A stretch of DNA of 64,000 bases from the human T2T-CHM13v2.0 reference genome, Homo sapiens. The stretch lies in NCBI RefSeq assembly GCF_009914755.1, contig NC_060926.1; one strand, written 5' to 3'. The notes below the pieces were generated by a model. It was not told the origin of the DNA. It saw nothing but the letters and a program-made list of their open reading frames with translations, and did no database searches. The position numbers and the translations under genes are program-made. Of the stretch, positions 1 through 64,000 are shown piece after piece (within the stretch, counting starts at the first letter, position 1; the number at the start of each line of letters is the position of its first letter).

Positions 1-337
1 GAAATAGGATATAGTCCATATGGCCTTTTCTCTGTAACTTAATCTTCCATTTAATTCTTCAGAAATTCCTTTTTCATTAAAAAACCAAACCAAACAACAA
101 CAACAAAAAAACCCCAAACCACCCCCTACCTCCATAAAACAGAACCTCTCTCCTCCCACTCTCCTTCCCTCCTCTCCCAATTCAGAGAAGACTGGAGGTC
201 AGAAATCCAATTCCTTTTCAAGTGCTGACCTTTTCTAGGGTTTGGTCATGAAGACTGGGTACAAATGCCATTAACTGTCACTCATCTGGTGCTGAGAATA
301 TCACTGTAAAATATTGCAGGAAATTTTTACTTTCTAG

Positions 338-682
<345 letters not shown>

Positions 683-1159
683 TAATATCATTTACTTGGA
701 AAAATGATACAGATCTGTCTGTGCTGACAATTCATTCTTCCTAATGTAGCGCCGGCGATGGAAAACTTTAAAAATCAAAGCTTAATCACCTCCCTGGGAA
801 ATACAAAGAGGAAGAAAGGAGCACAGAAATTGTGCAGAGATTAGGGTACCTTGTAGGGTTAGGATTTCAAAGAAAAATCGAAGCACCATGCCAGGGTATG
901 CCTTTCACAATGGGGCTGGGATGTGTCATCTGAAGCTGCCCATGGCTAAGGCACTCACAACAGGGAGAGGGGGTCTACGGGGCACCAAGAAGAAGGGGAA
1001 ATTACCCAGGAGGAACTTCCTGAAGGAGATGGGTCCTGCCCAGCCCAGTGTTTCTCAGCGTCTGCATCATTGGCATTTGGGGCTGGAATATTCTTTGCTG
1101 TGGGGTTCTCGACCTAGTGGTTTTGACCCCAGGTCTAGCCTACCCGGGAAGCAGCAGGT

Positions 1160-1405
1160 GGCTGCAATCAAAGCTCTGGTCTCCACGTCAGCATATCTGG
1201 CCTCAAATCCCAGCTTTGCCATCTTGGCAAATTATTTAACCTTCTCAACCTTGGCTTTCTCATCTGAACTTGGGGCTAATTGTAGTACCTACCTGGTAGT
1301 GCCGATGTGAGAATGAGTGAGTTAAGTCACCTGATGGTTTTAGCACAGTGCTTGGCTCTTAGTACGTGCTCAATAAATGTTAGCTGTTACTGTTTATTAT
1401 TATCA
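1160..1405 (+). mobile_element. MIR (approximate bounds)
   Basis: MIR core and tail: ttaaccttctc...ttctcatctg...ttagcacagtgcttggc...gtgctcaataaatgttagct. Confidence 0.7.
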
Positions 1406-2035
1406 AAGGAGGCAGGAGTGGGGTTCAGAGGGAGGGTCTGCATAGGATGTGGTTGGCTAATAGGTGAATCAAGCAGTTAACCTCCTTGAGCTCCTGGCCA
1501 CAGTCCCCTACCCTGGTTGGGGAGCCAAGAAGTGTCCCCCTGGAAGCAGGCCCTATGCCATGCAGGAGCAATGTTCCAGGAGTCAGGACGCCAGGGCTTC
1601 CGGCCTGGGCTTGCCCTTCCTCTCCTGATGACCTTGGGCAAGTACCTACATGGCTTTAAGCCTCAGTTTCCTCATGGGTGCAACAGAGATAATAATAAAA
1701 GTGCTTGTTTCTCAAGGCTGTGTGAGCCTCCTGTGTGATAAAGGCTAAAAGTGCCCCATTACATACAAAGTCAGATACAAAAAGGAATCGTGTATTACCA
1801 TTGGCTACTTCAAGACTGTGGCCTTGGAGATAGTTTCTTCCTGGTCACCTAGTTTTCTCCTTGATCTGGACATTTCTTTAGCTCCTGGAGCCTCTCAGTT
1901 CTTCCTGGGTCCGGGAACCTGGCTCCCTGAACAGGCCAGTCCCTGGCCCTGCCTCCTTGCCTCTGGCCTCCTCCCTGTCAGCCTGCAGATGCGTCTGTAG
2001 AGATCCAGGCTGGCAGCCTGGGTTTGGTTGCCTGA

Positions 2036-2389
<354 letters not shown>

Positions 2390-2739
2390 TGACCCCCTGT
2401 GCTCTCCCCCGTACCCCCTCTATCCAGCTTACACTTCTAGTTTTGAGAGTTTGCAGAAAAGGGGAGATTATAAGGCCTCTATTGCCCATTTTCCACTGAG
2501 AAGAGCTCTGGCAATGAAAGAGATGTCTTACAGACACTTAGGGTTCTCCACACTTGGATTGTGGGATATGCCACTGAAGGGCACAAAGAGGATAATTCAC
2601 TCCTGCAGAGAATATTGGCTGGCTGTGGCCATGCCATCCATCAGGTCCTGCCTTGGCCGACTGTGCTCTAGCAGTTTCAAAAGCTATTGAAATAGCTCTT
2701 ACTGTTCTATTAAAAAAGCAACTCATCATCATTTTGTAA

Positions 2740-5130
<2,391 letters not shown>

Positions 5131-5507
5131 ATTATGCCATGGACAGCTGAAGGCAGAGTGGGGGAGTGGGGAGAGCTCTAGCTCTCCAGCCCACCAACTT
5201 GGGTTCAAATGCTCTTGGCTCTGCTTCTTTGTAACTGAGTGAGTTGCTCCAGTCTCCGTAAAATGGGGCTCTTACAAGTCCCAACCCTCATGAGGCGGTT
5301 GTAAAAATCATGAGGTTATAAAAGTAAGGTTCTTATAATGTCTAGTACACAATAACCTTAAAGTAACATTTGCTGTTTATCATCATTAAGATGGGCTTTC
5401 TATGTTGCTAATCTGATTTTTTTCTGTACCAATTCTGCCTTTTACTGCTTCGTACATGGTTTAAAATGGGCTATTGCATTTGTAGTTTCTTGTCAAGCCT
5501 TCTTTTT

Positions 5508-7071
5508 TTTTTTTTATTGATCATTCTTGGGTGTTTCTCGCAGAGGGGGATTTGGCAGGGTCATAGGACAATAGTAGAGGGAAGGTCAGCAGATAAACAA
5601 GTGAACAAAGGTCTCTGGTTTTCCTAGGCAGAGGACCCTGGGGCCTTCCGCAGTGTTTGTGTCCCTGGGTACTTGAGATTAGGGAGTGGTGATGACTCTT
5701 ATGGAGCATGCTGCCTTCAAGCATCTGTTTAACAAAGCACATCTTGCACCGCCCTTAATCCATTTAACCCTGAGTGGACACAGCACATGTTTCAGAGAGC
5801 ACCGGGTTGGGGGTAAGGTCATAGATCAACAGCATCCCAAGGCAGAAGAATTTTTCTTAGTACAGAACAAAATGGAGTCTCCTATGCCCACTTCTCTCCA
5901 CACAGACACAGCAACAATCTGATTTCTCCATCTTCTCCCCACATTTCCTCCCTTTCTACTCGACAAAACCGCCATCATCATCATGGCCCGTTCCCAATGA
6001 GCTGCTGGGTACACCTCGCAGATGGGGTGGCGGCCGGGCAGAGGGGCTCCTCACTTCCCAGAAGGGGCGGCCGGGCAGAGGCGCCCCCTACCTCCCGGAC
6101 GGGGCAGCTGGCCGGACGGGGGCTGCCCCCCACCTCCCTCCCGGATGGGGTGGCTGGCCGGGCGGGGGCTGCCCCCCACCTCCCGGACTGGGCAGCTGCC
6201 GGGCGGAGACGCTCCTCACTTCCCAGACGGGGCGGCTGCCGGGCGGAGGGGCTCCTCACTTCCCAGACGGGGTGGCTGCCGGGCGGAGGGGCTCCTCACT
6301 TCTCAGATGGAGTGGCCCGTTAGAGACGCTCCTCACATCCCAGACGGGGCGGCAGGGCAGAGGCACTCCCCACATCTCAGATGATGGGCAGCCGGGCAGA
6401 GACGCTCCTCACTTCCTAGAGGGGATGGCGGCCGGGAAGAGACGCTCCTCACTTCCCAGACTGGGCAGCCGGGCAGAGGGGCTCCTCACATCCCAGACGA
6501 TGGGCGGCCAGGCAGAGACGCTCCTCACTTCCCAGACGGGGTGGCGGCCGGGCAGAGGCTGCGATCTCGGCACTTTGGGAGGCCAAGGCAGGCGGCTGGG
6601 AGGTGGAGGTTGATAGCGAGTCGAGATCAAGCCACTGCACTCCAGCCTGGGCAACATTGAGCACTGAGTGAACGAGACTCCATCTGCAATCCCAGCACCT
6701 CAGGAGGCGGAGGCTGGCAGATCACTCGCGGTTAGGAGCTGGAGACCAGCCCGGCCAACACAGCGAAACCCCATCTCCACCAAAAAAATACGAAAACCAG
6801 TCAGGCGTGGCGGCGCGCGCCTGCAATCGCAGGCACTCGGCAGGCTGAGGCAGGAGAATCAGGCACGGAGGTTGCAGTGAGCAGAGATGGCGGCAGTACA
6901 GTCCAGCTTCGGCTCGGCATCAGAGGGAGACCGTGGAAAGAGAGGGAGAGGGATACCGTGGGGAGAGGGAGAGGGAGAGGGAGACCGTGGGGAGAGGGGG
7001 AGGGAGAAGGAGAGGGAGAGGGAGAGGGAGACGGAGAGGGAGAGGGAGACGGAGAGGGAGAGGGAGAGGGC
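5508..7071 (-). mobile_element. Full-length SVA retrotransposon (older SVA_B/C-like), antisense to DYSF
   Basis: On the - strand: (CCCTCT)n hexamer ~6920-7070, Alu-like ~6560-6920, GC-rich VNTR ~6010-6560, SINE-R ~5515-6010, AATAAA and poly(A). A 15-bp TSD tcaagccttcttttt lies at 5493-5507 and 7072-7086. Confidence 0.97.
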
Positions 7072-7543
7072 TCAAGCCTTCTTTTTCCCCTGTCACTCCT
7101 TTTATATTTTCCTTTACTTCTTTGCTCCTCGTCTGTTCTCTCCCGGCAGTTCTGCTTTGTTCCACAAAAACTACATCTTCTTGTACTCTACTGAGGATTC
7201 CAAATCATTTTCTGTAATATGCAGGTGAATGCTTTCCTGAATCTTATGGATGCGGTTTCCATATCCTGGTTGGCTCTCTGCCCTCTCCCTGCTTTATTCA
7301 CTCTCCCACAAGATCTGTTCAGTGTTGGTATCTCTCACAGATAGGGTGTGTGGGTCTTTCTCTGTCCATCCATCTCCTCAGATCTTTAGCTGGAGGACAG
7401 GTTAACGTGCCCAGTTTCTGGCCGACTCTACCCAGTGCTCTTGAAGCTGGAGATCGTCTCCAGATTCTAGATCTGTAGGAGACCTCTAGGAGTTCTTCTC
7501 CTAGAAGAGGAGACTGGAGGAGATACCATTTTTAAAAATGTTC

Positions 7544-7809
7544 TTTTTTTTTTTTTTTTTTTGAGATGGAGTCTTGCTCTTTTCGCCCAGCCTGTAGTGC
7601 AGTGGTGTGATCTTGGCTCACTGCAACCTCTGCCTCCTGGGTTCAAGCGATTCTCCTGCCTCAGCCTTCCAAGGAGCCAGGATTACAGTTGTCTGCCACC
7701 ATACCTGGCTAATATTTTTTATTTTTAGTAGAGACGGGGTTTCACCACGTGGGCCAGGCTGGTCTCGAACTCCTGACCTGAGGTGATCCACCTGCCTTGG
7801 CCTCCCAAA
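7544..7809 (-). mobile_element. Alu (AluSx-like), antisense, 5'-truncated
   Basis: Poly(T) plus Alu body that stops at cctcccaaa. Confidence 0.93.
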
Positions 7810-7914
7810 TGTTAACATCGTTTTTAAGCAAGACATTGTTAACTTAGACTTCTAGCTGCTTGATGTCCTCAGATCCTTCCGTAAATGTAGGCAGCTATCA
7901 GAGGCATATACCTG

Positions 7915-8330
7915 ACATTGTTTTTCATTCACTTCATTCTTTTAGGAGATGCTTATTGAACATATGCCTTCTGTCAGGGGCTGGGCATAGAGGGTTGAAC
8001 AAAGTATTCTTGGTCTCACCCTCAGGGAACTTAGAGTCCTGGCAGGCGACAAACAAATAGACAAATAAAAATATGGGTATAAGTTGTCTTAAGTGCCCTC
8101 GAAGAGAAGGACATGCATGGTGAAAGAGAATAACAGAGTAGGGGAGAGCTGCTTCTGCCTGACAGAATCAAGGAAGGCTTCTAGGAGGAGGTGTCTTAGG
8201 CTGCCAGAGGGGAAGCCACCGGCACGTGAGGAGTAGGAAAGAGTTCCAGGCAGAGGTGATGACATATTCCAAGGCCATGTGGCAAGAAAGAAATGAAAAG
8301 ACTGGTTTGGCTGAGTTCTCTGAAACATTT
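7915..8330 (-). mobile_element. L2 fragment (approximate)
   Basis: ttcattcacttcattc...cttattgaacatatgcc is the reverse L2 3' end, followed by aggaaggcttctaggaggaggtg. Confidence 0.6.
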
Positions 8331-8949
8331 AAAGGGCAACTTTTAATTATAGAAAATTTCAAGTACACGCAAAGGTAGAGAATTGTACAGTAAACTCCCA
8401 GATACCCTCCCTGAGCTTCCACATCTAGCTGCTCTCTGCCTTCTGATTTCCTTGTTGGAACTTTGGACTAGTCCCAGAAACGACCTTCCTGAAGGCACTG
8501 CGAACTTCCTCTTCCTGCCCCAGCCCCTCCCTTCCTCGCTGGGGGAACAATCTGTTCCGGGATGTGGCCCCTTCACTAATTGCTGTTCAGATAGTTTCTA
8601 AGGAGGGCTGTCTCCTGCACAGGTAGAGAGATTTGGGGGTGGTAATGCAGACAGAGGGTCACCTCACAGGTCAGTACTCTTGGTATGGAAGGAACCTCGT
8701 CTTCAGTTTTCTGACTGGCACTGTCTCTCATCTCTCAATCCAGGGGCAGACAGTGGTGGGGGCACACTGTGGCATTTCTGACTGTTTTCCGACAGTTGTG
8801 TTTCATGACGCTGCAGCCGTGCCTACCACCAGCCCCCTGATGGAGAGTTAACATCCCCCGACCTGTCTTCATTTCTATGCTGTGTGAGCCCTCACCTTTC
8901 TCTGTGTCCGCATGAGTGTGTTGGTGGGAAGGTAAGAAAGATGTTTATG

Positions 8950-8968
8950 TGGTCACTAGATGGCGCTC
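8950..8968 (+). promoter_or_regulatory. CTCF core motif
   Basis: TGGTCACTAGATGGCGCTC compared with the consensus TGGCCACYAGRKGGCGCTA. Confidence 0.7.
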
Positions 8969-10451
8969 AGGTCACGGGCAACCCAGCATGCTGCGGAAGG
9001 CATTCAAAGTCGGGACCACCTTCCATCACAGATGGTTCTGGAAAGAAATGAGAATCTTCTTGCAACCAGCTAACCGGTTTTGAACATGCAGTTAAATAGC
9101 TTGATTTAAGTGGCAGTAAAAGAGTTAAACTTGTGCATCCAACTGGAGCTGTCCTTGATGACTCTCGGACTCTGCCGACCCGTTCCTGCAGAGGTGGGTC
9201 CCTTTCTGGGGCCAGGGCCTCTCTCCGGCCTTGAGGTCGGGCCCTTGCCTTGCTCGGGCCAAGCCTCCCCGACTTGCCTGCAGCCCCCTCAGAACGCGTC
9301 GCTCCAACTTTCCTTTCAGCCCTTTTTTATGTTGTTTCTCCACGTTGTGGGCTTGTAGCCCATTGGGGTGATAGACAACACTTCTATTTCCTCACTGCTC
9401 TCAAAGACCAAATGAAACTGAACTGTAAAAACAAGTTCTTTCTCTGTATTTCCCCGCCTCAGGGTTCACCAGATGATTTGGTTCAACTAGCAGTTTTTGT
9501 TTTTCTGTTTTTGTTTTTGTTTCCAGTGAGGGCAAGACCTGACACTAACCTTTTAAACACCTCTGCCCACAAATTTGCCTGGGCGCACTAGAGTGTTCCT
9601 TGGACCCTGTGCTCTGAAGTATTAAGTAAGAATTTTGTTTTTTAAAAAAGAGTGCTTTCCTTAGAAGCTGCAGGTCTTTTGAGAGGTAACAGGCATGTGA
9701 GCTCTGTGAAACATACACAGATTCTTTGATAACTTTATACATAGGAAACTCATGCTCCATAAATAGCACTTGTATCCTAGTGTTTTCCATAGTTAAGAAA
9801 TCCAAAGTTAGTCTCCTTTTGTCTCTGGAATGTAGATGATGCTGATTTCCCAGCAGTTTTCAGTTTCTCCTCTTGCCTGGCGCAAGCGAGAGTCAGGCAG
9901 CCAGCCGCCATGGGCTTGGGGATGTGCCGAGAGGCAGAGGGAGCTGGCGGGGCAGACCGCAGGTGACGGCCTCAGCTTCTTCATGCATGTTCCGGGGACT
10001 GTGTGCAGGGCTGGGACTTGTGGCTCACTGGGCTGGGAGGTCCTGCTGTCTATCTCCTTCAGCTTCCCCCAGGTGAGGCAGCTGGGCTTCGTTGCTCGGG
10101 CCACAGAACTGGGAGCATTCATCTGTGTTTTGGGCTTCCACAGCCCCAGCTTCCTGGGCTGAGGGAAAACACAATAAAACACTTGTGTTTTGGCAGAACG
10201 GTGATGTGGACTAAATAGAGGCTTTGTCTTGGGTGGCTTCACTGGTCACTGTGCTCTTGAACTGTCTGCAGACACAGGGGCGAGAGCCCGGGATGGACCT
10301 TCACACCCAGAGACTGCGATCCGCCCCCAAGTCAGGAGTCATTGACCTAAGACACCAACAGGGCTGTGTCTTATTACACATTCCCAGTGCCTCCTCCTGC
10401 ACCTGGTTAGGCTTGCTGAATGAACAAATGAATGAAAGAATGGGTGAATTA

Positions 10452-10749
10452 GGTTGGGTGCAGTGGCTCACACCTGTAATCCCAGCACTTTGGGAGGCTG
10501 AGGTGGGTGGATCACCTGAGTTCAGGAGTTCGAGACCAGCCTGGCTAACATGGTGAAACCCCATCTCCACTAAAAATACAAGAAATAGGTGGTGGTGGGC
10601 ACCTGGAATCATAGCTACTTGGGAGGCTGAGGCAGAATTGCTGGAACCTGGGAGGCGGAGGTTGCAGTGAGCCGAGATTGGGCCACTGTGCTCCAGTGTG
10701 GGCAACAAGAGCAAGACACTGTCTCAATAAATAAATAAATAAAAAGAAA
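10452..10749 (+). mobile_element. Alu (AluS-type), sense
   Basis: Dimer with (taaa)n tail. 18-bp TSD gaaagaatgggtgaatta at 10434-10451 and 10750-10767. Confidence 0.96.
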
Positions 10750-11903
10750 GAAAGAATGGGTGAATTAATGAAAAGGTGTGGTTGGGAGGCAGGCTGCTTC
10801 GCAGCCACCCACTTGATCCTCTGAGCCACCAGAGCCATGTGTTGGTCAGATGGCCGATGGGATTAGGGGGACATCTGCATCTGGGCTGGACACCAGTCTG
10901 CAGCCAGAATTCAAAATCAGTCTGGGTGGGAAGCCGACTTTGCCTCTGTAAGAAGCACATGGGGGTTGGAACTGTGACCTTGGCCTCATTAGCCCGAGAT
11001 AACGGGCCAGGCCTGTTAGTAATCATTTAGAAGGAGCTTAAAATGTGATCTGTTTGCTTCCGGTGGTCCCTGGCCACTGCTCTCCTCGGGCCTGCAGCTG
11101 TGTCTGTGTTGGCCCTCTCGCTGTTGCAGAAAACTCCCCATGAGCAGAGCCCTGGCTCGCCCACAGAAGGAAACCTCTTGCTTTGGAGATGAAGGTGACC
11201 ATGAACTATGATTTTTGCAGCCCTGGTGTCTGCTGGCTGGCATTCATAGCTGAGGCCTCGCTGAGGAGGGCTGAGGGGCTGGGCCGGGCCCTCCTTGCTG
11301 CCTTTGCCCTGTCCTCACTCTGGATGGCCACGCTCCCTTCTCTCTTCTCCACTCTTTCTGTGTCTTTGTGCATTCTTCCTTCACAAAGTTTTCCTCAACC
11401 CTTGACTTCTGACTGCAGTCACAGAGCTAGGGGCAAAACGAGTGTTTTCTGGAGGACAGCAACAGGTAAAGGTGAACAAGGAAGGGAAGTAATCAGCAAG
11501 TTCACCAACCACATCCCGGGTGTGCACGTGACCTCAGACTGCGTTACACTTTACTGTTGGAGAAGGAGAATGGGAAGATCAGATTTGGGAAGAGGCAGAA
11601 ATCAGAGAGGACAGTGGAGGAAGACTGAGGGGTGTCCGTTTCCTTGGCGCATCGCATACCGCCTAGCAGTGAGGGACAGATTCAGAGTCCATACATGTGC
11701 CAGAGCATTTCCTTCCGTGCTTTTCTTATTTCTAGACATTCCTTACCAACATTCAGGGGCACACCCAAGTGTGTAGCGTGTTCAGCTTGTGGACAGTGTC
11801 TGGCTCTGTGATTCCCTGGAAGCGGCCTGTGTCAGAAGCCAGATGCCAGTGCCTGCTGTTGTGAAAACGCAACGTGGAGCCTTCAGGGGGGTGATCCTGG
11901 ACA

Positions 11904-11922
11904 CGGCCACTAGGTGGAGATG
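11904..11922 (+). promoter_or_regulatory. Second CTCF-like motif
   Basis: CGGCCACTAGGTGGAGATG: good core match with a weaker 3' end. Confidence 0.45.
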
Positions 11923-12434
11923 TTGTGCCTTGAAATGTCCCTGCTCGGCGCGCCTGGTCCCAAGCACGACCTGCCTGCGGGCTTGGAGTGTGGGGTGTGC
12001 CTTGCTGCCTAGCTCTGGCCCTTTTGTGTCTCCCCACCCTCCCGTTGTGTCTGTACTTTGTTCCCCTCACTTATCTGGCTATCATATGGAAAAGCACATT
12101 TTCTTTTCTGAATTATTCCTTGAGTGTATTGAATCAAGTTTCGGGTCTGGTTTTCAACTGGCAAACGGAACACACAGAGTGATGGGCAGGCCAGGTGGGA
12201 CCCCCAGGGCTCATGGGGTGTTGGGGGCTGCGTCTGGAGGGGCCGTGATGATTTAGTTTATGATAAATTCACAGCTGGGCAGAGGGTGGGGCCTCGGGCT
12301 GCATCTGTTTCACACCCGGGAGCTGTCTTTCCATCTGTCTGCCTGCCAGCTCTCCATCCACAGCCTGTTCATGTAACCCGTCCTTCTCCCAGCCATGCCC
12401 ACCCTAACCCCTTTTCCATTTCTTTACGCTTCAG

Positions 12435-12476
12435 AGGAGCCTGCAGGTGCTGTCAAGCCTTCGAAAGCCTCAGACT
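12435..12476 (+). CDS. DYSF: Dysferlin exon 17 (42 nt, alternatively spliced, phase 1-1): EEPAGAVKPSKASD
   Basis: Branch-like ccctaac at ~12402-12408, acceptor ttcag, weak donor ACT|gtacgt. Matches the known 14-aa cassette exon. Confidence 0.93.
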
Positions 12477-12597
12477 GTACGTTGCTGTCACCTTGGGGAC
12501 AACCAGGGGAGTGGGGCCTTGGGTTTTGGCTAGAGGGGCGAGGGTGCTGGAGGCATGGGGTTTTTGATTTGCCTGAGGTGGGATTGAGATTCCCCCA

Positions 12598-12625
12598 CAA
12601 AGGTAAGTCCCTGGACTTACCTTTG
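12598..12625. repeat. Perfect 13-bp inverted repeat containing a consensus 5' splice site
   Basis: caaaggtaagtcc-ct-ggacttacctttg; the two arms are exact reverse complements. Confidence 0.95.
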
Positions 12626-14031
12626 CTGTCACCTCTCGGCCTCTGTGGAGCATGTAAATCATCTGGAATGCTTTAAGGGGCAATTTCCTCCCACTTCCCC
12701 CAACCCTTCCTAAATGGGATAGGCTTGGGCTGATGCTCGAGTTAGACCACTCTGTCTGGTAGTGAGGGGTAGGGGCAGGCATGGGGGTCTGGAGTGGGGC
12801 AGGGGGAGTGTGAGGTGTTTCAGGGGCCAGGAGGAGGCCAAGAGGAGTTAAAAACTCTTGGAGTTGAAATCCCCAAGGTAAATCATAATTGAGATGATTA
12901 ACGCAAATAATTAGTAATGCTCCTGTTAGCCCACCTACCTGGGCCTCCCACCTCTCCTGAAGGCCAGTGCCCTGTCTGTGCTGGGGTCTAGGAGACAGAA
13001 GGTGTTGAAGGAGGTGGGGAGGCCCCTGGCTGAGAGGGGAGGTGAGGCTCCAGCCTTCTGGTCCATCCCTGTCCTGGCCCCTTCCTCATCCCTAGGGTCT
13101 GGGCAGGGGCTCGACTCACAGTGCATGACCTTAGGTCTAGCTCAAACGCTTCTTTGCTGAGGCCATTTGTTTTGTGCCTACTTTGGCCCATCCTTGTGTG
13201 GACTGATTGGGTCGTTCCAGAGGGTTCCTGTCTCTGGCCCTGCTTTCTACCTTTGGCATTTTGGAAACAACCTCTTCCCCATTCCTCTGAAAGGGACACT
13301 GTGGCATTTTAGGGTTTTCAGAGCATGGCCAGTAAAGTCCCATCTGGGAAACTCAGCTGTGAGCTGGAAAATGATGTTAGTAAAAGAGAGCCTCCAGAAA
13401 AGGATGAAAGAATGTGGAGAGATTTCCCCTCTTCAGGAGTGTAATTCTCGAACTCTCCTCTGACCTGCTCTGTTAAAAAATTGTTCTTTGTACAATGTGT
13501 GTGTGGGGAGGAGATTCTGGGATAAGGCAAGGCCGTTAGGGCAGAGGGTATGTGCCTGGGGGCTACCCTAGGGAGGAGGAACGGCTAGCTGGGCTCCATC
13601 CCTGGCCTCCTGGGAGATGGTTTCTCTGGTTACCGGGCTCTGGGACCTCTTAGCCCCTCCCCATTGGCTGCAGGGCCTACAGTGCCTATAGAAGCGTAGG
13701 ATGGAGAGCACATGCAGGACATGCTGGGGGTGGGGCTGGGGAGGGGCACGAGCAGTGGAGGGCCTCAAACCCCAACTTTGTGTGCTGGCTGAGTGCATGG
13801 GCTTTGAGGTGACACCATTCTGGACCCTGCCACCTTGTAGTCTTGTGTTTCTTTGCATCTCCAAGCCTCGGTTTCCTCATCTGTAAAATGAGACTAATAA
13901 AAATATGATTGCATCTCAGCATGATGGTGAGGAGTAAAGAGACTTAGGGGAGGGCGTGAGAGCTATCGCTCGTGGCGTTCTTCTTTATACACTGACAGGA
14001 GCTGCATCTGGTGCATGTGGGGGGGAACTGA

Positions 14032-14676
<645 letters not shown>

Positions 14677-14679
14677 TGA

Positions 14680-15045
<366 letters not shown>

Positions 15046-15084
15046 TAGAGCTTGATGCAAAATGAGATGCGATTTTATATTAAT

Positions 15085-15505
15085 AACATAAGGATAGCTA
15101 ACTGTTAAGTCAAATAAGCACTGAACATGTATCAGGCACTGTGCTGCTGACACCTCTGCCATTACTGACTCCTCCCAGCACCATGAGGTGGCTGCTGTTA
15201 TTATTATTATCCCCATTTCACAGATGAGGAAACAGGCTCAGATATATCAGAGGAACAAATGGTAGAGCTGGGCCTTGTGTCCAGGAGGCAGCTGTGTGGA
15301 GTCTGTGTGGTGCTTTAAGCTCTTAGACACAGTGGTCAGATCGCTCTGGTTTGAATCCTGGCTCTAGCACTTACCGGCTGCATCAGTTTCCCTATCTGGA
15401 AAGTGGGGGTAATGATTATACTTATCTCATAAGACAGTTGTGGGAATTAAGGAAATTAATACACATATGCAGTAAGCACTTACTAAGTGCTAGCTGTTGC
15501 TACTA
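15085..15505. mobile_element. Two MIR fragments in opposite orientations (approximate)
   Basis: attatccccatttcacagatgaggaaacaggctcaga (reverse) and ttgaatcctggctctagcacttac...cagtttccctatctg (forward). Confidence 0.65.
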
Positions 15506-15930
15506 TTTACATTCACCTAACACCCAATTGTCTGACCCCTCTTCTCTCAGTCGTAGGATTGAGTTCCTGCCCTGTCCCCATCCCGTGCTCAGAGCCTGGA
15601 GGGGACAATGAGACCCTTTCATCCCAGGCACATGACAGTGGCAGCCCGTGTATCCTGAAGAGCTGGCTGCTGAGGGAGAGACCCTGAGTGGCATGGGGCA
15701 GGAGCTCTGGGCAGGCGCCTGGTGGCTTAAAAGCCTTAAGCCCCTCTGAATGGCAGATAAGGCCCGGGTTGCCCCTGCGGGCCCAGTGGGAGCCCCCACT
15801 CAGCTGACGTGGTGGTACCATGGCTGCTGGTTTGGATTAGGGGCAGCTTGACCTTGGAGGAGTAGCTCTTATTAGGGAAACGTGGCCAGACACATGCAGA
15901 CCTGGAATGAGCTTGTTCAGTTAGCAATGA

Positions 15931-16314
<384 letters not shown>

Positions 16315-16891
16315 TAGAGCAGGGGGCCACACCTTAAATCCCGCCTCCCATGGAAAGCTGCCAGAGTCTACTCAAAGGCCCTGGTCCTGGCCCTGGCAAA
16401 CCTGTTCCAGCTGTCCCCTTGCTCTCCTCCAGGCAAGGGGCCCTGCTACTAGTGCCCACAGATGCAGCTCCTGGGACCAGCTGTGGTCAGCATTGACCCT
16501 GACCCATCCTGATCATTTCAAGGAGTCAGCCAGCCTTGGTTTGGACATTTTAGGGAGTGTGGCCTTGGGTTTCCCAGGGCAGCTCTAACATCTCCTCAGT
16601 TTTGACATGCCCAGGAGCCCTAATGAGAGCTGCAGCTGTCTGCTCAACTCACGAAGGGAGCTCAGGCACCTCTTCAGACACTAGGGAACACGGGTACGGG
16701 CCACTCCACGTGTCCAAGGGGGTTCTTAGATGGGAAGGGTGAGCAGGTGCCTGTCTCTGTCCCACGTGTGGTCCCCTTCCCAGCTCTGCCAGTCCTAGCC
16801 CTGGAGTGCCCAGGAGGCTGGCACTCTTAGCACCCCATCCCACCCGCCCTCCACTCCTGGCACAGCGCTCAGGCCCGTCTCTCCATTCCAG

Positions 16892-17016
16892 GGTGCCACT
16901 ACTACTACCTACCCTGGGGTAACGTGAAACCTGTGGTGGTGCTGTCATCCTACTGGGAGGACATCAGCCATAGAATCGAGACTCAGAACCAGCTGCTTGG
17001 GATTGCTGACCGGCTG
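16892..17016 (+). CDS. DYSF: Dysferlin exon 21 (125 nt): [42 protein letters not shown]
   Basis: ttccag acceptor and CTG|gtgagt donor. Frame is continuous with its neighbours. Confidence 0.97.
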
Positions 17017-18971
17017 GTGAGTGAAAACTTGCCCAAAGCTGCACATGCCTATGCATGCACCTGCTACCCCCGCTGCATGGGGTGTCTCAGACCACCACCC
17101 ACTGGTGCACACACTGACACACGGCTGTGCCTACTGACCTTTGTGGTTGGTGTCCTCTGTGCCTTGGCAATACCAGGCTTGTGGTCCTGTCCTGCATGCT
17201 TGGAAGAGAAAAGAGGGGATGTGAGCAATCTGAGGCAGCCCCAGTGTGCAGTGGGACACAGAGCAAGGGAGCAGAAGGAAAACCTATGCCACGCAGCAGG
17301 GCACGGCCTGGCTCTCGCTCGCTTACTCACTCATTACAGGCCTTTGGACTCGTAATGCACACAAGGGCTTGTGCTAGAAACTTCTAGCCAGAAGCTAGAG
17401 GCGAGAGGTGAGCAAGCAGTTGGCTCTGTCTTCAGGGAGTCAGTTTATTAAAGGAGGGCATAGGCTCACTTGTGCCTCTCATACAGGGCTTTCCAAACTT
17501 AGGTACAGGTGACATTCCAGGGGCAAAGAGATGTGGGGCTCCGAGCAGGGCAGGTGGCCAAGGAGCATCAGGAAGGCATCATAGGCCAGTGAGGGGGCTG
17601 TGTCCAGTGCAAGGAGATGGGGGGTGGGAACCCAGCTAGGCCACCATTGCAGGGACCTGGGGGAGGGTGACCAAGCCCTGGGAAGGAGATGGCCTTGGGG
17701 GGAAATTGCAGGACTTGAGCTACAAGGCCTTGGTGGCCGACTGGATTTGGGGCTGAGGAAGGGCTATAAGGAGGAACTCAAGTGGCTGGGGAATTGGGAA
17801 GCTGGGGAGAAGAGCAGAGCATATGAGGTCAGGTTCTGTTTTGGAGGTGAGGAGGAGCCTTCTGGGGAACCCCCTGCAGATGCTGGATGCTGCAGTCCTG
17901 GCACTTGGCCAGAATGGAGGAGAATCACAGGTGGGCAGAGGTGTAGAGGCTAAGGGAGGTGAGGAGGCTGGGCGGGAAGCTGATGGTCCTGGCAGTGGCT
18001 GTAGGGGTTTCTGTGGCATGGGTGGGGACAGCTGGTGAGAAAGTGGAAGAGACATGTGCAGGCCCTACTGCAGGAGCATGCTCAGATCAGCAGGTGGAGG
18101 GAAGGGGGACTGGAGAGGCCTGGGCGTGTCTGTGGGTGGGGAGGTGAGCATGGCTTGAAGGAAAGGTGGACAGAGAAGGGAAAGAGGCCATGGTGGCCCC
18201 ACCTTCCCAGAGACTGGCAGCTCTAGGGGAAAGAGGAGACCAGCGAATGCTGAGATGGGGAGAACATGGAGTTGATGCTATATAGCTCCAGTATCTGCCT
18301 TCTGGGCCCATCACTGGCTCACAGCAAGACTCCAGACTCCAAGAGGGCAGGGACCGTGTTCTTTCCAGTTCTACGAGATTGGTAGTCCAAGTCCTGAGCA
18401 CGTGTCCTTGCTCAGGAAGGCTGCTGGGTGGGGAGGGGTGTGTCGGGGGCTGAGGGACAGTCCTTGGCCTCTCAGCTCAGGGCTGAGGACCCATGGAGAG
18501 GGCTGGAGAAGAGCTCGGTAAGGGCCTGTTTCCCTGGGAGGCAGCACAGGGAGTGAGCAGGCCACAGGAGTTTGAGGAAGGAGCTGTCTGTGATTAGAGG
18601 TGGCAGGACGAATCCTGGAGGAGGGCGCTCTTAGTCTGAGCCTCATTGGGTGGTAGAATCTGGAAAGGAGAGAGGGTTCCAGGTGGGGAACCAGAGCAGG
18701 CTCGGAGAGGGCCACTTAGCTGTGGGAAGCCAGGCCTGGTTTGAGGTAGCAGGGAGGAGTCAGAAGCCATCAAGTTCTGCCCAAGTCTGCAGACACCCCC
18801 TGAGCTCCTCATGACTACATGTGAGGCTGGAGTTACAGGCATGAGACTGGATGTATTTGGGCGTGGGGAGCCTTGGAAGGTTCTTGAGCCAGGATAGACC
18901 CTGGTTTGTTGGGCCTGGACTCTGCCTTCTTTGCTCTAACTGTTCACTCCTTTTTGGTTCAGTAGCAGTGA

Positions 18972-19157
<186 letters not shown>

Positions 19158-20848
19158 TAGGGGGGACCTGGCGCCCCTGGTGCCCACCTCTCCTGGCTCA
19201 ACTGGGCCTGTTTCGCTGGGAGTGCTCGTGTGTGGCAGTGAGCAGTGGCACGTCTCCCAGCCACGCTTGGCCAGCAGTCCAGCCCGTGCTGAGTCCAAAG
19301 GTGGTGGAGCCAGTGCAGGAGTTGAAAAGGTGACATTGAGAGCAGGTCATAAATCTCCCTGCAGCAGCGGCAGCTGCGGGCCCGGCGGCCGGCTCACCTG
19401 AATGGGGAGCATTGTGTCTCTGATCCCCGACCTCTTATTTCCCTGATGGAATCTCCAGGAGGAGCTGGCTGGGGGGTGGGGTGACGGCGCCCCTCATTCC
19501 CTCAAGGCCATGTCGGGGATCATGGTTTCTGTTTAGCTTTCTATTGACATGGCTGATTGTTGACTTCAGGAAAAAAGGGCCCGGGGTGTGGAGGCCCAGC
19601 AGAGGGGTGCATCTCACATCTCCTCTGCTGCCATGTGGTTTTGGGGAGCCACCCATGGGTTTTGACCCTTGGTTTTCTCAACTTCAACCTGGCATGAAGA
19701 ATAACTACTTTATAATATCTTCTAAACAAAGTGCCTGGCCCTTGGGAAGGATTTAATAAATGGTAGCTATAATTATTGCTCAGAAGAAGAAATGTCAGGA
19801 GACTTAGCTCCTGGTCTCTTTATCTGACTTGGTAACTTTGGGAAGCTTCTCTTCTCTGGACTTTAGTTTTCTCAGCTGTTAAATGGACTTAAATAATTGC
19901 CCCTCTGCTCTCCACAGGGTTAATATATGCAAATGTGTGAATATATGCAAATGTATTCTATGCTCCCATACGCCTCATCACCCCTCCCTCAGCCTGGCTG
20001 TACAGCCCTGCTGAACGCATCTGAGAAACTGATAACCATGGTCACTGATCCAGCATCCCTTCTATTGTTTGTGGCTCAGTTAGGAAGTGTATCTTTATCA
20101 AAATATTACCCCAGAGAAATGCTCCCGGCCCAGTAGTGGAATTCCAGACAGGCCATTCACCCATTTCCCCCAACCTTCCTGAAGCCTGGCAGGCTCAGTG
20201 CCAGATGCCCAGAGCATACTGACAAAGGTACAACTTCAGCCCTCCAGGGATGGTTGGATGCGAAAAATGGGCAGAGGAGGTAAAGTGCGTTAGGAAGTTA
20301 GAGGTGAGCACTGTAGGAGCTCTAAGCAGGTGCATCTCATTCCCACAAATTGAATTCAGGGAAGCTTCCTGGAGAAGGGGATGCCCCAGGTGGACTTTGA
20401 GGGAGGAGCAGGAGTTAGCCTTTGGAGAGGGGACTGCCAGGGCAAAGGCACAGAAGCCTGAAATGCCTGCTGCCTCCTGGGTGGGGGAAGTGGCAGGAGA
20501 GGCTGTTGCCCAATTGGGCGGCCCCGAGGGTCTCTGCTAAGGAGAGCTCAGCCCTGGGAGCAAGGCCGAGGGAAAGGTGATCCCAGGGTCTAAATGCTGC
20601 AATGTGAGGAAAGGACTGGTGGTGGCGGCGAATGGCAGGTGCTGGGACCAGGGGAGGGGAGACTGGACATACGGCAGGTGAGCTGTGATGATGGTGTAAC
20701 TAAGACAGTGATAGTGGGAGGGGTGGGGGCTAGGGCAGCATGGACTATTTAGGAGGGATTATGATGACAAGCAGTCTTCTGTGCCAGGCATTGTCCTAAG
20801 AATTTTACATGTATTAACCAACCATGAAATCTTATGAACTAGAAAGTA

Positions 20849-21145
<297 letters not shown>

Positions 21146-23399
21146 TTACAGATAGGAAACTGAGGCACAGAGAGGTTAACTTGCCCAGATTCACACACCT
21201 GGTGAGTGGCAGAACCCCCTTGCTGTGCTGCTCTGTAATGGACAGAACCTGATGATGGGGTGAATATGGGAGCCACAGGAGGGTTCAGAATGATCCCCTG
21301 ATCCTGGCCAGGGGGGCTAGGTGGGCATGGGGGCTGTGCTCTGAGAGGGTCAGCAGGAGGAGGAGCCAGTTGAGGGGGAGGTGAGGCATTCAGGACAGGC
21401 TGTGTTGAGGTATCTGTGAGGAAGCTGGCCTGTGGTCTGGAGGTGGGAGGACAGAGTGGGGTTGGAGGGGCACATATGGGCACGGTCAGCCTGTGGTGGC
21501 TACAGCCACTGGGTGAGCTCCCCAGGGCATCCCCGGGGCCCCAGATCCCACCTGCAAGGTGACTCATGGTGCCATGTTGGCACCACCTTGGGTGAGGTGG
21601 GTGGGCCAGGACTCTGGGTTCTACCCGTGGCCCTGCACATGACCCCCGTGTTGTTTGTAGCTTGGCAGGTCTGAGGAGCCTGGAATATCTGAGACCTGTG
21701 GGCCCTGAGTCCTTGGCTGCCCTCAGTGACCTCTGCAGGGCTCTGCTCTTGGAGGATCTGCCTACAAACAGTTCTGGCGCCTTTGAGTCACTCTCCTGGG
21801 GTTGGAAGAGTGGCTGGGCCTCCCAGCAGGGAGGCTGGTTCCAGCTCAGGAGCTTGGGAGGGGAACTGGGTTCCCGTCCTCTTGAGAATGCATAATGGCT
21901 CTCTGGGGGGGAATTCCAGGCAGCAGGAGCAATTCGCTCAGCTCCACCTGAGGCCACTGAGTGGCCCAGCACCTCAGCTAGAGGGCTTCCTCCACCTCTC
22001 ACTGCAGTGCTGAGCACCATCACAGCTGATAGGCAGAGCAGCCGGGCATGGGGGCCCTGAGCGAACTCAGGCCCATAGCTGAACACAGCAGCTCACCCTT
22101 TCTCCAGCCAGCCTGGCCCACTTCTCCAGCATCGGTGTTCCTCATTCCATCTCAGCCCTTTTCCCGGCTCATCTTCCGGGAGCCTCCCCCTTCCCCAGGG
22201 CTGGTGGTGTCCACTCTGTTCCTCCAGCCCAGCCCTCTTCTCTGATCTCTAGACCTATGAACCCAAGGTGCTGGACATGTCCACGTGGATGTCCCACCAG
22301 CACCTCCGTGCTGCGTCTGGGGCTACACATGTTGCAGACAGGTTTCATCACCTCCCAGCACTGTCTTTTCCTGGGTCCCCAGAATCCACGCTGGAAACCT
22401 GAGCCAGCTCTGACTGCCCTCCTCCTCTTTTCTCTGCCCCAGCCCTGGTGGCTCTGCCTCACCCATGTCCTTCCTCCTTCCTTCCTCTCCCACCCCTCCT
22501 TTAGTATCCCCATCGTCTTCAAGCTGTGTCATGCCTGCCTCCATGTCAGCCCTGCAGTGGCTGCTGCTGCATCCAGGAAAAGCCCCTGCTCTCATCCTGG
22601 TGGACAGGCCTTTCTGTCCCCACCACCTGCCTCACGGAGCCCTAACGCTTCTGAAGCTCTGCGCTAGTTTGTCCGGCCCTCAGCACCCCCACCCCTACAG
22701 GCTCCCCCTTGCCTCTGTGTCTTTGCACTTGTGCACATGCTGCTCCATCAGCCAGGACGCCCTTCCCACTCTTTGGGCCTTACTAACGCCTGCTGGCCCT
22801 GCCAGGTGCAGCTCAGGGCCACTTCCTCCAGGAAGGGCTCCTGACTCTGAGGCTGCTCAGGTGGGGATCTGTTTGCGTCTCTGTTCTGCGGACTTCCTGA
22901 GAGCAGGGCCAGGTCTCATCTCTGGAGGCAGCATCCAGTCCAAGCCCAGGGCAGAGCTGTTGCTCACTAGGAGTGAAATGAATGCCCCGAGGCCAGTTCA
23001 TCTTTCAGGCCGGACACTGCCCAGGGTACAGGTATCCACCTGGCCCCGCAGAGGCAGGCAGGGACCTTGGGAGCAGCCCAGCCCACTCTGCTCTCAGCCT
23101 GCTGAGCCCTGCGCTGGGCCTACCTGCAATTTCCAAGTCAGCCGGCGTTGGCGGGGCCCCTGGCTTTGCTTAGGGCTGGGTGGAGCGCCATCAGCCTCCT
23201 CTTCCCGGTCTCCCCTTCTTTCCGTACCCCCTGCCTTGGGCTTTCCTGAGGAGGGAAAGAGCCGAGACAGCACGGAGACAGCTTGTTAGTGGCACTCACA
23301 GGTCCTAAATGTTTCTTGGGGAGTCTTGGCTGGGCTGTGGCCTCCATGAAAATCTCCCTTTGGTGGTCTGTACTGCAGCCCCTCCTGGCTCCCGACCCG

Positions 23400-23890
23400 G
23401 GCTGGGCGCATAAATCACCCTGGTTGGCTCGGCTCTCCCTATCCCTCTCCAGACCCGCTTGCCCCCGCTCTCAGGCCCACTCAGGCCTGGTTCCCAGGCA
23501 GGCCCCAGCACAGGGCTCCGGCCCAGGCCCCCCCCCGCCCCGCTACCCACCGAGCATGCCCCTCCACCACCGAGGAGCGGCCTGGGGCAGCCCATCCGCG
23601 GCACCCTCGGGGCAGTAAATATTATATTACTACAGGGTGTGCAGTACGTGACCTGAGACAGGCCCCGGGGCTTAAGTTTCCCGAGATGGAGTTTGCGTAC
23701 TGCTCCCCCCATCCTAAAAATTCAATTAAAAAAAATAACAGGAAAAATGTAGTGCGCCGAGGGCCTGCCAGAGCGGTGTATCTGGCGGCGGCGGTGCCGC
23801 TGCGCTCCGGCGGTAATTGGTTCTGCATAGCTCGGGGAAATTGGCAGAAAAATAAATCAGCCGGGAGCCGGGAGTCAGACGCTGCAGGGA
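23400..23890. promoter_or_regulatory. Intronic CpG island (intron 22)
   Basis: Non-repeat block with strongly raised CpG density (ggcggcggcggtgccgctgcgctccggcgg; ccccccgccccgc) against CpG-poor flanks. Confidence 0.75.
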
Positions 23891-24713
23891 GGGGAGGTGG
23901 GGGGTGCTGCAAGTGGTGGGAGCAGACCTGGTGGAGCGGGTTTGACTAATGTCCTGTTTGGGAGTCAAGGGGGTGAGGTGGGGGCAGGGCAGCCCCCATA
24001 CCCTCAGTGGAGAATGGAAAATGGAGAGGAGTCCCGCTTGGTTAGGGAGTGCACAGACTGCCCCGCCGCATTTCTGCATGGCCCTTGTGTGGGTACCGAC
24101 CCCTGGCCTTGGAATGGCGAGGAGGAGCCATATGAAGGACTTTCAGGGCGCCTCCGTGGGATGGGGGAGGTCAGAGTTCTTTGCCTCTAAACAGGATTGA
24201 GCTTAAACCTGACCTCCTATCTCTCAGGGCTCAGGGCTGTGTTTCTGGCATTGCATGTACCCCCCACCTCCTCTCCAAAGGCTTCCCAAAGCAGAGTGTT
24301 CTGGGAAGGGTTCTGTTGTGGCTCCCCACCCCACCTCAGGTGGATACATCTGAGCTGCTGGCCTCCCTGCAGTGCCTGCAGTAGCTCTTCAGGGGTTCCT
24401 AAATTTCTTCCTTGAAGAATGTGGACACAGCACAGAGCAGACTTGTTTCAGTGCAGGGCACTCAGCGCTGGAGCCTCTACTCTAGGAGGATCCAGGAGGC
24501 AGGAGCAGGACCCCCTGGGCCCTCCGAGAGCCTGTAGTCAGTGGGGCAGAGGGGAACACACATGCAAAAGAACTCACTGGACTGGAGTTGAGGACAGATT
24601 CCAAACTGGCAGTCCTGGAATCGAGGGCTGGGGGCTCCAGATCAGGAGGCGCGTAGGCTGACATGGGTGAGGAAGGCTTCCTGGAGGAGGTGAGGGTGGA
24701 GCACATCACATAG

Positions 24714-25187
<474 letters not shown>

Positions 25188-26109
25188 TGACTTAACCTCT
25201 CTGAACCTCAATGGACCAATTTGCAGAAGGAAGAGAGAGGGTACGATGGAATACTGGGTGTTATGGGGCCCAGCACAGAGCCTGGCACACAATAGGTAAC
25301 TAATAAATGCCCTCTGTTTGCCAAAGTATGTCAGAGACAGAGCTGGGACCAGAATCCAAGGTACCTGGTTCTAGGTTCAGTGCCAGGGCCAGCTTCCCCA
25401 GGTTCCCGACTCCTACTTCCTGCCAGCCAGTGCCTGTCTGCACCTGGCCAACAACCTGCCCTGCCTGGACCCTCTGTTTCCTGTTGTCCTGGATGCCTCT
25501 GAACCCCAGGCCCAAGGAGGCTTCATTTTCAGTAACTCTGAGTTTTGCTGAATCTGATCAGAGAGAACCGGCTCTGGTTTGTCTTTGGGGAACTATTTCC
25601 CCACCTGCAGACCCTCCCCCTGAGGTCTCTGTGGCCAGATGCACCCACCCGGTTCTGTGGCAAATAGGCAGGTCCGGTATTTGTCTGGAATGAGAAGCGT
25701 CTGCTCATAAGTGTTGGGCAGACACAGCTGCTGCCTGCTCTGACCAGAGCCCTGTGGGACTCCCAGGGAGGAGGTAGGGGCTCTCCCCAGGAGTGTGAGA
25801 AGGGCAGGGCCAGGAGAGCGGTTGCTGGAGGAAGCTGTGGAAGGGGAGAGGGAGGCTGCTCAGGAAGGGATGTGGGTCCCTGGAGTCAGCAGGGCCTATA
25901 GGCACAGGCTGGTTCCCTGGTGGACACTGTGTCGCTCAGCTGTGGACCAACTCCTCACAGTGGCAGCAGACCAACCCCTCAGGCTGGTCACGGGCTTCCC
26001 TCTGTAATCTCAGCCCAGACTGACCCGTGAACTGTAAGCACAAATTGTGATATGGCTGGAAGGGGTTAAGGTCGAACAGTGCTGTCACTGTAAGGGCCCC
26101 GTGGAGAGA

Positions 26110-26285
26110 GCCCTTCTCAAACTTGCATGTGCATCAGAATCCCTTGGAGGGCTTGTGAAAAGCAGGTTAGGGCCCACCCCTCGAGTTCCTGCCCCCCTGG
26201 AACTGGGGCAAACCTGAAAATATGCATTTCTAACAAGTTCCTGGAAGCTGCTGCTGCTGTGGGTGCCACACTTTGAGAACCCCTG
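26110..26285. mobile_element. MER5A-like hAT-Charlie MITE
   Basis: ttctcaaactt...gcatcagaatc...tgcatttctaacaagttcc...cacactttgagaacc. Confidence 0.8.
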
Positions 26286-26871
26286 GTATAGTGGTTAGGA
26301 ACACATATTTGGAGTCAGAAAAACCTGCATTGGCTCCTAAGCTCTCAAAGCCTGAATTTCCTCACCTGTCAAATGGGGCTGCCTGTCCTGCCTCCTGGGC
26401 TTGCTGTTGGGGTTCAGTGAAGCGACGCATGGGCATGCTTCACCTGTGCTGCAGGAGCATCAGCTCAGCAGGACCCTGGGTGGAGACCTGGGGCTCACTT
26501 GGGCTCACTTTGCTCATCATCCTTGGAAGCAAATGGACCCTTACCCAATCAGCCTGCTCTCCAGAGTGTGCAGCTGGGAGCAGTTGTCAATCATGCTGGA
26601 GGGGCTTAGGGGCCTCACAGTTTTGTTCTGGACTAGTCACCATTTTCAGAGTCCAGTGTCTTCAGGCCATGGGAGTCCTGCTGCTACGGGAGGAGGGTGT
26701 GTGTCCTCTGGGAAGGGCATACCTTCTGTGGATCTGTTCCCGCTCTTGGGGCTGAGGAAGGCGGGTGGTGTCCTAGGCGTAATGTTACCTCCCTGGTCAA
26801 ATCTAGTTCTCTGATGTTTGCCCCCTGGGAATGTCTACCTGGTAGCGAGGACCTAAGAATGTAAGGTTTGA

Positions 26872-27372
<501 letters not shown>

Positions 27373-28201
27373 TAAGGCCTTTCTCCCATCTCTTCTGTTT
27401 CCCCTCCTGTTCTTGACCTATCTTAGTTCTTAGGCTGTGGTCTTGGAAGGAGAAGAGGTCTTTGGGTAAAACAATTTCCCTTTTCCTCGGTTACCCCCGA
27501 AGTCCCCAGGCCCCTGCACCTAGTCTAGGAAGTTAGTAGGTTTGAGCCGGAATCACTGGCGCTGGGAGTGAATGAGGTGGAGTCTGTGGCCCAGGCCATC
27601 TGGGAGGGCTGACCCCTGGGGCTGTGTTTGTCCTTCCAGGCAGGTCCCTTATAGGGAGGCCTCATCCTCAGTTCCCAGGCACTAGCAGGCCTTGCATGAC
27701 CTGGCTTCCACACCAACCCGAGTGCCCTGGACTGGAGCTGGAGCCACTCTGAGGCTCAAGTCCTCCCTGCTGGGAAGGCTGGTATCTGGGGCTTGGGACA
27801 GGCACACCACAATCTGGACCCACTGGAGAGCTGGGAGCATGTAATTCTGTCCCCTGGTCTCACCAGCCCCCACCTCTCCTGCCCTTTCTCCTCTTCTAAC
27901 ACCCATCCCTGCTCCCTCTTCCTCCTTTCCAGGAGGGTCACCAGCTTTGGGGACGGGTGACAGGGAGGTGAGTGGGTGCTTGGGGAGAGCCCATCTGTGC
28001 TCCTCTCTAGGCTCATGCGCGGACATAGAGCCAAAGCTGCTGTGGTCATGGTGTGGCCTGGCGTGCAGGACACAATGCGGGAGATCCCTCCCTGCACGAT
28101 GGCTGCCCAGGCCCAAGGGAGGGCCCTCCTTGAAGAGCTGTCAGCAAGGCTGCCCCTGCTTGGGGAGGAGTGGCCCTGAGAAGCAGGCCTGCTCCTTACC
28201 T

Positions 28202-28501
28202 TTTTTTTTTTTGAGTTGGAATCTCATTCTATTGCCCAGGCTGGAGTGTAGTGGTGTGATCTCCACTCACTGCAGCCTCTGCCTCACAAGTTCAAGGGAT
28301 TCTCCTCCCTCAGCCTCCTGAGTAGCTGGGATTATAGGCGTTTGCCAACCCACCCAGCTCTTTTTTTTTTTTTTTTTAATTTTAGTGGAGATGGGGTTTC
28401 ACCATGTTGGCCAGGCTGGTCTCGAAATCCTGACCTCAGGTGATCCGCCTGCCTTGGCCTCCCAAAGTGCTGGGATTCAGGCGTGAGCCACCGCGCCAGC
28501 C
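28202..28501 (-). mobile_element. Alu (AluSx-like), antisense
   Basis: Dimer with TSD ctccttacct at 28192-28201 and 28502-28511. Confidence 0.95.
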
Positions 28502-29466
28502 CTCCTTACCTCTTTTCATTTGCCCTGAATAGCTCTACTAGCATTCAAGGACTCCTCAGCCTAAGGCACCAGACTTTCATCCAGCCTAGTCCACCTCCCC
28601 AAAGCCCCTCCACGCTGGACCTTCCCCTTCCCTACATCTCTCCTCCCTCCTCCCCTCTTCCAGGAAGTCGTTGTTGACTTACTTTAGCCTGGAACCCTGA
28701 AGCAGAGCCCCCTGAGTGATGCTGATGCATTCATATATTGGCCAGTCCTCTTGTTGTCCCCTGGGGGGTGTGGAGAGGGCAGGTTTCAGTAGCACAGAGG
28801 ATGCCAGGGCTGGTTGGAGCTCTATGTGGCCTTGGGCAGGTTGCTTAACCTCTCTGAATTGCCTGTTGTCTTATCATCTGTAAAATGAGGGTGGGTGGGG
28901 CTGCCCACTTTACAGGTTTTGAGGGTTGAGTTAGGTGACACAGGTGATGGGTCTTGCTGGAACTAAGTGATCAATGGATGTTAGTTTCTCTCCCCACCTC
29001 TCCCCTTTTCCTTTTGGGGAGCTCCCCTGCTCTATGCGTGCCATGACTGGAGGCCAACTCAAGGCCAGGGATAGTAGATGTCTGCACACAGTTGTGTGAG
29101 TGAGTGTGTCTGTGTGTGTGTGTGTTGGGCAGCAGGCTGCCCCCATCCACCTGCTCACATGCCACCTGGGGCATGTTTCCCATTAGATTCTAACCTCCTG
29201 TGCTTGTCAGAGCCTAACCTCTGAGAGTCTACCTCCTAAGCCAGTTCCTGGCCTGGTAGGGCAGAAAGGAAAGGAAGTCAAGGAGTGGCCATATCTGAGT
29301 GGGGCTGACCGGGGAAGGCGGTCTGCGAGAGTGGCGGGGGCGGGGCGAGGGGTGCTGCTGAATTGTGCCTGGTGGACTTGCTGGGAGGGGATGAGCTCCA
29401 GGTTCTGACCTCTTGGCCATGTAGCCTCAGGGAAATGCAAACTGAAAATTTTCCCTGGTTTCAAGC

Positions 29467-29490
29467 AAAAAAAAAAAAAAAAAAAAAAAA
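29467..29490 (+). repeat. A24 homopolymer not attached to a recognisable retroposon
   Basis: 24 consecutive A residues. Confidence 0.95.
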
Positions 29491-30517
29491 GATATAGAAT
29501 TGTTTCTCGAAGTCTTCCCCACTGAGTTTATGAGCCCCGCCAGTAGCTCCTGAGCAAGCTCTACAAAAATGTTGGCAGCAAGCAGAGACCAAGAAAACAT
29601 TGGTGTTTCTTAACTTAAACCAAAGTTGGAAAAAATGAGCACCAGCAGAGAGAGAGAGGAGCCCCAAACTAGACATTTCTTTATTTGCTGTTGCTATTTT
29701 GGGTCCAGCAGGCTGGCCCCGTCTCGGGGAGGACAGGGGAGAGAGCCGGGGGTGGATGGGGGAAGTGGGGGTCAGGCATTCCTGCCATCTCCCTGGGGCT
29801 GGTGGTTTGGAGGGTAAAGGCAGTTAACCACCCGGGGGAGAGGACAGCCGAAGCGAACAGCCATGGAGAGGTTTCCCCGGGGCATGACACGTGGACTCAG
29901 GGGCTCCTACAGGCTTCATTGAAGATGAACCAAAAGAAGGGGGGCTGTGTCCGCAGGAGGGAAGCGTGAGGTGGCCCTAGCCTTGGCATGTCCTCTGCCC
30001 CTTCCTGAGCCTCCTACCTGCCCTGGGCTCTCCCTCCAGGGATCCAGGCCTCCCTGACCAGCGTGGGACCCCTTACCTCAGCTGCCCTTTCATCTTCTGA
30101 ACCCACCCGTTTTCTCACTTGGCTATACTGCTCTGAGCTCATGACACTAGGCCTGGGTACTTAATGTGTTGCCTCCTCTAGGGGACAATGTGAATTTTAA
30201 GAGCAGGAGCTTCTGCTCCTCAGGCCATGTCTGACCTTTGGTTTCAATCAAATGGTGAAGTAATTGTGGAGAATAATTTTTGTTTCATGTTGGGTTGTTG
30301 TGGTTATTCCATTTGGCAGAGCTTCTGAAAGTTTCAGGAAAAAAAGCAGTTGAAGACCAGTGAATAGTGGTTGACATGCTGATAATCACTTGAAAGGGTA
30401 GGGATATTAGATGATACAGTAACCAAAGAAATAAAATACTAAACATGGAGGGGGAGGCTTTAATTTCTTCTCTTTCCAGATCTGTATCATTGTATCTCCT
30501 TTAGAGACAAGTTTTAG

Positions 30518-30725
30518 AACTGTGCTGTCCAATATGGTAGCCACAGATGGCTATTTAAATTTACATTAATTAAAAGTAAATGAAACGAAAACTTTATCTC
30601 CGCAGTCATACTGGCCACATTTCAAATGCTCGGTAGCTACATGGGCCTAGTTGACTACCATATTGGATGGTGAAGATATAAACCATTTTCCTCATAGCAG
30701 AAAGTTCCATTGGCAAGCACTGTTC
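30518..30725. mobile_element. MER3/MER33-like hAT-Charlie element
   Basis: ctgtgctgtccaatatggtagccac...gccacatttcaaatgctc...gcagaaagttccattgg. Confidence 0.75.
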
Positions 30726-31063
30726 CAGAAGAAAATGGAAGCGAGGCTGTGGTGGGAGAAGGGGAGAGGAGAGGTCCTGGGCTAGACATGGTTCTTCTCT
30801 GCAGAGCGCTCCTAGGAGGGAATGATGTAGCCTTTGCCTTTGATGGGGAGGAATCTTGGTGAGGGGTAGGGGGTGGGGTGGACGTTTCTTAATTGCACAC
30901 TCCCCTTCTATGCAATTCTGGTAAGCGCTCCCACAGGGGACACTCCCAGTGAGGGTGTCAGCCTGCTCTACCCAGGCTTGGAGGACTCCTCCTCCCCAGC
31001 CTCTCACTGGGACATCCGGATCCTGAAGGGGACTGTGGGTTTCTGTCCTTCTCTGGTACCCAG

Positions 31064-31452
<389 letters not shown>

Positions 31453-31676
31453 TGAGTCGTGGGCAGGGAGGGCTGGGGAGAGCCAGGCCAGGCTGCCCAC
31501 CATGGACTGCACCCTCCTTTTGGAGGCAGGCTGGGGTCTGTTGATCCCTCTGCTTGCTCCTGCGCTGGTCATAGGAACTTCCGCTGAACTCTCCCAGGAC
31601 TGAGGCTTGCCAGGCAGCAGTCCTTTCCAGAAGGGCTTGGATGGTCAGACAGTCCTTTATTCTTTTCATTAAAAAA

Positions 31677-32286
<610 letters not shown>

Positions 32287-32932
32287 CAGGCCTTTATTCT
32301 TAAGCCTTCGTTCTGTGTGGTGCCCACTGGGTGTGGCCCCATCCTCAAAGACACCCAGGACAAGCCCATCACCTCCTCTGCACGTGAACCCTTCTCGTGT
32401 CTGGGCTGCTCACACATCCCCTGAGTGGTCCTTTCTCTGTCAGTCCCTCTCAGATCCACGTGGTCCTTCTCCATGTCTATTGCCGCCTTTGCCTCTCTCT
32501 CCTCTCCTTTTCCTGTTTGGTTGGCATTCAACTCTGTGGTGTTTAACTTTTTTTTACTTAAAAAAATTGAAGTATAACATATTATACAGTCAAGCACTCA
32601 AATCTTATGAGCACAACTTGATAAAACTTTATATTTTTACAACTATCCATCAAGCCTCGACTGCCCATCCTCCTTTTGCTGTCTTCAGTTGGCCCCCTTT
32701 TCTCTTTATCTTGGGTGATGTGCTCTTTTGTCCCCGATTATCTCGGAGTGTCCCTAGGTCTCCTTTTCACTGTCTGCCTTGGTCTCTTGCACCCTTCCCT
32801 CCCCACCCCCCATGTCTCTCATTGTTGGTTGGGGTGAGGCTGACATAGGCAGGGGTGCTCTCCAGGAGGTGGTAGATGGATGGGGGCCTCTCCAGCAGAG
32901 CAGCAGAGACTCTGACCAGCCCTCCTCCACAG

Positions 32933-33047
32933 TCTGCTCCATGACATGGACGCCGGTCACCTGAGCTTCGTGGAAGAGGTGTTTGAGAACCAGACCCGGC
33001 TTCCCGGAGGCCAGTGGATCTACATGAGTGACAACTACACCGATGTG
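32933..33047 (+). CDS. DYSF: Dysferlin exon 27 (115 nt): [38 protein letters not shown]
   Basis: ccacag acceptor and GTG|gtaaag donor. FENQ marks the start of the inner DysF. Confidence 0.97.
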
Positions 33048-33341
33048 GTAAAGCAGGCACTCAGGGGCAGGTGGGGTCTAGACATTTGGTCTCTGGAGGC
33101 ACCTGGTGCTCAGGGACAGGTGGGGCATGTTTCTCTTTGCCCCCTCTTACCTCCGGAGCCTTCATGCTTTGATTTCCAAAGGGAAAGTGTGGGGTGCAGT
33201 GGTGGCAGGACACTGACTCTGGGGCTCTGCCCTTCTGTCTGGGACTTGGAGGACGTATGTTGTCAAGTTGCATCTTTTCTGCCTCCCTGCTCACATCTGT
33301 CTGTCTCCTCTCATTGCTTGCCTGTTCGGTTTTGTCCTTAG

Positions 33342-33563
<222 letters not shown>

Positions 33564-33711
33564 TGAAGGCACCCCCCACTCCAAGCTGCAAATTAGGACC
33601 GAGAGTCAGTGGCCGCTCAAGAGTCTGTGACCATGCCCCAAATTCAGAGATGGTCCCAGGAGAGATGGGGGGAACTGCCAAGCAATGAGTGACCGGTTCC
33701 CCCTCCCCCAG

Positions 33712-33854
33712 GCTGGGAGTATAGCATCACCATCCCCCCGGAGCGGAAGCCGAAGCACTGGGTCCCTGCTGAGAAGATGTACTACACACACCGACGGCGG
33801 CGCTGGGTGCGCCTGCGCAGGAGGGATCTCAGCCAAATGGAAGCACTGAAAAGG
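33712..33854 (+). CDS. DYSF: Dysferlin exon 29 (143 nt), inner DysF C-half: [48 protein letters not shown]
   Basis: cccag acceptor and AGG|gtgagc donor. Shows the GWEY...RRRRWxR motif. Confidence 0.97.
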
Positions 33855-33992
33855 GTGAGCCAGCAGGTGGTGGGTGGGAGTGAGGCCTGTGGTCACAGGT
33901 GGCCAGTAGGCACAGATGCAGACCTGCATGCCCACAGACACATGCATGTGTGCACACAGCATGCACAGACACCTGGGACTCACTGGAGGTGC

Positions 33993-35509
33993 TCACAGAT
34001 CACACCCAGCATACCCAAAGATCACACCCAGCATACACACAGATCACACCCAGCATACCCAAAGATCACACCCAGCATACACACAGATCACACCCAGCAC
34101 ACAGATCACACTGGGAACACCCACAGATCACACTCAGCACACACACAGATTACACCCAGCACACACACAGATCACACCCAGCACACAGATTACACCCAGC
34201 ACACACACAGATCACACCCAGCACACAGATCACACCCACAGATCACACCCAGCGCATGCACAGATCACACCCAGCACACCCAAAGATCACACCCAGCACA
34301 CACACACAGATCACACCCAACACACCCACAGTTCACACTCAGCACACACAGATCACACCCAACACACCCACAGTTCACATGCAGCACACCCACAGTTCAC
34401 ACCTAGCACACACAGATTACACCTAGCACACCCAGCACACGCACAGCTCACACCCAGCACACCCACAGATCACACCCAGCACATGCACAGATCACAGTCA
34501 GCACACACAGATCACACCCAGCACACACAGATCACAGTCAGCACACACAGATCACACCCAGCACACACACAGATCACACCCAGCACACACACATCACACC
34601 CAGCACGCACAGATCACACCCACCACACACAGCTCACACCCAGCACACACACATCACACCCAGCACACGCACAGATCACACCCACCACACACAGATCACA
34701 CCCAGCACACACAGCTCACACCCAGCACACACACAGATCACACCCAGCACATGCAGAGATCACACACAGATCACACCCAGCACACCCACAGATCACACCC
34801 AGCACATGCACAGATCACAGTCAGCACACACAGATCACACCCAGCACACACACAGATCACAGTCAGCACACACAGATCACACCCAGCACACACACAGATC
34901 ACACCCAGCACACACAGCTCACACCCAGCACACACACATCACACCCAGCACATGCACAGATCACACCCACCACACACAGATCACACCCAGCACACACAGC
35001 TCACACCCAGCACACACACAGATCACACCCAGCACATGCACAGATCACACACAGATCACACCCAGCACACCCACAGATCACACCGAGCATGGATCACATC
35101 CAGCACACCCAGCACAGATCACACTCAGCACACACACATTACACCTAGCACACCCACAGATCACACCCAGCACACACACAGATCACACCCAGCACACCCA
35201 CAGATCATACCCAGCACACCCACAGATCATACCCAGCACAGATCACACCCAGCACACCCACAGATCACACCCAGCATGGATCACACCCAGCACACCCAGC
35301 ACAGATTACATCCAGCACACCCAGCACAGATCACACCCAGCACATGCACAGATCACAACCAGCACAGATCACACCTAGCACACCCACAGATCACAACCAG
35401 CACAGATCACACCTAGCACACCCACAGATCACACCCAGCACACAGAAATCACACCCAGCACACCCACAGATCACACCCAGCACAGATCACACCCAGCACA
35501 CCCACAGAT
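33993..35509 (+). repeat. CA-rich minisatellite, unit ~20-22 bp (CACAGATCACACCCAGCACA), roughly 70 degenerate copies
   Basis: Directly visible tandem array. It explains the repetitive TDHTQH/RSHPAH/QITPST ORFs in all three + frames. Confidence 0.97.
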
Positions 35510-35604
35510 GCTTATAGACAGACACACTCAGATGCCCATGATTACAGAAGGTCACATGCAAAGTTCACACACCAACCTGGAAGATGGAAAGACACCCATG
35601 GACT

Positions 35605-35900
35605 TTGTCTTAGGCTGGGTTTCCTGGAGGCAGAAGCTAAGACGTAGATTTGGCTGCACATTATTGGGGCAGTGCCCTCGGGAGTGTGAGGAGCAAGGAT
35701 GCAGCTTCAGGCAGGTCAGCTGTGGCCTGAGCTGTGGCCTGGGGAAGTTCACAACTCGGAACACCACAGAATCCTCACCTGGAGGCAGGGCTGGGCTTTG
35801 TATCCTCTCAGCCATCTGTCTAGGCTTGGGGTTGCTGGGGTGAGCTGGGGCACATACCTATCTCTTCAGTGAGGGGGTTTCCTTTAGCATGGGGGTTCCC
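35605..35900. mobile_element. Possible old ERVL-type LTR fragment (LTR16/LTR33-like)
   Basis: tgtcttaggctgggtttcctggaggcagaagctaagacgtagatttgg resembles those LTR ends from memory. Confidence 0.35.
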
Positions 35901-36805
35901 TGGAGCAGGTGGCTTCTGGGAGCTGGGAGCTGTCGATGCTGATGGCAGCTGGGGATGGGTGCGCCACACGTGTACATTGGCTGGTGAGGGGGCTGGGGTG
36001 GGCCCCGTTGGCATTCATGCAATGCAAGCACACATGCCCACAGTTGAGCACAGATGCCATGGGATACTGTCAGGCCCATCGTGCACATGGATGAGCACAC
36101 GCAAGCACATGCACTTGCTCCGGGGTCACACAGGGGCCTGTGCACTGCACAGCCTCTGTGCCCGCCTGTCCTGGACCTTCTTGGTCTATGATCTTCCTTC
36201 CTAAACACACATTTGAATTTTGGCTCAAGAACCAGACCTCCCTTAGTCCAGGAGTAGCCTGTGGCATGACCTAGGTTCCTTCCTTTCTCCTTGGGGGCAG
36301 AGAACCTAGAGAGGACTCTTGCTGGCTCCAGGGAGGGGCAAGGCTTTTGGACAACCAGCTGTTCCTGGTGCTGTGAACCAGACAGATTCAACTTTCTCCC
36401 TGAAGGGGCACCCAGCAGACAGAGGCAAAGCCTGCCCAGGCTCATGTGCCTTGCCCACCACCCCACAGCCAGCATCCTTCCTGGAGAGTGGCACAGCTGG
36501 CCTCCAGGACTGGCCCTTGTCACTGTGCTCCTGGCCCAGACCTGAGGTGGTGTCTGACAACAGTGCCAGGTCACCCTCTCCCAGGAGCTGAATGGCAAGG
36601 GGGCTCCCGGGACTCCCTTCAGGCCCAGGAAAGGGACCCCATGAACGAGGTACAGGGGTGCCTCCATAGCTGAGTTGGGTCTAGCTCCCAGGGGTGAAAT
36701 TGGCTGTGGTTGGGAAATAGGATCTTCCTTTTACCTCTGAGCTGCAGACCCACTACAGGATGTGAAGATGAAAAAGGAAATGACAAGAAAACTTTGGATT
36801 CATGA

Positions 36806-37209
<404 letters not shown>

Positions 37210-37212
37210 TAG

Positions 37213-37566
<354 letters not shown>

Positions 37567-40325
37567 TGATGTGGGAGAGGCACAGGGACCCCAGGTTAGG
37601 ACTTTTGGATGGAACGCTGGCTGGTCATCCTGGCGTCAGTACCTGTGGGGTGGCATGTGGGGAAAGCAGCCCCAGTCTGGGTGTTCTTCTAAAATGAAAA
37701 AGCTCCTTCCTTGGCACTGAAACACTTGCTGCTACTACTTTGAGGTGTCAAGATGAAAGCAGAGGGGAAGATGGCCTTGGCCGTCTGGCTGGCCTGTGCC
37801 TGGCTGGCTGGTGTGAAGATGGGCGAGGAGGCCCATGGGAGGAGTGAGAGAGTTCTTGTGGCCCCAGAGTGTCCTTGGTTGCATGTGCATCCTCTTGAGG
37901 CAGAGACCATCTCATGGTCATCCCCAGCAATTTTGGGGAAGAGGTGTGCCTTAGAAGCTGAGCCCCAGGATGACTTTCCTGCCCAGGGTGCGCTTTCTGT
38001 AGCCAGTGGAACTGGGGTAGGCTCAAGGTTCTCCAGGGCCGGGGTGACGGGCTCCCCAAAAGAGACGAGCAGGTGTCTCGGGGACAGTCTGAGCGAGCAC
38101 TCGGTACTGGCACACAGCCAGTCCCCACTCTGCTGCTCTGGGGAAGGAGCTGCTCCCTCTGAAATCCAGCCAGGACTGGCACCTCCCTAGGGGTTTGGGC
38201 TGGGGCCCTAGGGAGCAAGCCCCATGGGACGTGAGGGTGTCCATGTGAAGCCAGCTGTGTGGTTGGGGTCAGGCTGGGCACCTATCTGTAGGACAGCCTG
38301 GCTTTGAAGGCTGGAGGAGTGCTGTGGGGTGGCTCAGGATCTGTTGGGCTGGCCACTGGCAGGGAGGTGAAGCCAGCAGTGGCCCTGAGAGGGAGTGGGT
38401 GGGCTGGGGAGGCTCTGTCAGTCTCAGGCCTCGATGGTGGGCAAGGCCCAACAGTGGCAGTATAGGAGAGGAAGCTCTCTGGGGGCCTGAGGACGTCAGA
38501 GGAGCCTGCCATAGGCTTCGGAGAGAGCCCCTCCCTTGCCCTGGGGCCAGGTCAAGGGGAGGCTGAGGGGAGATAGCAGAGCTCTCGGCTCTCTGGGCTA
38601 TGGACTGGTCTTCCGGCCAGGGTCGGGCAGGATAGGATGGAATTGCTGCCCAGGTCAGAGCAGCTGGGGAGCCTTCTGGGGTGGGGCTGGTGTTCTGTGG
38701 CCCCCTCTGCTTTGAGTCAGAAAGGGCCTGGCCTGGGCACTGGGCAGGGGCTGGTGATGATCCTGCGGCTCTAGCTGAGGGGTGGGGTATAAAGACCTTG
38801 GCAGGCCTCAGAGTCAGGGCCAGGTCTGAGAAGGCCAGGAAAGCACCCTGTGTAATCAGGATCTGTTTTCATCAGCCAGAGCTCTACTCAAAGGGGCTGA
38901 GAAGAAAAGTGGTTTGTGGGCTCACAGAGCTGGGAAGAACCCGAGAGGTGAAGCAGGCATTAGGCCTGGCAGGAAACAGGTTCATACAGTGTCCCCAGGA
39001 CTCGCACCCCTGTCTTGGCCTTGTCTCACACGGGCTCTCTCTGTGTGGTAGCAAAGATGCTGCTGGTGACGAAAGGCCAACATCATCCCTCCAGCCAGCA
39101 AAGTCCTGCTAGATAAAGTAGCCCAGCCCACAGCGCCACACTCTGTTTTCCATGCAGCTGGAGACCCCTGAGTGCTGCCTTCTCAGTAATGTCAGTGAAG
39201 TCTTCGGCATGACTGACCAGCTCAGCCTGGTGGTGCCCAGCCAGCCCCTGCACCTGGGTGAGGGATGGAGCGTTCTGATTGGCCGGCATGGGCCATGCCC
39301 CTTCTCTGTGATTGACAGTGCCACCAGATTGGGGAGAGGAGCTTCTGAAAACAAAAACAAAAAACAAAAACCAAAGCAATGTTGGGCAAAGAGCTCCAGA
39401 TGGTCCAGACGGTGACCAGAGCAGTAGGGAGCCAGTATGAGTTGTTGACAAGAAGAGTGCTCTGGTCAGAGCTAGGCTTTAGGACCATCAGTCAAGCAGC
39501 CATGGAGGATGCTTGGGAGGCAGAGCCTCCCATCAGGAAACCCCAGGAGTCTTGTGTAGAGATCCAGGAGAGGTGACCACCTGGCGTGAGGCCGTGGGGC
39601 TGAGGTGGAGGGAGGTGGGACTGAAGGGTTTGGGGAGGGAAGGGCCAGAGGTGGACAGTGGGGACCCTGTGGTTGCCAGGCCGCAGGGCGGGGTGGGGCG
39701 GGCTGTGATGAGTTCACGGTTGGCCCTGGCAAGGCTGACACACACGGTGAAGTGCTGTGTGAGGGAGACAGAGCTGACGGCTGCCTGCCAGGCGGCCCAG
39801 GGCAGGAAGGCTGGAGCGGGGAGCCGAGGGGGCCGGGAGTGGGGAAGAGGTGACTGGAGACACGTGGACAAAGCGTGGATGGACCCTGGGGCTGGCTAGG
39901 GCCTGGAGGAAGAAAGTGACAAGGCTGGGGGACCCAGGCCAAGCTTTCATGGCTCAGCGCCTGGGAGAATGAGGGGGGGCACTTCCCAGAAGCAGAGAGA
40001 CCGATCTGCGTATTCTTCTTGTGGAAGAGACTGTCCTGAGGGATCACTGAAACTAGGCGTGAAGTCAGCAGCCATGGGCGGGTGATGGATTGTAATTCAC
40101 CTGTGACTTGCCTATGATACATGGAAGAGACCAAAGTGGCAAAGCCCCGAGTCCTGGGACAGCTTGGCTGGCAGAGAGAACCAGAAAGGGAGGCGGTGGC
40201 TTCAGAGGGCAGATCCCACAGACCTGCAGCTGGAGGACCAGAGAGTTTTGGAAGGTTTAGGTGTGTCTGGCATTTGGACGGGGCCACAGGCCCACTTGAC
40301 TGTCTGGAAGACTCTATACCTGAGT

Positions 40326-40835
40326 GACACACACTCACACACTGTCTTACACACCAGCACACACACCAACACACACTCATACACACCAACACACACACTC
40401 TTTCCACTCATACACAACACACTCTGTTACACGAACACACACACCAACACAGTCTCTCTCCACACATTCATACACACCAATAAGCACACTAACGCACACA
40501 TACACACTCATACAACACCCCCACACACTAACACCCATACACACTAACACCTACACAATCACACTCTCACACATACCCTCACACACACCAACACACTCTC
40601 TACACACTCCCATATATACCAACACACACACACAGCCCCACTCTCATGCAGCCCCCCCACTCTCACACTAACACGTACACAATCACACACATACCCTCAC
40701 ACACACCAACACACTCATACACACCAACACATAGACACACACACATTCTGACATACACTCTCTTACACTCACACATACACAATCATATGCACACGCACCC
40801 ACACACACTCTTTCACACTCACACTCCCCCTCCAC
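40326..40835 (+). repeat. Degenerate (CA)-rich low-complexity tract
   Basis: About 500 bp of acacacc/actcatac/accaacac units. Confidence 0.92.
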
Positions 40836-41209
40836 AGTCACGTTTCCGTCTTCCTGCTGGGACCCAGAATGGTTTGGGCTCCCGCTGCTGAGCTGCTGTC
40901 TTTGTCCCGGGATGTCCTGATGCCCCAGCACAGCACTGGGGCTAAGGTCCTCCCTGCCTCCTGGGGAAGGTGGTTGGATTTTCTGGGTGCTAGGACCCGG
41001 CTTCTGTCCTGAGAGCTGGTCTTTGCCCACGGGTCCCTGATGCCTGGTGATTCATTGGTGGGATGGGTGAGGCCTCTGTGGCTTGAATTCTGCTTTCCCT
41101 GCTTACTAGCTGTGGACGGGTCACTCATGCCATTAGCAACTCTGTTACCTCACTCGTGCAAGTAACTGAATCCCAGGGCCATTTTAAGGATGAATGACGA
41201 TGCATGTAG

Positions 41210-41370
41210 TGAAGCACTTCTCAGACTTAGCAAAAGCAGGCACCGTCTGGGGATATTGTTAAAATGCAGACTCTGATTCAGGGTCTGGTGGGCCCCGAGA
41301 ATCTCTGTGTCTAACAAGCCTCCACATGATGCTGATGCTGCTGGTCCAGGGGCCATCTCGGAGTAGCACA
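41210..41370. mobile_element. MER5A-like element
   Basis: ttgttaaaatgcagactctgattcag...tctaacaagcctcc...tgatgctgatgctgctggtcc. Confidence 0.7.
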
Positions 41371-42809
41371 GATGTGAAGTACAAAGTGCCTCATCAAGAT
41401 GGGGCTCCCATTGGCCCCCTACTTGGGTGCCCTTCTGAGAGAGGCAGAGCATGTGCATTCCTGCTGGGAGGTGTGTGGCCAGGGTCCTGGAGAGGGAGGT
41501 ATGGCAAGATGACATGTTCTCCCTGCTGCTTGGTGGGGGAAATGTGGTCTTTACTTCTAATGATCCCCTGATCTGATGGTGGAGGCCTGGCTCATGGGGA
41601 ACTCCTGTCTGATCAAGAAGAGAGATGTTCACATGTGAGTGCAACTAAACCCCTAGAATCTGCGTCTTTGAAGTGTTGGAGGTAGAATAAGAGTCATTCC
41701 AGAGTGGCAGTGTCTAATGAGGGGAGGCTTCTTGAAGAAGGATGTTGGGAGGCAGGCCTTGCAGGGGCTGGGGAAAGACCGTGGGTGGAAGCCAGGTAGC
41801 CTTGCTGGTAATCTGACAGTTCTGGACCAGGTCTGTGGTGCCCCCTTGCCTCCTGCCACCTTTTCCCTGACCCAACACGTCCACCAGCGAGCTGGGCCTT
41901 GCCTGCCAGCTCCCCTCTGGAAGACGTCTTGTTGGAAGGCAGGCCCTGTCTGCTCATTAGCACGGGCAGCCTTTCCCTGAAACCTTCTGCAGGGGCCAAG
42001 CCTGGCTCCTTCCACGGAGCGGGAGGCCCTGGCTCCGTCTGCTAATCGTCTGCTGTCTCCATCCCGAGCATTATTTTATTTTCGTATTATTCTTTTTCCA
42101 GCTAATATCCTGGCATTTCCAAAGACACCGGGTTTCATAATCTTCCTGGCGTTCCCAGGGAGCTGGGAAGCAGAGCACAAAGCCGCTATTATAGCGCGTT
42201 CCATCCAGCCTCCCTCTCCACCCCACACCCCCTGTGGCCACAGCAGCCACCACCGCCGCCTCCCACCCAGTCACCCCCTCCTGACGCCACCGGCCTCTCT
42301 GGGAACTCTGGTGACGGCTGCCGGGATGAGCTCACAGAATCCATCCTGTTGCCCTTGCCCTGGGCCTGCCCTCCATGATCGAGGATTTTTCCAAGCCCTG
42401 CCTCTGTGCTTGGCTTGAGTGTTGGGAAAGGTTCTCTGAGATGCCTGGGCCTGGCAGGGAGGGGAGGGACAGAAACGTCGGCAACGTGTGCTCAGAGTCT
42501 TGGAGATTTTTGCTGCTGGAAGAAACTTTCATTTTCTAAAGGCGTGCCTGATCTGCCTTGGGAGCTGTAGGAGCATCTTGATATTGGATGGAAAGTTGTG
42601 CATGTGTACGCACGCATGTATGATCTGGTGTAAGGGCCATGGTTTTATCCAATGCTCCAGGGGATCCAGGACCCCATAGAGGATAAGAATTATTAATATT
42701 CACTTTACCACGTGCTAAAAACCAGGCTTTATATGCGTCATCTCATAGTGACCCCAGAAGGCTGGATTCTATTATTAGCCCCATTTTACAGTTGGGGAGA
42801 CTGAGGCTC

Positions 42810-43025
42810 TAGAGCTGCACTCTCCCACACAGTAGCCACTAGCCGTGGGTGGCTACTTAAGTTTACAGTTAAAGTAATCAGAATAAGAAAATTTGATTCC
42901 CCAATCAGACAGGCCACATTTCCAGTGCTCAGTAGCCACACCTGCCGAGTGGCCAGCTACCACATTGGGCAGTGCAGCCATTGACGGTTTGATCATTGCA
43001 GGAAGGTCTGCTGGACAGTGCTGCT
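42810..43025. mobile_element. MER3/MER33-like element
   Basis: cagtagccactagcc...gccacatttccagtgctcagtagccac...tgctggacagtgctg. Confidence 0.7.
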
Positions 43026-44130
43026 CTGGAATGACTCCGAGCCCTAATGTCACCTTGGAAGAGGCCTGAGTGGGGATGTCCAGCAGCACAGCACGAGTCA
43101 GTGCTTAACCAAGGTCCAGGCAGTGGCTCTTCTGCCCCTCTCTCCAGGTGTCCCCTGACCAGCAGCCAAACCCCATCTGGCGCTTTCATTCCCCCACTTC
43201 TATGAGGGCATCATGTCTCTCCTGCTCCATGGAGTCCCTTTGTGGTGGGGTCCCAGGGTGGGAGGATTGGATGCTGCTGGCTAGAGGCCTCTGCCCTGGG
43301 CAGGCTTCTCCTCACCTGATAGCCAGGCAGCTTGGCAGTCCTGGGGCAGTCGGGCAGCTAGAGAGGAGCTGGCCCCCCGGCCCCAACCCTGGGAAACCTC
43401 CAGAGGGTTGGTGGAGGCCAGCATCCCGACTGCAGTAGAGAGGACCCTCAGAGACAGGCAGCTCAAGCCTGGGCCGGCGAGGCAAGGCCAGTTGGGAGTC
43501 AGAAGTGCAGGGATGTGGGTCAGGGAAAGGCTGGTTCCAGAGAGGAGTAATTTGGGTCTTGAGCTGGCTGAAAAGGAGGTCAGATGTGGATGGGGAGGGA
43601 GGGGCGGCTCTGCGCCTGAAGGAAGCCATGCTGTGGGCAGGGGACCCAGGCTTGGTTCCCAGAGCTGGCACTGTGAGCAAGGGCAGGCCCTGGGAGGTGC
43701 GAGGGGTTTACCTCATTAGGAAACAAGACCTATGGCTGGGGCTGGGGCTGGGGTGTTGAAAGGCAGCTCTGTGGATCTCTGGACTCTGTTTCTTGAATAT
43801 TCACGTTGAGCACCTGTTCTATACCTGGCATTGTGCTAGCATGGGCGGCTTGAGGGCTGGATCTCCTCTCAAGCAGAGGCCTCGCTGCTCTTCCTACTGC
43901 CCCTCAGTAGGGGACAATTTGGGTAACTCTAAATGCGTGGACCCTGCATCTGTCTCGCTCAAGATTTGAACCCCAAGGTCTGGAGGATTCGATTGCGTGT
44001 CCATGTGCCTCAGGCAAAATGCCAGCGCCCAGATTCATGGCTGCAGAGGAGTGTGTTACAGTTGGGCACATGTGTTGAGTATCACCCATGTGGGTCATTG
44101 TACATGCATGAGGGTCTTCATCTGTCATTG

Positions 44131-44245
44131 CTAGAGTGACCATATAATTTACTGTCCAGTCTGGAACACTATTAATAATCACACTGGAAAAGCAGGCGTA
44201 AGTAGGACCATTCCAGGCAAACTGGGCCATAGAGTTGTCCTAATT
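44131..44245. mobile_element. MER94-like hAT element
   Basis: tagagtgaccatataatttactgtccag...ccaggcaaactggg. Confidence 0.55.
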
Positions 44246-44923
44246 ACCAAGGCACCCTGGCGTGGGATGAAACCTGCTCCAGTGTTCTCTGCAACATCCG
44301 CATGTGGAGACATGGAAACCCTAGAGGGACAAGCACACACGCATACACGCTCGCGCCAGCCCACACGTGGCATCGTGGATTCTCCAGGTTTCCTGATTCC
44401 ACCCTCAGCTCCCCAGGGGCCAGCCAGTAGTTTTGCAAGGAGTTTAGCAGCTGCTTCCAAGCCCTGGCTCCAGCTGTAAATTAAATGGGGTTGCACTCTC
44501 GCCTGCTATTCCACTTAAGGTTGCAATCAGCCCTGATTAGAAAGGGAGTCTGTGTGTTCCTGTGTTCCGTTCTGTCTTTTAAAGGGTTCCCCTCCTTTGG
44601 CCTGGGCTCCTGGCCTGTGTGGGGTTTCCCTGCAAGCTGAGGCTGGAGCAGCCAGGGAAATGAAGTGGGCCCTGGGTTCCCCACAGCCCTGACTTGGCAT
44701 TCAACCATCTGTAGCTCCAGAACTTTGCTCAGGTGCTTTGAGCTCTGATGGGGTAGTAGGAGCCTGGGAAGAGCCTTGAGAGTGGGCAGGAGGACCCCAG
44801 GTTCTGCCAGCTAATTTGCTGTGTAGCCCCAGGGAAGACCTTAACCTCTCTGGGCCCCAGTTTTCTTGCTTATCAGGTGGGAATGCTAAAAACACAACAA
44901 AAATAATAACCTCTTCTTATGGA

Positions 44924-45425
<502 letters not shown>

Positions 45426-45751
45426 CTAGGGCATGTACCGTGGGCCAGCCATTGCCTTCTGCCCTGTCCACATAGTATCTCATTTAACCCTTCCAGCAGT
45501 TCTAGGAGATAGGGTCTGTCAGCACTCCCATTCCATTTTACACTTAAGCAAACTGAGGTAACCGAGAAGCCAAGTAGTAATTGTTTAGCTGTGTTTCCTC
45601 CCATGAATATTGTGAAAAATTTTATGGATAATGGTTGGGTTGTGCAGGGTTTGTAGTAGTGTACACTACATCATCATGTTGGCATTTGGATGTCCCAGCA
45701 AAGCCTATAGTGAAGAGAGTGAAGATGGTGAAGACCTGGAAGATCACCCTA

Positions 45752-46172
45752 GAACTGTGCTGGTCAATGTTTAACAACCAGGTCTCCAGAACAAAACAAA
45801 ACAAAACAATCCCCAGCCCTGGTTTGTAGCATTTGCTGATTTCCATGGTGTAGCTGTTCCTGCCATGACCAATTTCAAGCTAGCAATGTGGCACCACTGA
45901 ACACAGAGCTGGGAAGAGACGGGCAGTAGCACACTGATACATAATATTTCCATCACAGATACATGAGATGGAAGCAGCCTCAGGAGCAGAGATAACGGGA
46001 AAAGGTAGTACAAAAATTAGAATGGGCCAGGCGTGGTGGCTCATGCCTGTAATCTCAGCACTTTGGGAGGCTGAGGTGGGAGGATTGCTTGAACCCAGGG
46101 AGGTTAAGGCTGCAGTGAGCTGTGATTGCGCCACTGCACTCCAGCTTGGGTGACAGAGCAAGACTCCATCTC

Positions 46173-46204
<32 letters not shown>

Positions 46205-46370
46205 TTAGAATGATTTCAAGTATTTACCACCTTGAGTTTTTAAATATAGTTTCTTTAGTGGTAAATGTATATGATTTAATTTTTACTAATGGCTGTGTTT
46301 AACAACTGGCTTGCAGAATTCCTGAAAATATAATCTGCTCTCGTGAACCACATGCGCTCACTCCAGCACC
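45752..46370. mobile_element. MER63-like hAT element split by an Alu monomer
   Basis: tgtgctggtcaatgtttaacaacc...ggtttgtagcatttgctgatttcc...gtgtttaacaactggcttgcagaattcctg. Confidence 0.6.
46025..46201 (+). mobile_element. Monomeric Alu (FRAM/AluJ-like), sense
   Basis: Single arm with an A-tail. TSD aaattagaatg at 46014-46024 and 46202-46212. Confidence 0.9.
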
Positions 46371-48164
46371 TGCTGCTCTGAGGGGCCCCCTGACCCCTTT
46401 TACATAAGAGATGGGGGATGGCCCCCAACAGTAGTGCCCCTTCCAACAGCCCTGCCACAGGTGCTCTTCAGGCCCATCCTGTGTAGGAGTTGAGTCCTCC
46501 CCATAAAGTGAAGGAGGGTAGCCAGCCTCCAGCTGGTCCACACCCATCTGCTTGACTCTGCTGGAGCAGGGAAGGTCTCTGTGGCCTCCCTGGTGGCCCC
46601 TGAGATGTTTCCTTTCTGGCCACTGTGGGGCTTTCCCCTGCCTGCTCAGCCCCAGGAAGCCTCACTGCTTAGCCTGTGACTTGTTGCTGTGTCCACCCCT
46701 GCTCTGGCCCTTCTGTCACCTTACTGTCTCCACTTTATAGATCCTGAGCCAGAACTCTAGGCCCTGTTTAGACCAAGGCACCATTGCAAACAGAGGGTCT
46801 GCAGACAGAGGGCACAGACACCCCGTGGTGCAGAAGGAATCTCAGACATGCTGGTGGGCTCGATCTTGGTACTGATCTGATTTAGGTGGGTTGAGGAGTC
46901 CCCTTTGTAGGCTGTGTTTCCCCAGAACCTGACTATCTCCTCCTGGCTGTGGTCCTTGGATATTAGTCCTTGGCAGACTCAGGTGAGTTTGGCCATTGGC
47001 TCTGGGGACCCCTGGGGGAGCCCTGTGGCTCTGGGAGGCAGAGAGTTCCTCATATTCCTATGCTCAGGCTCCTCCAGGGAGCCGTGGCTTCCAGCCGGGC
47101 AGCAGCGGGTTGGAGGCCACCCAGTTCCCTGGACAAGCAGCAAGATCCCTTACACAGCTAGCCCAAGATGGAGTGCGTGGCCACAGACCGTGTGGCTGCC
47201 AGCCCCAGCCTGGGAGTTGCGGTGGCATGAGCTATCAAGGCAGGAATGTGACTGTGGGAAACCCAATGCCCTGGGCCTGGCCCTGGGGCTGGGCAAGAGT
47301 GTGTGTGTGTGTGTGTGAATGGGGGTGAAGGGTGGGTGGGCAGAAACCAGGGCATCAGCCTCTCCTGCAGCTTGGCTCTGCACGGGGCTCAGAGTGGGAG
47401 CAGAGGCAAAGCGGCCCTCCCTGTCCTGGCCTTGTCCACCTGGCCAAGCCTTTCCTCTAGGCTCCAGTGTGCTGCTGCCGCTCTCCCAGTTCCAGCACCC
47501 TCCTTCCCCTCCTCCAGGAAGCCTTCCTGAAGGGGCTTCCAAAGGCCTACCCCATTCCATCCCACCCCACAGATGGCCTCATCCTGGGGTGTAAGTGAGT
47601 CCACATTAATCCCTTTTTCCATAGTAACATCAGACCCGACTCTGAGCTTCCTGAAGGTAGGAGGTGCTGTCTGATGCACCTTGCCTGTCCTTTGCCCTGG
47701 GACCTTAGGCCTGGGTGCTGCACATGTGGCTTAGGGCGAGGGAATTCTGGTGATTGACTGCATGTGATAAATCTTCATTGGACGCCCACTACATGCTCGA
47801 TGTTGGACTGGGTGCAGGGGATAAAGGAGTGTGTATGTCTTGCCTGCATACATGGAGGGTAGATGCAGGGGAGAAGCTGGGAGAGGCTGGGTAGGGGCTG
47901 CTGCTGAAGGCTGGGCAGCCAAGGAGGTGCCCATACCTCAGAGATGATGCAGCTAAGGAAGAGCCTGAGTTAGCTCATTTGAGAAGACATTCCAAATGGA
48001 GAGGACGACATCCCTGCATAAAGGCCCTGTGGCAGAGGAAAGGTTATGAATTCAAGAAATTTACAGAAGGCCAGAGGAGAGGAGTGTTATTTAACAAGAG
48101 CCTAGAGAGATGAAAGAGTTAAACCAGGTACCTGCCAAGGACCGTGGGGTATCATTTCATTCAG

Positions 48165-48385
48165 TTTTCACTACTAGTTCTCTACAGGGCACAGTTTCCC
48201 CGAACCTGGCCACAGGGGACATTGGGCAATGTCTGGAGACATTTCTAGTGATCGTAACTCAGTGGAGATGCTACTGGTATCTAACAGGTAGAGGCCAGGG
48301 ACGCTGCTAAACATCCTACGACGCACAGGACAGCCTCATAGCAAAGAATATTCCAGGCCCAATTGCCAAGGTTGAAGAGCCGTGC
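48165..48385. mobile_element. MER20-like element
   Basis: caggggacattgggcaatgtctggagacattt...gtagaggccagggacgctgctaaacatcctac. Confidence 0.8.
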
Positions 48386-50659
48386 ATTTTCCACAGTAGC
48401 CCTGTGTGGGTGCTTGTGAGGCTATGCGTGTTAGAATGCAATTTTCAACAGGTCGGGCAGGGATGGCCTCTCTGGGCAGGTGCCACTGGCCCCGTGAGCA
48501 GCAGTAGCCATTTCACAACTTGAATGGGCAATGCCTGGCACAGAGTAGGTGTTTCGTAAATGGGTGGCACATCAGAGGAGAGACTGACGGGAGGGAGATG
48601 CTTCCCCAAAGTTCCCAGATTGGGTTTTCAAGAGGCCTTGTTACTTGCTTTGAGAGAAATTCCCCAAGCTTGAGCCACGCTGATGTCCACACCTGAAAAC
48701 CAGAATGTACTTCAAAATCAAGAAGGCATGACATTGGCGGATCCCCACCGGGCCGGCCTGTGTCATCTGCCCTCCTCAAGGCCGACACAGTTGTCTTTCC
48801 CTGAGGCAGGTGCCCATTGTTCGTGAGTTCACTCACTTGTTCACCAATGATGTGTTGAGCACCTGCTGCCTGTGAGGTGCTCTGCTGGGTGATGGGTGCA
48901 CGCTGGGCACCTGGCTGGGCTCTCAGTGGGACAAGCAGATGGGTGCTCGCAATGTAAAGTGGTGAGTGCAGTGGCTGGGGAAATTCAGGGCGAAGTGGGA
49001 GTGCCCAGGAGGGGTACCTAACACATCCTTGCAGGGTGACCTTGATGATAAGACTGCACAGAAACGTCAGGGGACACATGGGGCAAGGGCCTGGGGGCAA
49101 GAAAGGAGACCTCAGAGTGTTGCAGCTGGTGTGAGCAGGTAGGGGGTGTAGGGGTTTGGGGGTCTGTGGGTTTGGTAGTGTCCTGACTGCCAGAGACTCA
49201 ATTTAGAGGCCACAGCAGGCCAGGAGGGAGGGGTGGCCTTCCCTCTGCTCCCAGGGTCTAATGGGGATGTATGGAGAGCCCAGTCTCCCCTGGGAGGGCC
49301 AGTGGACCAGAGGATATAAGGATGTTGGCCAGGCGTGTGGGTGGAAGTTTGCCCGGATTGTGAATCAGGGTGGTACAAAGAGGGACTGAGCTTAGTGGCT
49401 TCCCTCAGCCTGGCTCTGGGGGGTGTGTCTCCCCTGGTGCCCCAGTAATACTTCTTCCTAAAAATCCCCATCTGTCTCCCTGAGGTAGAGGGAGAAGGTC
49501 AGCACTTGGGTGGCAGATGGGGTGAGGGTGGGCAGCAGGCCCCTGGACCAGGTGTGGTGTGGCTGGGCCCCTCCTCTGGAGCCAGGTCAGGTTTTGGAAC
49601 CCAGGCAGTATGAGGGGCATTCTCAGTGGGAGCGTTGGTTCCTCCCCCTGCAGGACAGTCACTTGCAGGGCCAGGGACTCAGTGAGGTCCACATGGAAAT
49701 CCCAAGGAGGGAGATGCTGCTTCTGATTGCAGGCAGGAGGCCCTGCCCTTGGACAGAGACCCAGAACGTGCTGCCAGAACCTCAGACAGAGGCCTTGGGA
49801 GTGGTGCTGACAGGGGCCCAGTGAGGGGGGCCATCTAGAGGAGGTGCCTGGTGAGTGGGGATGAGCACTGGCAGCCATCCGCGAGCAGGGAGGTCCCTGC
49901 AGGCGCTGGGAGGGAGAGAGGAAGGATGGGGCCCTGGAGCCGGAGGCGCCTCCCTCCCTATGCTCACCCTAGCCCCCTACCTGCGGGTGGGGCACATGTG
50001 TGTGGCCGGACTGAGGTAGACGGACCACAGAGTCCATCCCACCTGCCTGCAGCTGAGTCCACCCCCTATCCTCCCTACTCCCACTGCTCCCACCCCTTAC
50101 CGGTGCCCCAGCAGCTAGAGGTGCTGAGATGCAGGCATCACGCACTGTTGCACCTGCGGGCTGGCCAAGCCCTATTTCCAGCGTCCTAACCAGCTTTCCT
50201 TAGTGTCCCTGCCTCCCAAGTCTAAGAGGCCTGCTGGGCCTCCAGGTTTGCTTTGCGTTTGGTGTTGCACACCCTGCAGCCAGGGGGGTGTTCTGTGGTC
50301 ATTCAGGGCTGGGCTTGGTGCTCCCTCCAGTGGGTTGCCAGCGCTGCAGGGCCAGGCCAAACGCCTCTCCTGGCAGGGGCCCAGGGCTTCCATACCTGTT
50401 CACGAGGGAGGATTTCAGGCCTTTGGGTCCGTGAGAGAGAGCGAGAGAGGGGGAAAGAAACTCCATGTACAAACCACCACTGCCTGGAGGCACTGGGAGA
50501 GGCTCTTGCTGGTTTGCTTGATTCTTACTGAAATGTCCACTTTTACACCTTGGAATCATTTTCAACAAATATGAGTGATGTGAACACCACTCCCAGCACA
50601 TGACAAACTTTATAGTTTATGACACGCCCCCTCCCCAAGCCCTGTGCCTTCCCTCGTAA

Positions 50660-50900
50660 GGTCATTGATAGCTAACATTTCTTGAGCATTTACTGTGAAC
50701 CAGGAAGTGTGCTAAGAACTACATCTTCTGTATCTTCTTTAATAATCAAAGCAACTCTCTAAAATAGATACTGTATAATTATCCCAAATTTATAAAGTGA
50801 TTGATTCAGAGAAGTTAAGCCACTTGCCCAAAGTCACACAGCCAGTAGTAAACAGCAGGGCCAGAACTGGAGCCCGAGGAATCTGGTTTCAGAGCCCATG
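50660..50900 (-). mobile_element. MIR (approximate)
   Basis: atagctaacatttcttgagcatttactgtg...cagagaagttaagccacttgcccaaagtcacacagc. Confidence 0.75.
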
Positions 50901-52703
50901 TTGAAGTTGTGGCCAAAGGAAGAGGAGAGTCCAGGCATCTCCCTGTCAGAAATGAGGATGTCCTGTGGTGGAAGTCAGAGCCCACCCAGGGATAGCAGGA
51001 CCTTGGAGAGTCCCCTGGGAGAATAGAGGGACTCAGCCTTTCCCAAGTGTGTGTTTTGCAGGCCCTTTGCAGCAAGGGAGCAGAGGAAGACCCAGCCTAC
51101 CTTAGGATGCAATTCCTTTTTGACCCAGAGTGACCAGGGCAGGCTTTGCTTAGGTGTCCTAAGATGATCTGAAGACGGGGAGGCCTGGGATGGTTGACGG
51201 CACCTCTGGCTGTGGAACAGCATAAGCTTGCTATGGGAGTGAGTGTGTCTGGGACAGCTTTAAGGAGCGTGGTTTGCCTGAAGCCAAGGGCCGGGTTTGG
51301 GGGAAGAAAGCCTTGGTGTCGGATGGGGAAAGATAGGGCGGGTCACTGGGGGTCTGAATGGGAGAAGGCTGGACTGGACCTTTCAGGCCACCGAAGGATT
51401 CAGGCCGAGGAGCTGCATAGTGACCGAGGGTGATGAAGCTGGTTTTGGCTTGGGGATGGCTGGCCAGAGGTGGGAGAACAGGTGTCTAGGGAGGCTTCTT
51501 GGACAAGGGGCTCTGGGACTGAGTCTTGAGGGTGGGCATGGTTTGGAGAGCAGGGGCACAGTAGTGGCAGTGGTGTCTTGTGTTGGAGGCACTGGGGGGC
51601 TTTGTAGCTTCAGAGCCTGGGGAGAGGTTGAAATTCTTGGGAAATGGTTCCAGGGTGAAGGTCAGGGTGGCCCAGCAGAAGAATCCTGGGAACTGGCCAC
51701 TCTGGGTGGGATGAATGGGCCGTCTGAGGAAGAGGCCAGGGTTTTCTTTCAAGGGTGTGTACACGTTTGTGAGATGTGGGACTGAACAAGGAAGTGGAGT
51801 AGAGACCGTTTTATTACTTAACCCCACCCCTCTGAAATGGAGCAGGCGACAGTTTGGGTAGTGGGCAGGAGGGAGAGGAGAGAGGCACATGGAGAAATTT
51901 GAGTGAGTGCAGAGGGAGCAGACAGCACGGGGTGTCTAGTAACGGCCACCGACTCTCCCCAGTCCCTCTGTAGGCTGTGGCTTGGGCTTCTGGCCCTGGG
52001 CTGAGGAAGTGCATCGGAGAGCTGGGTGTCTGGCCCAGGGAAGTGGTCCAGTCTTGGTGCTCCCCAAAGTGGTTTGTGGCTCAGTGGTTGGAGCCCAGTG
52101 CTAATGAGGGCGAGGTGGCAGGGCTGACCATCTAGCTTTATACACAGTAAACAGACAGCTTGGCTTCCGAGCCTGACTGTCCACCCACTCCTGTCCCCAC
52201 CTCTGTCCTCAGCCTGAGCCTTGCTCACCCTCAGCAGAGTGGGAACTGGTGAGAGATGGTGGGTGTGTGGTGCAGCTTCCTCCAGAGCTTGGGACCCAGC
52301 TCGATGTTAGCAGGGGGTGGCAGAGATGGGGACCCAGAGATGCTAGCCTGGAACCTCCACATTTCGATTCCACTGGACTTGTCCCTAGTGGGCAGATCCC
52401 CATTTGATTCTCCCCTGGAGAGCCCCTTCGGGTCATTCCTTCTAATCTCTTTGCCTGGAACAACTAAAAATTCCGTTCTGACTCATCTGGTCTTCACTAG
52501 AGAGGGAGAAGAATTTCCTACAGTCCTTTGGTGCTTTGACATTGGAGTCTGGTGATTTTTTAGGAGAGGTTGAGCTCCCCAGAATGAAATTAGAGGCTGA
52601 GAGTTCAGCTTTCGGCAGCGGAGAGATCTCCTGGCCCTGGGGATCTAACTCTCTGGGCTAGTCTCCCTGCCACCCCCAGGCCTGGGGGCAGAATCTGCCA
52701 TAA

Positions 52704-52820
<117 letters not shown>

Positions 52821-52952
52821 TGAGGCTTCGAGGCCTCTATGGGGTGATAAGGGTGTGTCACCTTATGCTTCTGTTTGGATGGAGTTATACGATCAGATGT
52901 GTATGTGGGGCTCTGGGGAGCTGAGTCTCTGTGCTTTTTGGTGGGTCAGTGC

Positions 52953-52993
52953 TGTGTGTATGTGTGTGTGTGTGCGCGCGTGCGTGCACGTGT
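52953..52993 (+). repeat. 41-bp perfect purine-pyrimidine alternation, (TG)n(CG)n
   Basis: tgtgtgtatgtgtgtgtgtgtgcgcgcgtgcgtgcacgtgt. Confidence 0.95.
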
Positions 52994-53339
52994 CCGTGCC
53001 TATCTGTGTGGTGTGTCCACCCACTCAAATCTGAGATCAGGCATTTAAGGCCCTGCGCTCTGTGGCTGTCCCATTGTCTATTTGGCCTCCCCTCCTCCCC
53101 TCTTCCTCTATCTCTTCTCCCCAGCCCTAGGCTGGCCCAAGGACATGTTAATTAGTCAGGTGTCCGCTTTCAAGCTGTGGTCTGTTCTCCTGACCTCGCA
53201 CAGTGGCCTGTGTGGTTTCCCTCATTCAGCCCCTCTGTCTGCTGCCCTTTCTAGGGACAGACTCCACCTCCCCCCGAGCCCCAGCTCTTAACCACTCCAG
53301 CCACTCACTCTGGCACCTCTGTTTTTTCCCTTGGTGAAG

Positions 53340-53417
53340 ATGGGAACCGCTACCATCTACGCTGCTACATGTACCAGGCCCGGGACCTGGCTGCGATGGA
53401 CAAGGACTCTTTTTCTG
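53340..53417 (+). CDS. DYSF: Dysferlin exon 32 (78 nt, phase 1-1), start of next C2 domain: [26 protein letters not shown]
   Basis: Weak ggtgaag acceptor, CTG|gtaggt donor, and a branch-like ctcAc with A at 53307 (-33). Confidence 0.96.
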
Positions 53418-53779
53418 GTAGGTGGGAGAGAGGCAGGAGAGTCAGAGACTGTGGGCTGAGATCTGGGAATGGAGACATCTGGCTTTCGGGCAACAAGGGG
53501 TGCTGTTTGCTGGGTGCATGGAGATGGGTGCTGTCACCAGGGTCCTGTGGCTTCTTGGTCGTCAGGTGCAGCAAACTCTTGTCCATGGCCTGCTGGTCTT
53601 CTTGGTAGGATCAGGCTTCGCTGACTGTCCCCTCTTTCCTGAAAGCCCCTTGGCCTTGGCTCTAGCCGCCAGTCTCTGGAGGGTCCCTGCAGCCTCCTCC
53701 CTGACCTGCTCCTCCTTGATGCTTCATTGCCCTATAAGCCTGATGCTCCAAGAAGTCTTGTCTGTGTCCTCTCTCTGGG

Positions 53780-54800
53780 CACCGGGGTCCCCCAACTTCT
53801 CCACCTTCACTCACCTCAGTTCATCCTGTGCAAACCTCCATGTGACCTTGCTCCCCAGCTCCCCCCACCCAGATCCAGGCTGCCTCTGCATTTCCTGCCA
53901 TGGCCCTGGGGTTGGCAGCCATCTGTTACCCAGGCTGGAAATTCTCAGTCACCCAGTCCTGAGGATTCTACCTCCTGAATCCCTCTCAGATCTGTTCCCT
54001 CCTCTTTAATGTCACACTGCCATCTGACACTGGCCTTGCCCCTTTGTATCTAGGTCATTCTGGTTATCTTCTGATCTCCCTGGCACCTTCCACACTGCCC
54101 CAGACACACCTGGTCACATCCCTCCCCTGATTTCAAGTATAGACACTGACAGATAACCTCCAACTCAGCACAGCAGACAAGTCCCTTGTGATGTAACCCT
54201 GTGGTCCTCACCTGGTTCACCTTTTGCTCATTGCCCTCTATCCAGTAGCTCCAGCCCCACCAACTCTGTCCACGTTGCCCATGTCTGGCCTTTGCACTCA
54301 GTGCGCTCTCTGTCTAGAACACATTTGCTCCCTATTTCTAACCAGCAAACTCCTAGTTATCCTTCAAGACCCAGCCCAGATGCCCTCTGACTTCCCCAAG
54401 CCAAGCTGTTTGCTCCTTCCCTCAGCACTTGGCCAGTGCCTTACCAGCACCTCCCTCAGAGGCCTTCCCCTCTGCACAGATCAACAGTGGTCTATCTCTG
54501 CCATCTCCTTCCTGCTCTGACCATGAGCTCCCCCAGGAAATGGTCTCGTCTTACTTTGAACCTGCAGCACTTGATGGCTAAAGAACAAACACTTGCTGAG
54601 TGCTCACTATGTGCCCAGGCGTTTTGCTGACACTATTTCATGTAACCCTTACAATTGCCCTGTGAAGTAGGTGGTCAACATCCCCATTTTATAGGTGAAG
54701 AGACAGATACTCGGATAGGTTAACTAAATGCTTGCATTAAAATAGCTACCAAGTGACAGAGCTTGGAAGGGAACCCAAGGCTATCACTGTCTGAGTGCCT
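53780..54800. mobile_element. L2 fragment(s) followed by a MIR (approximate)
   Basis: ggcctttgcactcagtg...tatccttcaagacccagc (L2-like); atccccattttataggtgaagagac (MIR-like). Confidence 0.55.
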
Positions 54801-56254
54801 GCTGTTTGGTTGAGTAGAACTGAGTTCCATGGGAGTGACTTCCTGGTCACAGCAGGGCTCTGCAGCTGATGGCCATCTGCCGGCTTCCTTGCTGGTCCAC
54901 TCTCCTCCGCGATGTGGGGTCCAGTCTGTGTCCTTCTCTCCAGCAGCTGTGGCCCTCAGTGGCCCATCCTCCAGCTCTGTGCAGCCAGGTGCGGGGTGGA
55001 TGAGGAAGTTCTACCCCGTTTTGCTTTGGGGCCAGGGTCCTGAGAGCTCCCTCTGCAAGTGTATATAGCAGCAACCCGCCAGAATTTACAGGCCCAGGCC
55101 AGACAGGCATCTGCAGTGGCTAACTTGTCCTGGGAAACTTGTCCAGGAGTCTGACGATTAGAACTTACTCTGAGAAAAAGGACATGGACGAGTTTATAGC
55201 CTTGCTTCCTCTCCCTTCCCGGAAGGGCGTGAGAGGTGAGGGTGCCGGGAGCGGGTTTGTGAGAGGGGGATGGCCAGGGGGGGCCCAGGCAGAAGCCCCC
55301 TTGTCCTCTGTGGGCCCTGCGGGCCGAGCACCCTGCAGAGAGGGGAGGGAACTCCTCCAAGGGCCCAGCACTGGGAGCCTATGCTCCCCTCTGGAGACGG
55401 CATTGGTAGGGCAGTGGCACTGGTCTGCGGAGACGTCACACTTTCCATCCTGGCCCCACCCCCTCCCCCAAATAAACATCCCTTGAGCTTTGAGGGCACT
55501 GCCCAGGGCTTCCTCAGAGGCCACTGGCTTCTGAATGAAAGGCCCGATTGAGCAGCTGCTGGAAAGGAAAACAGCAGCCAACATGGGTGAACCTATAAAA
55601 CCCAGAGTGTTTATTTTCACTCCCAAACCCTAAACCAAAGCAATTTCTCCCCTGGAACTGACCCTGGGGCGGCTGGCGGCCGGAGGCTGTGCATGGCCAC
55701 CGGCTGGCATTTCTCTGAGGAAACTCATGTGTGAATCCGGAATGTCTGGGGCCAGGGGAGGGCCTGGCACAGTGTCTGTCACTGGTGCAGCTTCCAGCTG
55801 CCTGCCGGGTGTCTGGGGCAGAGAGGGCCCTCCTTGAACCACTCTCCCAGTGCCTCTGACCTGTGGCTCTCTGGGCCTTTCCCCGGGGGCTCCTACAGCC
55901 CTCTGCTGTGCTCTTTGCTTCTCTCTATATGGTGGGTCTCGGGGCTGCCCGGACATTGGGGCCATGGCTGCTCCTTCTCCCTGGTCGAATATTTGAGGAG
56001 ATAGGCAGGGGTTGCCCAGAAAACACTTGTTGAATAATATTGAACTTGGGAGAGGGAGGCTGTCCTAGAGATATTGCCATCCAGACGGCCTGAGGGTTGC
56101 ACCTTAGGTGGGGTTTGAGTGTATGGCTGGGATATCAATTCTCTGGACCAGTGGAAGGGCATCTGTGGTATGTGCTTGTGTGTTTATTAATGTGTGTGCC
56201 CTGTGCAGCAATTAGTCATAAAAAACATAAAGTGATACTTAATTCAGTGACTTC

Positions 56255-56559
<305 letters not shown>

Positions 56560-59500
56560 AGTTCAATGACTTCTTTTTGTTGTTGGGGTGGGGTTCCCAC
56601 TGCTTTGTGAACATCTGTTGTATGTACTGGGTTTGCTTTGAAATGAAAGGCTATGACTTGAGAGGACTTAGAACACGTCACCAACACCACACCTAGCTCC
56701 GTCCTGCCCACCCCTTTGGTGTGGAGTGGGTAGCATTGCTTCCCTGAACGGTAGCCTGAGCTGAGTTACTCTTCATTGTAGATTGGTGTTTCTCACAGGG
56801 AACCAGGGAAGAAGGTGTCAATTTGGCCCCCTCTGCCAGCTAAGAACTGCTGTTGTGGTTGGAGGGATCATAAGCTCTGCTTGTAGAGCTGCCCGCCCAG
56901 ATGGAGGACCCTCAGGCAGCTCTATCATGAGGTCACCACGTTCCATTCCAAGGGATGACCCTCAGCTTAGGAGGGGCCCAGAAATCCCTCTTTGAGGCCC
57001 TCCCAGGTCACTGGGCTCAGGCGGTCCAACTTGGCTAACTGAGCCAATGAGAGATGGCTGATAGACCAGATGCCACGTCATTTATTAATTTACAGGGGTG
57101 AGTACCTCTCAAGAAAGTAGAAGGTCCTGTGCCCTCTTTGCTGGCCTTACAGCTCCAGGTAAGGTCACAGTGGTGGGCCAGGTAGGTGATCCTATGGGAT
57201 GGTCCTGCCAGACCAGGCTGCAGTGAGGTTTGATGAGCCGGAGCTGCCCACAGCTGGGGCCACGTCTTGATGACCGGTGCCTTAGTTTCCCTCAGATTCA
57301 GACTCAGTCCTGGGTGGTGCTGGGGATTTCTTGCTTTTGGGTTTCCCAAGTCTGAACTCCAGTCTTCCTTCCCAACCCCTTTTTAAGCACAGCTTTTTGT
57401 TAAGGTTGGCTCTGGCTGGGGCAATCCACCAGACGAGCTTAAGGAGGTGTTTTCCAAAGTGCATTGGAGGCTTGTGAAATGCTCCACTTAAAAAGGGTTC
57501 CTGAGTAAGAGAGACTGGGAAACACTGCACGCTTCGAGATTTACAATGCACAGTGGCATATGAGAGGCTCTGAGGCGGCTGCAGGGAGGGAGCCTGTTTA
57601 ATCTGTTTAAGCACTCATTAGCTCCCCAGAAAACCCACCACTCAAAGAACACATTTTGGGAAACACTGATCTACAGGATTCCGTCCAAATTGCTCAGCAG
57701 GAATCCAGGACCATTTGTGATCTGCCCCTCCTCCCCTCCTGCCTCCACTGTCCCCACTGCCCTGGTGCTCCCTTCATCCCCTCAGCCAGACCAATGGCTT
57801 GCTGATCCCCAAGTGCCTAAAGTCTTTGGTGTGTTTACCCTTGCCGTGCTTGCGCCTGGAATGCCCCCTTTTCCTTGGTCTGCACGGCCTACCTCCTCAT
57901 CCTTGAGGCCTGCTTTGGGAAGCCTGACTTGGTGCCAGCAGGCGACATCAGGTGCTCCTCACCCCTGCCCCTGTATACTCCACTATTAAGTAGCACATCA
58001 CCTTGTATTATACCTGTTTAGGTTACAATTTCCAACCAGTAGTCACACTCTTAAGAGCCTGGATTATGTCTCATTCATCTTCCTATTCCTAGCACTGTGC
58101 TAACCTCCCACAGGATAGCCAATCAATAATTGTATAGTGAATGATGCATACAAATAACGCAAGAGTGAACGTCTTTGTACATACATCTAGCTTTTTGGTG
58201 AATCTGGATGACTCCCAGGAATATGGGAAAAGGGTATAAATGGTTTTATGTTTTTCAGGGCATAGTGCCCAATTGCTTTTCTGAAGGGTTGCTGAATTGC
58301 TTCCAGCAATAAAGGAGAGTACCTATTTCATCAACTCTTTGCCCATACTGGCTTTTTATAATTTTGAACAATTTTTCTTAATTTTATAGGAAAAATATTG
58401 CTGGAGTCTAGTTTTAATTTGCGTTGCCTTGATTATTGGCAGGCGATCCCACCCTCTCTGAAGGGCCCTTTCCTATGAGGTGGCATGGTGGAAGGAGCAC
58501 TGGACTAGGAGTCAGGGGGTCTAGTACATACGATCATGGCCGAGCGACTTGGTCTTCCTGGGGAAAGCTCCCTTTTAGGAAAACTGGGGTGATACTTCCC
58601 ACTCTGTCCCCGACCCTGGTGGTCTGAGTGGTTGGTGGGAAGGCCGAGGAGGAAAGCTTAGTGTATTGTGAACGCAGAAGGTCCTCCCCGGAGCTCCAGG
58701 AAGGTTGGAGCAGCAGGGCTCAGCCCGAACAGCCTGGTGCAGGGCTCTGGATCCAGCTAAGGAATCGTCTGCCTGAGGCCTGGTGATAGGTCCCTGACTC
58801 CCTTGTGGTGATGCAGTGAGGTAGAATCCTTGTGTGCTCATGGCTGGATCCTCCCTGGGGCAGCCGTGGTCCTCAGAGCTGCAATCCAAAGTGCTTGCCT
58901 CAGCTAGGGCACGATGTGCGCTGCATATGGCTTGTGGGTGTGGCCCTGGGGAGAGCCCTATGCTGTGATGCACACGCAAAACCCAGCCCCTCACCTTCCC
59001 CTCCACCGCTTTTTGGGAATCTGCCTCTCCCTCCTCTTAGCTTTCCTGGAAGAGGGATTTGTCTGTGAGTGTGTCTGGCTGTCCTTCATCTGACCACCTT
59101 GCTCTAGCAACACCCCTACTCCCCTTTTTCCTTTTTTTTTTTTTTTTTGAGGAGTGGGGTCCCGTGCAGGGAGAGGCCAGGCCCCTGCACACAGTAGCCC
59201 AGTGTCTGAGGCCCCAGGCCTCCAGGCCTGCTCTTTACAATGCCTTTGTTGTGTGTTTTTTCCTCCCATGGGCGGGTGGGGCACGTGTGTAGGTCTGGGT
59301 GATTTTTGTTTGAAAGCCACCCCCTCCCCGTTCTCCCCCCAGCGCTGAGCTCATTGCCTGGGCTGATGGGGCTGCTGGAAGGAGTCAGCCTGCTCGGGGG
59401 CCAGCGTGGGGGGTGCTGCCAACACCAATACAGCGTGCACAGCCGCTACAATGTGCAATTGTGATCTTTGTGTAAACGCGGTCGGTCTGGGGCCCGCATG

Positions 59501-60569
59501 CTTATAAAAATAAAGCGTAGGGAAGCACGGGGCGGGGCGGGAACAAAAGGGGCTTTTTCGCTGGCTCTCTAATATGGTTTTATTTATCGGAATGCGCCCT
59601 CCTTTCCTTACTGGAACCTGGAGAGGTTCTCTGCCGAGCTTGGAGCTGATGGTATCACAGCCAGACGGTTTCATTAAATGCACAGATGCCTCTGGGCCCT
59701 GCCAGGGGCAGGACAGAAAGGGCTCAGGGCCGGCCCTGCCAGGTCCAGTGCATGGAAAGGGGAGCCCCATGCCAGAGAGGCTCCCACCAGGTAGGGGTGG
59801 GCAGTTCTCTCTGGCTCCTTCCCCTGCCAAGGGCCTCCCATTGCCCTCTTCTGTTCCACAGAATCAGGCTCAAAACCATTTTCCTGCAGGAAGTCCTCCA
59901 TGATTTGTGCCTGATGGCTGTCAGGCTGATCCCAGGCTGGTGGCTGCCTTCTATTAACCAGACCCAGCATTGCTCAGCCAGTGGGTGGCCATGGCTGAGT
60001 CCGCCCCTTAACTTAGATACCTCCTGCTCTTAAAATCAGCTCTTTGGGCAACAGGTACAACCTTGGATCCTGCTCTCTCCATCCCTTGATGGGTTTCCTG
60101 CCATTGCCCACCCCAACCTTCCCACCTCTTTCCTGGTCACTCCTTGCCAGCCCCTTTCTCTGCCACCTGTGCAGTGGCCATGGTGTCCCATTTGGTCTTC
60201 TTGTGGCCAGGGAGCCTGTCTTGCTCTTCTCCCCTTTGTGCGGAAGCCCTGTCTCCCCATCCCAGCCCCTGGGTTGTGTTTGAACCTGCATCCTTCTGAG
60301 GCCAGCGACACAGAGGCCATTACCTCTGAGGCCACTGAGGCCCTCTTGAGGTCACAAGGGGAGTGAATGGCAGTGCTAGGGCTGGACTGTGGGGCTCAGA
60401 GGGCACAGGCCATTGCAGGATGGAGTAGGGTGCCAAGGGTATTGAGTGCATGGTTAGGCACTGGGTTCAGCCCTCAAGGTGACATCCCATTAGGAGAAGC
60501 TGAAGGGAGTCCCCTTCTCCAAGCCCTGTGTTCCTCTCCCAAGTTATATGCACTCAGACCCTCTCCTGC

Positions 60570-60752
60570 ATTGGTTTCCAAAATGTGGTCCCAGAAGGCA
60601 GCATGAGCATCACTTTTAGGAACTTGTTAGAAATGCACATTCTCCAGCCCACCCCGGCCCTGCTGAATCCGAGTCTCTGGGGGCAGCACCCAGCAGCCTG
60701 AATGAACCTTCCAGATGATCCTGCAGCATGCTCACATTTTCAGAACCACTGC
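60570..60752. mobile_element. MER5A-like element
   Basis: aaaatgtggtccc...ggaacttgttagaaatgcacattctc...tttcagaaccactg. Confidence 0.8.
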
Positions 60753-60944
60753 CCTAGAGTCTGCTCTAGTGACACCAACTTGCCTTTGGGACAAGGTAGA
60801 GGGAATGAGTTGTGGCTGGGTCCCAGGGTGGCGTGGCCAAGGCTGGCAGGCTGGAAAGGAGTTTGGGGGTAGCAGGGAGCTGCAGGGGCCTTTGGGTTTC
60901 TCGCACACCCCTACTGCTAAATAGCTGCTGAGTCTGTGCACTTC

Positions 60945-61370
60945 CCTTTAGCACCCCACACCCATCTAAGCCACCATTATTCCTCCCTGGACCACTGCAG
61001 TGACCTCAGAACTGGTCTCCCTAGACCTCATGCTCCCTCCAGTCTGTTCTCCATGTGGCAGCCAGAGTGAGCTTGCTGAAACGCAGACCTAGCCACGTCA
61101 GTCTGGTGGCATCCCAGAGCTCACAGACACCAGCAGCTCTGCTCTGCTTCCCCTTCCTCAAGGAAGCCAGATCCCTCCCTAACACATTTCACTGCATTTT
61201 ATGTCTATTCTTCAAGGCTCTGACCCAAATTGTAATTTTACGTTAGCTTGTGTGGATATTTTATATTTAGTTCAAATTGTATTCTCAGCCCCTAGCACCT
61301 AGCACCTAGCCTGGCATAAAGAAGGCACTCAATACATGCTTGCTGGATGAATGAATGAATAGATGAATAT
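60945..61370 (+). mobile_element. L2 3' fragment (approximate)
   Basis: cccctagcacctagc...ggcactcaatacatgcttgctggatgaatgaatgaat is an L2 tail. Confidence 0.7.
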
Positions 61371-61565
61371 ACCATACAGGCACTCACTTCCCCCAGCTGG
61401 ACCCTGCTTCCAGCAGCCACAGCTCAGGAAGCGGCACAAAAGGGGATGCTCTCTGGATCTTGTGCCCATTTGCCAGGACCCAGGCTCCATGTCCCCACCG
61501 TGGCCTCCAGCTGGCCTCATGGTGGGGCTAGGAGAGCCCCATAGGGAAGATGCATCCCAGCATGA

Positions 61566-62006
<441 letters not shown>

Positions 62007-62404
62007 TAATTTTAGAGTCATTAAAAATGGATTGCTAGCACAGATGCCGTTCCCACAGCAGACATTGCTCATCAGTGGAAGGGAACATATCCGGAAAAGG
62101 CGCTTGGTTGTGGGTCAGGGGCTTGGGTTTTCTCTGCCTCTGCCTCGCCTGTGTGATCCCAGGCCAGTCCCTTCTTCTCATCGAGGAGCTGCGTGGAATC
62201 CTTAAATGTACATCAAACACTTACGTTACTGGCTGAGTGGCCCTTCACTTGGGGTTCCTTGTTTAGGTGGGAGCCCAGACACCCACACAGTGGAGAATCC
62301 TCCATGTGAGAGCACGGGTCCCCGAGTGCCTCTCAACTCTGTGCCACAGGCAGGGCCTCTTACCACAACTGTCCCACAGGACCTCCTGTGGTGACAGGCG
62401 AGCT

Positions 62405-62582
62405 CTAGGGCTGTGCTGTCCAAAAAGGGAGCCTCTAGCTGCACGAGGCTGCCCAGCACTGGAAATGGGACTGGTGCAGCTGAGAAATGAAATTGTAAAT
62501 TTTATTTCATTTTAACGAAGTAAAATTAAAATTTAAATAGCTGCAGGTGGCTGGTGCTCCTGTATTGGACAGAGCAGCTCTA
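62405..62582. mobile_element. MER3-like element
   Basis: ctgtgctgtccaa...tttaaatagctgcaggtggctggtg...tattggacagagcag (terminal inverted repeats). Confidence 0.7.
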
Positions 62583-63830
62583 GGAGGCTCCCAGGAGGGA
62601 GAGAGTGCTATGGGCTGGAATGTCAGGAAAGCCTTTGGGAAAGACCCAGGCCCTGGAGGAAATGTGGGGTTGGGGTGTCAGTGCGAGGCAGAGGCCTGGA
62701 AGGAGGAGAAGGGAGTATGAGGCCAGGGGAGCAGGAGAGTGCTGACGTCAGGGCAGCATTTTCCGAAGAGGAGGCTGGATGCTGCCGGAAGAGATCCACT
62801 GGGCGCAAGGTAAAGAGGCCCGGCCTGCGCTGGAGGTGGCGGTGGGATGAAAGGGGAGGGGCTGGGTTTGGAAGACATTGTCAGTAAGAGTTGCCCTGAC
62901 CAGACATCAGGTTCCCTGGGTGGGTGTGGTGAACAGGGGTGGGGGAAGGTGCTGCTGTCTATATGCCTCACCAGATGGCAGGGGCAGCTGGCCATGGGTA
63001 AGCTGGCCTGGGCTGGGGATGCAACGTTGGGGTGCTTGGAAGGAAAAGCTGGTACCATGGGAAGGAATGAGCAACTGGAGGAAGAGTCCATGTGGGACTG
63101 TTTGGAGAAGGGCACAGGCCCTGGCACCTTCGGAGCAGGAGGGAGGCAGGCGGCAGGGCTGGCACTTCTCGGGGGGACTCGGCAGGACTGAGTGCAAGTG
63201 CAGAACAGGGCGGGAGGGCAGCGGTATGAGCTGCAGGCTGCCAGAGCCCTGAGGGGGCTTGCCCCTGCATCCAGTGTGACAGATCTGTCTTCTGGGCGGC
63301 AGGGAGTTAAGGAAAGTGCCTGAAGAAAAGGCACCTGCCTTGATGAAAACATCATTTTGTCCAGGCTCATTTAATTTGATGAACGTGATCACAGTTTCCC
63401 CATTTGCAAAGTGGGTGGGAATTTAAGGGTGAAATGAGCAGGAGATACAGAAGTCCCTGGAACTGCAAAAACCTGTACTGCTGAGCGCATTAGAGAAATG
63501 CCAGGAGGCCGTCTCTCTGGTCTCCAATAGTCTTAGCGCTGATTAAATTGTAGCAGGGCAAACACTAGTTGGACAGTGTTGAACTGTCCAGAGGGACTTC
63601 CCGACCATGATGGGAATTCAAACCTAGTGACAGTCACCACAGGCTGCTCACAGCTTGTTTTGTCCTTGAGTCCTGCTAAGGAGAGCAGAATTCACCATTC
63701 TGTGGGAGGGGGTGCCCTTACTACTGAGGCCCTTTCTAGTTCAGAAGGCACATGTAGACCTGATCTCTCTGAGGCTCCCTAGAGCCCTGGGTAAGGGATG
63801 CTGATTCTTGTCTCTCTACGCTTGGTCTAG

Positions 63831-63998
<168 letters not shown>

Positions 63999-64000
63999 GA

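What the first reader, a model, noticed from the sequence alone, without database searches (positions are those of the whole stretch)
12477..12635. Consensus 5' splice site locked in a U1-mimic hairpin, 126 nt (in frame) downstream of alternative exon 17
Seen: 12598-12625 is a perfect 13-bp inverted repeat (caaaggtaagtcc-ct-ggacttacctttg). Chance expectation is about 64000/4^13, or ~0.001 per spacer length, under a uniform model. The left arm is a perfect donor, AAG|GTAAGT (GT at 12603), much closer to consensus than exon 17's own donor ACT|GTACGT. The right arm contains ACTTACCT, the U1 snRNA 5' recognition sequence, so the transcript can pair with this donor as U1 would. gaggtg (12575-80) and cacctc (12630-35) can extend the stem. 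Using this donor lengthens exon 17 by exactly 126 nt with no stop codon and the same phase, inserting 42 aa (CTLLSPWGQPGEWGLGFWLEGRGCWRHGVFDLPEVGLRFPHK) before exon 18. Known: exon 17 is a differentially included cassette, and hairpins masking 5' splice sites control splicing in MAPT exon 10 and SMN2 exon 7. Inference: this could be a structural switch or decoy giving three outcomes (skip, include 42 nt, include 168 nt). Deep-intronic variants in the right arm could unmask the donor. I know of no description of it.
Basis: partly seen in the sequence, partly recalled or inferred. Interest (0 to 1): 0.8.

Follow-up and report, generated by a model that had tools for sequence, protein, structure and literature searches.

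The report
Hairpin-masked decoy splice donor in DYSF
A perfect little hairpin in a dysferlin intron hides a textbook splice-donor sequence just downstream of a weakly spliced alternative exon; it is real and rare, but nothing yet shows that it is used or regulated, and it probably arose in one step as a replication copying error.

Summary
Window 12598-12625 is a perfect 13-nt inverted repeat with a 2-nt spacer. As RNA it folds into a 12-bp stem with a CCUG loop (-15.8 kcal/mol), and this stem is predicted in every context tried. Its left arm is AAG|GTAAGT, and using that donor would lengthen exon 17 by 126 nt in frame. The region is single-copy in the genome.

- The "U1 mimic" follows automatically from reverse-complementing a consensus donor.
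- The outer GAGGTG/CACCTC stem is not favoured (probability 0.001-0.12).
- A repeat this long appears in about 3% of random windows of this composition.
- An open frame of 42 codons or more into the intron occurs at 9 of 17 other exons here.
- No RefSeq transcript in the supplied table and no paper found uses the donor.

New points:
- Exon 17's own donor is the weakest of 18 in the window.
- Exon 17 is the only exon with a far stronger donor-like site close downstream.
- The intervening 126 nt is G-run-rich and looks like intron.
- The right arm resembles exon 17's own donor region.

Best reading: a pseudo-donor that was masked from the moment it arose by template switching. It is occluded and silent, not a demonstrated switch. 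No cross-species data were available, and that is the decisive gap.

The parts
12435..12476 (+). DYSF alternative exon 17 (42 nt, c.1481-1522)
   Evidence: Supplied annotation ('exons of other transcripts 12435-12476'). In frame between exon 16 and exon 18. Tissue-specific inclusion from passages in PMC10056012, PMC3179367 and PMC4230592.
12474..12482 (+). Exon 17's own donor ACT|GTACGT, the weakest of the 18 annotated donors in the window
   Evidence: 5 of 9 matches to CAG|GTAAGT. Duplex with the 8-mer ACUUACCU is -0.8 kcal/mol, against -5.1 to -9.4 for the other 17. Opening cost is 3.4 kcal/mol, so it is accessible.
12477..12602 (+). 126-nt stretch between the two donors: 40% G with 8 G-runs, open in the exon 17 frame
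   Evidence: 8 runs of G3 or longer, against a window mean of 2.75 per 126 nt. (frame open for 66 codons, stop at 12674).
12598..12610 (+). Left arm of the inverted repeat. Contains the consensus donor AAG|GTAAGT (9-mer 12600-12608, GT at 12603 = c.1522+127)
   Evidence: It is one of only 2 MAGGTRAGT sites on the + strand of the 64-kb window, and neither is an annotated donor.
12610..12613 (+). CCUG loop of the RNA hairpin (the innermost C-G of the 13-nt repeat stays open)
12613..12625 (+). Right arm GGACTTACCTTTG, an exact reverse complement of the left arm. Contains ACTTACCT.
   Evidence: Pair probabilities are 0.965-0.996.
12614..12634 (+). Second copy of direct repeat D1 (first copy 12473-12493, which is the end of exon 17 plus its donor): 17/21 ungapped, 19/22 gapped, 12 nt exact
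   Evidence: 8 of 2000 shuffles reach the alignment score. Meaning unexplained.
12575..12580 (+). GAGGTG, a possible outer-stem partner of CACCTC 12630-12635. Not a favoured pairing.
   Evidence: Paired in the 91-nt fold. Mean probability 0.001-0.117 in larger contexts.

Best explanation
The element is a single-copy, perfect 28-nt near-palindrome in DYSF intron 17. It most likely arose in one mutational step, by short-range template switching during replication that copied one arm as the reverse complement of the other. One arm happens to spell a consensus 5' splice site, so the other arm is necessarily U1-like. The site was therefore masked from the moment it existed.

In the pre-mRNA the right arm emerges 2 nt after the left. 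A 12-bp CCUG-loop hairpin forms locally and withholds the decoy donor from U1 snRNP. Splicing then chooses only between exon 17's own very weak but accessible donor and skipping. The own donor is probably helped by the G-run-rich sequence just downstream.

On this reading the hairpin is a constitutive occluder of a pseudo-donor, not a regulated switch. The 168-nt exon form is absent or trace.

What is shown and what is inferred:
- Shown: the sequence, the predicted fold and its robustness, the frame, the relative donor strengths, and the single-copy status.
- Inferred: the template-switch origin, occlusion in vivo, and the lack of regulation.
For: - Perfect arms with no mismatch or G-U pair. 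The region is single-copy genome-wide, so it is not a repeat-family feature.
- It is the only perfect inverted repeat of 10 bp or more in the window. Shorter ones (8 bp: 15; 9 bp: 4) are at random expectation. That pattern fits a one-off mutational event.
- Template switching is documented to create perfect hairpin stems in one event, with thousands of events between human and chimp (abstracts of PMC5453318 and PMC8794818).
- Genome-wide, the pattern MAGGTRAGT-N0-12-ACTYACCTK occurs at 19 loci, of which 9 are perfectly complementary. Five composition-matched inverted-repeat controls gave 1, 7, 8, 33 and 41 loci. Donor-type hairpins are therefore neither enriched nor depleted, which argues against a widespread selected class.
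- The hairpin is predicted in all contexts tried. The donor's opening cost is 11.6-15.4 kcal/mol, against 7.5-8.9 for the MAPT exon 10 donor and 3.0-3.6 for exon 17's own donor.
- No use is recorded. The supplied RefSeq table (14 transcripts) has no 12435-12602 exon.
  - 0 papers hold 'c.1522+' with dysferlin.
  - 0 papers hold the sequence.
  - The 6 papers with 'dysferlin' and 'intron 17' do not concern it, judging by title and abstract start.
  - The exon 17 passages I read in a targeted DYSF RNA-seq study of blood and muscle describe only inclusion or skipping (PMC10056012).
- The 126-nt extension looks like intron: 8 G-runs and 40% G.
Against: - The arrangement is conspicuous. Of the 18 exons with an annotated donor scanned in the window, exon 17 has by far the weakest donor. 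It is also the only one with a much stronger GT site within 300 nt downstream. This would make sense if masking mattered and were maintained by selection.
- A crude energy balance (opening cost plus U1-like duplex) is about +3.3 kcal/mol for this site. It is about +2.1 for the MAPT exon 10 donor, which I recall is used in about half of transcripts. Thermodynamics alone therefore does not prove silence.
- One constitutive DYSF donor (17016) has a computed opening cost of 11.1, which shows how loose these numbers are.
- With the right arm reversed in silico the opening cost is still 8.7, so the hairpin adds only about 4 kcal/mol in this model.
- The right arm resembles exon 17's own donor region (D1). 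A simple one-step template switch does not explain that.
- A list of great-ape template-switch events has no entry near the estimated place. This is weak evidence, because my hg38 offset is recalled.
- I could not see any outgroup sequence, RNA-seq junction data or population variation.
Confidence: 0.5

Rival explanations
1. Selected safety lock. Whatever its origin, the hairpin is now needed. Without it the consensus donor would outcompete exon 17's very weak donor and put 42 extra residues into dysferlin. Purifying selection therefore keeps both arms intact, and arm-disrupting variants could be pathogenic.
For: - The weakest donor in the window is paired with the only strong nearby decoy.
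- The decoy's U1-like duplex is -9.4 kcal/mol, against -0.8 for the real donor.
- The arms are perfect.
- Structure-dependent attenuation of 5' splice sites through restricted U1 access is established for SMN2 TSL2 and for an MLV 5' splice site (abstracts of PMC1802598 and PMC2794156).
Against: - No conservation or constraint data could be obtained.
- Perfect arms fit youth as well as they fit selection.
- Single right-arm SNVs leave an opening cost of 8.0-12.7 kcal/mol, and 0 of 39 reach the annotated-donor median of 5.2. Individual variants would be weakly selected.
- I recall that G-runs lying between two competing donors favour the upstream one. If so, the decoy might be silent even when open (G-run count).
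Confidence: 0.25
2. Regulated structural switch. Helicases or RNA-binding proteins open the hairpin in some tissues. That would give three outcomes: skip, 42-nt exon, or 168-nt exon.
For: - The in-frame, stop-free 126-nt extension.
- The energy balance is only about 1 kcal/mol worse than for the MAPT exon 10 donor.
- Exon 17 is tissue-regulated.
Against: - No annotated or published 168-nt form (supplied table).
- A search for proteins carrying the extension found none. Only proteins of 98-2000 residues were searched, which by my recollection of dysferlin's length leaves out the full-length protein.
- The open frame is unremarkable (9 of 17 other exons).
- The insert is W/G-rich translated intron with 8 G-runs.
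- A 12-bp perfect stem is a poor rheostat compared with the short, mutation-sensitive stems of known switches.
Confidence: 0.1
3. Irrelevant coincidence. The inverted repeat is chance or a neutral mutation, and it has no effect on splicing, because the decoy would be ignored even if it were unpaired.
For: - About 3% of random windows of this composition hold an inverted repeat this long.
- The first stage read very many windows.
- Donor-type inverted repeats are not enriched genome-wide.
- The other consensus MAGGTRAGT in the window (46983) is intronic, not annotated and less structured, with an opening cost of 8.7.
Against: - A consensus donor inside the exon-definition range of a real exon with a near-null donor is the textbook setting for cryptic-site use.
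- The 46983 site lacks an upstream exon, so it is a poor control.
- The chance that a 13-nt arm pair also contains MAGGTRAGT is about 1.5e-4 (my arithmetic).
Confidence: 0.1
4. Downstream U1 landing pad. U1 snRNP bound at the decoy helps define exon 17 without the site itself being spliced, as engineered exon-specific U1s do. The hairpin limits this help.
For: U1 particles bound to intronic sequence downstream of a weak donor rescue exon inclusion (abstract of PMC4822034). Exon 17's donor needs help.
Against: The site is predicted to be paired with probability above 0.96. Nothing here tests U1 binding.
Confidence: 0.05

Closest known systems
MAPT exon 10 5' splice-site stem-loop
   Same: Donor nucleotides sit in a local stem at or after an alternative exon. 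Scored by the same method, the donor I take to be MAPT exon 10 has an opening cost of 7.5-8.9 kcal/mol and a local fold of -13.2. I identified that locus from the order of four PF00418 hits on contig 17 and from recall.
   Different: MAPT masks the authentic, used donor of the exon with a short, imperfect stem that I recall is sensitive to mutation. Here a perfect 12-bp stem masks an unused decoy 126 nt into the intron, while the real donor is open (3.4 kcal/mol).
SMN2 exon 7 terminal stem-loop 2 (TSL2)
   Same: RNA structure reduces U1 snRNP recruitment at a 5' splice site (abstract of PMC1802598).
   Different: TSL2 acts on the exon's own weak donor and was proven by mutation, compensation and probing. 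None of that exists for the DYSF element.
MLV 5' splice-site attenuation by a stem-loop (Zychlinski et al. 2009)
   Same: Restricted U1 access through structure. The interplay between U1 complementarity and stem stability (abstract of PMC2794156) is relevant because the DYSF decoy has near-maximal complementarity.
   Different: That case is a viral, functional and tunable site with limited U1 complementarity. In that system, increasing complementarity enhanced splicing, which warns that a consensus site may partly escape a stem.
Template-switch-generated hairpins (Loytynoja & Goldman 2017; Monttinen & Loytynoja 2022)
   Same: A perfect reverse-complement repeat with a very short spacer, single-copy and in non-coding DNA. 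The mechanism creates perfect stems in one event (abstracts).
   Different: The defining evidence is an outgroup lacking the repeat plus a clustered change explained by a four-point switch. I could not obtain it.
Cryptic or alternative 5' splice sites that extend an exon
   Same: A GT site downstream of an exon, in frame, stronger than the authentic donor.
   Different: No junction evidence that it is ever used.

Membership tests
5' splice-site-masking regulatory hairpins (MAPT exon 10, SMN2 TSL2 type) | Splice-donor nucleotides are base-paired in a stable local stem | tested here: met
   12-bp stem, -15.8 kcal/mol, pair probabilities 0.965-0.996, opening cost 11.6-15.4 kcal/mol. Prediction only, with no probing.
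5' splice-site-masking regulatory hairpins (MAPT exon 10, SMN2 TSL2 type) | The masked site is an authentic donor that is actually used | tested here: not met
   Not among the exons of the 14 RefSeq transcripts in the supplied table. No paper found. RNA-seq junction databases could not be queried.
5' splice-site-masking regulatory hairpins (MAPT exon 10, SMN2 TSL2 type) | Splicing changes when the stem is weakened and is restored by compensatory mutation | not testable with these tools
   Needs a minigene or an antisense oligonucleotide. In silico, single right-arm SNVs lower the opening cost only to 8.0-12.7.
5' splice-site-masking regulatory hairpins (MAPT exon 10, SMN2 TSL2 type) | The structure is conserved or covaries in orthologues | not testable with these tools
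Template-switch mutation product | A perfect reverse-complement copy immediately beside its template | tested here: met
   13/13 complementary with a 2-nt spacer. It is single-copy and the only inverted repeat of 10 bp or more in the window.
Template-switch mutation product | An outgroup shows the pre-event sequence, and one four-point switch explains the clustered change | tested here: inconclusive
   No outgroup sequence was available. The supplementary event lists of PMC7954356 hold no 'DYSF' and no coordinate beginning 71547-71551. My hg38 position is an estimate from recall, and those lists cover only great-ape-age events that passed the authors' filters.
Alternative 5' splice site (exon 17 long form) | Reading frame preserved without a stop | tested here: met
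   This is also true by chance at 9 of 17 other exons for 42 codons or more.
Alternative 5' splice site (exon 17 long form) | Transcript or protein evidence for the junction | tested here: not met
   Supplied annotation. One search scored no protein with the 55-residue exon 17 + extension peptide, and only proteins of 98-2000 aa were searched.
Recursive splice site | A strong polypyrimidine tract + YAG directly before GTAAGT, in a very long intron | tested here: not met
   By eye: ttcccccacaaAG|GTAAGT has AAG, not YAG. It has a 7-nt pyrimidine run interrupted by purines, and the flanking introns are 10 kb and 1.6 kb.
Any curated RNA family (Rfam 15) | Covariance-model match | tested here: not met
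   One search found no match at 12575-12635. There were two sub-threshold hits elsewhere (13290-13335 and 12840-12858).

The most novel reading that the evidence does not exclude
The hairpin is a selected lock on a potent decoy donor. It makes possible the use of exon 17's near-null donor. Its loss, through arm-disrupting indels or multiple variants at c.1522+122 to +149, would give an in-frame 42-residue insertion. Its tissue-specific opening by a helicase would do the same. Either would add a new class of deep-intronic DYSF variant or a third exon 17 isoform. The resemblance of the right arm to exon 17's own donor region (D1) would then hint that the lock was built from a local copy of that donor.
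Probability: 0.12. Interest if true: 0.6.

Novelty: new member of a known kind. Interest (0 to 1): 0.33.

Why it matters
- Some dysferlinopathy patients still lack a second identified mutation, and the known deep-intronic DYSF mutations act by creating pseudoexon splice sites (abstracts of PMC4241797 and PMC6469257).
- If the hairpin really holds back a consensus donor 126 nt beyond a very weak one, variants that break it would be a new and predictable kind of splice mutation. It would also be a clean natural model of how structure and U1 complementarity trade off.
- If it is only a neutral template-switch scar, it is one of about nine such donor hairpins in the genome. It would then illustrate how replication errors can create splice-like signals that are silenced from the moment they arise.

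Tried and rejected
- **Rfam:** nothing at the element. It is too short for a miRNA precursor.
- **Repeat family:** rejected. The palindrome and 12380-12800 are single-copy.
- **Genome-wide enrichment of donor hairpins:** not seen. There are 19 loci, against controls of 1, 7, 8, 33 and 41. Two controls are inflated by recurrent repeat sequences, so this is a rough comparison.
- **Protein evidence for the long exon:** none. The search excluded proteins over 2000 aa, so this is weak evidence.
- **Literature on RBFOX regulation of exon 17:** the search was unproductive. I saw only the listing, and none of the listed titles concerned dysferlin exon 17.
- **Great-ape template-switch lists:** no entry. 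PDF supplements and one large text file of that paper could not be read.
- **Tandem duplication of a 141-nt unit:** rejected. Only the 21-22-nt D1 segment aligns, and Tandem Repeats Finder finds nothing there.
- **Recursive splice site, DNA-level protein-binding palindrome, editing substrate:** considered from the sequence and set aside for lack of any supporting feature. They were not formally tested.
- **Thermodynamics as a decisive argument:** rejected. A constitutive donor scores 11.1, and abolishing the arm still leaves 8.7.

Full report
**Observation.** The sequence is as described.
- Arms 12598-12610 and 12613-12625 are 13 nt long, fully complementary and 2 nt apart.
- The left arm contains AAG|GTAAGT with GT at 12603. 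The right arm contains ACTTACCT.
- As RNA, the innermost C-G pair cannot close a 2-nt loop, so the fold is a 12-bp stem with a CCUG loop. It scores -15.8 kcal/mol with z = -5.9, and 0 of 200 shuffles fold as well.
- The stem is predicted in every context tried. Mean pair probability is 0.965-0.996 for flanks of 20 to 400 nt. It is present in both the 91-nt and the 301-nt folds.
- The proposed outer stem GAGGTG/CACCTC forms in the 91-nt fold only. Its probability is 0.001-0.117 otherwise.

**Frame.**
- This is not unusual here. The exon 17 frame stays open for 66 codons, to 12674.
- 9 of the 17 other exons in the window also read 42 codons or more into their introns.

**Chance.**
- In the real window, perfect inverted repeats with a spacer of 0-10 nt number 15 at 8 bp, 4 at 9 bp, none at 10-12 bp, and this one at 13 bp.
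- In 400 first-order Markov random windows of the same composition, 11 held one of 13 bp or more.
- Given how many windows the first stage read, length alone is not remarkable.
- That an arm also spells MAGGTRAGT adds a factor of about 1.5e-4 by my arithmetic.
- The U1-like right arm adds nothing further, because it is simply the reverse complement of a consensus donor.

**Genome-wide view.**
- The palindrome and its 421-nt surroundings are single-copy.
- The pattern MAGGTRAGT-N0-12-ACTYACCTK occurs at 19 loci. Of these, 9 are perfectly complementary over 9 bp.
- The arm lengths of those nine are 9, 9, 9, 9, 10, 10, 11, 13 (this one) and 17 (contig 23).
- A uniform model predicts about 9 loci and about 2 perfect ones (my arithmetic).
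- Five composition-matched inverted-repeat controls gave 1, 7, 8, 33 and 41 loci. These were the tool's reversed patterns and two permutations of my own. Two of them are inflated by recurrent repeat sequences.
- Donor-type hairpins are therefore neither enriched nor depleted as a class.

**Splice-site context.**
- Exon 17's own donor ACT|GTACGT is the weakest of the 18 annotated donors in the window. It matches the consensus at 5 of 9 positions. Its duplex with ACUUACCU is -0.8 kcal/mol, against -5.1 to -9.4 for the others. It is accessible, with an opening cost of 3.4 kcal/mol.
- Exon 17 is also the only exon with a much stronger GT site within 300 nt downstream (8 of 9 matches, -9.4 kcal/mol).
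- Only two MAGGTRAGT sites exist on the + strand of the whole window, at 12603 and 46983. Neither is annotated.
- The 126 nt between the two donors are 40% G and carry 8 G-runs, against 2.75 expected.
- From general knowledge, which I did not test here, G-runs just downstream of a weak donor act as intronic enhancers and act as silencers when exonic. That would favour the upstream donor.

**How locked is it?**
- The cost of opening the 9-nt donor is 12.7 kcal/mol with +/-100 nt of context, and 11.6-15.4 over other contexts.
- That is above all 18 annotated donors (median 5.2, maximum 11.1).
- It is also above the donor I take to be MAPT exon 10, scored identically (7.5-8.9).
- I found that MAPT locus through Pfam PF00418 hits on contig 17 and named it from recall.

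The margin is modest, for four reasons:
- A constitutive DYSF donor scores 11.1.
- Reversing the whole right arm in silico still leaves 8.7.
- The 39 single right-arm substitutions give 8.0-12.7, median 10.3.
- The balance of opening cost plus U1-like duplex is about +3.3 here, against about +2.1 for MAPT.

Equilibrium energies therefore support occlusion but cannot prove silence. The kinetic argument, that the partner is transcribed 2 nt later, is inference.

**Evidence of use.** I found none.
- The supplied RefSeq table lists only 12435-12476 as an extra exon.
- Passages in PMC10056012, PMC3179367 and PMC4230592 describe only inclusion or skipping of exon 17 (c.1481-1522). It is mostly skipped in blood. 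It is dominant in muscle, heart, brain and liver.
- No paper holds 'c.1522+' together with dysferlin, and none holds the sequence.
- The six papers with 'dysferlin' and 'intron 17' do not concern it, judging from the listing.
- A search for proteins carrying the exon 17 + extension peptide found nothing. It covered only proteins of 98-2000 residues.
- RNA-seq junction resources, gnomAD and ClinVar were not available.

**Origin.**
- Perfect arms, a minimal spacer and single-copy status are what short-range template switching produces in one event (abstracts of PMC5453318 and PMC8794818).
- I could not obtain any outgroup sequence.
- The supplementary event lists of a great-ape template-switch study have no entry near my estimated hg38 position. 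That estimate is recalled, so this is weak evidence.
12614-12634 (the right arm plus 9 nt) is a diverged direct copy of 12473-12493 (the end of exon 17 plus its donor). The match is 17/21 ungapped and 19/22 gapped, with 12 nt exact, and 8 of 2000 shuffles reach that score.

**Comparison with known systems.** It would work like the structure-based attenuators of 5' splice sites: SMN2 TSL2, the MLV stem-loop and MAPT exon 10 (abstracts).
- It does not meet a defining feature of that family, because the masked site is not a known, used donor.
- The mutational and conservation criteria are untested.
- It fits the template-switch hairpin class on structure alone.

**Verdict.** The feature is real and rare, and sits in a suggestive place.
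- Most likely (0.5): a pseudo-donor masked from birth that stays silent.
- Selected lock: 0.25.
- True three-way switch: 0.1.
- The deciding data are an outgroup alignment and junction counts. Both are cheap, and neither was available here.

Noticed in passing
window 12473-12493 and 12614-12634: Direct repeat D1. The hairpin's right arm and the next 9 nt are a diverged copy of the end of exon 17 plus its donor. The match is 17/21 ungapped and 19/22 gapped, with 12 nt exact and a spacing of 141. 8 of 2000 shuffles reach the score. As a result, the left-arm side can also pair weakly with exon 17's donor region: -15.3 kcal/mol, against -33.9 with the right-arm side.
   Followed up: partly
window 12474-12482: Exon 17's donor ACT|GTACGT is by far the weakest of the 18 annotated donors in the window (duplex -0.8 against -5.1 to -9.4 kcal/mol). 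This fits its alternative use.
   Followed up: yes
window 12477-12602: Eight G-runs in 126 nt (window mean 2.75) directly downstream of the weak donor. This is a candidate G-run intronic enhancer cluster. That role is recalled, not tested.
   Followed up: partly
window 12553, 12650, 12779: Three GCAUG cores within about 300 nt downstream of exon 17, against a window background of 1.23 per kb. They could be RBFOX-type sites, which would fit inclusion in muscle, heart and brain. No literature support was found (listing only).
   Followed up: partly
L010 (G000:C23:21801364-21801393): The longest consensus-donor hairpin in the genome: 17-bp perfect arms around CAGGTGAGT, an 8-nt spacer, -32.3 kcal/mol. 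Its gene context was not examined.
   Followed up: no
window 46980-46988: The only other + strand MAGGTRAGT in the window (CAGGTGAGT). It is deep intronic and not annotated, with an opening cost of 8.7 kcal/mol.
   Followed up: no
window 17017: The constitutive donor CTG|GTGAGT after exon 16892-17016 has a predicted opening cost of 11.1 kcal/mol, nearly as high as the hairpin-masked decoy. This is a caution about reading such numbers as function.
   Followed up: no
window 12590-12608: ttcccccacaaAG|GTAAGT has the layout of a recursive splice site (an acceptor-like AG abutting GTAAGT). However, it has AAG and only a short, interrupted pyrimidine run.
   Followed up: no
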